Shown here: piece by piece, positions 1-53,963 of the stretch
Numbering within the stretch: the first letter of the stretch is position 1
How the letters are laid out: every line of letters starts with the position of its first letter
The notes under the pieces: generated by a model
What the model was told of the DNA's origin: nothing
What the model saw: only the letters and a program-made list of their open reading frames with translations
Database searches by the model: none
Assembly (NCBI GenBank): GCA_037137775.1
Contig: JBAXJQ010000005.1
Coordinates: 1-53,963 of the forward strand
Direction: 5' to 3'
DNA: 53,963 nt
From: Candidatus Falkowbacteria bacterium
GTDB taxonomy: Bacteria; Patescibacteriota; Patescibacteriia; Patescibacteriales; GWE2-39-37
Translations under genes and position numbers: made by a program

Positions 1-95
1 TTTTGGCGCTTCGCGCCAATTATGTTGCATTAGATTCTAGACTGAAAGTAAGTTAATTATTTGAAATTATTTGAAATTCATCGTAGGCTCTAATT

Positions 96-1124
96 ATGAT
101 TATCTTAGGCATTGAAACAAGTTGCGACGAAACCGCAGCCGCCGTGGTTGAAAAAACCTTAAGTGGCAATTTTGTCGTTCGTTCTAACATTATAAGTTCT
201 CAAACAAAACTACACGCCGAATATGGCGGTGTCGTGCCAGAACTGGCCGCACGAGAACATCTCCAAAATATTCTACCTGTTATTACCCAGGCGCTCAGAG
301 ATGCCAAAATTTCCGACGTAAAAAAAATTTCTGCTATTGCCGTTTCTCAAGGACCTGGCTTAATCACTTCACTCATGTCCGGATTAGAAACCGCCAAAAC
401 ATTGGCTTACGCCTGGCAATTACCGCTCATTCCTATTAATCACATCGAGTCACATCTCTATGCCAATTTTATAGAACAGCCCAAAATTAAATTACCTGCC
501 TTGGTTTTAACAGTCTCTGGCGGTCACACTACGTTATTACTACTCAACAAACACGGTGACTTAACGCTGCTCGGTGAAACCTTAGATGATGCGGCGGGCG
601 AGGCATTTGATAAAGCGGCTCAACTCATGAACCTGGGCTATCCTGGTGGGCCAATTGTTTCAGCTTGGGCAAATAAATTTAAAAACGATACTCATTTAAT
701 ACATTTGCCGCGGCCAATGCTAAACAAGCCCGGGTATAACTTTTCCTTTTCTGGACTAAAAACCGCACTACTATATCAATTACAAAACGATTCTTCTTGG
801 CGTAAAAATATTCCTGAATATTGCGCTGAATTTCAACAAGCCATTGTGGATGTCCTTGTAGGCAAAGCCATTAAAGCCGCGAAGACACATCCAATTAAAT
901 CAATTTTACTTGCCGGTGGCGTGGCGGCCAACACTTGCTTGCGAGAGACTCTGGATAAAAATATTAACAAACAATGGCCACTATATCTACCGCCACTAAA
1001 ATACACCACCGACAACGCCGCCATGGTGGCTACGGCCGGTTTTTATCACTGGCGCGATCGCTTAAAAGGCGCTAAAGTATTAGATATTACTGCTAATGCC
1101 AATTTGGCCTTGTTTAAATCATAA
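96..1124 (+). CDS. tsaD: tRNA N6-threonylcarbamoyltransferase TsaD
   Basis: LGIETSCDET start, GGVVPELAAREH, HIESH metal motif, SGGHT, DDAAGEAFDK, FSFSGLKT, TDNAAM. Confidence 0.97.
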   Translation: MIILGIETSCDETAAAVVEKTLSGNFVVRSNIISSQTKLHAEYGGVVPELAAREHLQNILPVITQALRDAKISDVKKISAIAVSQGPGLITSLMSGLETAKTLAYAWQLPLIPINHIESHLYANFIEQPKIKLPALVLTVSGGHTTLLLLNKHGDLTLLGETLDDAAGEAFDKAAQLMNLGYPGGPIVSAWANKFKNDTHLIHLPRPMLNKPGYNFSFSGLKTALLYQLQNDSSWRKNIPEYCAEFQQAIVDVLVGKAIKAAKTHPIKSILLAGGVAANTCLRETLDKNINKQWPLYLPPLKYTTDNAAMVATAGFYHWRDRLKGAKVLDITANANLALFKS

Positions 1125-1127
1125 TCT

Positions 1128-2126
1128 ATGACCACTCAATCAAAACCAACTATTTTTTCTGGCGTTCAACCATCTGGCAACTTAACCATTGGTAATTATA
1201 TTGGTGCTATTTCTAAATGGGTTGAACTTCAAGATCAATACACTTCTATTTTTTGTGTAGTTGATTTGCACGCAATCACCATACAACAAGACGCCAAAGA
1301 ATTAAACAGCCGAATTATTGAAATTACTAAACATTATTTAGCTTCAGGTATTGATCCCAAAAAGTCCTATATCTTTTTACAATCCGATATTTCCGCGCAC
1401 GCTGAACTGGCCTGGTTATTAAACTGTTGTACTTGTCGCATATCTGATTTAAAAAAAATGACTCAGTTTAAAGACAAGGCTGGCGCAAAGCAAGAAAATG
1501 TGAGTGTTGGTTTGTTCGATTATCCGGTCTTAATGGCGGCTGACATATTATTATATAATACCGACCAAGTTCCGGTTGGTGATGACCAAGTCCAACATGT
1601 TGAGCTCTGTCGCGATTTAGCCAAACGCTTTAATCATCAATATGGAGACACTTTTAAAGTTCCCGAGGTAATTATTCGCCAAGAAGGTGCACGTATCATG
1701 GCGCTAGACGACCCAACTAAAAAAATGAGTAAAAGCTCGAGTGTCGCCGCAAGCTACATTGGCCTACTAGATGATCCAATAATCGCGGCTAAAAAAATTA
1801 CGAGTGCTACTACGGATTCAGATAAGTTAATTAAATTTAATAAAGCCAAAAAGCCAGGCATCTCAAATTTGTTAACAATTTATTCATTTCTCGCCAACAC
1901 ATCGATTAAAGATCTTGAAAAAAAATACCAAAACAAAGGTTATGGTGATTTTAAAAAAGACTTATCTGAATTAGTAAAAGAATTCTTAACCAAATATCAA
2001 GCTCGATATAATAGTTACTCCGATGCTCAAATAATATCTTTACTCAAAACCAATTCTGAAAAACTACGACCAATTGCGCAAAAAACTTTACAAGATGTTA
2101 AGAAAAAAATTGGATTGTTGCTGTAA
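1128..2126 (+). CDS. trpS: Tryptophan--tRNA ligase
   Basis: SGVQPSG-TIGN (HIGH), YPVLMAADIL, VPVGDDQ, KMSKS. Confidence 0.97.
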   Translation: MTTQSKPTIFSGVQPSGNLTIGNYIGAISKWVELQDQYTSIFCVVDLHAITIQQDAKELNSRIIEITKHYLASGIDPKKSYIFLQSDISAHAELAWLLNCCTCRISDLKKMTQFKDKAGAKQENVSVGLFDYPVLMAADILLYNTDQVPVGDDQVQHVELCRDLAKRFNHQYGDTFKVPEVIIRQEGARIMALDDPTKKMSKSSSVAASYIGLLDDPIIAAKKITSATTDSDKLIKFNKAKKPGISNLLTIYSFLANTSIKDLEKKYQNKGYGDFKKDLSELVKEFLTKYQARYNSYSDAQIISLLKTNSEKLRPIAQKTLQDVKKKIGLLL

Positions 2127-2140
2127 CAAAAAATTTTTTT

Positions 2141-2195
2141 AAACTAGTATTTAAAAATCACTTCAATGTTTGAAGTGATTTTTAAATACTAGTTT
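2141..2195. terminator. Perfect 26-bp inverted repeat between convergent genes, probable bidirectional terminator
   Basis: AAACTAGTATTTAAAAATCACTTCAA-TGT-TTGAAGTGATTTTTAAATACTAGTTT. Confidence 0.7.
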
Positions 2196-2212
2196 TTGAT
2201 AATTTATCACTA

Positions 2213-3334
2213 TTAGGCTTTTTCTTTTTTTATCAACCATAAAGCCAAACCAGTAGAGATTGGTACGGCTAAAACCAAGCCAATACTGCCAACTAAGGTG
2301 CGGACAATTTCTGTGGCCAACATTTCATTATTAATCGCTTGATGCCAGTTAGCAAATCCACTCTGCCCGCTGGAGAACAAAATTAATAATGATAGCGAAG
2401 CACCGGCATAGGCTAAAAATAATGTATTTGTCATCGAGCTAATATGCGCAATGCCAACCGCATGAGCTCTTTTATATACATCCCAGCGTGACTGGTTTAT
2501 ATTTGCTGCACTGATTTCTTTTACCGTGGCAACTTGAGCAATCACCACATCATCAAGGACACCCAAGGCGCCAATAATCATTCCTGCTAGTAATAAACCC
2601 TGAAAATTAATTTCACCAACACCTAAGCCCAATAAAAAACTAGACTCCTCGGTAGCAAGACCGCTTAATTTGGCTAAATTTATAAAGGCGTAAGAAAAAC
2701 CGATAGTTATCATTAGACTTATAAAAATTGCCAGCACACCAACATGTGCCTCCCGCTTAAACCCCTCTGTTACATAAATTATTGCTCCCAAAATCACTAA
2801 CGAACCAATAGTGGTAACAATTACCGGGTCTGATCCATCTAAAATTTGTGGTACTATATACCACATCATAACAACAAACGTTAACATTAATGATAACAAC
2901 GAACGAAACCCCTTCCAACCACCAATGAGTAAAAGTATGGCAATAAATATTCCACCTAGCCACCAAATCGCATCAGTTCTTACATAATCAGTTATATAAT
3001 AGTTGATATGACCCACATCATCTGATGAAGCTACTACTAAAACTCTATCTCCAGCATGATAGATGTTCTTTTTTATCGCATCAATTTGCCCAATGCCATT
3101 ATATTCAAGCGTTTTATGTATATATGCTCCATCTAAACCAACTAACTCTAAATTTTGCTGGCGTGAAAACCCACCATCTAATTGTTTGACTTGCTCTTCA
3201 AGAATTACCTTGGTTACACGCGCCTCAAAAGTGGTGTCTGGGGCTGTTTGCTCTAAAGCAAAAACAGGCGAGCAATAGCCCGCCATAATTATTACAACAC
3301 CAACTAGTAAACCAATTTTTTTTAAGTAAACCAT
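2213..3334 (-). CDS. YibE/F family membrane protein
   Basis: N-terminal soluble domain, DYVR, GALGVLDDV, MTNTLFLAYAG, EIVRTLVGSIGLVLAVP motifs. Confidence 0.9.
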   Translation of the reverse strand: MVYLKKIGLLVGVVIIMAGYCSPVFALEQTAPDTTFEARVTKVILEEQVKQLDGGFSRQQNLELVGLDGAYIHKTLEYNGIGQIDAIKKNIYHAGDRVLVVASSDDVGHINYYITDYVRTDAIWWLGGIFIAILLLIGGWKGFRSLLSLMLTFVVMMWYIVPQILDGSDPVIVTTIGSLVILGAIIYVTEGFKREAHVGVLAIFISLMITIGFSYAFINLAKLSGLATEESSFLLGLGVGEINFQGLLLAGMIIGALGVLDDVVIAQVATVKEISAANINQSRWDVYKRAHAVGIAHISSMTNTLFLAYAGASLSLLILFSSGQSGFANWHQAINNEMLATEIVRTLVGSIGLVLAVPISTGLALWLIKKEKA

Positions 3335-4569
3335 TTAATTAATAACCATAAACCCAAAAGCACCATTACAATTCCACTTATTAACGGCGTCCAACGAGTT
3401 ACCCGGGAGCTAATAGCAGTCAATCGTTGTGTATAAAGCATAACGAAAAATATCACTAACTGATCTAAGATATAGCAAAAAACATACAGAAGCAAGTAAC
3501 CATAATATCCAACTTTTGGTAAATTAGCCGCTGTTAATATGGGAACGTACACTGCCGGCAAGCCAGCACTACATAGTAATTCAACCAAATTAATCGCCGC
3601 GGCTAATAAAAATACACCGATAAAGGCAAGTATCAACGAATTGTTTTGTGCTAAAGCTTTCAAGCGAAATATAATTGCCTTTCGTTTTTCACTTTCTACT
3701 ATTTCACACCCACCATTTCTTTCCTGCCACCATTGTCTTAAGCTATAACCTCCGGCCAAAATGGCAAATAAAACAATGCCAACTTTCAACCATTTTAACA
3801 TGCCGATCAATAAGTAAATATTTAACCAAGCAGTTAAAAACAAGAAGTATGTAATGGCAGATGCGGCAATAAAGCCTCCACCTAGCCAAATGACTCGTTT
3901 TTTATCTTGCTTGGTCATTAGCAGGCTAAGTAAAAACAACAGCACCCACAAAGCGCATGGATTCAAACTATCTAACAAGCCAATTATAATGGTTAATACT
4001 GGCAAAGAGAATTGACTCAACTCCAATTGACCCCACCAAGTTGTAATTTTCTTTGTCCCATCGATTGTTTTGCCCGTGCTTGAGGTTGTTGCGTTTGCCA
4101 TTTGATTATTCGAATCCACCGCTTTAACGGGTCGGTCGTTGGCTTGATTGGTGGCAAGCATTAATGGTGAAACGGCATCTACATAGTTATTACTACGAGC
4201 ATCATTTATTATGGCAATAATTTGTTGACCAGTAGTTAGCGCATCGTCAAAGCCAACCAATGGCTGGTTTTGTATTATGGTTAGTGGCACACCGCCTTGT
4301 TGCACATTAAGCGAGCCGGCGACTCGTGACATTAATTTAGCGTTTTCTTGGTTTTGCCAAACTTCAAATTTTTTAACACGAATTGAAATGTCTGACTTTG
4401 CTAGATAATCAAGAAAAGGAATTTCCTTGGCACAATGCGGACAACCTTCGCCATAAAACAAATACACATTGACTGGCTTGGTTGGTGCCGCCATAGTTAC
4501 TGTTGGCACCAAAACGCCCACTAGCAACAATGAAATAACAAAAAAATTACCGATAATTTTTTTAAACAT
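3322..4569 (-). CDS. Exported glutaredoxin/thioredoxin (CPHC) fused to a CcdA/DsbD-like membrane domain
   Basis: Signal peptide, FYGEGCPHC, GVP cis-Pro, then LDSLNPC and ELLC-S-AGLP membrane cysteines and about 6 TM helices. Confidence 0.8.
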   Translation of the reverse strand: MFKKIIGNFFVISLLLVGVLVPTVTMAAPTKPVNVYLFYGEGCPHCAKEIPFLDYLAKSDISIRVKKFEVWQNQENAKLMSRVAGSLNVQQGGVPLTIIQNQPLVGFDDALTTGQQIIAIINDARSNNYVDAVSPLMLATNQANDRPVKAVDSNNQMANATTSSTGKTIDGTKKITTWWGQLELSQFSLPVLTIIIGLLDSLNPCALWVLLFLLSLLMTKQDKKRVIWLGGGFIAASAITYFLFLTAWLNIYLLIGMLKWLKVGIVLFAILAGGYSLRQWWQERNGGCEIVESEKRKAIIFRLKALAQNNSLILAFIGVFLLAAAINLVELLCSAGLPAVYVPILTAANLPKVGYYGYLLLYVFCYILDQLVIFFVMLYTQRLTAISSRVTRWTPLISGIVMVLLGLWLLIKWFT

Positions 4570-4606
4570 AGAATGAATGTATCACAAATTTTCTTTTTTT
4601 ACCACT

Positions 4607-4975
4607 TCACCAAACATCTTTAAAGTGTTGAATTTTTGCCTGTTGCTTGGTTTTATTTACATCGATTGCGATCACATCTAATCTGAAATGAGAAATAAGT
4701 TTCTTTTGCCGTCTCATATATTCCTGAACTCCCTGCTTTAAACTTTTATTTTTTGTAAAATTTATCATCTCTGAAGCACTACCGTAAACCGTTGAGGTTC
4801 TGGTTTTTACTTCAATAAAAACCAGACAATCATTTTGCTTCATTACCAAATCTAGTTCCCAATAACTAGTTTTAACATTTCTCTCAACCAATACATATTT
4901 TCTCCGCATTAAAAAATCAAGCGCCAGGTCTTCACCCCATTTGCCAACTAGCTGATTATGCTTTACTGCTAACAT
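4607..4975 (-). CDS. yraN: YraN/UPF0102 family PD-(D/E)XK nuclease-like protein
   Basis: GKWGEDLA, ERN, ELDLV, FIEVKTR, RLDVIAI; ATG at 4975 preferred to TTG at 4981. Confidence 0.88.
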   Translation of the reverse strand: MLAVKHNQLVGKWGEDLALDFLMRRKYVLVERNVKTSYWELDLVMKQNDCLVFIEVKTRTSTVYGSASEMINFTKNKSLKQGVQEYMRRQKKLISHFRLDVIAIDVNKTKQQAKIQHFKDVW

Positions 4976-4987
4976 GTGCAAAGAGCA

Positions 4988-5013
4988 CTATAGCCTTCAA
5001 TTGAAGGCTATAG
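4988..5013. repeat. Perfect loopless 26-bp palindrome
   Basis: CTATAGCCTTCAA|TTGAAGGCTATAG, between co-directional genes. Confidence 0.85.
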
Positions 5014-5031
5014 GTGAAAAAGTTGAGTATT

Positions 5032-5421
5032 TTATGGAATGTATTTTTTAAATTCTTTTTTTTCTTCAGCTGCCCGTCTAAGTGTTGGTATCTTTTTTGC
5101 ATCTTTATAAATCAACCAAACCCAAAGCGCTACTCCGGCCAACCAGATTATATACCAAAATCGTGCTGACAAAACCACAATCATTTGCCAGGAAAAGAAA
5201 AATAATACTAGTCCAATTACTGCATTTGTGGTGGCGCAAATTATTAGCCGTGAAAATATTCTGGCATAATAATTTTTTGGCTCTTGTCGATTTCGCCACC
5301 AGCTGTAAATTGCAACCCCTACTAAGGTTAAAATTGAAATTATTACCGCGACACGGCTCACACCTAATAACTCTCCTGGCCTTGAATTGAACCAGAAATT
5401 TAATGTAATCCAGTTTCCCAT
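5032..5421 (-). CDS. Hypothetical membrane protein (3 TM)
   Basis: Three hydrophobic segments, basic C-terminus ending KKYIP; tightly packed in operon. Confidence 0.75.
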   Translation of the reverse strand: MGNWITLNFWFNSRPGELLGVSRVAVIISILTLVGVAIYSWWRNRQEPKNYYARIFSRLIICATTNAVIGLVLFFFSWQMIVVLSARFWYIIWLAGVALWVWLIYKDAKKIPTLRRAAEEKKEFKKYIP

Positions 5422-5424
5422 AGG

Positions 5425-5982
5425 TTATATCTTAGTAAATAGTAGGCCATAATGATAATGTCCGGCCTCAAACTCATCCTCAAGCACTAATCCTAGTTTT
5501 TTTGCAGCGGTTAGTAGCAACTCCTTTCGAACACGTTCTTCAAGTGGCGGCCCGAGCGGTGAGCTGACATTTTTCCACTCAACCACCAACATATACCCAT
5601 CTTTTTTTATCAATCTAATTGCTTCTCTTAATATTTGCGGCCGATGCTGTGACTGATACAACACATTAATCAACAAAGCTACGTCTACGCTTCCTGACTC
5701 AATTTTTGTCGCATTATACACCTCCAAATTACTCCAAATAGTTTCTATGTTGGTAAAATTTTCTTGACGAGCTACTCGTGAAATTCGCTCGAGCACTGTT
5801 TTTAAAATATCAACCGCATAAACCTTGCCCTTTTTACCAATCATCGAAGCGACAGGAAACACAAACAATCCAGAAGCGCCACATCCAAGATTTGCTACCT
5901 TCATTCGCTCAGTAATTCTTGCCTTGCTAATGATTAAATTTGTATCCAAAAGAACACTATTTGCCAATCCTGGTATTATCAT
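5425..5982 (-). CDS. Class I SAM-dependent methyltransferase
   Basis: VANLGCGASG motif I, VYAVDI, SVDVALL, GYMLVVEW. Confidence 0.85.
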   Translation of the reverse strand: MIIPGLANSVLLDTNLIISKARITERMKVANLGCGASGLFVFPVASMIGKKGKVYAVDILKTVLERISRVARQENFTNIETIWSNLEVYNATKIESGSVDVALLINVLYQSQHRPQILREAIRLIKKDGYMLVVEWKNVSSPLGPPLEERVRKELLLTAAKKLGLVLEDEFEAGHYHYGLLFTKI

Positions 5983-6032
5983 TGTTTTTTTTTAATTATC
6001 TACAGTAAGTATAGATAATTTTTTGATTTTTC

Positions 6033-6635
6033 TCAAGCTCTTGTAAGCTCCTTAATTGGCCTATAGGTTAGGCGGTGTTCATTACTAACGCCAAGTTGCT
6101 GTAAGCTTTTTTGATGAACTTTAGTGCCATACCCTTTATGAACTTCAAAATAATACCCAGGCAGTGATTTGCTCAGGTTGATCATTATTTTGTCTCTTGT
6201 GACTTTAGCTATTATCGATGCGGCTGCAATTAAAAATTCTAATTGATCTCCTTTTATGATTGCCTTTTGATTACCATGCCATTCCGGCAATTGCTGATTA
6301 CCATCTACTAATAGTAATTTAGGCACAACCGATATGTTGTTTAAAGCTCGACGCATAGCCAAAAAGGTTGCTTGCAAAATATTAATTTGATCAATTTCTT
6401 TTGCACTTGCCCGGCCAACCCCTATTATTAAATCGGAATTAATAATTTGCTCAAAGAGCGCTTCTCTTTTTTTTACAGAAAGTTGTTTTGAGTCGCGGAC
6501 CGAGTTTAACAACGATGGTGAAATTTTTTTGTTCGCCCTAGACAACACCGTTGCTGCCACTACCGGACCAGCCCAGGCACCTCGTCCTGCTTCATCCAAT
6601 CCAGCCACCGCAAACTTATTAATTTTAAAATTCAT
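6033..6635 (-). CDS. rnhB: Ribonuclease HII
   Basis: GLDEAGRG-AGPV, DSKQLS, DGN, IAAASIIAKVTRD, HKGYGT. Confidence 0.96.
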   Translation of the reverse strand: MNFKINKFAVAGLDEAGRGAWAGPVVAATVLSRANKKISPSLLNSVRDSKQLSVKKREALFEQIINSDLIIGVGRASAKEIDQINILQATFLAMRRALNNISVVPKLLLVDGNQQLPEWHGNQKAIIKGDQLEFLIAAASIIAKVTRDKIMINLSKSLPGYYFEVHKGYGTKVHQKSLQQLGVSNEHRLTYRPIKELTRA

Positions 6636-6636
6636 A

Positions 6637-6658
6637 AATTAGCTAATATTAGCTAATT
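6637..6658. repeat. Perfect 22-bp palindrome filling the trxB-rnhB spacer
   Basis: AATTAGCTAAT|ATTAGCTAATT, i.e. two tandem ATTAGCTAAT units. Confidence 0.75.
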
Positions 6659-7610
6659 ACTTACTTCTATCAAAAACTACTGTTATCTTTTTCCCTTTTT
6701 TTTGCTGTAGATATTGATAGGCTGCTAAGGCAGCAACTGTACCCTGACCAGAAGCAATTGTGATCTGTTTGAATTCTACATTTGTCACGTCACCCGCCGC
6801 AAAAACTCCCGGTGTACTTGTTTGGCAACGATTGTCAATTTTAATTTGCAATCGTTCATCACGCTCTACTAAATCTGCAACCAAATCAGTGTGAGCTATC
6901 CTACCAATCTCAATAAATACACCATCAACTTTTATAGTTCGCTCTTCGCTTAAGTTGTTATCAATGATTACCATTTCACGTACGGCCGTGTCTCCAGTAA
7001 TTTTTTTAACCGTATTGTTTTCCAAGACTTCAATATTTTGGCGACTTTTAACCTCTTCAACTAAACCATCAAATGCTCTCAACTGATCGCTTCGATTGAT
7101 TAAATAAACCTGCTTTGCAATTTTTGATAACACTTCTGCAGCATCAAGCGCGGCATTACCACCACCAACTACTGCCACTATTTTGTTTCTATATAAGGGT
7201 CCGTCACAATTTGCACAATAAGAAATCCCTTTGCCGGTAAACTCCATTTCGCCCTCTATGGCTAATCGTCTGGGCACTAAACCCATGGTTATTAAAATTG
7301 TTTGGGATTCAAATGACTCTTTTTGAGTATGTACAATAAAATTTCCGTCATCTTTTTTATTAATTTGACTAACTTCCGCTAATTTATATTGTACACCTGC
7401 TGTTTTTAAGTGTTCCTCCCATTTTTGAATCAAATCAAAATTCATAATGCTTGTAAAGCCCGGATAATTTTCAATTTCACCAGCCCAAACCAACTGCCCA
7501 CCCAAATCTTTACTAATTAACAATACTTTCATTTCCCTCCTTACTGCATAAATTGCGGCTGTAATACCAGCAGGACCACCTCCAATAATTATCAATTCGT
7601 ATTTTTCCAT
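6657..7610 (-). CDS. trxB: Thioredoxin-disulfide reductase
   Basis: IGGGPAG FAD motif, IENYPG, CANC redox pair, VGGGNAA NADPH motif, GVFAAGD; ATG at 7610 preferred. Confidence 0.92.
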   Translation of the reverse strand: MEKYELIIIGGGPAGITAAIYAVRREMKVLLISKDLGGQLVWAGEIENYPGFTSIMNFDLIQKWEEHLKTAGVQYKLAEVSQINKKDDGNFIVHTQKESFESQTILITMGLVPRRLAIEGEMEFTGKGISYCANCDGPLYRNKIVAVVGGGNAALDAAEVLSKIAKQVYLINRSDQLRAFDGLVEEVKSRQNIEVLENNTVKKITGDTAVREMVIIDNNLSEERTIKVDGVFIEIGRIAHTDLVADLVERDERLQIKIDNRCQTSTPGVFAAGDVTNVEFKQITIASGQGTVAALAAYQYLQQKKGKKITVVFDRSK

Positions 7611-7689
7611 TTTGTTATTTGTTATCAATTATTTATTAACTCTTGTTCTATTTTACACTTTTTTGACTATTTTACAATGCCATTATAAT

Positions 7690-7705
7690 TGTTCTGCGCG
7701 GAACA
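7690..7705. promoter_or_regulatory. parS-like site (degenerate)
   Basis: TGTTCTGCGCGGAACA versus parS consensus TGTTNCACGTGAAACA; about 5 kb from oriC. Confidence 0.5.
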
Positions 7706-7733
7706 ATAACAATTTCATCAAAGGTTGTTTTAC

Positions 7734-7765
7734 CATTTCTGTCTACATTAATGTAGACAGAAATG
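7734..7765. repeat. Perfect 32-bp palindrome
   Basis: CATTTCTGTCTACATT|AATGTAGACAGAAATG. Confidence 0.9.
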
Positions 7766-7770
7766 TAGGC

Positions 7771-8082
7771 TGTGGAAAAATTGAGCTTAAATATTTAGTT
7801 ATGCACATGTTATTAACAGCAAAATCACCTTAAAATAATTTTAAATCAGATGTGATAATATCAAAATGTTCCGCGTGGAACATTTTATGTGAGGTAAAGG
7901 ATAGGTTATGCTTTTGAAAATATAACTAAAAATATTAATTATTTTTATTAAGACGAAATCAAATAATGTTTAAATAATGACTTAATTAAAAAGAGCTTTC
8001 CGATAAATTATTTTCACGATCTAGGTTATAAATATGAAGGGTCTTATAAATAAGATTTACTATAAAGAAGGAATTATACACA
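7771..8082. promoter_or_regulatory. Three DnaA boxes matching TTWTNCACA
   Basis: TGTGGAAAA 7771-7779 (-), TTATGCACA 7799-7807 (+), TTATACACA 8074-8082 (+). Confidence 0.55.
7867..7882. promoter_or_regulatory. parS-like centromere site
   Basis: TGTTCCGCGTGGAACA flanked by AAAA/TTTT; 1 mismatch from palindromic TGTTCCACGTGGAACA. Confidence 0.7.
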
Positions 8083-8225
8083 GTCAGTCCAATGTAAATG
8101 AAAAAGGATTAAAAGGGCCAACACATTGATTAATCAAGATTAAAATATTCATGTAACTACTAAGCATGACACACCACCTAAGTTAAACCTCATAACAATC
8201 TTCTTTTATGGCTTAAAATACAAAA

Positions 8226-8245
8226 TAAAAGGCAAATGCCTTTTA
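8226..8245 (-). terminator. Hairpin terminator after tRNA-Ala
   Basis: TAAAAGGCA-AA-TGCCTTTTA with T-rich tail on the minus strand. Confidence 0.55.
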
Positions 8246-8250
8246 CTATG

Positions 8251-8324
8251 TGGACCCAACTGGAGTCGAACCAGCGACCTCTTGCATGCCATGCAAGCGC
8301 TCTAACCAACTGAGCTATGGGCCC
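8251..8324 (-). tRNA. tRNA-Ala(GGC)
   Basis: GGGCCCATAGCTCAG...CTTGC-ATGGCAT-GCAAG...GTTCGACTC...TGGGTCCA; G3:U70 pair; CCA not encoded. Confidence 0.96.
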
Positions 8325-8351
8325 AAATTTTATTTAATATTAGCCAAAATG

Positions 8352-8423
8352 TGCCCCCGGGCGGAATCGAACCACCATCAAGACGTTAGGAGTGTCTCGT
8401 TTTATCCATTAAACTACGGGGAC
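8352..8423 (-). tRNA. tRNA-Arg(CCT)
   Basis: GTCCCCGTAGTTTAATGGATAAAAC...loop CTCCTAA...GGTTCGATTCC...GGGGGCA; CCA not encoded. Confidence 0.93.
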
Positions 8424-8474
8424 AAAAACCCGCCGTCAGCCAAAGTAACCGCCATTTATTTCAAGCTGGCATTT

Positions 8475-8526
8475 ATTGTACCTAATAAAATTTATTTTGA
8501 CAAATACAGCCCATTAAGGCTAGAAT
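8475..8526. promoter_or_regulatory. Divergent sigma70 promoters with overlapping -35 boxes (tRNAs leftward, bactofilin rightward)
   Basis: + strand TTGACA(8497)-18-TAGAAT(8521); - strand TTGTCA(8503)-17-TACAAT(8480). Confidence 0.65.
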
Positions 8527-8560
8527 TAGAATATAATTTTAGACACTAACAGAGTAAATT

Positions 8561-8947
8561 ATGTTTACCAAAGACGAACGTATCAAGGGGCGCGATGTTG
8601 AAACGGTGATTGGCCCTTCCGTCAAGGTTAAAGGTGACTTTGTCGGACAAGGAGATATTATTATAGAGGGCTTTTTAGAGGGCACATTGAAAACAGTTGG
8701 AAATTTATTTGTTGGCCAAAATGCTGAAATTACCGCAAGTGTTCACGCCAAAGAAGGAAAAATTTCTGGCAAAGTTGTTGGTAATATTAAAATGAGTGGC
8801 TTTCTTGAAATTACCGCTACTGCACATATCGATGGCAATATTTTAGCAGGGCAGTTATCAGTAGAGCGCGGTGCTGTAATTAATGGACAGCTATCCATGA
8901 AAGAGTCTGGCACAAAAGTAACGACCAATGAAAACGTCGCCGCTTAA
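8561..8947 (+). CDS. Bactofilin (polymer-forming cytoskeletal protein)
   Basis: ETVIGPSVKVKGD beta-helix repeats, ending LSVERGAVINGQLSM. Confidence 0.92.
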   Translation: MFTKDERIKGRDVETVIGPSVKVKGDFVGQGDIIIEGFLEGTLKTVGNLFVGQNAEITASVHAKEGKISGKVVGNIKMSGFLEITATAHIDGNILAGQLSVERGAVINGQLSMKESGTKVTTNENVAA

Positions 8948-8965
8948 CCAATAACCGATTAAACC

Positions 8966-9715
8966 ATGCATGTTTATATTTATGAGGATTTTTTAAGTAA
9001 TGGTAAATACGCCTCACTATTAGCCAAAATTGAAACACGGATTACAGACCTTGGCTTAAATGGTAAGATCTGTCGTTTGGCAACAATAAAAAACTATCAC
9101 GACCTTATCAGAGATGAAATTCGTAGAGGTGCAAAAACCATTGTTGCTGTCGGTAACAACGTTACCTTAAATAAGGTCATTAACGCTGCGCAGCAAAGTG
9201 GTGTGCCGGTTGGTTTTATTCCTATTGGCAAACAAAATAACTCCATTGCTGCGGCGATCGGTATCGAGCCAGAGTTAGCTGCCTGTGACATTTTGTCGGC
9301 ACGTCGCATTGAAATCTTAGATCTAGGCGTGGTAAATAATCAGTTTTACTTTTTAACTGAGGCTGAGGTAGACGGCGATGCTACAATTTCTTTAAAAACT
9401 AGTTTTACGATTGAAACTCCTAAGGCGGCTAAATTAAAAATTATAAACCTTGTTTTAGATTCTCAAGCAAGAAATTTAGCCGCTTTTTCTCCTACAGATG
9501 GTCGAATGGAGCTTTGGATTGAAACTCAAGTCAGCGGTGGAATATTTAAAAAATCACATCTCGGCCAAAGTATTTTTGGCTCCAAAGAGTTTTATTTAGA
9601 AAAAGCCACGGCTCAATTAATATTAGATAAAAGCTTGGTTTTAAGTCCTCCTGCTGAAATTCATGTTATACCAAAAACACTCCACCTAATTGTAGGTAAA
9701 AATAGAAATTTTTAG
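8966..9715 (+). CDS. Diacylglycerol kinase-family protein with degenerate ATP motif
   Basis: TIVAVGNNVT in place of GGDGT; GFIPIGKQNNSIA; LDLGVVN. Confidence 0.7.
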   Translation: MHVYIYEDFLSNGKYASLLAKIETRITDLGLNGKICRLATIKNYHDLIRDEIRRGAKTIVAVGNNVTLNKVINAAQQSGVPVGFIPIGKQNNSIAAAIGIEPELAACDILSARRIEILDLGVVNNQFYFLTEAEVDGDATISLKTSFTIETPKAAKLKIINLVLDSQARNLAAFSPTDGRMELWIETQVSGGIFKKSHLGQSIFGSKEFYLEKATAQLILDKSLVLSPPAEIHVIPKTLHLIVGKNRNF

Positions 9716-9734
9716 TCCACAATAATGTAGACAT

Positions 9735-9772
9735 AAATAAAAAAACAATCACGATTGATTGTTTTTTTATTT
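9735..9772. terminator. Bidirectional terminator
   Basis: AAATAAAAAAACAATCA-CGAT-TGATTGTTTTTTTATTT between convergent genes. Confidence 0.75.
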
Positions 9773-9781
9773 TATAAACTT

Positions 9782-10505
9782 TTAGACAGTTACAGCCTGC
9801 TTTTGTTTAAAGACAATATATTGCTGCAAAATGGTTAACAAGGTTAAAACCAGCCAATACAAAGAGAGTCCACTTGGTAAAGTAACACCAATTACTACGG
9901 TCATTACTGGCATCATGTACAACATTTGCTTATTCATAATTGCTGCCATGCTCTCATCCTTTGCGCCAGAATCTTTAATTGGCGGTTTTTGTGTTGACAT
10001 CATTTTTGCTTGCCAAAATTGGGCAGCGCCCGCCAAAACGGCTAAGTAGGGGTTTGGCTTGGATAAATCAAGTAAATTAAAAAAGCCATGAGGGTTAATT
10101 TGAATTGACGTCCCTTTTGACACAAAAAAATAAATGAGACCATTTAAATCTTTGGCGGTTATGTCTCTAAAGACTTGAAAAACAGCGAAAAAAAATGGCA
10201 ACTGAATAAGTAGCGGTAAACATGAAGCGAATGGATTAATTTTGTGCTCTTTATAAAGAGCTATTGTCGCCTTAGCTTGGGCTTCTTTATTATTAGCAAA
10301 TTCCTTTTTTAGAGCTTCGAGCTTGGGCTGTACTTCTTGAAGTGATTTTTGCGCTTTCACTGATTGTTGCGATAATGGCCAAAGAATTGCTTTAATAACT
10401 ATAGTCAGCAGTATTATTGCAAAACCTAAATCTAAAAAAGCAACATGCAAATACAACCAAATTAAAACATTTAAGATTGGCTGGTAAAAAATGACATTAA
10501 ACATA
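9782..10505 (-). CDS. yidC: Membrane protein insertase YidC (short form)
   Basis: AIILLTIVIK, QP-L, LYKEHKINP-ASCLPLLIQLP, LPSGLSLYW; ATG at 10505 preferred. Confidence 0.93.
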
Positions 10506-10520
10506 GTATAAAAATAATTA

Positions 10521-10772
10521 TTATTTAACCGGATCCCATCCACCCTTGTTCCACGGATTGCAACGCACTACTCGCCAAAAAGCTCTAAAACCTCCTTTTA
10601 TTAACCCATGCTTAGTTAATGATTCAATGGCATATTCCGAACAAGTTGGTTTAAAACGACAATATCCGTATGGATAAAGCGCTTTAAGCCAGCCGTGGTC
10701 GAATGAAAGTGTTTTTTGATAAAACCTAATACCTTGAATCGCGATATATCGTGGAAGGTGTGTAAGCCACAT
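10521..10772 (-). CDS. yidD: Membrane protein insertion efficiency factor YidD
   Basis: [21 protein letters not shown]; ATG at 10772 lies just after the rnpA stop. Confidence 0.93.
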
Positions 10773-10776
10773 AAGT

Positions 10777-11118
10777 TTATTTTGACAGAACTTGTAATTT
10801 TCGTAAATGTTGTTGTAACGACAAGCTAAATTCCTGAAAGGTGGCGTTTTTGGCTTTGGGTAAAACAATTACCACTAAATCAAACTTTAAACTACTAGCA
10901 CGAAAAAAACGGTGCAACAGTGCACGCGTTCGTCTCTTTAGTTTATTGCGCTCAACCGCTAATTTACTCACCTTGTTACTTACAATTATACCAAAGCGTG
11001 GGTTATTTTCTGATTTTATCACCCTTACACCCATTAAATCGTCGTAACTTGAATGTTTACTAGCAAATAATGGCTTAAAATCTTTGTCCAGGCGCAAGCG
11101 CTGGCTCTGATTAAACAT
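10777..11118 (-). CDS. rnpA: Ribonuclease P protein component
   Basis: [20 protein letters not shown] (RNR motif); canonical synteny. Confidence 0.95.
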
Positions 11119-11256
11119 TTATTTGGTTAAGGTTTTTCTGCCTTTGTCGCGTCGACGTTTAATGACGTTGCGGCCATTTTTAGTCAACATCCGTAACAAA
11201 AAACCATGCTTAGTTTTTGCTCGTTTTTTGTTTGGCTGATATGTTCTTTGCGGCAT
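11119..11256 (-). CDS. rpmH: 50S ribosomal protein L34 (absent from the ORF track)
   Basis: Translated by hand: [45 protein letters not shown]. Confidence 0.97.
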
Positions 11257-11371
11257 ATCTTTCACTACTAATTAGTAATTAATTCTACTTTAATTCGTTT
11301 CAAGACTAACATCTTTATCTTATTTAGTCAATAAGTAGTTAGTCTTGTTAAATTTTTCCTTTTTGGTATGT

Positions 11372-11430
11372 TTATACACAGGTTATCAACAGGCTGTGCT
11401 CTTTCAGCATATGATTAAGCCTGATATACT
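11372..11430 (+). promoter_or_regulatory. dnaA promoter region with tandem DnaA boxes
   Basis: TTATACACA 11372-11380, TTATCAACA 11383-11391, extended -10 TGaTATACT 11422-11430. Confidence 0.7.
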
Positions 11431-11463
11431 ATTCCCAACAATAAATAATAACGGCAATGCACT

Positions 11464-12831
11464 ATGAACAATGAACAGCTGTGGCAAGCGGCTCTAGGTG
11501 AGATTGAACTCACCCTGTCTCGTGCCAATTTTACCACCTGGTTTAAAGACACGTTTATCTCACAATTCGAGAACGATCAAGTTATTATTTGCGTGCCGAA
11601 TGCGTTCACTCGTGCTTGGTTAGAAAAAAAATATCATCAAGAAATCTTATCAGCTTTAAAACGAGTATCTAGTCAAGCAATCGTACAAATCATGTACAAG
11701 GTTGAAGGTAGGCGGAGTGTCACACCACAACAATCAAAACCAACAGAGGCTAAACAGGTGGCAACCCAGTCACGTCCAGCACCACTCGAAACCACACCAA
11801 TTAATCGTTTTGGTTTAAATAATCGCTATACCTTTGATCATTTTGTAGTTGGTAAGGGCAATGAACTAGCACATGCTGCCTGCCAGGCAGTGGCCGCTAA
11901 CCCTGGCTCTGCTTATAATCCTTTGTTTATATATGGAGGGGTTGGTTTAGGTAAAACACACCTTCTACAAGCAATTGGTCACACACTTTCAAAGCGCACA
12001 GACAAAATTTTGTACATCACCTCGGAAAAATTTACCAATGACTATATCCAATCCGTTAAAAGCGGCCAAGCCAGGGAATTCAAAGAACGTTATCGAAACG
12101 TTGACCTGCTTTTAATTGATGATATTCAGTTTATGGCGGGAAAGGATGGCACACAAGAAGAGTTTTTTCACACCTTTAACGAACTTCATCAAAAAAACAA
12201 ACAAATCGTTTTAACCTCGGACCGACCACCAAAATCCATCCCAGCCCTTGAAAAAAGGTTGTTGTCCCGTTTTGAATGGGGCATGATTGCTGATGTTGGC
12301 CAGCTCGACGTTGAAACACGCTTTGCAATTCTAGAAAAAAAATGTAAGGAAAAAAGCTACATTTTATCTCAAGAAATTCTCAACTATATTGCCACAAATG
12401 TACAAAACAACATTCGCGAACTTGAAGGTGCGCTCAATCGTTTAATTGCTTATCATGAATTTAATAATCAACTTCCTAACCTAGAATCAACTAAAGAAGT
12501 ATTAGCAAATATTATTTCCACCTTTCAACAAAAAAGCAGTAGTCCTAAAGCAATTATTGAGGCTGTTTCTAGATTTTATGATGTGGACATTAAAGACATC
12601 CTTGGTCAAAGTCGCAAAAAAGAATTAGTAAACCCAAGACAGATCATTATGTTCCTTATGCGCGAAGAAGCAAATGCCTCCTTTCCCACCATTGGACAAG
12701 AGCTTGGCGGTAGAGACCACACCACCGCAATGCATGCTTATAATAAAATTCAAAAGGAGCACAAAGAAAACGCTAGGGTTAAACAAGAGATTGATTCCAT
12801 TAAACAACTTATTTATAATGAGTGTATATAA
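11464..12831 (+). CDS. dnaA: Chromosomal replication initiator DnaA
   Basis: YNPLFIYGGVGLGKTHL, LLIDDIQF, QEEFFHTFN, SRFEWG, GGRDHTT. Confidence 0.99.
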   Translation: MNNEQLWQAALGEIELTLSRANFTTWFKDTFISQFENDQVIICVPNAFTRAWLEKKYHQEILSALKRVSSQAIVQIMYKVEGRRSVTPQQSKPTEAKQVATQSRPAPLETTPINRFGLNNRYTFDHFVVGKGNELAHAACQAVAANPGSAYNPLFIYGGVGLGKTHLLQAIGHTLSKRTDKILYITSEKFTNDYIQSVKSGQAREFKERYRNVDLLLIDDIQFMAGKDGTQEEFFHTFNELHQKNKQIVLTSDRPPKSIPALEKRLLSRFEWGMIADVGQLDVETRFAILEKKCKEKSYILSQEILNYIATNVQNNIRELEGALNRLIAYHEFNNQLPNLESTKEVLANIISTFQQKSSSPKAIIEAVSRFYDVDIKDILGQSRKKELVNPRQIIMFLMREEANASFPTIGQELGGRDHTTAMHAYNKIQKEHKENARVKQEIDSIKQLIYNECI

Positions 12832-13070
12832 CCTTAGAGAATTTTAATTGTGGATAGCCTCTGTATATCAATAAGACTTATACCCAGAAATACTGTTAAT
12901 TTAGGTTTTGCCAAATTTTCATCCACACCGTCCTTAAAGTCATCCACACAAAAATAATTAATCTTAGTGATTTACATCACTTAGATTAGATAAAAATTAA
13001 CTTTCCCACACTTTTCCGTTGCTTATTACTATTACTGTATTTATATATTACATATATTAATTAATTAACA
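12832..13070. other. Replication origin oriC (DnaA boxes, DnaA-trio-like run, AT-rich DUE)
   Basis: TGTGGATAG 12849, TCATCCACA 12919 and 12940, TTTCCCACA 13002, TAT-TAC-TAT-TAC 13024-13035, AT tract to 13068; + strand looks C-rich to the left and G-rich to the right. Confidence 0.85.
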
Positions 13071-13090
13071 CAGGGAGGATATACAAAGAT

Positions 13091-14227
13091 ATGAAATTTT
13101 CTAGCTTAGAAGAACATTTAAAAAACGGGTTATTCATCGTTGGGCACGGCACAGGAAAAAACCAAAATCTTCCTATTTTAGGCAATGTGCTAATCAGCTG
13201 TCAAAGGGGTGAAATAAAATTATCTGCCACAAATCTTGAAATTGGTATTAGTTGTATAGTTCGGGGTAAAGTTGATGTTGAAGGTAGTTTTACGGTTGAT
13301 GCTAAAATTCTAAACGACTACATAACCTTGTTGCCCAACGAGAAAGTTGATATTGAAGTGTTGAATCAAAATTTGGTTATTAGTTGTGCTAACTATCAAA
13401 CCAAGATTAGGGGGTTGCAGGCAGATGATTTTCCGGTTATTCCTCAACTTGAACGGGTTGATGCAATTAAAATAGACGCTCAGGAATTGCGCAGGAGTTT
13501 AAATCAAGTTGTGTTTGCAGTAGCGGGTAGTGAAACAAGGATGGAGCTGTCTGGTGTTTTATTACGAGTAGTTGATCAAACTTTGGTTTTAGTGGCGACA
13601 GATAGTTATCGTTTAGCAGAAAAGAAAATATTATTAGGTATGGCAGATATTGAAAATAGCGCCCTAGATATAAGCGCCATAGTTCCCGCTAAAACAATTC
13701 AAGAGCTGGTTAGAATTTTGGGTGGTATTAAAGATGAGCTTGATGGTGGTGCCAAACAAGTTGAAATCTATCTCTCAGACAATCAGGTAATGTTTGTATA
13801 TGATAGTGTTGAGTTAGTTTCACGGCTAATTGAGGGGCAATATCCAGACTACCAACAAATAATTCCTCAAAATCCAAAAACCAGAGCAGAGGTAGAGGTT
13901 GAACAATTTAGCCGCGCGGTAAAGGCCGCTGCACTCTTTACGAAGGCGGGTATAAATGATGTTAATCTAGATATACCGCGGAGTAAAAATGAACTTGTTA
14001 TTTCGGCCACTTCCGGTCAAACTGGCGAGAATATAACTAAAATATCGGCTGTTACAGAAGGAGAAGATAATTTTGTAGTAGTGAATTATAGATTTTTACT
14101 AGATGGCATTAATACGATCGCAGTTGATTCTGTGGTTTTAGAGGTGGTGGATGGCAACACGCCTTGCGTTTTAAAACCAAAAAATCAAGAGAACTATTTA
14201 TATGTAATTATGCCAATCAAACAATAA
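13091..14227 (+). CDS. dnaN: DNA polymerase III beta clamp
   Basis: LPILGNVL, ATNLE, LVATDSYRL, SRLIEGQYPDY, YVIMPI; GGGAGG RBS at 13073. Confidence 0.98.
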   Translation: MKFSSLEEHLKNGLFIVGHGTGKNQNLPILGNVLISCQRGEIKLSATNLEIGISCIVRGKVDVEGSFTVDAKILNDYITLLPNEKVDIEVLNQNLVISCANYQTKIRGLQADDFPVIPQLERVDAIKIDAQELRRSLNQVVFAVAGSETRMELSGVLLRVVDQTLVLVATDSYRLAEKKILLGMADIENSALDISAIVPAKTIQELVRILGGIKDELDGGAKQVEIYLSDNQVMFVYDSVELVSRLIEGQYPDYQQIIPQNPKTRAEVEVEQFSRAVKAAALFTKAGINDVNLDIPRSKNELVISATSGQTGENITKISAVTEGEDNFVVVNYRFLLDGINTIAVDSVVLEVVDGNTPCVLKPKNQENYLYVIMPIKQ

Positions 14228-14236
14228 TTAATTATT

Positions 14237-14282
14237 GTAAAACAAAAAACTGCCACAATGTTGTGGCAGTTTTTTGTTTTAC
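14237..14282. terminator. Bidirectional terminator, 22-bp perfect arms
   Basis: GTAAAACAAAAAACTGCCACAA-TG-TTGTGGCAGTTTTTTGTTTTAC. Confidence 0.85.
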
Positions 14283-17107
14283 TTAATTGTTAGGGTTAAG
14301 GGTGGAGCTAAAAATTCTTCTTTACCCCAGGTATATGCCGTTGCATTTAATTGATAAACGCCTTTATTTATTGGCTTTATCCAATTATAGGATGGTGAGG
14401 CACCTGGTAATTGAAGCGTGGTTATATCTGTTGTTTTATTGTTAATTGTATAACTTAGGGTAAGTTTGGTTACCCGCTCTGGTGAGGTGATTGAAAGCTG
14501 AAGGTTGATTGGGGTGGATGAATTAGTTGATGAACTGTTGGACAATGGTAACCAAGTGATGGTAGGGCTTAGGATTGTTGCCGAGTTACTGTTGTTAAAA
14601 TTTATTGTTTGTGTACTGCAATTGTCAACGTCATCACAGGCGGTGACGGATAATTGATGAAAGCCAGAGTCTAGAAATGAAATATCTTTTTCCATTCCAA
14701 AGGGGTACGTCGTCACCTCACCAATAAAGACAGAATCAATGGTAAAAGAAATTCTAGCCACACCTCTAGGGGCGGTAAGAGCACTTAATTTAATTCGTAG
14801 TTGGTTATCCGTTATCGTTTGATTTGCATATGGTTCCTCAATAGTAAAAACGGGACGGTTTTCTACTTTATGTACATTATCTTTTTCTGTGGGCGGGGTT
14901 CCCGTGGCAATAAGTTTGTGTTTTTGTGCCCAGGCTCGTACAGGCGTTTCCCAGAGGTTAAATTGAGGGTCTAGTGCTGGATTAGCAGGATAAGGTCCGC
15001 GTGGGTCAGTTTTATCAATATAGTACAGAATGTTGTGTGGTTGACTGAAGTTTTTTTCAACAATATAGCTTGGTGGTGTGTCTTCTGTGGCGAGTAGACC
15101 GGAGGCTTTGTCAATTTTTATAATACTACTACTAGCAATATTACCATCGAGCACTGGTTTGCCGGTTTTGTTGTTCTCTGGGGCAATAAAGCTTTCTTTT
15201 GGTGTATTCTTTAAGACTTTTTCCATGTAGTCGTGCCAAATTGGTGCAGCCACTACACTACCATCAGCACCGCGCTTCATCGAAGTATTATCGTTATTTC
15301 CCACCCATACTCCGGTGACTATTGAAGGAGTGTAACCAACCGTCCAAGCATCTTTATAATCATTCGTAGTCCCAGTTTTTGCCGCTACTGGGCGATCGCT
15401 TAATATTAAGTTATTGCGCAAACCAAAGATATAGGCCCGTGCATTATTGTCTGATAAAACACTAGTAACCTGACGGGCAATTTGTGGCTCAAAAACTTTG
15501 GTTTTTTGTTCTTGGTATTCTTCTAAAACTTTTCCAGACTGGTCCTCAACGCGCAGTACAGGGGAAATTTGATGAACATAGCCGTCTTGGGCAAAAGCAC
15601 TATAGGCATTAGCGTGCTCTAGTAACTGAATCTCACCTCCACCTAACACCAATGAAAGGCCGTATTGATCAGGGTTTCTTAGGGTGGAATAACCCATGGT
15701 TTGCGCCAGGGTAATAACGTTTTTAATGCCGACTAAATAAATTGTTTTAACGGCGGGAATATTTAATGAACCGGCTAAAGCCTTGCGCATGCTAACTGGA
15801 CCGTGTTCAGTGTTGTCATAATTATGGGGCTCGTATTTAGTGCTCGGGTCGGTGGAGAAATTAGTAACCACGTCGTATAAAATAGTGTTAGGGGTATAGC
15901 CCTTAATAAAGGCGGCAGCATAGACAATTGGTTTAAAAGAAGAGCCTGGTTGTCGGGGACTGGTGGTGATATTTACCTGCCCATCTATCTTATTACTGAA
16001 ATAGTCTTTAGAGCCCACCATGGCCAGAATTTGGCCAGTTTTTGGGTCTATGGAAACAAGAGCCGCGTTAGTTGCGTTGTATTTAGTTTCGTTTTGTGGC
16101 TCTCGGGCGGAAATAACCTCTTCGGCTGCTTTTTGTTTGTCTAAATCAATCGAAGAAATGATTTTTAATCCGCCTTGTTCAATAGTTTTCTCGCCGTATT
16201 TATCAGATAAATATTCTTTTAAGTACATTACAAAGTGAGGTGCGAGAATATTTTCTTTGGGCTTGGAAAAGATCACCTCTGTTTTTTTTGCCTTGTCGGC
16301 CTCATCTTGTGAAATATAGCCTTGCTTTGCCATTTGATCGAGGATGTATTTTTGTCGGCCAAGTAATAATTCTCGGTTTGGTCCGAAAGGAGAATAACGG
16401 CTAGGTGCCTGAGGAATAGCTGCTAAAATAGCAGCCTCGGGCAGAGAAACATCGCGGACACTTTTGCCAAAAAATCGTTGACTGGCTGATTCAACACCAT
16501 AGGCGGTTGAACCATATGGAATTTCATTTAAATAAAGCTGGAGAATTTCATCTTTGGTGAATTTTTTTTCTAACTGATAGGCTAAAATCAATTCCTTTGC
16601 CTTGCGAATGTAAGATTTTTCATTGGTTAAGATCGCATTTTTTACAAATTGTTGAGTAAGGGTTGAACCACCCGCACTTTTTCCTAAAAAAACATTAGTA
16701 ACTATAGTGCGTAAAATAGCCCAAACACTAAATCCGCCGTGATTATAAAATTTTTTATCCTCTATTGCTATGGTGGCGTTGCGAACATTTTTGGGAATAT
16801 CGTTTAAATTAATGAGCGTGCGTTTTTCCTCGCCATAAATTTCATACAAAACCGTTTTACCGGTACGGTCGAAGATGCGCGTACTTTGAGCGACTTGGCG
16901 ATCAATTAGTTTATTGGGATCTGGTAGGCCACGAGAAAGGTAAAAAATACCAATAACAATTAAAATTAAGCTAATGGCACAGATAATAAGGAAATTTTTA
17001 AAACTAAAAATACGTCGCCAGAGTGGTTTTTTTAATTTTTTATTATGACGCGGTTCTTGCCAGTTTTGGCTAGCCTCAGACTTAATTTGTAAAGATGGTA
17101 TGGGCAT
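14279..17107 (-). CDS. Class A penicillin-binding protein (PBP1A family) with C-terminal Ig-like domains
   Basis: EDKKFYNHGG, GGSTLTQQ, RKAKE, YLNEI; transpeptidase SSFK, SLN, KTGT. Confidence 0.95.
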   Translation of the reverse strand: MPIPSLQIKSEASQNWQEPRHNKKLKKPLWRRIFSFKNFLIICAISLILIVIGIFYLSRGLPDPNKLIDRQVAQSTRIFDRTGKTVLYEIYGEEKRTLINLNDIPKNVRNATIAIEDKKFYNHGGFSVWAILRTIVTNVFLGKSAGGSTLTQQFVKNAILTNEKSYIRKAKELILAYQLEKKFTKDEILQLYLNEIPYGSTAYGVESASQRFFGKSVRDVSLPEAAILAAIPQAPSRYSPFGPNRELLLGRQKYILDQMAKQGYISQDEADKAKKTEVIFSKPKENILAPHFVMYLKEYLSDKYGEKTIEQGGLKIISSIDLDKQKAAEEVISAREPQNETKYNATNAALVSIDPKTGQILAMVGSKDYFSNKIDGQVNITTSPRQPGSSFKPIVYAAAFIKGYTPNTILYDVVTNFSTDPSTKYEPHNYDNTEHGPVSMRKALAGSLNIPAVKTIYLVGIKNVITLAQTMGYSTLRNPDQYGLSLVLGGGEIQLLEHANAYSAFAQDGYVHQISPVLRVEDQSGKVLEEYQEQKTKVFEPQIARQVTSVLSDNNARAYIFGLRNNLILSDRPVAAKTGTTNDYKDAWTVGYTPSIVTGVWVGNNDNTSMKRGADGSVVAAPIWHDYMEKVLKNTPKESFIAPENNKTGKPVLDGNIASSSIIKIDKASGLLATEDTPPSYIVEKNFSQPHNILYYIDKTDPRGPYPANPALDPQFNLWETPVRAWAQKHKLIATGTPPTEKDNVHKVENRPVFTIEEPYANQTITDNQLRIKLSALTAPRGVARISFTIDSVFIGEVTTYPFGMEKDISFLDSGFHQLSVTACDDVDNCSTQTINFNNSNSATILSPTITWLPLSNSSSTNSSTPINLQLSITSPERVTKLTLSYTINNKTTDITTLQLPGASPSYNWIKPINKGVYQLNATAYTWGKEEFLAPPLTLTIK

Positions 17108-17111
17108 ATCA

Positions 17112-17205
17112 TGTGGATAAGTTGTTTATATACTAATTATGGTATTTTTATTCAGTTATGTAAAATAGCCGACTATATAGTAGGTAAGTTTAGATAAGTA
17201 GTCAA
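17112..17205 (-). promoter_or_regulatory. PBP promoter with a perfect DnaA box next to the start codon
   Basis: TTGACT(17205)-17-TACTAT(17182); TGTGGATAA at 17112-17120. Confidence 0.6.
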
Positions 17206-17230
17206 GAGTTTATTGGCTGTGTTTAAACAA

Positions 17231-17254
17231 TACTACACCAAAATTGGTGTAGTA
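17231..17254 (-). terminator. Hairpin, probable terminator upstream of the PBP promoter
   Basis: TACTACACCAA-AA-TTGGTGTAGTA, followed by TTGTTT on the minus strand. Confidence 0.55.
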
Positions 17255-17438
17255 GTATGGTTTTAATAGTTTTGGGTATTTACAGATATTTCGCCCAATG
17301 TATCTGTGTATCTGAAGTTTTTGTCCGCTTCCTTATTATATATCAATAAAGAGTAAAGAAGCAAAAATTTGGGTGGAATGAAAAGTAATTCAACAAATAA
17401 TTTCCTTATTATGAGCCATTTTTGATTTTTTAATGCGC

Positions 17439-17507
17439 TTGACAATCATTGTGTATGGTAGTATAAATATAAGTCATTAAGACGTAGTACATTCAACAAT
17501 TCGGAGG
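17439..17507 (+). promoter_or_regulatory. Sigma70 promoter and strong RBS of the small ORF
   Basis: TTGACA(17439)-17-TATAAA(17462); GGAGG at 17503-17507. Confidence 0.7.
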
Positions 17508-17514
17508 TTACCAA

Positions 17515-17709
17515 ATGAAGAAAATTCTCATATTGTTGGCAGTAATAACTTTTACAGCCATCGTGGGTGGCATACTGGACATCTGTATAATTGGCGACGC
17601 ACTTTCCTCGCTACCCCAGTGGAAAAGAGTTGCCAATATTTTAGTACATGACTGCTTAGGTTTCATTGTCGGAGGAACGATGATGGTTCTCTACAAACCT
17701 TGGACTTGA
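17515..17709 (+). CDS. Small two-TM hypothetical protein (64 aa)
   Basis: Own promoter, RBS and terminator; MKK followed by two hydrophobic helices. Confidence 0.75.
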   Translation: MKKILILLAVITFTAIVGGILDICIIGDALSSLPQWKRVANILVHDCLGFIVGGTMMVLYKPWT

Positions 17710-17743
17710 TAATCACACAACCGTACTATTATGTATAAAACTT

Positions 17744-17773
17744 GCCGGCGTCATTTCGATGACCGGCTTTTTT
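17744..17773 (+). terminator. Intrinsic terminator
   Basis: GCCG(GC)GTCAT-TTCG-ATGACCGGC-TTTTTT. Confidence 0.8.
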
Positions 17774-17949
17774 CTTGCCCAAAAAAATCAAAAACAACAT
17801 TCTGAATTGTAAAGATTATTTGTTGAATTCCTTTTCATGAAACCAGATACACAGTGTTGGACGATGTGCCACCCCCTAATTTCTTTATGGCATTTCGTCC
17901 AACTCGTTATTATACGAAAAATAAATATTTTTCAAAAAATTAATTGCAG

Positions 17950-18879
17950 TTATTTTCGGTAAAAGGTGGCGGCTTGTTCCGGTGGTACGGAATTAATAAT
18001 TATGCCTGAGTCGATTTCCACACCAGCCCAAACAGAATCTCTGGGTTGTAATTTAAGGCAAAAATGTTGTTCATGGTGTGATGCCACGTGATGGGTGTGA
18101 AAGTTGTATGGCAGATTAAGGATGTGAAGTTTAACCAAGGCTCGTTTTAAAGCATAGGCGAGAGATTTTTTTTCGGCCTGATTCAAATCGGCTAATCCGT
18201 TTGCGTGGCGTTTGGTATAAAACCAGAGTTCATAGTGGTATTCACTGGCATATGGAGTAAAGGCTAGAATGTGTTTATCCTCATAAACCTTGCGTTTGCT
18301 TTTTTGTTCTTGTTCGAGTATGGCACAATATGGACATTTGTGATGCTCGGCACGATAGTTTTGCACAGCAGTTAACTCGGCCAGTACTTTAGGAGAAAGT
18401 AGCTCGCTTGCAAATAATTGTGAGTGACTGTGCTGGAGTGATGCGCCGGCGGGTGCACCACTGTTTTTAAAGACTAAAATAAAATCAATTTTTGGATTTT
18501 GGCTGGCCACTATCATGCGTTTGCAATAAACTGATAATATTTGTTCAAATTTTGATAATGAAAACTGGTGCATTTCCAGACAATGATTTGGCGTTTCCAC
18601 AATCACTTCTTGCGTGCCATAGGCTTTTGGATTGGTTAGTGACAGTGCAGAGTATTTATTTTTTAATATCATTGCATCCCATTTTTGACGAGACCCAACG
18701 TGGTCTAAAATTAAATTTGGTTCTATGCCGTCTGGGCAAAGTCCGCAAGGTCTGTTGGTGTGAGTGATTTGATCATCGTCAATATCACGCGGTCGAATGG
18801 CGCGGCGGGGTGTGATAATAACGTATTTTGGTAAAAAATAATCTTTACGAATTTCTGAAGCTTGTTTTTTTAATATCAT
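17950..18879 (-). CDS. galT: Galactose-1-phosphate uridylyltransferase family protein
   Basis: EIRKD, RAIRP, CGLCP, EVIVETP-H, GASLQHSHSQ (HxHxQ), AGVE-SG-IN-V-PE. Confidence 0.85.
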   Translation of the reverse strand: MILKKQASEIRKDYFLPKYVIITPRRAIRPRDIDDDQITHTNRPCGLCPDGIEPNLILDHVGSRQKWDAMILKNKYSALSLTNPKAYGTQEVIVETPNHCLEMHQFSLSKFEQILSVYCKRMIVASQNPKIDFILVFKNSGAPAGASLQHSHSQLFASELLSPKVLAELTAVQNYRAEHHKCPYCAILEQEQKSKRKVYEDKHILAFTPYASEYHYELWFYTKRHANGLADLNQAEKKSLAYALKRALVKLHILNLPYNFHTHHVASHHEQHFCLKLQPRDSVWAGVEIDSGIIINSVPPEQAATFYRK

Positions 18880-18924
18880 AAAAATAATGTAAGCCTTTTT
18901 AGTATACCATAATTAGCTTGAGAT

Positions 18925-18955
18925 AAAAAAAGAGCCGGCCTTATGGCCGGCTCTT
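18925..18955 (-). terminator. Intrinsic terminator of the dsbA-like gene
   Basis: AAGAGCCGGCC-ATAA-GGCCGGCTC-TTTTTTT on the minus strand. Confidence 0.85.
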
Positions 18956-18968
18956 AGTAACAGAGTGA

Positions 18969-19721
18969 TTATTTCAACGCAGCTTTGATTAATTTCTCAA
19001 TCTCACTAAATGGTACAGCGCCTGGAATGGCTTGGCCATTTACAAAGCTACCTGGTGTGCCCTGAACACCTAAGCTTTGACCGTAGGACATATCCTCATC
19101 AACCTTTTTGGTAAACTTACCAGAGTCTAAGCAGGATTTAAACTTGGCTTCATTCAAGCCAACGTCTTTTCCGGCTGAAACAATGTACTCATCATTTAAC
19201 TTGTCCTGATTTGCATAAATTGCGTCAGAGTATTCCCAAAATTTATTTTGTTCACCAGCACATTCGGCAGCCTCAGCAGCTTTCCGTGCATACGGGTGGA
19301 TACTATCTAGTGGGAAGTGCTTAAATATCCATCGCACATCTTTTGGATATTTTTGCATCACTTCTTTCATGGTGTCATGAAAGCGGCTGCAAAAAGGGCA
19401 TTGGTAATCAGAGAATTCAACAATCGTAACCTTGGCATTTTTATTACCTCGAACGTGGTCACTGTTGGCAATTTTAATGCTTACTGGTTTGCCAGCAGCG
19501 GCATTGCCCGCATCATTGCCAGCAGCCGGGTTATTTTTTGTCGGCGCAGTGTTGTCGACTGCTGCTACTGTGTCAGAATTATCACCAGAGGATGTGCCCA
19601 TCTGTTGTTTGAGGTACATGCCCAAAAAGACAACAAAGCCAATAAGGGCAACAACGGCTAAGCCGCTTGTAAAACCGAGCCAGAAGCTGGTCTTTGAACG
19701 AATCATTGTTTTCGTTTCCAT
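18969..19721 (-). CDS. Membrane-anchored DsbA/BdbD-type thiol-disulfide oxidoreductase
   Basis: N-terminal TM, EFSDYQCPFC, HFPL, AAEAAECA-EQ-KFW, GVQGTP. Confidence 0.92.
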   Translation of the reverse strand: METKTMIRSKTSFWLGFTSGLAVVALIGFVVFLGMYLKQQMGTSSGDNSDTVAAVDNTAPTKNNPAAGNDAGNAAAGKPVSIKIANSDHVRGNKNAKVTIVEFSDYQCPFCSRFHDTMKEVMQKYPKDVRWIFKHFPLDSIHPYARKAAEAAECAGEQNKFWEYSDAIYANQDKLNDEYIVSAGKDVGLNEAKFKSCLDSGKFTKKVDEDMSYGQSLGVQGTPGSFVNGQAIPGAVPFSEIEKLIKAALK

Positions 19722-19745
19722 AGTTCGGAATAAATAATTAATAAG

Positions 19746-20090
19746 TTATCCATGATAATGAGGTTTGTGAACACATTTTTCACAATACTCTATCCAAGGC
19801 TCGCGTCGCAAATCTTCTGGCTTGATTTCGGCACCACATTCAATGCAACGTCCATAAGTACCGTCATTAATGCGGCCAATTGCATCTTCGATGCGGCCCA
19901 ATATTTCTCGATGTACTTTGAGGAGTGATTCCTCGATTAAATCTTCAGTGGCATCGTTTGCCAAATCTTCATGGCTAGGATTGTCCACAGCCTCTTCTGG
20001 CTTGGTCAAGCGGGTGATTTCATTTTGCACCTCTACTCTTTCCGCCTCTAGGCGTTCGGCCATCTCCCGTAAAAAGGGCTCTTGGTTCAT
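19746..20090 (-). CDS. TraR/DksA C4 zinc-finger protein
   Basis: Coiled coil, RI-DGTYG-CIECG-EI...P...CEKC. Confidence 0.88.
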   Translation of the reverse strand: MNQEPFLREMAERLEAERVEVQNEITRLTKPEEAVDNPSHEDLANDATEDLIEESLLKVHREILGRIEDAIGRINDGTYGRCIECGAEIKPEDLRREPWIEYCEKCVHKPHYHG

Positions 20091-20159
20091 GGTCGTGGGT
20101 TAATTTTAAAAGTGGTTACATCTTAACATATCTTTTCAGAAAAACAAATAGCGGTAGCG

Positions 20160-21410
20160 CTAAGGTTGGCACACCTTAGCTAGACATGTCAAGGGGATAT
20201 AACAATACGGATAATAACCTGGTTTTTCACAACAAGGTCCGGTTTGGAATCCACAGTCTGCCTTTTTGGTAAAAACTTGAGTAATAATAAAATAATCTTT
20301 AACCTGGGCGACGCCAACCCCAGATTGATTGTATTCTGCATTCAGCATGTTGCGTCTGTGTCCCGGGCTGTTAAGCCAGCCAACAACCGCTTTTTGCTCG
20401 ACGTCTTCTATTTGGTTGTAGGTGATTTGCCATAGCGTTATTGAAGGCGACTGCTTAGTTTTATTTTTGCGCAAAATAATTTCTTCTTGTAACGAGGCTA
20501 GCTTTTTTTGATCTGTTTTTGCCTCATCGATTCGTGCTTCGTAACTAGTATTTAATATGTTAAGCTCGCTCTGGCAATCAATTTTAGGGACATTGTCAGC
20601 CTCATACGCCGCCTCTTTAATTGATGGCACCAGTGCAATATTTTCAGCGCTTGCGGAAAAGTTAAATATTTTTTGACTATTTAATCGATTGTTGTGATAA
20701 AGACCAAAAACTTGTCCCTCGTGGTGAATAAAGGGATAGCTACAAAGCTTAGTTTGTATAATAATGCTTTGGTTTTCATTGGCTTGGTCTTGACTATGTA
20801 GTCGAGCGGTCTCTGCTAGCTCATCATTCCATGTCAGCTTACCAAAGCCGAACTTAACCCGCTCGATATTCACCTTATCATGTATTTGTTTAGCCATGAG
20901 GGTAAGTAGTGGGGAAGATGTGCTTTTTTGCGTTAACGAAGGATTACTAGTGGGCGTTGACGTGATAAAACCAATCGGTATTTTAGCCAAATTTTTATTG
21001 CTTATTGGCAAACCAATTTTTCGATAGAGCTTTACCGCCTCTCCTCCGGAATGAAAAGAGTATTCAATTAGAGATTGATTGTAAAAGTAATATGTGTTGG
21101 GTTTATTGGAAATAATCACAAACCTGCCAGCGAGTTGTCGTTTATTTTTTGAATCAAGTATTTTATTTAATTGTTCTGAAGATTTTTTCCAACCAACTTG
21201 GCTAATCACTTGAAGGGTGTCGGGTAAGTTGCTTAAAAAATACCGTTTTTGGTCGGTTGGGTTAATATACCAAGCCTGCCCCTTGCCCTCTACTTGTATT
21301 AATATGCGACCGCGTAAACGCTCGGCCAAGGTTTCTGCTCGCAAAATAGTTGGCGGGCAGAATATGGAAAAACTTAATAGGAGAAATAATAGATATTTTA
21401 CTTGACGCAT
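20160..21410 (-). CDS. Secreted CAP/SCP-domain protein with Cys-rich tail
   Basis: Signal peptide, LRGRILIQVE-GQAWYINP domain, ARLHSQD, AENIA, WLNSPGHRRN, six-Cys C-terminus; ATG at 21410 preferred. Confidence 0.82.
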   Translation of the reverse strand: MRQVKYLLFLLLSFSIFCPPTILRAETLAERLRGRILIQVEGKGQAWYINPTDQKRYFLSNLPDTLQVISQVGWKKSSEQLNKILDSKNKRQLAGRFVIISNKPNTYYFYNQSLIEYSFHSGGEAVKLYRKIGLPISNKNLAKIPIGFITSTPTSNPSLTQKSTSSPLLTLMAKQIHDKVNIERVKFGFGKLTWNDELAETARLHSQDQANENQSIIIQTKLCSYPFIHHEGQVFGLYHNNRLNSQKIFNFSASAENIALVPSIKEAAYEADNVPKIDCQSELNILNTSYEARIDEAKTDQKKLASLQEEIILRKNKTKQSPSITLWQITYNQIEDVEQKAVVGWLNSPGHRRNMLNAEYNQSGVGVAQVKDYFIITQVFTKKADCGFQTGPCCEKPGYYPYCYIPLTCLAKVCQP

Positions 21411-21461
21411 GTTTTTTAGTTTCGGATGTATTTTACCCCGAGTAATATATCTCGTCAAAGA

Positions 21462-23981
21462 TTACATGCGGTCTTTGGGGTAGAGACGATGATAAAAAAA
21501 CTGTTTAGCTAATTCCACAATACATAAGTAAATACCGACTAACAGATAAATAACTATCACAACCTGTAAACTTAACGGCTCAAAACCGAATAAATTGGCA
21601 AAAATTGGTTGTATGAGTAAAAGCGAGCTAAGCAATACGGCTATCGCGGTAATGACTAAATATTTACTGGGCTGGGACTCTATAAATGGAATTTTGCGGG
21701 TTCGAATAATAAAGATGACTAATGTTTGGGTAGCTAATGATTCAATAAACCAACCAGCCTGGAATGCTCCGTCATGCAAACCAAAAATTTTAAATAACAG
21801 AAAAAAGGTCATAAAATCGAACAATGAGCTGATTGGCCCAAAAATAACCATAAAGTTACGAATAAAGAAAATATCCCAGTGTTTTGGCTTGCTCAGATAT
21901 TCGCCGTCAACAGTGTCAGAAGGTATGGCAATTTGAGAAAAATCATATAAAAAGTTGTTAAGCAAAATCTGTCCCGGTAGCATTGGAAAAAAGGGGAGAT
22001 AGAGCGCGGCGCCGATCATGCTAAACATATTACCAAAGTTGGATGAAAGACCCATCATGACATATTTCATGGTGTTGCCAAATGTTTTACGACCTTCTAA
22101 TACTCCGTCCATTAATTCACCCAACCCTTTTTGCATTAAAATGATATCCGCCGTTTCCTTGGCGATATCTACTGCGTTGTTGACTGAAATTCCCACATCA
22201 GCAGCCTTGAGTGACGGCACGTCATTTATGCCATCGCCGAGATAGCCAATAACGAGATTGCGCTTACGTAAAGCAGTAATGACTCGTTCTTTTTGTGCTG
22301 GTGAGAGGCGGGCCAAAATTGTGGCGTTAAGTGCTTTTTCGGCAATAGCATCATCAAGCATGTTGTTAATGTCGATGTCTTCTCCAGTAAGAATGCCTTT
22401 AATTGGTAGGTCTAGTTCCTCACAGATTTTTTTGGTTACCAAGGGGCTATCACCGGTTAGAATTTTTATTTCGACCCCGTGTTGTTTCATAAAAACCAAA
22501 GTTTCTTTGGCACTTTGTTTTGGCGGGTCAAAAAAAGCAATGAAACCCTGAAATACCATATTAATTTCGTCTGCTTTTTCAAAAGCAATCTTTTTAATAT
22601 CAATTGGTTTTTTGGCTACCGCCAAAACGCGATAACCAGCACTGCTATATTTCTCATATAATGTTTTAAATTTAATAATTTGTGCCGGGGTGAAGGGAAG
22701 TATTTTATTATTTATCTGAAAATGACTGCAAATTTTAAACAACTCTTCTGGTGCACCCTTGGTTGCCATAAATTTTGCCGTACCCTCATTATAAATCACT
22801 GATGATCGTTTACGCATGAAATCATAGGGCACCTCGTATTTTTTAGTGATGTTGGTCATGTCCATCGAGTGAAAGGTGATAATCGCCTGGTCAAGTAGAT
22901 TTTTAATCCCAGTCTCTAACTTGGCATTAATATATGCGAGACGTAGGACGTCATTAGAAACCCCTCCCTCACCATTAACATAATGAACCAACGTAATGCG
23001 ATCTTCGGTCAACGTACCGGTTTTGTCGGTGCAGAGAATATCCATGCTGCCAAAATCCGGAATAGAGTTTAACCTTTTAACTAAAACCCCGTGTTTAGCC
23101 ATTCGCACCGACCCCTTGGCCATGTTGATGCTTAAAATCATGGGTAATAATTCTGGCGTGATGCCAACCGCGACCGCTATCGAAAATACCAGCGATTGAA
23201 CAATATTGTGGTTTTTAAAGGCATTAATTAAAAAAATTAATAAAACAATAATTAATATTGCCTTTATAATCAAAATACCGAATTGTTTAATGCCTTTTTC
23301 AAACGCATTGGTTTCATCGGGCTCGGTAATTTTATCTGCTAGCTTACCGTACTGTGTGTTTTTTCCAGTAGTAATTGCCAACATGGTAGCAATGCCTGAA
23401 ACAACATTGGTTCCTGAAAATACCGTATCGTTATTGTTTAAATCCCCACAAGACTTTTCAATTGGAAAGCTTTCGCCAGTCAATGAGGATTCGTTGACAA
23501 AAAAATCTTCACAAGAAATAAGTTTACCATCGGCCGGAATGATAGACCCGGCCGATAAAAGCAAGATATCACCTGGAACTATTTCCTTGGCTAAAACTTG
23601 TCGTTCTTGATTGTTGCGTCGAACCTGACAGCGAATTTCTAAGCGCTTAGCGATTTGTTCGGCTGCTTTATTTGATTTGTGCTCTTGATAAAAATTTAGA
23701 ATAACACTGAGTAAAACCATGCTAAAAATAACCACGGCACTACGTATTTCACCAGTCGCAGCTGATATGGCCGCGGCGACTAGTAAAATAATACAAAGAG
23801 GATCTTTGAAATAGTTTAAAAATGTAATAACCGGGCTTCGCTTTGATTTATGAGCTAGTTCATTGGTACCGAATTGAATCAACCGATTGTTGGCCTCAGA
23901 ATCTGTTAAACCTTCTATCGTGCTATTTAATTTTGAAAATAACGTGTCAATCGATTCCTCCGCGATTTTTATTATTTGCAT
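21462..23981 (-). CDS. mgtA: Magnesium-translocating P-type ATPase
   Basis: TGES, AVGITPELLP, DKTGTLT, GDGIND, SSNFGNMFS, QILLNNFLYD, FQAGWFIES. Confidence 0.92.
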   Translation of the reverse strand: MQIIKIAEESIDTLFSKLNSTIEGLTDSEANNRLIQFGTNELAHKSKRSPVITFLNYFKDPLCIILLVAAAISAATGEIRSAVVIFSMVLLSVILNFYQEHKSNKAAEQIAKRLEIRCQVRRNNQERQVLAKEIVPGDILLLSAGSIIPADGKLISCEDFFVNESSLTGESFPIEKSCGDLNNNDTVFSGTNVVSGIATMLAITTGKNTQYGKLADKITEPDETNAFEKGIKQFGILIIKAILIIVLLIFLINAFKNHNIVQSLVFSIAVAVGITPELLPMILSINMAKGSVRMAKHGVLVKRLNSIPDFGSMDILCTDKTGTLTEDRITLVHYVNGEGGVSNDVLRLAYINAKLETGIKNLLDQAIITFHSMDMTNITKKYEVPYDFMRKRSSVIYNEGTAKFMATKGAPEELFKICSHFQINNKILPFTPAQIIKFKTLYEKYSSAGYRVLAVAKKPIDIKKIAFEKADEINMVFQGFIAFFDPPKQSAKETLVFMKQHGVEIKILTGDSPLVTKKICEELDLPIKGILTGEDIDINNMLDDAIAEKALNATILARLSPAQKERVITALRKRNLVIGYLGDGINDVPSLKAADVGISVNNAVDIAKETADIILMQKGLGELMDGVLEGRKTFGNTMKYVMMGLSSNFGNMFSMIGAALYLPFFPMLPGQILLNNFLYDFSQIAIPSDTVDGEYLSKPKHWDIFFIRNFMVIFGPISSLFDFMTFFLLFKIFGLHDGAFQAGWFIESLATQTLVIFIIRTRKIPFIESQPSKYLVITAIAVLLSSLLLIQPIFANLFGFEPLSLQVVIVIYLLVGIYLCIVELAKQFFYHRLYPKDRM

Positions 23982-24012
23982 TTTTGCGTGTTAAATATAA
24001 TTTTATTATACC

Positions 24013-24510
24013 ATGATAGCGACTAGTGAAACAAACCTGGCACGATTGGCTAAATATGATATGATACATATTATGAAAGAGCAGACCGGGCGCAAGCGCC
24101 TATTTTTCTTATTTTGGTCAGTCGATAAAAAAAAGACCCCTCCGAAAAAAAAATTACTGTTGCTGGGTGACGTGCCGCGGCGTAACCGACGAGCGTATTT
24201 ATTACACAAAGAACAAGCGCGACGACTGATAGCTGAGAAATTAAAACAATTTAATTTACATTATCAATTTGCGTGGTCGAGAATTAGTGTTCGCAATCAA
24301 CGAAGTCGGTGGGGGAGTTGCTCGATGAAGGGCGGACTAAACTTTAGCTACCGCATCTTATTTTTATCCGAAGCACTACAGGATTATTTAATAGTGCATG
24401 AATTGTGTCATTTAAAAGAATTTAATCATAGTAAATCGTTTTACGCCCTAGTGGCAGAAACCATTCCAGATTGGCGTCATCGAAGGCGTGAATTAAAAAA
24501 AATAATATGA
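24013..24510 (+). CDS. YgjP/DUF45 (M48-like) metal-dependent hydrolase
   Basis: RNQRSRWGSCS, DYLIVHELCH, NHSKSF; true start may be a later ATG (24058 or 24073). Confidence 0.85.
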   Translation: MIATSETNLARLAKYDMIHIMKEQTGRKRLFFLFWSVDKKKTPPKKKLLLLGDVPRRNRRAYLLHKEQARRLIAEKLKQFNLHYQFAWSRISVRNQRSRWGSCSMKGGLNFSYRILFLSEALQDYLIVHELCHLKEFNHSKSFYALVAETIPDWRHRRRELKKII

Positions 24511-25145
24511 TCCATGCAATAATTGCTTTTATAGTTGGTTGGGTTACTACTACTATCACCGCCTTTGGTGCGTGGGCGGTATTTGGTTTAATGACATTAG
24601 AATCTGCAAATATACCAATTCCTTCGGAGGTGATTTTAACATATGCGGGTTTTTTGGTTAGTCAGGGCACGGCAAATATCCATGTTATGGCGCTAGCTGG
24701 AGCCTTGGGTTGTTTGACCGGATCAGTATTCTCTTACTATCTTGGCTTGCGCTTAGGTCGTCCTTTTTTATGGCGTCACGGTAAATGGTTATTGGTTACT
24801 CAGGCGGATATTATCAGGGCAGAAAAGTTTTTAGAAAAATACGGAGAGTTTACTTATTTCTTTTCAAGATTGTTGCCTGTTGTGCGAACCTTTATCTCGT
24901 TGGTAATTGGTATATCACGCGGTAATTTTTGGAAGTCAACCATTTTAGGGTTTTTTGCCTCCTGGTTGTGGAGTTATGTTTTAGTGTGGGCTGGGTTTAC
25001 TATGGGAGAATATTGGGATAGTATCAAGCCATGGTGGGACAAGTTGAGTATAATAATTGGCGGGGCGATAATTTTAGCAATTATTTGGCATATTGTTCGG
25101 GTAGTGCGTGCTAAACACGATCATGAAGAGGTGAAAGTTATATAA
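24507..25145 (+). CDS. DedA family membrane protein
   Basis: LESANIPIPSEVI, SRLLPVVRTFIS. Confidence 0.92.
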   Translation: MIHAIIAFIVGWVTTTITAFGAWAVFGLMTLESANIPIPSEVILTYAGFLVSQGTANIHVMALAGALGCLTGSVFSYYLGLRLGRPFLWRHGKWLLVTQADIIRAEKFLEKYGEFTYFFSRLLPVVRTFISLVIGISRGNFWKSTILGFFASWLWSYVLVWAGFTMGEYWDSIKPWWDKLSIIIGGAIILAIIWHIVRVVRAKHDHEEVKVI

Positions 25146-25167
25146 CATTACAGAGTAATAGAATTAT

Positions 25168-25737
25168 ATGGCATTGCAGCTAGAAACGGACGAAGCGCTG
25201 GCCGGGCAAGTAAAAAGAGCTGATCATTCTGCCTTGGCAGAGCTAATTAAGCGGTATCAGCAGAAATTATATCATTACGTTACTCGATTGATTGGTAATG
25301 CTGATGAGGCCGAAGACGTAGTGCAAGAAACTTTTTTACGGGTGTATAAAAACATTCAGAGTTTTGATGAGGAAAAAAAATTCTCCTCCTGGATTTATCG
25401 TATAGCTCATAACACAGCCATAAATGCCATTAAAAAGCGCCAACGGTTGCAATCGGTTGAGGCGTTAACTCTTGATTGGTTGCAAGAAAATCAGGAAGAA
25501 GCTGAAGATTTTATTGCAACCGAAGAGCGCCGAGCATTATCAGAAAATATGATAATTTTAATGGATGATTTACGGGCAGAATATCGAGAAGCATTGGTAC
25601 TGTACTATTTTGAAGAAAAGTCATATCAGGAAATTTCAGAAATTATGCATATACCAGAGGCCACCGTTGGAGTTTGGTTGCGGCGTGCTAAAATAACTCT
25701 CAAAGAACGAATCGAAAAATATGAACGAAAACAATAA
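25168..25737 (+). CDS. ECF RNA polymerase sigma factor
   Basis: AEDVVQETF, FSSWIYRIAHN (region 2), SYQEISEIM-IP-TV-RAK (region 4). Confidence 0.93.
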   Translation: MALQLETDEALAGQVKRADHSALAELIKRYQQKLYHYVTRLIGNADEAEDVVQETFLRVYKNIQSFDEEKKFSSWIYRIAHNTAINAIKKRQRLQSVEALTLDWLQENQEEAEDFIATEERRALSENMIILMDDLRAEYREALVLYYFEEKSYQEISEIMHIPEATVGVWLRRAKITLKERIEKYERKQ

Positions 25738-26446
25738 TAAAACTAAGGACGCAGAGATAAATCTCGCTGATAAGGTATTGGGACGAATTTCAGCGAGCAA
25801 AATTGCAATTAAGCCACACTGGCAATTTGTGCTCGAGAAAGTTAGTCTTGAAACTGTGTTGTTATTAATATTGGGCGTGGTGGTATTATTATTTATTTTG
25901 GTGGCACATTACTGGTTGGAAAATCGTTTACATCAGGTATTATTGTTTGGAATGCCTGGTGTTTGGCACGTATTAATACATTTTCCTTATGAATTGGTTG
26001 TTTTAGCCGGTTTTGGCGTACTGTCATTATTAGTCTTAGTTCGAAAATTCGATTGGGGCTACAAACGTACTTGGCTGACTTGGCTAGGTGGCGTTGTTGG
26101 CCTTAGTCTGTTGTTTGCAGGCGCTGGAATAGTGTTTGGCTTGCGCAATCAGGTTGAACAAATGATTAAAATTAGCGCACCGCCGGTATACAACAACTGG
26201 TTATTCGAACGCTTGCATAATATTGGTCAAGAAACTGTTCATGGCAGAATTGACACTATCGATTTAAATGGTATGGAGGTAATAATTGAAGATGAAGCAA
26301 CCACAGCAACAAGAATTATGAAGCTGCAACAGCGAGAGTTGTTGTTTAAACAGCTAAAACCACTTCATTCAGGTGATCGAATACGAATTTTTGGTAATAA
26401 ACCGAAAGAGCAGTTTTTACCGTGGGGGGTAGAGCTGGAGCAATAA
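25721..26446 (+). CDS. Membrane protein, probable anti-sigma factor
   Basis: Overlaps the sigma gene by 17 bp; three TM helices and a C-terminal soluble domain. Confidence 0.55.
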   Translation: MNENNNKTKDAEINLADKVLGRISASKIAIKPHWQFVLEKVSLETVLLLILGVVVLLFILVAHYWLENRLHQVLLFGMPGVWHVLIHFPYELVVLAGFGVLSLLVLVRKFDWGYKRTWLTWLGGVVGLSLLFAGAGIVFGLRNQVEQMIKISAPPVYNNWLFERLHNIGQETVHGRIDTIDLNGMEVIIEDEATTATRIMKLQQRELLFKQLKPLHSGDRIRIFGNKPKEQFLPWGVELEQ

Positions 26447-26464
26447 GCTTGATTTGTGAAATTG

Positions 26465-27427
26465 TTATAGCAAGCCAAGAAAGCTTCGATTTGTGGCATT
26501 ACCAGGGCGGAGTCGATGAAGCATCCAAGGATTGGATTGATTTTGCAAGGAGCCACCAAGTGTTGAAACGGCTGCAGTATATCCAAATTGTTTAACAATG
26601 TCACTAGAGCTAGCATTGTGAGCGCCAAAGGGATAGGCAAAAGTATTAACGGGATGATTAATTAATTTTTCCAGCAAGGCCTTGCTTTCGCCGATTTGAT
26701 ATTCAGCTGAACGGGGTTGAATGGCGGCAAGATTAGGGTGATCAATGGTGTGAGAGCCAATTTCTACCCACGGGTTTTTGGATAATTCAATTAGCTGTTG
26801 ACTGGTTAAATAATTTTTTGTATCAAGCGCGTGATAAATAACGTAAACGGTACCCTTAACACGATACTTTTCTAATAGTGGTACTACGTCAGTATAAAAG
26901 TCTTCATAGCCGTCATCAAAAGTAAGAATGACGGCATTTTTATTATTATTGACTAAAAGTTGAGGCACGTCAGCAACAAAATAACTTGTATAGCCTGCTT
27001 GGTTGAGTGCTTTTAGTTGTAGTTCAAAGTTAGACATGTCGGTGGTAAGACTTATTCTTCGTTGATCACTACTTGAAGTAATTGATTCAACATAATGATA
27101 CATTAGAATGGGGAGGTGTATTATGGAGCTGGTTGGGCGAGAAGCTATAAGTTGAGCGGTAGAGGTTGTTACAATTTTTGATTTTTTAGAAATATTATTC
27201 TTTACCAGCGGAGTTTTAGGTTGAATGTTTTTTTGTTTGAGACAACGATTATTTTGACATGTAGGTGCAGGAGTTGAACCGGTTATATCCATTGGTTGAT
27301 TGTTTTGTTTCCAAAAAAATTGGCCGCTAGATAATAAAATAACCACTAGAATTAAAACAATGAGGCCAATGATGTTTTTTGGCTTTTGGTATAAGAGTTT
27401 AATTTTGTGTGAAAATTTTTTTGACAT
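26465..27427 (-). CDS. Polysaccharide deacetylase (CE4/NodB)
   Basis: N-terminal anchor, PILMYH, LTFDDGY, EIGSHTIDH, FAYPFG; ATG at 27427 preferred. Confidence 0.9.
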   Translation of the reverse strand: MSKKFSHKIKLLYQKPKNIIGLIVLILVVILLSSGQFFWKQNNQPMDITGSTPAPTCQNNRCLKQKNIQPKTPLVKNNISKKSKIVTTSTAQLIASRPTSSIIHLPILMYHYVESITSSSDQRRISLTTDMSNFELQLKALNQAGYTSYFVADVPQLLVNNNKNAVILTFDDGYEDFYTDVVPLLEKYRVKGTVYVIYHALDTKNYLTSQQLIELSKNPWVEIGSHTIDHPNLAAIQPRSAEYQIGESKALLEKLINHPVNTFAYPFGAHNASSSDIVKQFGYTAAVSTLGGSLQNQSNPWMLHRLRPGNATNRSFLGLL

Positions 27428-27514
27428 AAAATAAAACAGGCGCAAGCCTAGTCTTAAAATTGTTTTCTATAAGTAATATTCTTATAGCAAAGGCTAATAT
27501 TTTTGTCGAATCAC

Positions 27515-28969
27515 TTAAAAGAATAGTGAATATAAGGTGCCAATGCTTGCGCCAGACATAAGCAAGACGATTATCCAGCCAAAAATTTTTGTAAGTGGGC
27601 CATTGGTGTGTTTGCCCATCGCCGATTTGTCACTACTAATTAATACGATTAAGATTAATACAACCGGAGCAACTACACCATTGGCCACAGCAGAATAAAT
27701 TAATGCTTTAATGGGATCAAAGCCGAACAGGTTCATAAGTAAACCCAATAAAACGGAAATGATGATTACGCCATAAAAAGCTCGAGCCTGCTTAAGTTTG
27801 TGGAAGAGGCCTTCGCGCCAATTAAGACTTTCTGATAGGGCGTAAGAAATGGAGCCAGCTAACACGGGTATCGCCAACAAACCAACACCAATAATGCCCA
27901 TGGTAAAAAGTAAGTAGGCATAGTCGCCGGCAAAGGGTCGAAGTGCAGCAGCTGCGTCGGCTGCTGAGTTGATATTACTACCACCAACTTTGTAAAGTGT
28001 AGCAGCACAAGTAGCAATGATAAAAAACATGACCGCGTTAGATAAAAACATGCCTGACCAAATATCAATGCGCATTTTTTTAACTTCGGCATGCGAAGTT
28101 TCTGCTGCTCGTGATTTAATACTGGTTTTACCGTCTAGTATTTGCTCTTCAACCTCTTGAGAGGTTTGCCAAAAAAAGAGATATGGAGAGATAGTAGTGC
28201 CGAGCACACCAGTAACTAAAATTAAGCCTTCTTTACTAAAATTAAAACTAGGCCAAACAGTTGCCCAAAATACTTTTATCCAATCGATTTCAACAAAAAA
28301 AGCCGTAAAAACATAGGCAAATAAAATTAGAGCAAGATATTTAAGATATTGTGCATACCGTTGATAGGTGGTAAAAATTTGTAATGCTAAGGTTAGCATG
28401 GCAAAAAAGATTACCAACATGGCAAATGATATTTTAGGAAAAATGAGTTGTGATGCTTGCGCCATAGCACCAAGGTCGGCACCAATATTAAAAGTGTTGG
28501 CCGCAAATAATAAAAATGTTGAGAGGTAGAGCACCCAGCGTGGGAAATGTTTTTTAATATTAGCCGCTAAGCCTTGACCAGTGACCAGGCCAATGCGCGC
28601 GCACATTTCTTGAGCAACAGCCATGAGTGGAAACGTAAAACTGGCTAGCCAAAGCCATTGAAAACCGAATCGTGCTCCTGCTTGCGAATATGTAGCAACG
28701 CCAGAGCAGTCATCATCGGCAGCACCCGTGGTCAAGCCAGGGCCTAACATGTGCCAATACTCCTCAGTCTTACGAACTACTGACTTTTTAGCTATGGCCG
28801 CTCCGATTTTTTTCGATTCATTAATGGTTTTTTCAAGTAGAATTGCTGGTTCTTCTACAATTTTTTCAAAAACACTTTCGCGATGCTGAATTTTACTTTT
28901 TTTAAATTGCGAGGATGAGTGGCTAGCTGATTTGTTGTTTTGCTTTTTAGATATCGATGATTTAGCCAT
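27515..28969 (-). CDS. NRAMP-family divalent metal transporter (NRMT-like)
   Basis: LGPGLTTGAADDDCSG-ATYSQAGA, QEMCARIG-VTG, GTTISPYLFFWQ. Confidence 0.85.
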   Translation of the reverse strand: MAKSSISKKQNNKSASHSSSQFKKSKIQHRESVFEKIVEEPAILLEKTINESKKIGAAIAKKSVVRKTEEYWHMLGPGLTTGAADDDCSGVATYSQAGARFGFQWLWLASFTFPLMAVAQEMCARIGLVTGQGLAANIKKHFPRWVLYLSTFLLFAANTFNIGADLGAMAQASQLIFPKISFAMLVIFFAMLTLALQIFTTYQRYAQYLKYLALILFAYVFTAFFVEIDWIKVFWATVWPSFNFSKEGLILVTGVLGTTISPYLFFWQTSQEVEEQILDGKTSIKSRAAETSHAEVKKMRIDIWSGMFLSNAVMFFIIATCAATLYKVGGSNINSAADAAAALRPFAGDYAYLLFTMGIIGVGLLAIPVLAGSISYALSESLNWREGLFHKLKQARAFYGVIIISVLLGLLMNLFGFDPIKALIYSAVANGVVAPVVLILIVLISSDKSAMGKHTNGPLTKIFGWIIVLLMSGASIGTLYSLFF

Positions 28970-29100
28970 AGTAAAGTAAATTTATTGCTACCCTTATTAT
29001 AAGTTATTTTAACACAAAATGACAATGTGACGTAATTAAAACATTGTTTACATAGTTTAAAATTACATATAGTATAGATAGAGATGCAATAAATTTAATT

Positions 29101-30204
29101 ATGTCACGGTATATATTGTTTACCATATTTTTTTTCATTGGAATTTTAATTTTTTTGGCCATGCATGGCTTGCTCTTTTATGTGCTGACACATTTGGTGG
29201 CTGTGTCAAAAAAATATAAACAATTTTTAGGAATTGGACTGGCAATTTTAGCGCCTAGTTTTATTGTTACTTCGGTCTTGCTTCATTATTGGGATACGTT
29301 TATTACCCGTTGGGCGTACTTTGTTAGTGGTTGGTGGCTTGGTTTTATGTGGTATTTCATTTTGTTGGCCTTGATTGGCTTGGTCTTGATTTCAATTTTT
29401 CATTGGCAAAATTCATTTATAATTCGGGGAAGTATTTTTGCTTTAGTGGTTATAATTTCTTTTGCTATTACTATTTGGGGTGGTTGGAATGGTCGGAATC
29501 CAATAATTAGACGAATAGTTTTACCGGCTGATTCGTTTAACTCAAGCTGGAAGGGTAAAACTTTGGTGCAAATTAGCGATCTCCATCTTGGCGCAGTGTA
29601 TGGCGTTGACTATTTAAATGAAACAGTAGATAGAATAAATAAATTAAAGCCAGACTATATTGTAATAACTGGCGATTATTTTGATGGCGCTGGAGGTGAT
29701 TTACCGCATCTTAGTTTGCCGCTTAATCGTTTAAATGCACCAACCTATTACATAACCGGCAATCATGAAGTGTATTTAGGGGAAAAATTGACGCATAATT
29801 TAATTGGTCAGACAAAAACCATGTCACTAAAAAATAAGGCAGTAGATTTAGATGGTGTTTTACTTATTGGCATTGATTATCCTGAAAATTCACGCAATAT
29901 TAATTTGCCGGACATGATCAAAACTGTTAATCCAGAAAAAAAACCAGCCATTTTGCTTTATCATGAACCGCGGCAAGTTAGTGCAGTGGCTCAAACTGGA
30001 GTACGGTTAATGCTTTCTGGCCATACCCATAATGGACAGGTTTGGCCGTTTAACATCTTTACCACTTTAATTTATGGGAAATATAGCTTGGGTTTAAATA
30101 AAACCGACTCCATGTATAGCTATACTAGTTCAGGCCTCGGCACCTGGGGGCCCTCATTACGAACATCTTCGCGTTCTGAAATTGTTCAGTTTAAATTTGA
30201 ATAA
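29101..30204 (+). CDS. Membrane-anchored metallophosphoesterase (YkuE/YaeI-like)
   Basis: Four TM, SDLHLG, TGD-FD, GNHE, H-P, LSGHTH-GQ. Confidence 0.9.
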   Translation: MSRYILFTIFFFIGILIFLAMHGLLFYVLTHLVAVSKKYKQFLGIGLAILAPSFIVTSVLLHYWDTFITRWAYFVSGWWLGFMWYFILLALIGLVLISIFHWQNSFIIRGSIFALVVIISFAITIWGGWNGRNPIIRRIVLPADSFNSSWKGKTLVQISDLHLGAVYGVDYLNETVDRINKLKPDYIVITGDYFDGAGGDLPHLSLPLNRLNAPTYYITGNHEVYLGEKLTHNLIGQTKTMSLKNKAVDLDGVLLIGIDYPENSRNINLPDMIKTVNPEKKPAILLYHEPRQVSAVAQTGVRLMLSGHTHNGQVWPFNIFTTLIYGKYSLGLNKTDSMYSYTSSGLGTWGPSLRTSSRSEIVQFKFE

Positions 30205-30249
30205 TCGACTTGAGTAGTCAAGTAAAAATTTAATTGTGCAAAATAACAC

Positions 30250-30274
30250 AACGCCAGTCCGGCGTTTGTTTTTT
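30250..30274 (+). terminator. Intrinsic terminator
   Basis: AACGCC-AGTCC-GGCGTT followed by TGTTTTTT. Confidence 0.6.
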
Positions 30275-30284
30275 ATTATTATGC

Positions 30285-30345
30285 TTGACATTCTATTAGG
30301 ATTTTATAATAATGAGATGATTATATAATTAGATTTTCTAACTAT
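30285..30345 (+). promoter_or_regulatory. marR promoter region with candidate operator
   Basis: TTGACA at 30285; imperfect palindrome ATAATTAGA-TTT-TCTAACTAT at 30325-30345. Confidence 0.5.
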
Positions 30346-30350
30346 TTATT

Positions 30351-30770
30351 ATGACTGATCGCAGTAACGAATTAATTTCTTTAATATTCGCCACAAAAAG
30401 AAGAATGTTAGAGAAATTTCGTCAAGATTCATACAAAATTACCCCCTCGATGCTGCAACTTGAAACACTTCGTTTTGTTCAAGAAAAGCAACAACCACTT
30501 ATGAAGGAGGTGGCAGAATTTTTGTGTATAACCCCGCCTTCCGCTACTTCTTTAATCAATGACTTGGTTGAGGATGGCATGATTTTACGACTAACGAGCG
30601 AAAACGACCGCCGATCTATACGAATTACAATTACTCAAAAAGGTGAAGGAGTGCTCGAAAATGGAATTAAACAAATTAGTCAGAGTATGGCTAAGAACAT
30701 TGCCAAGCTCAATCAAGATGAACAAGAACAGTTAATATTAATTTTAAATAAGTTCAATCAAATAAATTAA
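30351..30770 (+). CDS. MarR family regulator
   Basis: EVAEFL-ITPPSAT-LI-L-G-I-R, DRR-I-IT-KG. Confidence 0.93.
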   Translation: MTDRSNELISLIFATKRRMLEKFRQDSYKITPSMLQLETLRFVQEKQQPLMKEVAEFLCITPPSATSLINDLVEDGMILRLTSENDRRSIRITITQKGEGVLENGIKQISQSMAKNIAKLNQDEQEQLILILNKFNQIN

Positions 30771-30775
30771 AATCT

Positions 30776-32539
30776 ATGAACAATGAGTTACTAAACAGAC
30801 TAAAAAAACAAAAAGGCTTGGTAATAGTTATTGCATTGGTTTTGATTGTTGCAATAGTTGTTGTTGGTCGGCGAGTATTACAAAATAATCAAAAAATTTC
30901 TAACTCAGGGATAGCAACATCGACAATTAAAACGGTTGGTGTAATGCCTCTGTCTGCTGGCTTAGCTGACGACCTACTTTCAACTGAAGGTACGGTGAAG
31001 GCGGCCACTAAAGTAGATGTGGTTGCGCTTGCCAATGGCACGGTTAAAACGGTTGCGTTTAAATCGGGCGATACCGTAGTTGCTAATCAACCTTTGGCCT
31101 ATTTGCACGACGATATTTTATTGACAAACTTAACCAACGCAAGTGTTAATTATGGTAACCAAGAGCAAAACATGGCAAACACAGGCAAGTTGACCGATGA
31201 ATCAGTACGTCAAGCAGAACTTTCGGTTTTGCGAGCGCAAGAGGCAGTCGCGGCGGCAAAGATTGGATTAGTAACGGCTAAGGATAATTATGCTAATGGA
31301 AAAAACATTCAAACTCAAAACAAGGCCGATGCATTAAATAATGCCGTGGTGACATTTAATAGTCATCTTAATACCATTAATAGTTTTTTAGATCAGTCAA
31401 ATTATATTATTAAAGCCGAGGGGTATGATCAGTTGCCTGGGATTGGTTTAACCTTAAGTGTTAAAAATAGTCAGCGTTTAGTTGATGCTAAAAATGATTA
31501 TATTATCGCCCGTGCGCACTATCTCATTCTTGCAGCTAGACAACCAACCCCTGATTCAATAGTCTCAGATTATAAAGAGCTCGGCTTGAATTTAACTGAA
31601 ACTAAACGTTTGGCTGATGATATGGTAGATGTATTAGCTGCTACCATATCACATACACAATTTAATGAGGCTGCCTTGTCCGCACAAAAGAGCACGTTTA
31701 CCGGCCTTCGTAGTGGAATTATTGGAGTTCAGTCTGCCGTACAGGCCACACAACAAGCACTAGAAAACTATAATACAAACACAAAGCAACAGTTGGACGG
31801 TCTAGCCAACTCAGTTCGTGCAGCGGAAAATCAATTAACACAAGCCAATATTGCTTATGATGCGGCTAAGTCAGGCTTGGATACCAGCAAGAGCAGTAAA
31901 AACCAACAGCTGGCCTTAACCAAGGGTTCGGTTGATAATGCCCGTGGGCAATATAATTTATTGGCTACGCAGGCAACCGACTTATTAGTTAAAGCCCCAA
32001 TTGCAGGTCAAATAGGCGCTAAGGCGATAGATATTGGCACCGAAGTTAGAATTGGACAAAAGGTAGCAGAGATTTCTCAAATTGATTCAGTAAAAATTGT
32101 CTTAGGATTAAGTCAGGATGATGCCAAGCGAATTACTTTAGGGCAAGTAGCTACTATAAATCAAAAATTCAAGGGCGTAGTTAATCAAATCGACCCGGCA
32201 GCCGATGCTGTTACAAAAAAAGTTAAAGTTGAAATTATTTTTAATAACAAAAACAAGGAATTAACGCCAGAAACGTTGGTTAAAATTAATTTAATGGTAA
32301 AAAAGCAAAATGGACCAAGTGCTAACTATCAGTTGCCGTTAAACGCAATTTCAATTGGTCAAAATGAATCTTCAATTTTAATTTTAGACGGCGATCGAGC
32401 TAAAAAAAGCGTGATTTCTCTAGTACAGGTAAATGGTGAACAGGCGATTATTACTGGAAACTTTACCAAAGATACGCTGGTTATTATTGATGGGAATAAA
32501 CTTGTCGCTGACGGTGAGTTGGTTAGTGTGAAAAAATAA
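30776..32539 (+). CDS. RND efflux adaptor (MFP) with a very long coiled coil
   Basis: N-terminal TM, lipoyl halves (GTV..V-GD-V; VKAPIAGQI), IDPAAD beta-barrel. Confidence 0.85.
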   Translation: MNNELLNRLKKQKGLVIVIALVLIVAIVVVGRRVLQNNQKISNSGIATSTIKTVGVMPLSAGLADDLLSTEGTVKAATKVDVVALANGTVKTVAFKSGDTVVANQPLAYLHDDILLTNLTNASVNYGNQEQNMANTGKLTDESVRQAELSVLRAQEAVAAAKIGLVTAKDNYANGKNIQTQNKADALNNAVVTFNSHLNTINSFLDQSNYIIKAEGYDQLPGIGLTLSVKNSQRLVDAKNDYIIARAHYLILAARQPTPDSIVSDYKELGLNLTETKRLADDMVDVLAATISHTQFNEAALSAQKSTFTGLRSGIIGVQSAVQATQQALENYNTNTKQQLDGLANSVRAAENQLTQANIAYDAAKSGLDTSKSSKNQQLALTKGSVDNARGQYNLLATQATDLLVKAPIAGQIGAKAIDIGTEVRIGQKVAEISQIDSVKIVLGLSQDDAKRITLGQVATINQKFKGVVNQIDPAADAVTKKVKVEIIFNNKNKELTPETLVKINLMVKKQNGPSANYQLPLNAISIGQNESSILILDGDRAKKSVISLVQVNGEQAIITGNFTKDTLVIIDGNKLVADGELVSVKK

Positions 32540-32543
32540 TTAT

Positions 32544-35500
32544 ATGGAAAATAATCAAACAGAAACCAATCAAACTGGTCCTGCAAAAAATAAATCATCA
32601 GATCATTTATATCTTGAAAAACTAGAGTTTAATCCGGAGCTACGAAAAACGTGGTTGAATTTTTTTGTAACAAATTTTAGAGTTGTGGTTTTGATGATTA
32701 TTCTACTCACCATAATGGGTGTCTATTCATTTCTACAATTACCCCGAGAATCAAATCCAGAAGTTAAAATACCAATTGCTGTGGTTGCAGTTTCTTATCC
32801 CGGCGTAGGACCATCTGATGTTGAAGAGCTGGTTACTAAAAAAATTGAAACCAGTTTATCTAGTTTAAAGGATATAAAAAAAATTACCTCAAATTCTGGT
32901 AATTCTTTATCTGTTTTAACAGTTGAATTTGAAGCGAGTGCCAATTTAACTGATTCGATTAGAGGTTTGCGCGATCAGGTAAATTCAATTAAAAGTAGTT
33001 TACCCGCAGAAACGACCGAGCCGATTGTAAAGGAAATTTCTTTTGACGACACACCGATTTGGAGTGTGGCCATCACCGGACCGTATGATGGCTTTACTAT
33101 GCGCCAATACGCGAATGACATTAAAGATGAATTAGAAAAAATTAATGGTGTTCGCGAAATACGAATTTCAGGCGGAGATGAGCGTGAATTTTTAATTGCT
33201 TATGATCCGGACAAATTGAATTTTTATGGCATGTCTGCCGATCAAGTTAACCAATCTATCAAGGCCTCGAATTTGATTGTACCCGCAGGCGTGTTTGAGG
33301 GTAAAGAATTTACTTATCCGGTTCGTACTGATAATCGTTTTTTTGACGCGGCCAAATTTGCCGCTTTGCCAGTGGGGCACAGTGATGATGGTAGCTTAGT
33401 ATTGTTACGTGATCTAGCAAGAGTAGAAGATCATGCCATAAAACACACGATTTTGTCACGCTTGTCGAGCAATGGGCAACCATCTGGGGATGCAATAACT
33501 ATTCAACTTATAAAAAAAACTGGTGGAAATATTATAAATACGGTAAATCAAGCGAATCAGGTAGTTAATGCCAAAGTAGCTACCTTTAAGCCCGGGGTGA
33601 AAACTGAGGTGATTGTAAATTTAGCAAAACAAATTGAAACCGATTTTCATCAGTTGATTCATGATTTTCTCATTACCTTATTGTTAGTTATTGCAATCTT
33701 ATTTTTAATCGTTGGCCTTAAGGAAGCGTTTGTTGCCGGCTTAGCTGTGCCCTTGGTGTTTTTTATCGCTTTTGGTGTAATGTCGGCCACGGGTATTTCA
33801 CTTAACTTCCTCTCAATTTTTTCACTAATCCTGTCTTTGGGCTTATTGGTGGATGACGCTATTGTGGTTGTGTCGGCAACGAAACAATATTTGAAAACCG
33901 GGAAGTTTACCCCCGAGGAAGCAGTTTTGCTCGTGTTAAATGATTTTAAGGTTGTACTAACCACCACTACGCTTACAACTATTTGGGCATTTTTACCGTT
34001 ATTAATGTCCACTGGCATTATTGGTTCGTTTATCAAATCAATTCCAATCACGGTTTCAGTTACCCTGTTTGCTTCTTTGTTGGTCGCTCTAATGATCAAT
34101 CATCCCTTGGCCGCAGTATTAGAGCGAATTAGATTAACGAAGCGATTTTTTTGGATAGTTTTGTTAGCCCTAATAAGTGTGTTTATTTTGACTGTTAAAT
34201 ACGAACAAAGTTGGATTGGTTATATCATTGCCACTGTAATGTTTGTTGCAGTGGTTGCTATGGTGTGGTGGTATCGGCATGGTGGTAAAAATAATTTAGC
34301 TCGGAATGCAGAATTGGTGGCAGCAGAATGGCGTGATGATGATTTAATTAAACTAAAACTTAAAACGCAAGGCAATGATGAACATGCCACGCTATCTAGT
34401 AAATTAATTCATGGCATAATTCATTTTAACGCCATCTTACCCTGGTATGAACGTTGGCTTCGGCGATTTATTAGTACAGCAAAGCGCCGCCGTCTAACCA
34501 TTGGCTTTGCAATGATTTTATTTGTCAGCGCCATATTATTACCAATTACCGGAGTGGTGCCTACGGAATTTTTTCCAGCCTCCAATCAAGATGTTGTATA
34601 TATTAATTTACGATCCGCTACCGGCTTGAATTTAGCCGAAAATGATAAAATTGTACGACAAGTTGAGGAAAAGCTATACCAGTATCCTGATATCATAAAT
34701 TTTTCAACTATTGTAGGCACAGGTGGAAGTAGTGGAGGTGGTGCTAGTAGCGGTGTTGTTAGTTCAAAAAGTAATTTGGCAAACTTTACCGTAAATCTAA
34801 AACCCAAAAATAATCGAATCACCAAGTCTTATGAATTAGCTGAAAAAATCAGAGGCGACCTGGCCAGTGTTCAGGGGACAACCATAACGGTTGACGCACC
34901 TAGGGGTGGTCCACCCAGTGGTGCTGCTTTTCAGGCTCAAATTAGTGGTGAAGATTTGCAACAACTCGATCAAATAGCTCAAGATCTTCAACCAAAACTT
35001 GCCAGTATTACTGGAGTAACTGATACAGATGTTTCATTAAAAGAGTCACCAGCAGAATATACCTTTAAACTCGATCCAGCTAAATTAGAGCTATATAATT
35101 TAAATGCTGCCTATGTTGGCTCTACGCTACGAATGGCTATTGCTGGCTTAAAAGTTTCCACTGTAATTAAAGGTGGCAAAGAAATTGTGGTGAATGCCGA
35201 ATTTGCAGCTGAAAAAATACCCGATTTATCGGCAATTCAGAATCTGCAGATTGTAAATTTACGTAAACAGCCGGTGTATATTAAAGATGTGGCCACGGTT
35301 GAATTAAAACCATCAGTTGATTCTATCACTCGAATAGACCAAAAAAGGACCGTGACGTTAACGGCCGGAGTCTCAGCTAATACGCGCCCGAATGAGGTGG
35401 TAAGTCAATTCCAATCTAAAGTGACTCAAGAGTACAAGTTGCCTGAAGGGTATGTTATTAGCTATGGTGGTGAAAATGAGCAAAACACTGAATCTGTTTT

Positions 35501-35984
35501 GTCTATTTTACGAGCTATGATTTTAGCTATGCTCTTAATAGTTTCAACCTTAATTATTCAATTCAACTCATTTAAAAAAGCGATAATCGTTTTAGTCACG
35601 ATTCCTTTAGCGTTAATTGGTGTTTTTTATGGTATGGCAGTTGCCGGCGTTGCCTTAAGCTTTCCTGGGTTAATTGGTGTTTTAGCTTTATTCGGTATTG
35701 TGGTTAAAAATGCTATTATTTTAGTTGATAAAATTAATTTGAATCTAAAAAGTGGTATTCCCTTTGAGGAGTCGATTGTTGATGCTGGCAAATCCCGTCT
35801 CGAAGCAATTTTTATTACCTCGATTTGCACTATATTTGGCATTTTACCCATTACTCTCTCAAACGAGACCTGGATGTCGTTGGGTAGCGCGATTATTTTT
35901 GGATTAATGTTGTCATCATTTTTGACCCTGTTTATTGTACCTACTCTGTTTCGTAGTTGGATAAAACCAGATGAACAATATTAA
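32544..35984 (+). CDS. RND (AcrB/AcrD/AcrF family) permease
   Basis: LP-E-P, YPG-P-VE, GLLVDDAIVV, GIVVKNAI-LVD, SRL-I-TS. Confidence 0.95.
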   Translation: MENNQTETNQTGPAKNKSSDHLYLEKLEFNPELRKTWLNFFVTNFRVVVLMIILLTIMGVYSFLQLPRESNPEVKIPIAVVAVSYPGVGPSDVEELVTKKIETSLSSLKDIKKITSNSGNSLSVLTVEFEASANLTDSIRGLRDQVNSIKSSLPAETTEPIVKEISFDDTPIWSVAITGPYDGFTMRQYANDIKDELEKINGVREIRISGGDEREFLIAYDPDKLNFYGMSADQVNQSIKASNLIVPAGVFEGKEFTYPVRTDNRFFDAAKFAALPVGHSDDGSLVLLRDLARVEDHAIKHTILSRLSSNGQPSGDAITIQLIKKTGGNIINTVNQANQVVNAKVATFKPGVKTEVIVNLAKQIETDFHQLIHDFLITLLLVIAILFLIVGLKEAFVAGLAVPLVFFIAFGVMSATGISLNFLSIFSLILSLGLLVDDAIVVVSATKQYLKTGKFTPEEAVLLVLNDFKVVLTTTTLTTIWAFLPLLMSTGIIGSFIKSIPITVSVTLFASLLVALMINHPLAAVLERIRLTKRFFWIVLLALISVFILTVKYEQSWIGYIIATVMFVAVVAMVWWYRHGGKNNLARNAELVAAEWRDDDLIKLKLKTQGNDEHATLSSKLIHGIIHFNAILPWYERWLRRFISTAKRRRLTIGFAMILFVSAILLPITGVVPTEFFPASNQDVVYINLRSATGLNLAENDKIVRQVEEKLYQYPDIINFSTIVGTGGSSGGGASSGVVSSKSNLANFTVNLKPKNNRITKSYELAEKIRGDLASVQGTTITVDAPRGGPPSGAAFQAQISGEDLQQLDQIAQDLQPKLASITGVTDTDVSLKESPAEYTFKLDPAKLELYNLNAAYVGSTLRMAIAGLKVSTVIKGGKEIVVNAEFAAEKIPDLSAIQNLQIVNLRKQPVYIKDVATVELKPSVDSITRIDQKRTVTLTAGVSANTRPNEVVSQFQSKVTQEYKLPEGYVISYGGENEQNTESVLSILRAMILAMLLIVSTLIIQFNSFKKAIIVLVTIPLALIGVFYGMAVAGVALSFPGLIGVLALFGIVVKNAIILVDKINLNLKSGIPFEESIVDAGKSRLEAIFITSICTIFGILPITLSNETWMSLGSAIIFGLMLSSFLTLFIVPTLFRSWIKPDEQY

Positions 35985-36034
35985 AAAAAGGAATATTTTT
36001 TAGTTTGTAATATAGCCAAATGGTTATGTAATGA

Positions 36035-36059
36035 GGCGCCGATCTAATAGGTCGGCGCC
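36035..36059 (+). terminator. GC-rich hairpin after the RND operon
   Basis: GGCGCCGATCT-AAT-AGGTCGGCGCC followed by ATGTTTT. Confidence 0.65.
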
Positions 36060-36128
36060 ATGTTTTATTGGTAAATATATTAAAAAACAAGTAAAATAAA
36101 GAAATATCTTAATAACCCGATCTATTTT

Positions 36129-38678
36129 ATGAAAATAACCAGCACCTTTCAATTCGATTACCAAAAAATTAAAGGTTTATCTAGGCAAGAAGCTGCTATT
36201 CGTTTAGACAAAGAGGGCTTAAATCAACTAACCATAAAAAAACGCAACGGACTATTTAAAATTTTGATAGAAATTTTAAGTGAACCGATGTTTTTTTTAT
36301 TGTTAATCTGTAGTGGTTTGTATTTTTGGCTTGGCGAACGAAATGAGGCAATTGCTTTATTGCTTTCCGTGTTATTAATAATACTAATTGAGCTATATCA
36401 AGAGAATAAAACAGAACGAGCCTTAGAATCGCTAAAGGATTTGTCTAGTCCGAGAGCACTGGTAATCCGAAGTGGCGAGTCGGTGCGAATTGCTGGCAAG
36501 GAGGTAGTGCGTGGTGATGTTGTTGTATTATCAGAAGGCGATAGGGTGCCAGCGGATGCCGTATTGATTTTTTCGGTTAATTTGCAGGTAGATGAATCGA
36601 TTTTAACCGGCGAGTCCATGCCTGTTAATAAAATGGCACGTGAATCGGCTGAAGAAATTGAATTACCTGGCGTAGAAAATAGCCACAGTGTATATGCTAG
36701 CACCTTGGTTGTTGCGGGTCATGGCGTTGCGCGTGTCGTATCAATAGGACAAAATACCGAAGTGGGAAAAATTGGTAAATCATTAAATGCACTAAAGCCA
36801 GAAAAAACTAAGTTACAGGCTGAAGTTGATAGCTTGGTTAAGACTTTGGCGATATATGGAGCAGTTATTTGTTTGGCTGTTGCCTTAATTTATGGCTTAA
36901 CGCGGGATAGTTGGTTAAATGGATTTTTAGCTGGTATTTCGCTAGCGATGTCAATTTTACCAGAAGAGTTTCCCGTTATTTTTACCGTATTTATGGCTCT
37001 GGGTGCCTGGCGCTTGTCACGTTTTAATGTGTTGACTAGTCAACAAAAAACCATTCAATCACTTGGCAGTATAACCGTTTTGTGTGTAGATAAAACGGGC
37101 ACTTTAACGGAAAACAAAATGGAGCTTGAAGCTTTAGACATTGGTAGCGAGGTATGGTTAAAAAACAATCAGTTGCCTTCGAAAAGCTATTTTGAATTAG
37201 TAGATTTATCTGTTTTGGCCAGTCAAAATATTCCCTTCGACCCATTGGAGATTGCACTAAAACAAAGTCATGCATCAATTCACTTAAATCAAATCGATCA
37301 AACACTAGACTGGGAGTTGATTCAGGAATATCCATTATCTCGTCAATTGCTTGCAGTTTCGCACGTTTGGCGCATTCCTCATAAACAGGAATATTTAATT
37401 GCCACCAAAGGCGCACCCGAAGCAATAATTGAACTTTGTCATTTATCAAAAAAAGATGAAAAATATTGGTTACGTAAAGTGACTGAGTTGGCAAAATTGG
37501 GATTGAGAGTGTTAGCAGTAGCAAAAGCTGAATCCGCACATATCGAATTACCCAACAGTCCGCATGATTTTAATTTTATCTTTATGGGCTTGTTGGGTTT
37601 TGGTGATCCGGTGCGCAGTGGCGTGCCAGAGTCGGTAAGCGAGTGTCATCGCGCTGGTATTAAAGTGGTTATGATAACTGGTGATTACCCTGAAACGGCA
37701 GCAAAGATTGGGCAAGAAATTGGATTACCAAAAGATGCAAGAATTATTACAGGTGTTGAGCTTGCTAAGATGAGTGATGATGATTTAAAAGCAGCAGTAA
37801 ACAATGTTTGTATATTTGCGAGAATTAATCCTGAGCAAAAATTAAAAATTGTCCAAGCCTATAAAGCGAATGGCCAAATTGTAGCGATGACTGGGGACGG
37901 GGTAAACGACGCCCCAGCGCTTAAGGCTGCACAGGCTGGCATTGCCATGGGTAAGCGAGGCACTGATGTAGCACGTGAGGCAGCGGGGATAGTACTACTT
38001 GATGATAATTTTAATTCGATAATCAGCGGAATTAGACAGGGGCGAAAAATTTTTGATAACATTCGCAAAGCAAGCTACTATGTTATGGCGATACATATTT
38101 CAGTGGCTGGTATAACTTTTTTATCTGTGATTGTCGGGTGGCCATTAATGCTTTTGCCTGTTCATTTAGCTTTTTTAGAATTAATCATTGATCCTGCGTG
38201 TTCAATAGCGTTTGAAAATGAACCAGCGGAGCGGGATGTAATGAAGCGACCACCACGTAACCCTGAGTTAAAAATTTTTACCTGGTCACTTTTTCGAATG
38301 GCGATTTTTCAAGGACTGTCGGTATTAATTGGTTTAGCCGCAATCTTTAAATTGGGGGATATTCTTAGTTTGCCCATCGAACAAATTAGAGCCATGGTGT
38401 TTACAACATTGATTATTGCCAATTTGTTTTTAATTTTAACAAATCGTTCTTGGACGCGGAACGTGTGGCAAAGCTTTAAACAAAAGAATAATTTTTTGTG
38501 GTTTGTAATTTTGTTTAGCTTTACTTTTTTAGGTGCGTCTTTGTTTTTACCTTGGCTAAGTCAGTTGTTTCATTTGATTAGACCCGATGCGTGGTTATTA
38601 TTTATAAGTGGCTTTGTCGGGGTATTTTGTGTAATGATTTTAGAAAGATTTGAACAAAACATAAATACCGAAAATTGA
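36129..38678 (+). CDS. Cation-transporting P-type ATPase (P2, Ca2+-like)
   Basis: TGES, PEEFP, DKTGTLT, KGAPE, MITGD, TGDGVNDAPALK. Confidence 0.9.
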   Translation: MKITSTFQFDYQKIKGLSRQEAAIRLDKEGLNQLTIKKRNGLFKILIEILSEPMFFLLLICSGLYFWLGERNEAIALLLSVLLIILIELYQENKTERALESLKDLSSPRALVIRSGESVRIAGKEVVRGDVVVLSEGDRVPADAVLIFSVNLQVDESILTGESMPVNKMARESAEEIELPGVENSHSVYASTLVVAGHGVARVVSIGQNTEVGKIGKSLNALKPEKTKLQAEVDSLVKTLAIYGAVICLAVALIYGLTRDSWLNGFLAGISLAMSILPEEFPVIFTVFMALGAWRLSRFNVLTSQQKTIQSLGSITVLCVDKTGTLTENKMELEALDIGSEVWLKNNQLPSKSYFELVDLSVLASQNIPFDPLEIALKQSHASIHLNQIDQTLDWELIQEYPLSRQLLAVSHVWRIPHKQEYLIATKGAPEAIIELCHLSKKDEKYWLRKVTELAKLGLRVLAVAKAESAHIELPNSPHDFNFIFMGLLGFGDPVRSGVPESVSECHRAGIKVVMITGDYPETAAKIGQEIGLPKDARIITGVELAKMSDDDLKAAVNNVCIFARINPEQKLKIVQAYKANGQIVAMTGDGVNDAPALKAAQAGIAMGKRGTDVAREAAGIVLLDDNFNSIISGIRQGRKIFDNIRKASYYVMAIHISVAGITFLSVIVGWPLMLLPVHLAFLELIIDPACSIAFENEPAERDVMKRPPRNPELKIFTWSLFRMAIFQGLSVLIGLAAIFKLGDILSLPIEQIRAMVFTTLIIANLFLILTNRSWTRNVWQSFKQKNNFLWFVILFSFTFLGASLFLPWLSQLFHLIRPDAWLLFISGFVGVFCVMILERFEQNINTEN

Positions 38679-38711
38679 TTTAAAAAATCGATTTTAAGCA
38701 ATAGGCTTAGT

Positions 38712-39206
38712 TTAGTACTGATTAGAATGAATTTTGCGCCAATCAAAGTCTGCATCAGAATGGGGCGGCAGCATTTGTTGCGCATAACCCAGTGGCAGTA
38801 AATTAATGAAATGATATTCAGCTGGAATATGTAATGTTTCACGCACTGATTCAACCCAGTCTGGTAAAACATGCTTCCAGACAGTGCCAAGACCAAGCGC
38901 TTCTGCTTCTAGCATAATAAATGCGCTGGCAATACTTAAATCTTCAACTGGAGTAGTTGATTTTTTTGTGTTTATAATTGGCACAATTAGCGAGGGAGCA
39001 TCTTTAATAAATGTTTGCCCAACGATTGAAAAAATTTTTTCTTTAATATTTTGATCTTTAATGACGATAAATTCAACTGCACGGTTGTTAGTGCTTGTTG
39101 GTGCAAATTGAGCTGCTTTAATTAGACTGACTATTAAATCTTCAGTAACTGGCTGGCTGATAAAATTTCTCACACTTCTTCGATTTGTAATTTCTTTTAG
39201 AATCAT
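38712..39206 (-). CDS. Nitroreductase family protein
   Basis: RRSVRNF, AAQFAPTS-N, LEAEALGLGTVW, LGY; ATG at 39206 preferred. Confidence 0.9.
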   Translation of the reverse strand: MILKEITNRRSVRNFISQPVTEDLIVSLIKAAQFAPTSTNNRAVEFIVIKDQNIKEKIFSIVGQTFIKDAPSLIVPIINTKKSTTPVEDLSIASAFIMLEAEALGLGTVWKHVLPDWVESVRETLHIPAEYHFINLLPLGYAQQMLPPHSDADFDWRKIHSNQY

Positions 39207-39210
39207 TTGA

Positions 39211-40614
39211 TTATTGTAGACAGGTTTTTGGCAAGAAAAACTGAGTAGACCCAAATTTTTTACCTGCCTGATAATTATTATTAATAAAGTTATCAACCGG
39301 GTTATTTATTGTATATGAAAATTTTTTAACCAAATCATAATTCATCAAAATGCATCCAGGCTTATTTTTGTATAATTGCTTGGCTGCTAATTCGAACTGA
39401 CTTTTGGTGTTGTGATTAGTAAGTAAAAAGGGAAATGAGGTTGGGTTTAATTTTCTTAAATCAGGATATAGTGACGGTGAAAATGGTCCAGCATAAATAT
39501 ATGGTGAAGATGAGCAATTTTTATTAAAATAACGTGTAAGCGAATTGTCATGCATATAAAGTGGCTTGGTGAAAAAAACATAGTTATCAAATATGCCAAC
39601 AATCCAGCCCAAGGCAGGAAAATATATAAACATTGAAATTATAAACATTGAAACCCATTGAATATTTTGACGAATATTTTGAGCAAGGGCATAACTACAC
39701 CAAAGAAGGGTTGGGAAAACTGCTATGGTTAGGTGGCTATAATCAGGACGACTTAATGTGGTCCAAAAAAGTCCAGCCTGAATAAAGATTAAAAAATAAT
39801 AAATGTTATTTCTAACATTGCGCGAATAATAAAAAATTAGTAACGAGCTTAAAACCAAAGGATAAAAGAAAATTTTTGGATACTGATTTATTGCTTCGTA
39901 ATTAAACAATGGAAATACGATTAAGCTTTTGAATATGGTGTCTATTGGCCAAAAAATAATTAAAATCGTTAACGGCAGTATAAAAGAAAGGGTAAAAAAT
40001 AAGATATATTTTAATGAATTTTTAGTATATTGCCATAGTAAAAAAATGATAGTTGCTATAAATACAATAATTGACCGATGAAGTAAAAATAAGCCAGACA
40101 AACCAAGTAAAAAACCGGCAACCGAAAGCATTAATATTTGTTTTTTTTGGTTTAAAAATTTAATAATAAAAAAGGTAAACCATATAATAATTGTTGTGCT
40201 AAACGAATTATGGTTTATGATTGGCCAGCCGGCAGAAGCTATTAAAAACAATGCAGGCGGCATTAGCACTAAACGACTATTTGATACAATTTTGCCTGAA
40301 AAATATAGACCGAGTGCACCGAGTAGTATACCAACTATGCCAATGCTTTTTGCAATCCAATAGTGTGGTCCAAGAATTAGCCAAGCCCAATATATGATAT
40401 AAAAATTTCCAGGCGGTATATATTCAAAAAAATCTAGATATAATTTATCTCCGTGGTAGAGTCGCCAAGCACCCTCGGTAAGCACGCCATTATCAGGGTC
40501 GCCTAAATAACTCATGTGATAAAAAATAATTATTGCAACAAAAAATATTCCTAAGATAAAAATAATTTTGTTTAGACTATTTTTAAGATAAGTTATTGTT
40601 AACAATAAATTCAT
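39211..40614 (-). CDS. Polytopic membrane protein, probable GT-C glycosyltransferase
   Basis: D-D-G in first loop, G-LY-DFF-PPG motif, about 10 TM, soluble C-terminus; very AT-rich. Confidence 0.65.
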   Translation of the reverse strand: MNLLLTITYLKNSLNKIIFILGIFFVAIIIFYHMSYLGDPDNGVLTEGAWRLYHGDKLYLDFFEYIPPGNFYIIYWAWLILGPHYWIAKSIGIVGILLGALGLYFSGKIVSNSRLVLMPPALFLIASAGWPIINHNSFSTTIIIWFTFFIIKFLNQKKQILMLSVAGFLLGLSGLFLLHRSIIVFIATIIFLLWQYTKNSLKYILFFTLSFILPLTILIIFWPIDTIFKSLIVFPLFNYEAINQYPKIFFYPLVLSSLLIFYYSRNVRNNIYYFLIFIQAGLFWTTLSRPDYSHLTIAVFPTLLWCSYALAQNIRQNIQWVSMFIISMFIYFPALGWIVGIFDNYVFFTKPLYMHDNSLTRYFNKNCSSSPYIYAGPFSPSLYPDLRKLNPTSFPFLLTNHNTKSQFELAAKQLYKNKPGCILMNYDLVKKFSYTINNPVDNFINNNYQAGKKFGSTQFFLPKTCLQ

Positions 40615-40615
40615 T

Positions 40616-41266
40616 TTACATTATTTTTGGAGAGTGTATTATTTGTATGATTTTACCGCCCACCAAATAATTAGCTGAGTCTGACTTGTGTATATAGATT
40701 GGTTGAATGGGAAGTGTTGATTCTGAAACTAGTGCAATTTGTTTTTGATCAGCATAGAAGCGTTTAATATTTGCAGTATCTTCAATGATAGATAAAACAT
40801 AATCGCCGTTTTGAGGCTGTTTGTCGGTACTGTCGATAACTACAAAATCGCCGTTGTAAATTGGGCCACCTTTGACAGACTCTGCTTTATTCATTGAATC
40901 ACCCACGGCTTTAATGACAAATAAACCATTAGAGGATTTTTTGTTAACAACTTTTGACGATATTTTTATATAACCCTCGATATTTTCGTGGGCATAAATA
41001 GTTGCTGGTCCACAATTTGCCGATCCAATAATAGGCAATGTGAATAAGTTGCTAGTTCCTTTTGCTTTTTGGTTAGTATTTTCGTTTGTTAGAGATAATT
41101 GTTTATTGTCCGAAGTGATAAAGCCTTTTTTAACAAGCTGTGATAGATGGTGCTTGATTTTTTGGGGATGTGATTCACCGATTAATTGGCCAAGTTTTCT
41201 AAGACCAACCTGGTTGATATTGATTTGTCCGGCAAGAGTTAAAATCTTTTGTTGAATTATGTGCAT
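40616..41266 (-). CDS. lexA: LexA-like repressor (HTH plus S24 peptidase)
   Basis: Winged HTH (HHLSQLVKKGFI), LPIIGSANCG cleavage loop, GDSM catalytic Ser, IKRF catalytic Lys. Confidence 0.8.
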   Translation of the reverse strand: MHIIQQKILTLAGQININQVGLRKLGQLIGESHPQKIKHHLSQLVKKGFITSDNKQLSLTNENTNQKAKGTSNLFTLPIIGSANCGPATIYAHENIEGYIKISSKVVNKKSSNGLFVIKAVGDSMNKAESVKGGPIYNGDFVVIDSTDKQPQNGDYVLSIIEDTANIKRFYADQKQIALVSESTLPIQPIYIHKSDSANYLVGGKIIQIIHSPKIM

Positions 41267-41288
41267 AACTTTTTTAATTTATATTATT

Positions 41289-41387
41289 ATTATAGCAAGT
41301 TAGCCAAAAATGTCAAATATGTTCAAGTATGTTGACAATAACAATATAATGCGCTATACTGATGATAGTTAATAACTAAACTATCAT
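41289..41387. promoter_or_regulatory. Divergent sigma70 promoters and operator palindrome
   Basis: - strand TTGACA(41316)-16-TATAAT with extended TG; + strand TTGACA(41332)-17-TATACT(41355); ATGATAGTT-N8-AACTATCAT at 41362-41387. Confidence 0.75.
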
Positions 41388-41627
41388 ATGTTTAAAAAAA
41401 TCAATGAGCCGATTGAAGTACAAGTGAAGTTTTTTCGCACACAGGTCTTTCCTTCATTTTTTAAATGGCGTGACAAAACGTATCGAGTTGAAAAAGTTGA
41501 CCTTATACATCATCAGCAAGAAGGGATAAAAAATATTTACCATTTTGGGGTAAGTGATAAAACAAATTTCTTTAGAATCGCATTTTTTGCTAATGATCTT
41601 TCGTGGAAAATTGAAAGCCTGCAGTAA
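41388..41627 (+). CDS. Small beta-rich protein (DUF6504-like)
   Basis: EPIEV..P-FF-WR-Y-V..HF-V..F-I-F..W pattern; strong promoter; family call from memory. Confidence 0.6.
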   Translation: MFKKINEPIEVQVKFFRTQVFPSFFKWRDKTYRVEKVDLIHHQQEGIKNIYHFGVSDKTNFFRIAFFANDLSWKIESLQ

Positions 41628-41701
41628 AAAATATTCAAAACTTTGTTTACTATATTTTAAATTCGCATATTTTAGTAGGCACTTAAACTACTTAGCAATC
41701 A

Positions 41702-41936
41702 AAAACAACTACACCCCTGGCGGAGTGTAGTTGTTTTGTGCGCCCAGTAGGATTTGAAGGGGCGGAAGCCCCGTCATGATAAAATAATGATGTTAAGCTT
41801 TTAAACAAATAATTCAATATTTATTGCCTTTATTTTTAATTTACGATTTATTTGTAGCTTCGCAAGCTACTACACACACAAAACAACTACACCCCTGGCG
41901 GAGTGTAGTTGTTTTGTGCGCCCAGTAGGATTTGAA
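41702..41936. repeat. 57-bp exact direct repeat (tRNA-Lys 3' 20 nt plus terminator), period 178 bp
   Basis: AAAACAACTACACCCCTGGCGGAGTGTAGTTGTTTTGTGCGCCCAGTAGGATTTGAA at 41702-41758 and 41880-41936. Confidence 0.95.
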
Positions 41937-41989
41937 CCTACGACCGTTTGCTTAAGAGGCAACTGCTCTACCGGCTGAGCTATGGGCGC
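41917..41989 (-). tRNA. tRNA-Lys(CTT)
   Basis: GCGCCCATAGCTCAGCCGGTAGAGC...loop CTCTTAA...GGTTCAAATCC...TGGGCGCA; CCA not encoded. Confidence 0.95.
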
Positions 41990-42007
41990 AAAATTATATA
42001 ATTTTTG

Positions 42008-42081
42008 TGGCTGGGGAGAGACTCGAACTCTCGACCTCGGCGTTATGAGTGCCGCGCTCTAACCAGCTGAGCTACCCAGCC
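42008..42081 (-). tRNA. tRNA with CAT anticodon, probably elongator Met (Ile2 not excluded)
   Basis: GGCTGGGTAGCTCAGCTGGTTAGAGC...loop CTCATAA...GTTCGAGTC...CCAGCCA; 1:72 paired, so not initiator. Confidence 0.9.
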
Positions 42082-42214
42082 AAATTATGCAATAAAAAAT
42101 ACGGCAACAAAAAAAACGAGCTGACGCCATAATTACTTGCAAGTGTAACAGAAAGGCGGCAAAACTTCAAGAGGAGTATCAAATCATCTATTTATTTAAC
42201 ATTAGCCAAATTTG

Positions 42215-43390
42215 TTAATTTGACACGATTTTTCCACCTTTAAGCTTTGACGAGGTTGCAAATTTTAAAATATCCGAATTAAAACCATAAGTATATTTAT
42301 TTTTGTTTTGATGACGCTCCTTGGCAAATACGATTAACTTCTCAATTAGAACTGGGAGTTCAATACCGCTGGCTTGCCAAAGGTGGTGATAAACCGTACC
42401 CGGCAAGGGATTGATTTCGTTAGCAAATAGATTTTTTGAAAATGAGTCATAAAGAAAATCAACCCTAGCAATTCCAGAGCAGCCGAACTGGATAAATATT
42501 TTTTTAGCCATTGTTTGAATTTGCAGCGTTGTTTCCACGTCTAAATCGGCTGGAATAATCAACCCTTTTTGCGCATTGCCAAGCTGAGTGCCGCCGTCAT
42601 TCAAGTATTTTTCTTCATAATTGAAAAAATCACTTTCAAAGCGTGACTCTTGTACTAATGAAGCAATTGGATCGGCGGTGCCAATTATAGCGCAAGTAAG
42701 ATCTTTTAGATTCAATACCGCTGCCTCAACTAATGCTCGTTCTCCATAATTAAATACTACCTCAATAGAAAATTCCAATTCCTGTCGATTGTTCGCACGG
42801 CTGATGCCAATTGAAGAGCCAAGTTTTGGCGGCTTAACAAATACCGGATATTGTAATTTTTCACATTGTTCAATAAGACCGTTTTTATTGTTATTCCAGT
42901 CGGCTTCAGAAAAATATATAAATTTAGTGGTTGGGATATTTAGCGCTTGATATAATTGTTTAGTAAGAATTTTATCCATGGCTACAGCTGAGGCGGCAAC
43001 TTCACAGCCAACATAAGGGATATTAAAAATTTCAAACAAGCCTTGAATGGTACCATCCTCACCGTTCATGCCATGAAAAGCCGGAAAGGCTAGCTCGATT
43101 TCGATAGTTTTACCAAAGAGCCCAGTTTTTTTAAATACGATTTTATTTTTTGATAAGTCTAAATCTATATTATAGCGACCGCATTTTTGTAGACGTTCGT
43201 CTATTCCCACCTCTTTAAAAAAGGATAGGGTGCCTAGTGCGCTGTCGATAAACCAGGCACCTGTTTTGTCTAAATAAATTGGCACAACATCATGCCCAGA
43301 TTTTTTTAACGAGGAGATTATTAACTGCCCAGTGATAATTGATACGTCATGCTCCGGGCTCTTACCCCCAAAAAATACGCCGATTTTCAT
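42215..43390 (-). CDS. ddl: D-alanine--D-alanine ligase
   Basis: FGGKSPEHDVS, HG-NGEDG-IQG, MDK, VKP-LGSSIG, YEEKY, ARVDF, NEINPLPG. Confidence 0.96.
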   Translation of the reverse strand: MKIGVFFGGKSPEHDVSIITGQLIISSLKKSGHDVVPIYLDKTGAWFIDSALGTLSFFKEVGIDERLQKCGRYNIDLDLSKNKIVFKKTGLFGKTIEIELAFPAFHGMNGEDGTIQGLFEIFNIPYVGCEVAASAVAMDKILTKQLYQALNIPTTKFIYFSEADWNNNKNGLIEQCEKLQYPVFVKPPKLGSSIGISRANNRQELEFSIEVVFNYGERALVEAAVLNLKDLTCAIIGTADPIASLVQESRFESDFFNYEEKYLNDGGTQLGNAQKGLIIPADLDVETTLQIQTMAKKIFIQFGCSGIARVDFLYDSFSKNLFANEINPLPGTVYHHLWQASGIELPVLIEKLIVFAKERHQNKNKYTYGFNSDILKFATSSKLKGGKIVSN

Positions 43391-43404
43391 ATAATAAATT
43401 AAGT

Positions 43405-44781
43405 TTAAAAATAATTATCTGGCCAGTCGTTCTGAAAAAGAATGGTGTCCCCAGGTTTTAACAGATTACCCAACGATTGGTGAGCGATAGTGGTGTTGTT
43501 AAATATAATATAGTTTGAATTGTTTGATTTTTTTAAACCAGTTACTATTTCTTCGGTTGCGCTATTTTTAATTAGCAGAACCTGATTAATGCCACGCTTT
43601 GCGTATTCAATACCAAGCTGTTCGTGAATTTTTTGAGAAGCTGAGCCAAGCTCAACTAATCCAGGTGTTAAAACAATTTTTCGGCCCAATGCACGGCTTA
43701 AAACCTCAAGGCCACCAATAAATCCATTGTAATTGCCATTATAGCTATCGTCAATTACCCATATTTTGGCTGTTGAGTTGTAAATTGGTTGTAGTCGATG
43801 TTTGATCGGCTGTAATGCAGCTAAGGCTTGAACCCATTGGTCTGGTTTAAGTCCGAACTCGGTAGTAATGGCGAAGCATAGAGCAATTAATGAAAGATTG
43901 TGCTCAGCCAATAATTGTGTTTTGTAGGTATTGGACAAATAGGTAAAAGTTATGCCTTTATAATCTGGTAAATAAGCAATATTAGTAAATTTTTGTTTTG
44001 TTGTAATTTTGATATTTGATAAATTATTATCGTTAAGATGGTCTATAATATTTTTATCATCACCATTTAAGACAACCATTTTTTTAGCAGCTTGTGCTAA
44101 TTCAAATTTTGCCTGAATGATTTTTTCTAAACTACCAAATTTTTCTAAATGCGCCGAAGTTATACCTGTAATCAATCCATAATCAGGTTCAACAAAATCG
44201 CATATTTTTTTAATCTCTCCGGTTCTAAATGCTCCCATTTCAATAATGATACAGGTTGTCTGTGGAAGTTTCTTGGCGTGGCTGATTAAAAATTGAGCAA
44301 TGCCAATATTAGTATTGATATTACCACCAGGAACTAATACATTATAATGCGGTGATAGTAGTGCGGTCAAAATTTCTTTAGTAGAAGTTTTGCCATAACT
44401 TCCGGTGATTCCAATTATAATTAAATGGTTGCGGTGTTGGTTGAGAATTTTTTTTGCTCGCCAAATTTGTATAAATTTTGCAGCTACGTCAAAGGGGTAA
44501 AAAAGTGCATGTGCTAATAAAATTAAAATTGGTAGAAATAAATATTGTATAATGAAAAAAACAAACAAACCAGTAAAACCATATGTAATATAACCAGTAA
44601 AACATGTTGTTACAAAAAGCAAAGCGGTTAAAAAATATAGTATTAAAATTTTAGCGGTCCAAAAAATTGATTGACGATTAGACAGTCGCCACCAGCGCAA
44701 ATGTTTGTAGGCAAAGCGAATAAATGGCTTTGCTTCATAAAAGTTGGCTTGAAAGATGTAAAGTAGTTGCTTAATTATCAT
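43405..44781 (-). CDS. murF: Mur ligase (MurF-like) with N-terminal TM helices
   Basis: GITGSYGKTSTKE, N-NIG, EMGA-GEI, HRL, IDDSYN-N-G, TPGLVELG. Confidence 0.85.
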   Translation of the reverse strand: MIIKQLLYIFQANFYEAKPFIRFAYKHLRWWRLSNRQSIFWTAKILILYFLTALLFVTTCFTGYITYGFTGLFVFFIIQYLFLPILILLAHALFYPFDVAAKFIQIWRAKKILNQHRNHLIIIGITGSYGKTSTKEILTALLSPHYNVLVPGGNINTNIGIAQFLISHAKKLPQTTCIIIEMGAFRTGEIKKICDFVEPDYGLITGITSAHLEKFGSLEKIIQAKFELAQAAKKMVVLNGDDKNIIDHLNDNNLSNIKITTKQKFTNIAYLPDYKGITFTYLSNTYKTQLLAEHNLSLIALCFAITTEFGLKPDQWVQALAALQPIKHRLQPIYNSTAKIWVIDDSYNGNYNGFIGGLEVLSRALGRKIVLTPGLVELGSASQKIHEQLGIEYAKRGINQVLLIKNSATEEIVTGLKKSNNSNYIIFNNTTIAHQSLGNLLKPGDTILFQNDWPDNYF

Positions 44782-45535
44782 TGAGTGCTTGAATTAAGAG
44801 TGTTGTGGCAGCTTGTGGTTGATCAATAAAGCAAAAGTGACCAGCCTTGGGAATTATCTCTAGCTTTGCGTGTGGCAGTTCTTTGGCGAAAATGTGAGCA
44901 TGTTTTAGCGGAGTTGCCCAGTCGTTTGCCCCCCAAATTAAAATGGTTTCGGTGTTAATTAAAGGTAAAAAGGGTCGTAAGTTATAGGCAATAATTTTTT
45001 TAAAAATTTCAGTTCTTGGACCCGCTTCAATAAAATCTTCACTGCCAATCAACCGATAAAATGTATTTCGAAATTTTTTATAAAGTGGATTATTAACTGA
45101 TGAAGTAAAAAGCGGTTTAATTAATTTTGTTAGTAGTAAAAAAATTGATTTTTTAACACTAGGTAGCCTCAAGCCGGCGCTATCGATTAAAATTAGTTTT
45201 TTTACTTGAGGAAATTTTAAGGCATACTGTAAGGCAATACTTCCACCGAAAGAGTGCCCAATGAGTATCGGAGATTTTATTTGAAAAGTATTAACCACTA
45301 GCTTAACCATTTCGGCATATTCTTCAAGTCCCCAGGGGGTATTTGGTAACTGGCTTTGGCCAAAACCAGGCAAATCGATAGCCAAGTAATTGTTTAGTGA
45401 TTGAAATAGGATTTTTAAATGTTGAGCTTCCGATCCCCAGCCATGTAAAAATATTGGTGTGTTTTGGAGATTGAGTTGGTCAGAACAATAGTAACTTAGC
45501 GTTTGCCCGTTTAGGGTTATAAATAGGTGGCGCAT
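44771..45535 (-). CDS. Alpha/beta hydrolase
   Basis: FLHGWG, DLPGFG, GHSFGG, WG-ND, AGHF; ATG at 45535. Confidence 0.92.
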   Translation of the reverse strand: MRHLFITLNGQTLSYYCSDQLNLQNTPIFLHGWGSEAQHLKILFQSLNNYLAIDLPGFGQSQLPNTPWGLEEYAEMVKLVVNTFQIKSPILIGHSFGGSIALQYALKFPQVKKLILIDSAGLRLPSVKKSIFLLLTKLIKPLFTSSVNNPLYKKFRNTFYRLIGSEDFIEAGPRTEIFKKIIAYNLRPFLPLINTETILIWGANDWATPLKHAHIFAKELPHAKLEIIPKAGHFCFIDQPQAATTLLIQALNDN

Positions 45536-45563
45536 AGTTATCAAGTTATGAATCTACACTTTC

Positions 45564-45638
45564 TGGTGCTCCCGTCAGGACTCGAACCCAAAATTCTTGG
45601 TCCGAAGCCAAGCGTGATATCCGTTTCACTACGGGAGC
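45564..45638 (-). tRNA. tRNA-Arg(TCG)
   Basis: GCTCCCGTAGTGAAACGGATATCAC-G-CTTGG-CTTCGGA-CCAAG...GGTTCGAGTCC...CGGGAGCACCA; CCA encoded. Confidence 0.93.
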
Positions 45639-45716
45639 AATAGAAAATGAAGATGTATATGGCTAAAATTAGAGTATAATTACTATATCATGGTGTAAAT
45701 AAACTAGCAAGAGGTC

Positions 45717-46469
45717 CTATTTTGCTGCTTCTTTTAGCAAACGACGCTTAAATTTAATATAATTTGATATGAATTTTATGGAATCTCTAAATATATTTAT
45801 TTTGCTGTTTCTTCTGTTGTCGTACCGATTTTCAGACCAATTTACTGCAATTTCCTTAACGTTAAGCTTGTGTATTTGGGCATAGACTGCAAGTTCAGTG
45901 TCAAAAAACCATTTTTTATCAATTATATAATGCGATATTTTACGAAAAGATGATGTTTTGATGGCCTTAAAGCCACACTGTAAATCTGAAAAATGATGGC
46001 CAAGCATTAACCGAGAAAATAAATGGCAGCTTTGTGAGGTAATCTCGCGTAATAGTGATCTTTTAATCTTTGAGTTTGCAAGAAGTCGAGACCCAACGAC
46101 AAGATCATACTCATTCTTAATGATCGGATTGATAAGTGATTGGATATCATCAAGGTCAACGGCCAAGTCAATGTCCATATAAGTAACAATGTCGGCGGTA
46201 GCTATTTGCCAATAGGATTTTAATGCGTTACCTCTCCCTCCAAATTTATAGTTTATTGCGATGATTTTTTTATGGTTAATAGAAAGATCTTTCGCAATCT
46301 CCCATGAGTTGTCATTTGATCCATTGACTAAAATAACAATTAGCCAGTCAAAAGTAAAATTAGCCTGATTGCAATAATGAAGCAAAAGTAAGGTATTTTC
46401 TTTTAGGATCTTTTCTTCGTTATAGACGGGTAGACAAAAGGCGATTGATTTATTTTTTTGCAATTCCAT
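45717..46469 (-). CDS. GT2 glycosyltransferase (polyprenol-phosphate glycosyl synthase-like)
   Basis: LPVYNEE, NGSND, GRG-A, YMDIDL, GSR, DLQCGFKA, WFFDTE. Confidence 0.9.
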   Translation of the reverse strand: MELQKNKSIAFCLPVYNEEKILKENTLLLLHYCNQANFTFDWLIVILVNGSNDNSWEIAKDLSINHKKIIAINYKFGGRGNALKSYWQIATADIVTYMDIDLAVDLDDIQSLINPIIKNEYDLVVGSRLLANSKIKRSLLREITSQSCHLFSRLMLGHHFSDLQCGFKAIKTSSFRKISHYIIDKKWFFDTELAVYAQIHKLNVKEIAVNWSENRYDNRRNSKINIFRDSIKFISNYIKFKRRLLKEAAK

Positions 46470-47187
46470 ATATTGTTAGTCCGAATGGAAATAATTTTTT
46501 ATTATAAAATAAATTTTCCAAGTTTAAAATATAATACAGTATTGAATTTATTAGCGAAGGCAGGTTTTTTCCATCTGATTTTTCCTCTCCCTTTGTAATT
46601 TTGCGTAGAGATATTTTTATAATACGAAATATAGCGATTGGCAAAAAAAGAAAAAAATTCCAATAATATAAATTAATTTTATTAAAGCCAGTGCAAATTA
46701 GTTTTTGATGAAAAATTGATTTTTTATAGCGTCTATAGTGACCAACTGCTCGATCATGTTCGGAAAATAGCCAAGGCATGGCAGGTACGGTAAAAATAAA
46801 CATACCACCAGGCTTTAACCCTTCGAATATTTTAGATAATGCAAGGTCGTCATTTTTTAAGTGCTCTAAAACATCAAAGCAACAAATCACATCTTGCGAT
46901 TCCTTCAATATTTTATCATTTTCGAGATTGTGATAAAGTACAGAATGTTTTTGTGATTTGGCGATAAGAAGCGCTTCTTTGTTAATGTCTGTGCCAACTA
47001 CGTTGCCAAATTTATTTAAAATTGACAATTCGGTGCCTGTGCCGCAACCAATATCAAGAATGGTTCTGGAACTTTGTTCATTGCCGAAAAGTTTAATAAA
47101 TATTTTTTCAATTAATTTTTTTCGGGCAGCATACCAAAAATGAGTGGTATTTATTTTATTTTGAAGGTGATAGTCGTGAATATCCAT
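46450..47187 (-). CDS. Class I SAM-dependent methyltransferase
   Basis: HFWY-AR, LDIGCGTG, DVLEHL, LKPGG-TVPA, HD-GHYRRY. Confidence 0.9.
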   Translation of the reverse strand: MDIHDYHLQNKINTTHFWYAARKKLIEKIFIKLFGNEQSSRTILDIGCGTGTELSILNKFGNVVGTDINKEALLIAKSQKHSVLYHNLENDKILKESQDVICCFDVLEHLKNDDLALSKIFEGLKPGGMFIFTVPAMPWLFSEHDRAVGHYRRYKKSIFHQKLICTGFNKINLYYWNFFLFLPIAIFRIIKISLRKITKGEEKSDGKNLPSLINSILYYILNLENLFYNKKLFPFGLTIYGIAKK

Positions 47188-47198
47188 AAAGGGTAAAA

Positions 47199-47230
47199 CA
47201 AAAACCCGAACAGTTATGGGCGGGTTTTTG
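47199..47230 (-). terminator. Terminator after hup
   Basis: CAAAAACCCG...CGGGTTTTTG stem with T tail on the minus strand. Confidence 0.65.
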
Positions 47231-47251
47231 AAGAATTAGCAAGGGATTGAT

Positions 47252-47533
47252 TTATTTGCCCTTAAGCGCATCTTTAAGAGTTTTTCCAGTTTTAAACTTG
47301 GCAACAATTACTTGTGGGATTTGAATGCGTTCATTTGGCTTTTGTGGGTTAACACCGCCACGGGCATGTCTGGTTTTTGCCATGAAAGTACCAAAACCGG
47401 TAATCGTTACCTCGTTACCAGCTTTGAGTTCAGCAACGATAATATCGACTAATTTTTCCAGCATGTCGGTCGCTTGTTTTTTGGAAACAGTTGCCTCGGT
47501 AGCAATGCGATCGATTAGAGCCGCTTTATTCAT
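47252..47533 (-). CDS. hup: DNA-binding protein HU
   Basis: MNKAALI-IA, V-ITGFGTF, R-AR-G-NP, FK-GK-LKDA. Confidence 0.95.
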   Translation of the reverse strand: MNKAALIDRIATEATVSKKQATDMLEKLVDIIVAELKAGNEVTITGFGTFMAKTRHARGGVNPQKPNERIQIPQVIVAKFKTGKTLKDALKGK

Positions 47534-47552
47534 ATGCTTGGCTTAAAAATAA

Positions 47553-48368
47553 TTATTTAATATTAGTATATTCGATTATTGGCTCAATGGCAACAGTTTT
47601 GGCAGTTTTTGTGTTTACTGTTAGAAAAACACCATTCAATTGACTTTTTCCAGATTCTGGCACCCGTCGAACTTGTTTTATTTGTGTAATTAGGGTTTTT
47701 GTTGCTCCAGAAATGTCTAAGCCAATGCTATGATCTGTAATCCCCACCATGCCAACATCTGTAATCGAACCCGTACCCTTTTTAGAAATTAAAGCATCTG
47801 CCGTCATAATGTGGGTATGTGTGCCTAGCACAGCAGATACTCGACCATCCAGATAATGTTTCAAGCAAGATTTTTCAGCTGTGGTTTCTGCATGGATATC
47901 TACAAGTATAGCAGAAAAATTTTTATTGGCAAAGTCATTGTTGGCTAATATTTGGTCAGCTTTACGGAACGGACAATCGTATTGCATTGGCATGAAAACT
48001 CGACCCAACAAAGCAAAGAGTAGTACATCACCTTTTTTGGTAGGGATTATGGCAAACTCTTTTCCTGGGAGCATTGGTGGAAAGTTAGCAGGTCGTACAA
48101 TTGGCAATTCAGAATACACTGTTTTAGCCTGCTCTAAACGATCAAAAGCGTGATCACCGGCAGTAAAATAATCAATACCATAGCTTTGAAGTTCGGCAAT
48201 AGTAGCGTTGGTAACTCCGCTACCATGTGCAGAATTTTCAGCATTAGCGATAACTAGGTCAGGCTTGAGTTTTTTAATTAACCTGGGTAAAAGATTTTTA
48301 ATCGTTTTACGGCCAACGGAGCCATAAATATCACCTAAAAACAAGATGGTAAGATTATTAGCGGGCAT
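47553..48368 (-). CDS. ymdB: YmdB-family metallophosphoesterase
   Basis: LGDIYG-GR, NAENSAHG-G, RPAN, DIHAETTAEK, GTHTH, TDVGM; follows rny. Confidence 0.9.
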   Translation of the reverse strand: MPANNLTILFLGDIYGSVGRKTIKNLLPRLIKKLKPDLVIANAENSAHGSGVTNATIAELQSYGIDYFTAGDHAFDRLEQAKTVYSELPIVRPANFPPMLPGKEFAIIPTKKGDVLLFALLGRVFMPMQYDCPFRKADQILANNDFANKNFSAILVDIHAETTAEKSCLKHYLDGRVSAVLGTHTHIMTADALISKKGTGSITDVGMVGITDHSIGLDISGATKTLITQIKQVRRVPESGKSQLNGVFLTVNTKTAKTVAIEPIIEYTNIK

Positions 48369-49887
48369 ATTCAATAACTCTCATTTCACGAATAACATTA
48401 ACTTTTATTTCACCAGGATATTTTAGTTCGGCTTCAATTTTTTTAGCAACATCACGAGCTAGCTGATAAGCGCCAAGGTCGTCCATCATATCTGCTTCAG
48501 CAAAAACACGAACTTCTCGTCCGGCTTGAATTGCATATGCTTTTTCTACGCCTTCAAATGAAGTGGCAATTTTTTCCAATTCTTCAAGTCGATAAATATA
48601 TTGCTCAAAAGAATCATGACGTGCACCAGGTCGAGCAGCAGAGATGGCATCAGCCACCTTAACAATAACGGATATTAGCCCGCGTGGGCGATCATCATGA
48701 TGGGTTTCGATTGGGGCAATGATTTCATCGGGTAAATTAAACTTTCTTGCAATATTACCACCAATTTCTGGATGGGTACCCTGGACTTCGTGATCTACGG
48801 CTTTGCCGATATCGTGCAGTAAACCGCCTTTTTTAGCTAGAGTAACATCGGCGCCAAGCTCTTCGGCTAATAAGCCAGATAAATGAGCAACCTCAATACT
48901 ATGACGCAAAGCGTTTTGGCCATAACTAGTACGATATTTAAGGCGACCAATAATTTGGACCAGTTTCGGGTCAAAGCCTGTTACACCTAATTCATACATG
49001 GATTCTTCGCCAGCTTTTTTAATATCAACCGCCAAGTCCTTTTTAGCCTGCTCAATAGCATCTTCAATTTTGGTTGGGTGGATGCGTCCATCAAGGATTA
49101 ATTTATCCAATGCTCGTTTGGCAATATGGCGGCGAATTGGTGAAAAGCCGGAAATGGTGATTACATTTGGGGTGTCATCTACCACAATCTCGGTGCCGGT
49201 TAATTGTTCAATAACTTTAATATTACGTCCTTCACGCCCTATAATTCTGCCTTTCATTTCGTCGCTGGGTAAATCAACAGTGGTGGTGGTGATTTCAGCA
49301 GTATAGGTTGAGGCTAGTCGTTGCATGGTGCTAGCCATCATGTCACGAGATTTTTCTTCTAATGATTCAACTGATTCTTTTTCTAATTTATTAATGCGAG
49401 ACATTAGGTCGTCTTTGATTTGAGCCTCGACATTATTAAGCAATACCTGTTTAGCTTCGTCTTTGGTCATTTGAGCAACTTTTTCCAATTTAGCCAGTTG
49501 TTCGTCCTTGATCAGTTTAATTTTTTCTTTGATTTCTTCAACTTTATTAACTTTGTCATAAAGCTGCTGTTGCTTGTCTTGTAATTCAAGCAGCTTTTGG
49601 GAAAAGACGGTTTCCCTTTTTTCCATACGATTTTGAAGCTCATTTATTTCTTTGCGACGACGGGAGTCTTCTTGCTTGGCTTCGTCAATAATCTTTAAGG
49701 CTTTGTTTTGGGCCTCTAGTAGGAGCTCGCTTTGTTTGTTTTTGGCTTCAGAGATTATTTTTTCTGCCTTACTTTCGGCGTTCTTAGTTTTTCGGTCCGC
49801 CTGCATTTTGCGCATTGAGTAACCAATGGCTAGGCCAATAACTGAAAAAACCAAGCCCACTGCAATGGTGAGTAGGTTCATAGACAT
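48358..49887 (-). CDS. rny: Ribonuclease Y
   Basis: N-terminal TM, coiled coil, KGRIIGREGRNI (KH), HDIGK (HD), ADAISAARPGAR, YAIQAGRE. Confidence 0.98.
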   Translation of the reverse strand: MSMNLLTIAVGLVFSVIGLAIGYSMRKMQADRKTKNAESKAEKIISEAKNKQSELLLEAQNKALKIIDEAKQEDSRRRKEINELQNRMEKRETVFSQKLLELQDKQQQLYDKVNKVEEIKEKIKLIKDEQLAKLEKVAQMTKDEAKQVLLNNVEAQIKDDLMSRINKLEKESVESLEEKSRDMMASTMQRLASTYTAEITTTTVDLPSDEMKGRIIGREGRNIKVIEQLTGTEIVVDDTPNVITISGFSPIRRHIAKRALDKLILDGRIHPTKIEDAIEQAKKDLAVDIKKAGEESMYELGVTGFDPKLVQIIGRLKYRTSYGQNALRHSIEVAHLSGLLAEELGADVTLAKKGGLLHDIGKAVDHEVQGTHPEIGGNIARKFNLPDEIIAPIETHHDDRPRGLISVIVKVADAISAARPGARHDSFEQYIYRLEELEKIATSFEGVEKAYAIQAGREVRVFAEADMMDDLGAYQLARDVAKKIEAELKYPGEIKVNVIREMRVIEYAR

Positions 49888-49895
49888 GTATTAAA

Positions 49896-50053
49896 GTTGT
49901 TCGAGTGAGTTTACGACAAAAACCACGGCAGTAACTGTGCCGGTAGAATAATTTGAGATGCGTTTTTTTTGATGAGAATGGTAGAATTCACAAATTTTCC
50001 CTAATGTTAATATAAACTAACAGTTGGTGGCTTGCGTAACGTTCAAGAACAAC
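49896..50053 (-). ncRNA. Structured RNA upstream of rny, candidate 6S RNA or rny leader
   Basis: Hand-folded closing stem GTTGTTC/GAACAAC-TGA/TCA-TTACG/CGTAA-CAAG/TTTG-ACCA/TGGT, central bubble, apical stem; upstream promoter TTGCCA(50122)-17-TAATTT with extended TG. Confidence 0.55.
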
Positions 50054-50132
50054 GATGTTTCAAAATTGTTAAATAATTGGTAGTTACAAAATTAAATTAC
50101 CATAATGAGTCTAATTTGGCAAGAGCAGTGGT

Positions 50133-50169
50133 CTAAAAAAACAGCGGATAAATTCCGCTGTTTTTTTAG
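50133..50169 (-). terminator. Intrinsic terminator of clpP
   Basis: CTAAAAAAACAGCGGA-N5-TCCGCTGTTTTTTTAG. Confidence 0.85.
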
Positions 50170-50186
50170 TTAAATTGGGGAAAATA

Positions 50187-50768
50187 TTACTGAGCTTTTA
50201 TAATTTTATCAATTAAACCATATTTTTTTGCTTCTTCTGGAGTCATAAAATTATCACGCTCGGTGTCCTTTTCTATGGTGGTTACTTTTTGGCCAGTATG
50301 AAATGCTAAAATATTGTTTAATTTGTCTTTGGTTTTAAGAATATGCTCAGCCATAATTTTTATTTCTGTGGCTTGTCCCTCAGCGCCACCCATAACTTGA
50401 TGAATCATAATTTCACTATTAGGCAGGGCCAACCGTTTACTCTTGGCACCTGAGGCGAGTAAAAACGCGCCCATACTGGCAGCCATGCCTAAACAAATTG
50501 TAGAAACATCAGCCTTGATATATTGCATGGTGTCATAAATGGCCAAGCCAGCCGTAACCGACCCGCCAGGACTGTTAATATAAAACTTTATATCTTTATC
50601 TCGGTTTTCAGCATCTAAAAAAAGTAATTGGGCAATAACAATATTAGCAACGTGGTCGGTTAATGGTTCACCTAAAAAAATAATACGTTCTTTAAGTAAA
50701 CGTGAATATATATCATACGCTCGCTCACCGTAAGATGATTTTTCAATAACAGTTGGGATTAATGGCAT
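50187..50768 (-). CDS. clpP: Clp protease proteolytic subunit
   Basis: [38 protein letters not shown]. Confidence 0.98.
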
Positions 50769-50824
50769 ATATTTTTTTAATAATTATTATTTTAGTGTAA
50801 GTTTTATTGATAAAATTAGCAAGA

Positions 50825-51814
50825 CTAGACAATGCGCCAGGTATCGTTAATTAATTCAATTTTGCCTGGTAGTGTAAAGCCTGAAGCCTTGGCATGACCG
50901 CCACCGCCCAGAGCCCGAGCGAGGCGCGAAACATCAACATGTGCTCGTGAAGTACGCAAGCTACCTCGTATATTACCGAGTCCATCTTCGCGCAAAAGTA
51001 AAATAGCGTCGACATTTTTCAAATTGCTTAAAAAACCAGAAATTCCTTCCAACTCTTCTTGTTCTACTGCTAAACTTTTTACCTCGTCTTCTAATAACAC
51101 GGAAACTGCAATGTTGTAAGCTGGATTAACCGTTAATCGGGACATAACTAGTCCCCATAGCTTCAATCCAGAGATAGTTTTATTCCGAAAGGTTCTATCA
51201 TGTATTGACGGCAAGCTTGCGCCATGACTGATTAAATCGGAGGCAATGGCAACGGTTTTTTCCGAGGCAGTTGGATAGAAAAAATTAGCTGTATCAGTGA
51301 CCAATCCCGTCATTAAACAGATTGATCTAGTCTTAGTTAGCTCAACTCCATTGGTAATAAAAAAATCATATACAATTTCAGTTGTTGCGGCTGCGCTAGC
51401 ATCACGCAGGGTTAAATCGGCATACTGATCGAGTTGAGGGTGGTGGTCAAAATCAATGACAAATTGATTCGGTTTTCGACTTAGCAATTGTTGATCGAGG
51501 GTAGTTCGGGATAAACTACCACAATCGAAAATTAGGATAAGATCAAATAAGTAGAAGGTATCAGCAAAGGGTACGCCAATCTTTTCGTCAAAAAATGTAA
51601 TTTTTTCGACACCGGGTAAAAAGGTAAAATTTGCAGAAGGTTTATTATGACAATAAAGGGTGATTTTTTTATGCAAAAACATTAGCCAATCATTCATGGC
51701 ACAAAGACAAGAAAGTCCGTCGCCATCAGGTTGGTTGTGAGTAACCAAGAGGATGTTTTGAGCCGCAATTATTTTTTTTTCGGCTAATTTAAAATCACTT
51801 GATGATATAATCAT
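50825..51814 (-). CDS. nrnA: DHH-DHHA1 nanoRNase/pAp phosphatase
   Basis: TH-QPDGDG, DHH, TDT-F, SLR, GGGGH-ASG. Confidence 0.88.
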   Translation of the reverse strand: MIISSSDFKLAEKKIIAAQNILLVTHNQPDGDGLSCLCAMNDWLMFLHKKITLYCHNKPSANFTFLPGVEKITFFDEKIGVPFADTFYLFDLILIFDCGSLSRTTLDQQLLSRKPNQFVIDFDHHPQLDQYADLTLRDASAAATTEIVYDFFITNGVELTKTRSICLMTGLVTDTANFFYPTASEKTVAIASDLISHGASLPSIHDRTFRNKTISGLKLWGLVMSRLTVNPAYNIAVSVLLEDEVKSLAVEQEELEGISGFLSNLKNVDAILLLREDGLGNIRGSLRTSRAHVDVSRLARALGGGGHAKASGFTLPGKIELINDTWRIV

Positions 51815-51888
51815 AAAAATCCTATGAGCCTATCATGCCCATTAAAAAATAACAAGCACTAGACTAAAAATCCCCTCGTAGGGGAAGT

Positions 51889-52221
51889 TTATTGTCTAAT
51901 TGAGTTGAGTAGGGCCTCGATTTCGGCTGCCTTAGCTTCAGTATCATCAGGTTGCCAGTCGAATTTTGGTATATGTCGTAAACGAGTATTTTTTTTGAGT
52001 CGTTGAGCAAATTGACTATTGTGTTTTTGTAATTCGGTAAGTGCAGAGCCAAAATATTGTTCTGGTAATACGGAAACTCCAATTCGGGCATAGCGCAGAT
52101 CCGGAGAGCATTGAACAAAAGTAATAGTAATTAAGCCGTTAGGAATAACCACTAATTCATCAGCTAATTTAGCCAGCTCTCCACGCAATAGTTCATTAAG
52201 TTGGGCAACGCGGTGACTCAT
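51889..52221 (-). CDS. rbfA: Ribosome-binding factor A
   Basis: R..QLNE, ITIT-V-SPDL-YA, LR-IP-F-D; follows infB. Confidence 0.93.
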   Translation of the reverse strand: MSHRVAQLNELLRGELAKLADELVVIPNGLITITFVQCSPDLRYARIGVSVLPEQYFGSALTELQKHNSQFAQRLKKNTRLRHIPKFDWQPDDTEAKAAEIEALLNSIRQ

Positions 52222-52223
52222 GA

Positions 52224-53963
52224 TTATAGTTTTTTAATAATTTTTTCTTCTTTGTATGCAAATAGTATGTCACCTTCTTTGACCGGTTCACCCTGATATT
52301 TTAGACCGCATTCCTGGTTGATATCAACCATTTTTACGATTTGTTTACCTGCCTGAAGTTCAAGTAACTTGCCTGCGCCAATCAATTGGCCATCTCGCTC
52401 AACCTCAAAAAAACAATTTTCTTCTAAAATGCCAGAAGTTACTTTGCCGCCGATAATTTGTTCTTTGCCTAGATCGCGAAATACGGCTAGTATGCGCAAC
52501 TTGCCCAATTCAGTCCGTTTTATTTCCGGTTCAATTAAAGCTTGCATCTGTTGTTTTACATCATTGATCAAGTCATAAATGATGCGATAGGTGGCCACTT
52601 GTACATTTTTTTCCCGGGCTAGATCTTCTGCTTGCGTGGTTGGTTTTACATTAAACCCCACGATTTGAGCCTTGGCAGCCTCGGCTCGAATAATATCGCC
52701 CTCATTAATATTACCTAAACCTTTATTTATTATTTTGGCTTTAATATCTTGGTTGCCGATTTTTTCCAATGATTCTTCGATAGCTTCAGCCGAGCCAAGA
52801 ACGTCAGCTTTAATTATAATGTTAATTTTTTTGGCGGTGGTATCTTCAACAGCGGCAGCGGCTGCACTTTCAGGCTTTTCCGTTGCGGCTTTAATATTTT
52901 TCAATTTAATTTTTTCACCTTTACCTGTTTCTAGAATTTCACCAACCGCAGGAGCAAGCTTTAAGCCAATTATTTTAACCGGAGTAGATGGCCCAGCCTC
53001 ACTGAGATTTTCACCACGATAGTTCTTCAAGGCACGAACTTTGCCATAAATAGTGCCACCAAAAACCATTTGATCACCAATGCGCAACGTTCCGTTTTGA
53101 ACCAAAACAGTAGCAACTGGCCCTTCTCCCTTGTCAACACGGGAATCTATGATTGTACCGGCTGCATCCTTGGCATCTGGGTTGGCTTGAATGTTTTCAG
53201 TCTCCATCTCAGCAGTCAGTAATAAAATATCAAGCAAATCTTCGATGCCGGTGCCATCCTTGGCAGAAATAGGTATACAGGGAGTTTTACCGCCCCAGTC
53301 TTCAGGAACAATATTAAGCTGGCTTGAAAGCTCTTGTTTGATTTTATCGAGATTGATGCCAGGCTTATCAATTTTATTAATCGCCACAATAAAGGGAAGT
53401 TTAGCTGCTTCAATAATGCGGAATGCCTCAATGGTTTGAGGCATCACTCCATCATCGGCGGCCACTACCAAAATGGCCACATCAGCAATTTTAGCGCCGC
53501 GACTGCGCATGGCAGTAAAGGCTTCGTGACCAGGCGTATCAATAAAAGTTAATAACTTCTCCTTGCGCGTTACTTGATACGCGCCGATATGCTGGGTAAT
53601 GCCACCAGCCTCTCCAGCAACCACATCTGTATTACGAATTGCATCAAGTAATTTAGTTTTACCGTGGTCGACATGACCCATAACTACAATTACTGGAGGG
53701 CGCATCAAAAGAGTTCCACCAGCTTGTCTTTTGATTATCTCTTGAATTTTTTGGTCTTGAGGTTGGTCGCCGTCTGTTTCACCTTCTTGACTTGGTTTTA
53801 TCTCTAGCCCAAGATCAGATCCGACAATGGCTGCAGTATCAAAATCAATTTTTTGATTAATTGAGGCAAAAATGCCGTTTTTCATGAGCTCGGCCAAAAC
53901 CCGGTTAACTGGCAGGCCAGCTAATGTGGCAAAGTCCCGAACGGTTAAAAATCCAGGTAATTC
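52224..53963 (-). CDS. infB: Translation initiation factor IF-2 (5' end outside the window)
   Basis: MGHVDHGKT, GGITQHIGAY, DTPGHEAF, NKID; frame stays open to the window edge (ELPGFLTVRDFA...). Confidence 0.98.
   Translation of the reverse strand, partial: ELPGFLTVRDFATLAGLPVNRVLAELMKNGIFASINQKIDFDTAAIVGSDLGLEIKPSQEGETDGDQPQDQKIQEIIKRQAGGTLLMRPPVIVVMGHVDHGKTKLLDAIRNTDVVAGEAGGITQHIGAYQVTRKEKLLTFIDTPGHEAFTAMRSRGAKIADVAILVVAADDGVMPQTIEAFRIIEAAKLPFIVAINKIDKPGINLDKIKQELSSQLNIVPEDWGGKTPCIPISAKDGTGIEDLLDILLLTAEMETENIQANPDAKDAAGTIIDSRVDKGEGPVATVLVQNGTLRIGDQMVFGGTIYGKVRALKNYRGENLSEAGPSTPVKIIGLKLAPAVGEILETGKGEKIKLKNIKAATEKPESAAAAAVEDTTAKKINIIIKADVLGSAEAIEESLEKIGNQDIKAKIINKGLGNINEGDIIRAEAAKAQIVGFNVKPTTQAEDLAREKNVQVATYRIIYDLINDVKQQMQALIEPEIKRTELGKLRILAVFRDLGKEQIIGGKVTSGILEENCFFEVERDGQLIGAGKLLELQAGKQIVKMVDINQECGLKYQGEPVKEGDILFAYKEEKIIKKL

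Follow-up and report, generated by a model that had tools for sequence, protein, structure and literature searches.

Sequence organization of the galT locus

The window (the whole stretch of DNA that was analysed, 53,963 nucleotides of contig C5 from a Candidatus Falkowbacteria genome) carries a galT-like gene on the minus strand, with its stop at 17950, that is separated from a PBP gene by a spacer of 842 nt. This spacer contains a small expression unit enclosed by inverted repeats and, beyond it, a terminator-like hairpin.

17231..17254, minus strand: terminator-like 10-bp hairpin, about 696 nt from the galT-like stop; RNA fold −14.3 kcal/mol, z −4.4
17291..17298 and 17857..17864: left and right outer inverted blocks, 7/8 match, read from the sequence
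17304..17314 and 17844..17854: second inverted block pair, 11/11, from repeat search
17378..17401 and 17815..17838: third inverted block pair, 24 nt, 23/24 (96%), from repeat search
17419..17431 and 17782..17794: fourth inverted block pair, 13/13, from repeat search
17439..17467, plus strand: sigma-70-type promoter; TTGACA at 17439–17444, 17-nt spacer, TATAAA at 17462–17467
17503..17507, plus strand: ribosome-binding site GGAGG, 7 nt before the ATG at 17515
17515..17709, plus strand: ORF of the cargo, encoding a small hydrophobic protein of 64 aa
17744..17773, plus strand: intrinsic terminator of the cargo; stem, TTCG loop and T-run; RNA fold −16.1 kcal/mol

The four block pairs are collinear around the 64-aa ORF, and the arms are asymmetric, with 63 nt between the second and third blocks on the left and 5 nt on the right; this is the excess of about 58 bp in the left arm that an earlier sequence-only reading of this DNA had pointed out. 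The same reading had described the four blocks, a promoter, a ribosome-binding site, a 64-aa ORF and a TTCG-loop terminator, all between the galT-like stop and the hairpin at 17231–17254. Repeat search and direct reading recover the blocks, and the sequence, the ORF list and the RNA fold recover the expression signals, each at its described position and within that interval. As to chance matches, the 24-nt block is the longest inverted repeat (≤1 mismatch) in the 842-nt spacer, and the longest one found in 200 dinucleotide shuffles was 17 nt.

A consensus promoter scan missed the cargo promoter because it requires T as the last base of the −10 element. Hydropathy gives a strong hydrophobic segment at about residues 4–27 of the cargo protein and a weaker one at about residues 44–60; the proposed two-transmembrane topology is therefore plausible. 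The protein belongs to no Pfam family, retrieves itself alone among 5.8 billion proteins, and has nothing at 0.9 or above, and no family, in the ESM Atlas. From its sequence, the cargo is plausibly an orphan small membrane-type protein, although an ORF that lacks homologues altogether may turn out to be no functional gene.

In five of the six related genera with a galT–PBP pair, the spacer measures 141, 143, 143, 137 and 119 nt as against 842 nt here, which supports the earlier inference of an insertion; the sixth genus has a spacer of 456 nt. A hairpin follows the galT stop by 15–20 nt in the relatives, and the hairpin at 17231..17254 is probably the original terminator of the galT-like gene. 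Because the nearest genomes belong to other genera (62–64% galT identity), their short spacers do not define the insertion borders at single-base precision.

Putative recombination-site features of the inverted repeat

The spacer can be divided into the putative parts of a folded recombination site, listed below from the galT side; ↓ marks a predicted crossover point, and the frame is the pair of arms shared with the metagenome contigs L190, L172 and L201.

17904..17919, minus strand: attI-like box 1, 16 nt, with the plus-strand sequence TCGTTATTATACGAAA, immediately next to the cassette
17300..17903, minus strand: predicted cassette, 604 nt, listed in the array direction (minus strand); read on the plus strand, its predicted crossover limits are AAY↓ and AAC↓
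17856..17903, minus strand: hairpin of R′ and R″, 48 nt; R′ with its extension at 17903–17888, R″ with its extension at 17871–17856, 16-nt loop
17844..17854, minus strand: L″ box with the minus-strand sequence CTGTGTATCTG, following R″ at a distance of 1 nt, 11/11 complementary to 17304–17314 and paired in both DNA folds
17815..17838, no strand: right 24-nt stem block, which is also conserved in contigs L190, L172 and L201
17782..17794, no strand: right copy of the 13-nt stem block, where frame similarity resumes
17419..17431, no strand: left 13-nt stem block, the last conserved stretch on the inner side of the frame, where frame similarity ends
17378..17401, no strand: left copy of the 24-nt stem block, standing in for the short sub-hairpin of ordinary sites
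17315..17377, no strand: side branch (the extra 58 bp), ending in the motif ATTTGGGTGGA at 17366–17376
17304..17314, minus strand: L′ box with the minus-strand sequence CAGATACACAG, separated by 4 nt from the distal R′ that follows
17288..17299, minus strand: distal R′-type box, ATTGGGCGAAAT on the minus strand, from comparison with the R′ boxes of other arrays and the left boundaries of L172 and L201

The outer blocks of the inverted repeat correspond to R and L boxes of attC type, and the inner blocks extend the stem. In integrons the inverse core follows the consensus RYYYAAC/GTTRRRY. The attC order of R″–L″…L′–R′ with inverse cores and an asymmetric unpaired spacer appears at the galT locus as GTCCAAC with an 11-nt L″ following after 1 nt, and an 11-nt L′ followed after 4 nt by ATTGGGC, with a deviating distal core: the box at 17288..17299 has A at the crossover position where other R′ boxes have G. 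We take this distal box to be the right half of the docking site in a displaced position. Read by eye, the spacer asymmetry of 1 versus 4 nt recurs at attC1 of contig C2, and is 3/6 at attC2 and 2/5 at cassette C of the same contig. An ordinary attC site is roughly 60–140 nt long and closes the 3′ end of a gene that has no promoter and faces away from attI. Instead of such a compact site, the galT locus has an R″-to-R′ span of about 570 nt that encloses a gene equipped with promoter and terminator; its L boxes are separated by 529 nt, a distance well outside the range of ordinary attC sites, across which the predicted stem would have to form in vivo.

The earlier suggestion of a long single-stranded stem agrees with the predicted folds of 17285–17910, which contain a long-range stem on both strands. 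The single-stranded DNA fold is −84.3 kcal/mol for the minus strand (shuffle mean −55.6, z −6.6) and −85.3 kcal/mol for the plus strand (shuffle mean −58.5, z −7.5), with 0 of 20 shuffles as good in either case. The 48-nt hairpin of R′ and R″ has a DNA fold of −13.8 kcal/mol (z −6.0), and copies with compensatory changes lie at C2:93912–93959 and C2:94300–94346 of the same genome. Its 16-nt loop is empty in the galT-locus cassette, where the gene sits in the terminal loop of the site hairpin and not between R′ and R″; ordinary cassettes of the system carry their gene in that loop, and a gene is found between the corresponding boxes at locus L045 of genome G033. Because R′ and R″ of one cassette are complementary, a circularised unit would carry one continuous stem. 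In eight cassettes R′ agrees with its own R″ at a mean of 15.0 of 22 positions, compared with 10.3 for non-own pairs, and the extensions are cassette-specific. The R boxes are 12–20 nt long with a conserved 2-nt mismatch.

Strong predicted folding on both strands, a small hydrophobic protein and an ORF convergent with galT would also be expected if the repeats acted in RNA, with galT read-through on the minus strand yielding a long hairpin RNA that holds the antisense of the ORF in its loop, for instance as a type I toxin–antitoxin-like or processing module. We regard this as improbable. The arms lie outside the transcription unit of the ORF, the left one upstream of the −35 element and the right one after the terminator, and an Rfam search over 16900–18100 at a permissive threshold returned nine weak matches, all well short of their gathering thresholds, the best score being 22.5 bits against a threshold of 70 and the best E value 0.72. 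Moreover, the cargos of the three other frames described below are not hydrophobic mini-proteins, and the repeats are explained by the homology of the arms to array sites.

Docking sites, arrays and recombinase

The 16-nt box that abuts the unit is one of the three boxes of a full attI-like site, boxes 2 and 3 being absent at the galT locus. Its exact pattern occurs in the genome only at C4:1173, C5:17904 and C21:615, blastn links it to contigs C4 and C24, and it is absent from the galT–PBP spacers of the relatives. The junction TTTCGTATAATAACGA↓GTTGGACGAAATGC aligns with five other junctions in a six-junction alignment, and the predicted empty site would have ...CCCAA(Y) joined directly to the TCGTTATTATACG box. 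Full three-box attI-like sites are present at four other loci, on C21 (beside the recombinase gene), C4, C3 and C24, each with cassette-like units on the same side. A Xer/dif chromosome-dimer site would be single on its replicon and served by the housekeeping Xer recombinase; these four full copies and the one partial copy, together with a separate XerC/D-like gene on C1, do not fit that pattern.

No recombinase is encoded in the unit, as had been remarked from the sequence: none is in the ORF list of 14000–21000 of the window, and the PF00589 matches of the genome are not on C5. The locus thereby holds an attC-bearing unit without a nearby integrase, an isolated cassette in the SALIN/CALIN sense. 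A search of the genome for recombinases, which had also been advised, found three PF00589 tyrosine recombinases (C21, C1 and C30) and one serine recombinase; the enzyme on C21 is the one with a matching docking site. This protein, P0001, is a 272-aa Xer/IntI-like tyrosine recombinase whose gene has the three-box site 50–115 nt upstream; the contig ends 600 nt further on. A docking site beside the recombinase gene with divergent cassettes is thus found at C21, with the array itself seen at the Wolfebacteria locus L126.

P0001 scores 219 bits against NF040815 (“tyrosine recombinase/integron integrase”) and 203 bits against the IntI model TIGR02249, below its cut-off of 265, matching only model positions 1–178 and 237–312. 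It lacks the extra domain (I2 helix) that the IntI clade carries between the catalytic patches: residues 184–199 span residues 187–244 of VchIntIA (2a3v), so that about 57 residues of that chain face about 15 of the query. Its best structural-sequence match is archaeal XerA (PDB 4a8e), and it aligns end to end with XerA-type enzymes. The enzyme on C1 scores 98 bits on the IntI model and 215 bits as XerC/D-like.

The ordinary-length sites of the genome have predicted folds with L stems of 9–12 bp; a consensus fold of five of them retains three pairs only, and the two subfamilies align poorly. A rule-based attC scan of the genome gave 6 matches against 0–6 in shuffles and missed the galT-locus site, so its count carries no information.

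The same frame in other genomes

Three metagenome contigs, L190, L172 and L201, share the frame around different small ORFs, which is what the sequence-only reading had expected of an exchangeable cassette. Their arms are 84–94% identical to the galT-locus frame over 116–151 nt, and the core is without similarity; the three ORFs differ from each other and from the 64-aa ORF, one being a DUF4177 protein, and each is a promoter-to-terminator module. A GGAGG-type ribosome-binding site is present in all three, and TTGACA falls in the same alignment column in all four frames. These contigs came from a metagenome pattern scan that returned mostly chance single matches, the 80 loci fetched containing three real full frames and one partial frame. 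In the alignments the similarity starts right after AAY↓ and stops exactly at GTCCAAC↓, and it breaks at these AAY↓/AAC↓ cores in four contexts. We infer recombination of the galT-locus unit from these comparisons. In integrons the folded bottom strand recombines with crossover at G↓TT, and the frame boundaries point indirectly to that position here.

One of these other frames lies in a complete Wolfebacteria genome (CP011209.1, locus L126), in an array of at least five units that includes three copies of a gene-less unit of 175–190 nt; some 1.5 kb downstream of the frame is a recombinase of 62% identity with a three-box site. P0001 has 291 relatives in species genomes, and 45 of the best 80 of these have the exact AACTYGTT junction at most 260 nt upstream. 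Many CPR genomes thus have full docking sites ahead of a homologous recombinase gene. The side branch is homologous to ORF-less CPR array sites of ordinary length (83% over 90 nt in L134, 85% over 68 nt in L070, 80% over 70 nt in L141 and 74% over 102 nt in L114), and its motif also occurs in C2 and C4 sites. All four ORF-less sites keep the order L″, side branch, TTTGGG motif, sub-hairpin, “gaac”, L′ and R′. The sub-hairpin between the motif and “gaac”-L′, at the position of the 24-nt block, has 6–8 bp in L070 and 10 bp in L134 and L141. With these four ORF-less homologues and the copies in the Wolfebacteria array, units that carry no gene are common.

The sequence-only reading had considered a MITE-like gene carrier, that is, a transposon-type unit whose terminal repeats are used by a transposase in trans. 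A MITE would typically have target-site duplications, exist in numerous near-identical copies and lack a cargo gene. Long terminal inverted repeats with no enzyme inside, the recurrence of the frame in other genomes and an IS4-like transposase ORF that abuts the left arm in L190 would suit such an element, which we nevertheless consider very unlikely, as the unit carries a complete gene and has no target-site duplication at 17299/17300 and 17903/17904. Furthermore, it ends at recombination cores (AAY↓ ... AAC↓) common to the arrays and not at transposon ends, abuts an attI-like box, has arms homologous to ORF-less array sites, and contains a 24-nt block that is single-copy in the 1.2-Mb genome. 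No Y1 HUH transposase, an enzyme that the earlier reading had proposed looking for, was found in this 96.7%-complete genome.

The orientation of the cargo relative to the asymmetric arms is identical in all four independent frames, with the side branch on the promoter side. This argues against the other mobile design suggested earlier, an invertible segment, in which promoter and gene would be turned around between the arms by a recombinase to give phase variation and would be met in either orientation. Inverted repeats around a promoter-bearing module and the three tyrosine recombinases and one serine recombinase of the genome are in its favour; flipping would change little, since the whole promoter-to-terminator unit is inside the arms, and we give this explanation hardly any weight.

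Beyond the full frames, the strict pattern of the empty R′/R″ hairpin has three matches among 316 genomes of the order, all in one genome (G000) and none in the other 315; this pattern is too narrow, its exact box extension being lineage-specific. A DNA search with the right arm found short matches in 16 of 301 genomes of the order, of which G050 has half an arm without a partner. A relaxed long-span site scan of 80 recombinase loci gave 152 matches longer than 300 nt against 41–50 in shuffles, mostly AT-rich matches from which nothing can be concluded. In assemblies of four runs, no contig bridges the whole galT locus, none joins the flanks without the unit, and none has a circle junction of the complete unit; as these are contigs, the result is neutral either way. 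One contig of a second lake sample (X2) covers 17307–18500 and holds the cassette with small indels; other contigs of X2 and X3 hold the right arm only. A contig of a pond metagenome (X4) joins the arms without the 366-nt core (17424–17789); with a depth of 9.5, 44 letters on its shorter side and 88% likeness, it is a lead only.

Assignment and proposed mechanism

Taken together, these observations make it probable that 17300–17903 is a single cassette of an integron-like system of CPR/Patescibacteria, sitting at a minimal attI-like site with the galT-like stop on one side and the old terminator of that gene on the other. Read as the paired halves of a folded recombination site, the inverted repeats would make the unit a single mobile gene cassette. 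The sequence-only reading had found no named family for it; on this evidence it can be classed with the integron-type cassettes, having attC-like boxes and lying next to an attI-like site.

The unit could also be a relic, a real cassette of this system that has become fixed and is no longer mobile, with decaying repeats. This possibility deserves attention, even if we favour it clearly less: the distal core is AAT instead of AAC, box 1 alone of the docking site is present, and the unit recurs with few indels in the second lake sample, but the L boxes (11/11), the 24-nt block (23/24) and the 13-nt block (13/13) are intact, as are the expression signals and the ORF. Given its distal core, the galT-locus copy may no longer be excisable.

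For a functional cassette of the integron-like system, the following course can be proposed. When the DNA becomes single-stranded, the arms would pair, with the L boxes and the 24-nt and 13-nt blocks forming a long imperfect stem. In this stem the R and L boxes would come to lie side by side as an attC-like substrate, and the additional stem blocks, being long, would let the site fold across a 350-nt loop. The 272-aa recombinase encoded on C21 would then use the double-stranded attI-like site as the partner for a strand exchange at AA↓C, which is G↓TT on the opposite strand, and replication would resolve the product.

Since the cargo gene runs against the array direction, facing the docking site, no array promoter can drive it, and the presence of a promoter, ribosome-binding site and terminator within the unit is consistent with this reverse orientation. 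A self-expressed, reverse-oriented gene inside the site hairpin would constitute a new cassette design among integron-like systems, one that is not described for integrons.

The genome that harbours the unit is a CPR genome of 1.2 Mb with several docking sites, cassette arrays and a recombinase without the I2 helix, and the frame is common to distant CPR lineages, those of the galT-locus genome and the Wolfebacteria record, with the cargo swapped, likewise a feature that has no description among integrons. No description of a gene-inside-hairpin integron-like system was found in the literature searched, Parcubacteria included. If the proposed mechanism holds, the range of enzymes able to run an integron-type system would be wider, ultra-small bacteria would have a route for gene exchange, and gene-less and loaded frames would provide natural before-and-after pairs for studying the birth of a cassette.

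A more far-reaching and rather doubtful idea is that loading of a complete gene into the loop of a gene-less folded site is itself cassette genesis (site first, gene second) and that, with a Xer-like enzyme lacking the I2 helix, the system represents an ancestral or parallel state from which integrons arose. Were it correct, the long-standing question of the origin of cassettes would become directly testable.

Comparison with known systems

Integrons are the textbook gene-capture device, and the sedentary chromosomal integrons, such as the Vibrio VCR arrays, resemble the CPR system in having a recombinase gene beside the docking site, divergent arrays, units bounded by inverse cores, paired R and L boxes with an asymmetric spacer, uniform sites within a lineage, and unrelated, mostly orphan cargo. 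They differ in the enzyme, which in the CPR system is without the IntI insert; in the R boxes, here 12–20 nt with a 2-nt mismatch; and in the docking site, here three palindromic boxes at several loci. The galT-locus cassette further departs from integrons in its gene inside the site hairpin and its own promoter, for which reverse-oriented, promoter-bearing integron cassettes are the nearest known parallel. Complete integrons are reported in PMC4889954 to be absent from very small genomes.

Isolated cassettes outside integrons are described as SALIN/CALIN in the same article (PMC4889954), and bioRxiv 10.1101/2022.09.11.507474 deals with the insertion of cassettes at attG sites. The galT-locus unit is like both in being a single intergenic cassette between housekeeping genes, far from the recombinase gene; it differs in that it abuts a copy of the 16-nt docking-site core and not an unrelated genomic site, and in that the enzyme is not IntI.

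In terms of chemistry, the I2 helix is held in PMC7790495 to have given integron integrases single-strand recombination; its absence from P0001 speaks against the proposed mechanism. A precedent in favour is given by PMC3442271, which states that Xer recombinases exchange one strand pair between folded single-stranded phage DNA and a double-stranded site. The elements of CTX-phi type that exploit Xer thus combine an enzyme without the I2 helix with a folded strand and a double-stranded dif-like site, a combination close to that proposed here for P0001, which aligns with XerA-type enzymes. These elements are phages that use a single chromosomal dif site and the housekeeping Xer enzymes, whereas the CPR system comprises cassette arrays, several docking sites and a dedicated recombinase in addition to a separate XerC/D-like gene.

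The Unit Is an Insertion Between galT and a PBP Gene

The architecture and boundaries of the unit, its insertion in the spacer between two minus-strand genes, and its association with a docking site and a recombinase are shown. The features of the region are as follows:

14279–17107, minus strand, PBP1-type gene (Transgly and Transpeptidase domains)
17300–17903, putative integron-like gene cassette
17904–17919, docking-site box 1
17950–18879, minus strand, galT-like gene (domain search)

The spacer between the two genes measures 842 nt and holds the whole unit. The sequence-only reading had described an expression unit enclosed by inverted blocks in mirror order, and a repeat search recovers the 24-nt (96%), 13/13, and 11/11 blocks, with the outer 7/8 block seen in the sequence; promoter-like hexamers, GGAGG, the 64-aa ORF, and a terminator are all present. 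The 24-nt block is longer than the longest comparable inverted repeat in 200 of 200 dinucleotide shuffles of the spacer (shuffle maximum 17), and when a 626-nt stretch is folded as single-stranded DNA, the two strands score z = −6.6 and −7.5. The 64-aa cargo protein is an orphan in protein homologue and ESM Atlas searches.

The galT gene is followed by the PBP gene in six of seven related-genus loci examined. In five of these the spacer, which leads from the stop codon through a hairpin and a promoter-like stretch to the start codon, is 141, 143, 143, 137, or 119 nt, compared with 842 nt here, which bears out the proposed insertion; the sixth spacer is 456 nt. No docking box occurs in the relatives' spacers inspected. 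As galT of the closest relatives is only 62–64% identical, the insertion borders are not readable from an empty allele. The 456-nt spacer (locus L026, genome G004, another genus) carries another insert together with several GC-rich palindromes; insertion at this intergenic position has therefore happened repeatedly.

Cassette Arrays and Docking Sites in the Same Genome

The window's own assembly (1.21 Mb, 41 contigs, 96.7% complete) was searched with element and array stretches, and the right end of the element matches contig C2. The 48-nt hairpin at 17856–17903 has copies with compensatory changes at C2:93912–93959 and C2:94300–94346 and a shorter, 34-nt variant at C2:95736–95769. Between the hairpins, C2 sites run in the order RYYYAAC-type core, 9–12-nt box, ∼45–50 nt, complementary box, and GTTRRRY-type core, recognizable as the ordinary attC design; RYYYAAC and GTTRRRY are the consensus words of attC cores. 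These sites alternate with orphan ORFs up to the contig end. In all, blastn connects six loci within the assembly: C2:93800–96663, C4:1–1232, C3:8159–10760, C24:19035–22090, C21:1–670, and the window. Three contigs are broken in or beside arrays (C2:96541–96663, C4:1–80, C21:1–600), so the arrays are longer than assembled; that of the C21 recombinase is not seen. At C3:8159–10760, glucosamine-6-phosphate isomerase-like and uridine-kinase-like genes are flanked by a docking site on one side and by a decayed attC-like site on the other, and ordinary metabolic genes may thus be cassette-borne in this genome.

An identical 65-nt sequence with three palindromic boxes terminates four other loci (C21, C4, C3, C24), where the joint with the array always reads AAC/TCGTT. 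On C21 this docking site is directly upstream of the gene for P0001, a 272-aa tyrosine recombinase. In the window, this junction recurs unchanged together with box 1; boxes 2 and 3 are absent. In the closest relative, G005, a three-box docking site (L047, G005:C1:369690–372719, at ∼1500–1850) precedes a recombinase gene consisting of N- and C-terminal pieces only, apparently a pseudogene.

The Gene Lies Inside the Putative Recombination Site

Along the minus strand, which leads away from the docking box and is the array direction, the unit has the following anatomy, the slash marking the predicted crossover position:

Order of elements in the window's unit
1, docking-site box 1
2, R′ plus extension, G/TTGGACGAAATGCCA
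3, loop, 16 nt
4, R″ plus extension, TGGCACATCGTCCAAC
5, spacer R″–L″, 1 nt
6, L″, 11 nt
7, stretch L″–L′, 529 nt
8, L′, 11 nt
9, spacer L′–distal R′, 4 nt
10, distal R′, ATTGGGCGAAAT

When the R′ that opens a unit is compared with the reverse complement of the same unit's R″, on average 15.0 of 22 positions agree over eight cassettes of the assembly; for non-own pairs the figure is 10.3. The extensions vary by cassette, and most of the eight retain a 2-nt mismatch; C2-A pairs over 9–11 nt only, and C3-1 needs a 2-nt shift. This match to the own partner is what should be expected of circularizable units crossing over at G/TT.

In a related genome, G033 (L045), R′ and R″ enclose a small gene immediately beyond a docking box, which identifies the window's 48-nt hairpin as the normal cargo position, left empty. 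Judged from sequence, the window's gene is instead inside the site, between L″ and L′. A second cassette of this layout, with a 76-aa ORF, is found at C2:93953–94306.

The left arm is homologous to ORF-less sites of ordinary length in other CPR arrays (L134, 83% over 90 nt; L070, 85% over 68 nt; L141, 80% over 70 nt; L114, 74% over 102 nt), whose fixed order is R″, L″, side branch, motif TTTGGGTGGA, short sub-hairpin, "gaac", L′, and R′. The window's site has the same order. The left-arm surplus of about 58 bp noted earlier is real; the 63 nt at this place correspond to the side branch and motif of this site family. The exact position of the short sub-hairpin is taken by the 24-nt and 13-nt blocks and the gene they enclose.

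The motif, ATTTGGG(T/C)(G/C)GA, is conserved across lineages in every site of the family and is confined to one strand (window 17366–17376; C2:94001–94013; C2:94372–94384; C4:30–42; L172, L190, and L201), which suggests a candidate binding site for the recombinase or an accessory factor. A separate hairpin with variable stems and a conserved loop (AGAGGGGTTAGGGGTGAAT and close variants) is seen at C2:94501–94535, at C4:∼170–200, and in many CPR arrays (L076, L086, L087, L098, L108, L116, L118, L123, L134). In C2, C4, and L126 it immediately follows the stop codon of cassette ORFs at the ordinary R′–R″ position; it could be a terminator, a protein-binding site, or an RNA motif.

The Same Frame Encloses Different Genes

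Metagenome contigs were scanned with a pattern from the 24-nt block, and the matches were mostly chance; among 80 fetched loci there are three full frames (two arms of boxes and stem blocks around a cargo gene) and one partial frame. In the full frames, L190, L172, and L201, both arms are 84–94% identical to the window over 116–151 nt and the cores are without any similarity, encoding a DUF4177 protein of 50 aa and two orphans of 142 and 65 aa. The anticipated recurrence of the arms around different small ORFs is thus observed. All three cores come with a TTGACA-type promoter, GGAGG-type RBS, and terminator and share the window's orientation. On the left, similarity starts directly after the AAY core and breaks off past the 13-nt block, except for the −35 hexamer; on the right, it returns at the second 13-nt block and ends exactly at GTCCAAC. 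Beyond GTCCAAC lies the docking box in the window and the next array site in the three other loci.

The L201 frame also occurs in a complete genome record, CP011209.1 (Candidatus Wolfebacteria; L126), within an array of at least five units that precedes a three-box site and a recombinase gene; the encoded enzyme is 62% identical to P0001. Three near-identical gene-less units of 175–190 nt (L126 3740–3905, 4514–4688, 5709–5884) alternate there with gene-bearing cassettes, the last adjoining the docking site. In L098, an unrelated bin, the cassette 5′ flank beside the docking site (∼5840–5900) is nearly identical to C4:1104–1166, and the same flank frames a different ORF at C2:94418–95769. In L190 (66–1109), a 347-aa ORF, by eye an IS4-type transposase, ends exactly at the expected left R″ box, which would mean that an IS has inserted into the array.

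The Associated Recombinase

P0001 matches PF00589 and scores 219 bits on NCBIfam NF040815, "tyrosine recombinase/integron integrase" (cut-off 220). On the IntI model TIGR02249 it scores 203 bits (cut-off 265), the match being split in two with model positions 179–236 left out. The same gap appears against the solved VchIntIA, whereas XerA-type enzymes align end to end; P0001 is therefore IntI-like in sequence but without the IntI-specific insert. The genome also encodes a separate XerC/D-like protein on C1, which scores 215 bits on Xer models and 98 on the IntI model; contig C30 has a third tyrosine recombinase, and there is one serine recombinase. Of the enzymes proposed earlier as worth seeking, tyrosine and serine recombinases are thus present, and no Y1 HUH enzyme was found in this 96.7% complete assembly.

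Among species genomes, 291 relatives of P0001 were confirmed; the best 80 are 57–71% identical and, judging by record titles, mostly from CPR MAGs. The exact junction word AACTYGTT occurs ≤260 nt upstream in 45 of these 80, with near variants in many others; 32 of the loci have <1 kb upstream before the contig end. Short GTT...AAC hairpins number 48 in the 80 loci, some overlapping and some from a different conserved hairpin, compared with 0–6 in five shuffles; sequence upstream of the recombinase (204 kb) accounts for 35 and the rest (461 kb) for 13. At least 11 of the 80 loci have a short R′/R″ hairpin next to the docking site, 108–117 nt ahead of the recombinase start.

Possible Mechanism and Comparison with Known Systems

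The unit would fold as a single strand, the long extra stem helping to bring the L boxes to the R boxes so that the substrate forms. Strand exchange with the double-stranded docking site, at AA/C, could then be carried out by the Xer/IntI-like enzyme. The gene points toward the docking site, so an array promoter cannot read it, which fits its own expression signals. To judge from AAT at the distal core and the absence of boxes 2 and 3, the copy in the window may be fixed, and no recombination product of the unit was seen among the assembled contigs examined. We found no published description of such a CPR cassette system in the literature searched. The I2 helix is regarded as necessary for single-strand recombination in integrons (PMC7790495), and a case in which Xer enzymes act on folded single-stranded DNA is on record (PMC3442271).

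Follow-up and report, generated by a model that had tools for sequence, protein, structure and literature searches.

What is the structured element that lies directly upstream of rny, the gene for RNase Y, in a Candidatus Falkowbacteria genome of 1.2 Mb, and does it act as an RNA in its own right or on the gene that follows it? An earlier note on this DNA had read a 158-nt minus-strand segment as a probable 6S-like RNA, with an rny leader as the alternative. We analyzed the whole stretch of 53,963 nucleotides (the window) together with the rny loci of relatives, and the sequence comparisons indicate that the element is very probably a cis-acting, structured 5′ leader of the rny operon mRNA that contains a translated upstream open reading frame (uORF). 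The features of the locus, with the basis of each assignment, are as follows.

50187 to 50768, minus strand: clpP, the upstream neighbor, outside the element (TIGR00493 over the cut-off).
50135 to 50167, minus strand: intrinsic terminator-like hairpin after clpP, with a GC stem (50160-50142) and A7 and T7 flanks (sequence).
50094 to 50122, minus strand: predicted sigma-70-type promoter, −35 at 50122-50117, TG at 50102-50101, −10 at 50099-50094 (sequence and pattern in relatives).
50054 to 50087, minus strand: 5′ tail of the leader, A/U-rich and mainly unpaired; its length is about 34 nt in this genome, against a median of 24 nt in relatives.
50027 to 50053, minus strand: predicted 5′ arm of the closing stem P1 (folding; covariation).
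50005 to 50022, minus strand: predicted hairpin P2, the ‘5′ bubble strand’ of the earlier note (folding).
49944 to 50003, minus strand: predicted apical stem P3, 50003-49988 with 49958-49944 (folding).
49911 to 49991, minus strand: putative uORF of 26 codons with a GTG start and a TAA stop within the 3′ arm of P1 (alignment with a conserved start column; initiation-context score 3.3).
49914 to 49943, minus strand: predicted hairpin P4, with its core at 49942-49926 and a U-rich tract downstream at 49922-49914; it resembles a terminator or a pause site (terminator scan, folding).
49896 to 49926, minus strand: predicted 3′ arm of P1, with no U-tract after it (folding, sequence).
48358 to 49881, minus strand: rny, encoding RNase Y (TIGR03319 over the cut-off, E 6.7e-187).
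47553 to 48374, minus strand: TIGR00282-like metallophosphoesterase gene, overlapping the rny stop (E 1.1e-69, just under the cut-off).
47252 to 47533, minus strand: gene for an HU/IHF-family DNA-binding protein (list of open reading frames and profile match).

The predicted fold of the 158-nt segment (50053-49896) agrees with the earlier note's hand drawing in its bulged closing stem, its apical stem and a hairpin on the 3′ side. At −32.5 kcal/mol (z −2.22) it is modestly better than shuffles, of which 6 of 200 equal it, and all the motifs quoted in the note were found in place. The opposite strand folds less convincingly (z −1.11, 30 of 200 shuffles as good). One part of the drawing did not hold: the AT-rich 5′ strand of the proposed central bubble is predicted to be closed, as a 7-bp hairpin (50022-50016/50011-50005) with pair probabilities of 0.8-0.9, and the modeled center is therefore a four-way junction of P1, P2, P3 and P4. 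The apical arm P3 comprises only about 12 bp in the model; its 5′ arm contains the start codon of the uORF, and its 29-nt loop consists of uORF sequence. P1 is weaker here than in most of the relatives: its duplex z is −1.67, and 3 of 60 shuffles do equally well.

In the order to which the genome belongs, rny was located in 39 of 41 genomes of one set and in 207 of 221 genomes of a second, with 59 matches of the second set unused. Among the matches listed, 155 loci had enough upstream DNA, and removal of one duplicate left 154 leaders, comprising 149 loci (148 genomes, 24 families) and five metagenome contigs; loci with short upstream DNA (L004, L019, L025, L070, L073, L077, L154 and L172) were excluded, as were repeat fetches. 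In 115 of the 154 leaders, the last 35 nt upstream of the rny start pair with the distal 5′ part of the region better than shuffles do (z < −2), compared with 9 of 242 control regions, which were upstream regions of the window’s own genome. The distance of P1 to rny is fixed: the stem ends 9-14 nt before the start, its last pair falls at −9 to −12 (interquartile range of the 115 leaders), and for 37 picked leaders the last G-C pair falls at −8 to −16. Covariation is found within groups: 93.9% of the cells are paired in nine leaders of f3, with two-sided changes at 4 of 11 pairs, and 92% in ten leaders of g16, with two-sided changes at 9 of 25 pairs (0 of 500 shuffles). Across 27 diverse leaders 74.5% are paired, compared with 41-52% in slid registers, although these leaders were picked for clear stems and the figure is biased upward. 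RNAalifold gave no consensus structure for 11 leaders of genus g34, even though single-sequence folds and duplex tests show P1; the failure is probably one of alignment register. The earlier note had staked a structured element on conserved or covarying structure upstream of rny in relatives, and P1 proves to be both.

A DNA profile of the leader gave 48 matches, the 27 training rows included, and four more in repeat or new rny loci. All of these are at leader positions, with none elsewhere in the loci examined, and in the own genome the profile matches only itself. The gene 5′ of the leader differs among loci; the C-terminus of ClpP was recognized by eye in at least 17 of 58, and other genes precede the leader in many others. 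The fixed distance to rny, the varying upstream gene and the leader-only profile matches all support the alternative of the earlier note, an rny leader. Both rny copies of genome G064 (L061 and L098, on contigs C38 and C60) carry the full leader with a 34-codon uORF, reflecting either duplication or contamination of the bin. Outside the order, similar stems were found in 14 of 40 further families of the same class and in 5 of 20 genomes elsewhere in the phylum. At three loci of the same class (L208, L209 and L212), clpP is followed almost directly by a promoter-like site and then rny, with no closed leader: the leader can be missing where rny is retained.

Two short motifs recur in these leaders. 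CCUCC is the most enriched 5-mer, present in 27 of 83 genus representatives (4.6 expected); in relatives it lies in the 3′ arm of P1, partly unpaired (for example L014:3024-3040 and L020:3021-3037), and it is absent in the window. We take it to resemble an anti-Shine-Dalgarno (anti-SD) sequence, in a lineage that hardly uses SD motifs. The motif UUAGC, in an A/U-rich context, occurs in 40 of 83 representatives (leaders of g34, f3, f20 and f17), 4-9 nt before a GTG in some lineages and within the uORF in g34, and is possibly a nuclease or protein site.

On the minus strand of the window the order is clpP, leader region, rny, the TIGR00282-like phosphoesterase gene and the HU-family gene. The phosphoesterase, presumably of the YmdB type, is likely co-transcribed with rny, and the HU/IHF-family gene likely comes third in the operon. 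The sole Rfam matches over the cut-off in the window are five tRNA genes on the minus strand (8251-8423, 41917-42081 and 45567-45638). The clpP terminator, by which the element was said to be insulated, is visible in the sequence, although the terminator scan did not list it; with its A7 and T7 flanks it could work on both strands. A promoter of the element’s own had also been claimed. The site, with a 17-nt spacer and a TG-extended −10 (50102-50094), falls below the threshold of the promoter scan, yet it matches a pattern at the same position in 135 of the 155 loci (median −35 at −266), 130 of the 135 with TG, which the scoring favored. Transcription would then start near 50087. The stem does end 8 nt before an ATG at 49887, as had been noted, but rny more likely starts at another ATG, 49881, where the initiation-context score is higher (0.95 vs −0.16). 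In the own genome only 37 of 632 starts have an SD-like motif, and starts without one are characterized by A at −6 and T at −1. The 3′ end of the 16S rRNA was not found in the assembly, and Rho had no match over the cut-off in the own genome.

The uORF was missed by the earlier note. Of the 154 leaders, 114 were sorted into 30 groups according to genus or family (three groups by eye) and aligned; the remaining 40 fell in no group. A conserved start column is found in 20 of the 30 alignable groups and is absent in 10. Among 23 such columns, 21 open 14-34 codons in every member and the other two open 5 codons, while among control columns (eight control triplet sets) every frame reaches at least 14 codons in 42 of 166. 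The start codon is ATG in 12 of 12 leaders of genus g34 and GTG in 14 of 14 of the f3 core, and the two exchange at one column in groups g79 and f20. Taking the first or longer column in groups with two, we obtained 80 main frames (42 GTG, 38 ATG). Frame 0 is open in all 80, the +1 frame in 26 and the +2 frame in 21; other ATG or GTG triplets in the same leaders open a frame in 24 of 98 cases. The starts resemble the SD-independent starts of the genome, with T at −1 in 48 of 80 (vs 23 of 112) and A at −6 in 60 of 80 (vs 41 of 112). The median initiation score is positive in only 10 of the 20 groups, and a blind, leave-family-out motif scan, which drifted and merged two motifs and is weak evidence, hit GTG in only 37 of 154 leaders. 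A frame of 12-40 codons is present in 33 of 40 class loci and 14 of 20 phylum loci, counts that were made with no control and are not taken as evidence.

From these comparisons, the uORF is likely translated. Its coding sequence has no synonymous or third-position excess (synonymous fraction 0.226 vs 0.286 expected), with rny as a positive control (706 synonymous vs 229 non-synonymous changes), and selection at the level of the peptide was rejected on this ground. Frameshifts between genera g7 and g41 leave the stop codon in the same hairpin, and across the groups we found no conserved regulatory codons or arrest motif of the kind that marks amino-acid or arrest-peptide attenuators. Translation that is indifferent to sequence would make the ribosome, not the peptide, the signal.

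How might ribosomes on the uORF affect rny? A conserved short open frame, as expected of an attenuator, is present in the leader, and we tentatively propose a weak, ribosome-gated attenuator at P4, a model to which we give a little less than even weight. A ribosome following closely behind RNA polymerase would enter P4 and block a weak terminator, so that transcription would continue into rny. Active translation of the uORF would thus yield more RNase Y. Stalled translation would end the transcript as a leader of about 170 nt and lower RNase Y, with the consequence that messengers would last longer. Both the translation of the uORF and the termination at P4 are inferred steps, as is the direction of the effect. 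Once transcription has passed P4, the pairing of P1 would seal the leader, with only the final 9-14 nt ahead of the rny start remaining unpaired.

P4 of the window is the site that the scan flagged as terminator-like. A hairpin of −3 kcal/mol or lower with at least 5 T in the next 10 nt is found in 49 of 154 leaders, compared with 39 of 770 shuffles, and P4 is weak, with a median of −4.75 kcal/mol, a median of 5 T in 10 nt and a tract that is often interrupted. The uORF stop codon lies between 15 nt before and 3 nt after the hairpin in a group-weighted fraction of 0.57, compared with 0.43 when permuted (p 0.009, among kin that are not independent), and the positions of stop and hairpin show a correlation (Spearman 0.47, p 0.037) that is modest and again involves non-independent kin. 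Among the strong terminators of the own genome, 64 of 77 start more than 12 nt after stop codons, as would be expected if ribosomes interfere with termination. The lack of a Rho match over the cut-off in that genome also speaks for attenuation. In Escherichia coli, a nearby ribosome represses an intrinsic terminator (PMC4824070), and pyrBI makes use of such repression (PMC5021804). The former adds that terminators located within a frame's first 100 nt frequently evade repression unless ribosome and polymerase are coupled through a pause (PMC4824070); no pause site was identified in the leader. We favor the weak attenuator because the hairpin with its U-rich tract is more general than the other mechanisms considered and modestly follows the stop codon, and because the positions of the strong terminators fit ribosome interference as measured in E. 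coli. It does not explain why P1, the best-conserved part, is retained.

Retention of P1 is accounted for by the main rival, a feedback on stability, which we consider possible though on balance unlikely, and which can coexist with attenuation. RNase Y, together with RNase J and perhaps also RNase III acting on P1, would limit its own mRNA by way of the leader as substrate; ribosomes on the uORF would shield or expose the cut sites, and P1 would mark or block the path to the rny start. As in an autoregulatory 5′ UTR of RNase Y, a long A/U-rich leader lies directly before rny. In Bacillus subtilis, RNase Y cleaves its own 164-nt 5′ UTR, chiefly among the first 50 nt, which are A/U-rich, and RNase J1 trims that UTR to about −15 (PMC10303841). 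Here the 5′ tail is A/U-rich and predicted to be unpaired, P1 ends at about −15, and RNase J and RNase III are encoded near each other on contig C19 of the own genome. Cleavage sites of RNase Y require a nucleotide upstream and a hairpin downstream (PMC11321564). On the other hand, feedback needs neither the enriched hairpin with its U-rich tract nor the link of that hairpin to the stop codon, and no uORF is mentioned for B. subtilis rny in the accessible text (PMC10303841).

Alternatively, P1 could hinder initiation at rny until a ribosome ending the uORF melts it. This form of translational coupling would suit the window, where the stop codon lies in the 3′ arm of P1 and, with a modeled ribosome footprint there, opening of the rny start region costs 3.8 kcal/mol in place of 9.3, as well as genus g13, where the modeled cost falls from 13.9 to 5.4 kcal/mol. 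A gain of at least 1 kcal/mol is obtained in only 14 of the 80 leaders, however (median 13.8 to 13.4), which argues that melting of P1 is not the shared mechanism, and the uORF stops are spread over 29-119 nt before the rny start, in all three frames. We regard coupling as improbable. A general stem between the pre-start and stop regions, also considered, is supported in g16 but in only 4 of 20 groups, and was rejected as a general feature.

The reading that the earlier note had put first, a 6S-like RNA, found no support: the Rfam 6S search had no match in the region at E ≤ 10. It also found none in the own genome at E ≤ 10, none in 41 genomes of the order at E ≤ 1 and none in the leader loci of 20 relatives. 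Rfam matches below the cut-off in the region and the leader loci, mainly on the clpP terminator, were treated as chance. The 6S-Flavo model (RF01685) gave none of five over the cut-off and one weak match elsewhere in the own genome (G000:C19:3027-3133, L260, E 0.53), which is probably chance, yet is the only 6S-family signal of the genome. By Rfam models, these genomes thus seem to lack a detected 6S RNA. The earlier note places ssrS, the gene for 6S RNA, upstream of rny in several phyla, as a review reportedly does. Our search, which took in 20 of the 22 rny loci found, gave no 6S match over the cut-off in up to 1.5 kb of DNA upstream of 16 rny loci outside the Patescibacteria, and a match elsewhere in the genome in 5 of 10 of those non-Patescibacteria genomes.

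A 6S RNA is described as rod-shaped, about 200 nt long and open in a central bubble (PMC10578484, PMC3847290); it binds RNA polymerase in a sigma-dependent way and templates pRNA synthesis (PMC10578484). The leader has the closing stem that pairs the ends; a model match, a conserved size of about 200 nt and an open central bubble were not found. The closed length is 158 nt in the window and 109-257 nt over 115 leaders (median 200), with only 32 of the 115 within 170-200 nt. None of the 115 has a U-tract after P1 (at least 6 T in the next 8 nt), and none is predicted to form an unbranched fold with a two-sided bubble, a partial discrimination, as control 6S RNAs also branch. The modeled axis has 35 bp and a 29-nt loop, compared with 45-68 bp and end loops of 4-6 nt in five control 6S RNAs from other phyla. 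Two of the five controls fold with a small 3′ hairpin like P4 at a two-branch junction, and the resemblance noted earlier is therefore real but partial. Closed frames of at least 14 codons also occur in three of the five.

We conclude that the 158-nt element probably does not represent a 6S RNA. It is very improbable that a 6S-like RNA, highly diverged and cut from the rny co-transcript, binds sigma-70 holoenzyme, with the uORF incidental or a second function. Such an RNA would fit the paired ends, the median closed length, the shared 3′ hairpin and a slot left empty by the lack of a 6S RNA detected anywhere in these genomes. The own genome encodes six proteins with sigma-70 region 2 (one primary and five short sigma-70-family proteins). 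6S sequences are poorly conserved and Rfam calls tentative (PMC10578484), and E. coli 6S RNA is processed from a dicistronic transcript (PMC7641849). A diverged 6S-like RNA is opposed by the lack of a model match, the range of lengths, the short apical arm and axis, the predicted pairing of the 5′ central strand, the conserved open frame that crosses the center, and the finding that the element never occurs away from rny in the loci examined. That the uORF peptide itself is a functional product or an arrest peptide is least credible of all: local motifs recur within lineages (K-L-A-K-K in g34, K-I-N-K in f20), but no motif is common to the groups, the composition is that of A/T-rich codons, and the peptide shows the substitution pattern and tolerance of frameshifts described above.

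Judged by its conservation, the leader is real, extends across an order of ultra-small bacteria, and is very probably a new form of regulatory leader with a uORF. It is absent from Rfam 15, and the literature searched, with subscription journals mostly outside, showed neither a 6S RNA nor an rny leader described for Patescibacteria. RNase Y is the main RNA-cutting enzyme and sets the lifetime of bulk mRNA, and gene control in Patescibacteria is little known; the uORF would let ribosome traffic set the amount of this enzyme. We speculate, with reserve, that Patescibacteria tie the supply of RNase Y to translation: the closed leader with its sequence-indifferent mini-gene might sense ribosome traffic and lower RNase Y under slow translation, such as during dormancy away from the host, and a stable RNA closed by P1 might be released from it to take the 6S role, a scenario that we consider unlikely as a whole. 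The leader offers a testable link between translation and mRNA decay and a set of SD-independent uORF starts. It also cautions that end-paired RNAs before rny need not be 6S RNAs.

Among known systems, 6S RNA (SsrS, RF00013; 6S-Flavo, RF01685) shares with the leader the paired ends, a size that is often about 200 nt and a small 3′ hairpin at a junction. Unlike 6S RNA, the leader has no model match, varies in length, lacks the open central bubble, the long apical rod and a terminator, carries a conserved uORF and is tied to rny. In the autoregulation of RNase E, the 5′ UTR of E. coli rne acts by binding of a stem-loop, and we know of no uORF in it. It is likewise a structured leader, and the gene it precedes encodes the main decay endonuclease (PMC10303841), but the enzyme belongs to a different family, and the leader described here has no Rfam match.

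The B. subtilis rny 5′ UTR is similar in its length (164 nt, compared with about 200-270 nt here), in a 5′ part that is A/U-rich, in a boundary near −15 relative to the start codon and in the presence of RNase J (PMC10303841). It differs in having a strong SD motif, which is missing here, and a demonstrated autoregulation, while the end-to-end closing stem and the uORF of our leader are not mentioned in the accessible part of that report (PMC10303841). B. subtilis rny mRNA is also reported to be bound to RNA polymerase, a link of interest here (PMC11077062). The closest parallel to the proposed attenuator is the pyrL leader of E. coli pyrBI, where a short leader frame likewise overlaps or abuts a hairpin with a U-tract and a close ribosome prevents termination (PMC4824070, PMC5021804). 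In contrast to pyrBI, the gene downstream encodes an RNase and is not a biosynthetic operon, the candidate terminator is weak and no pause site is identified, and the unit would begin translation at an SD-independent start and is enclosed as a whole by a long closing stem.
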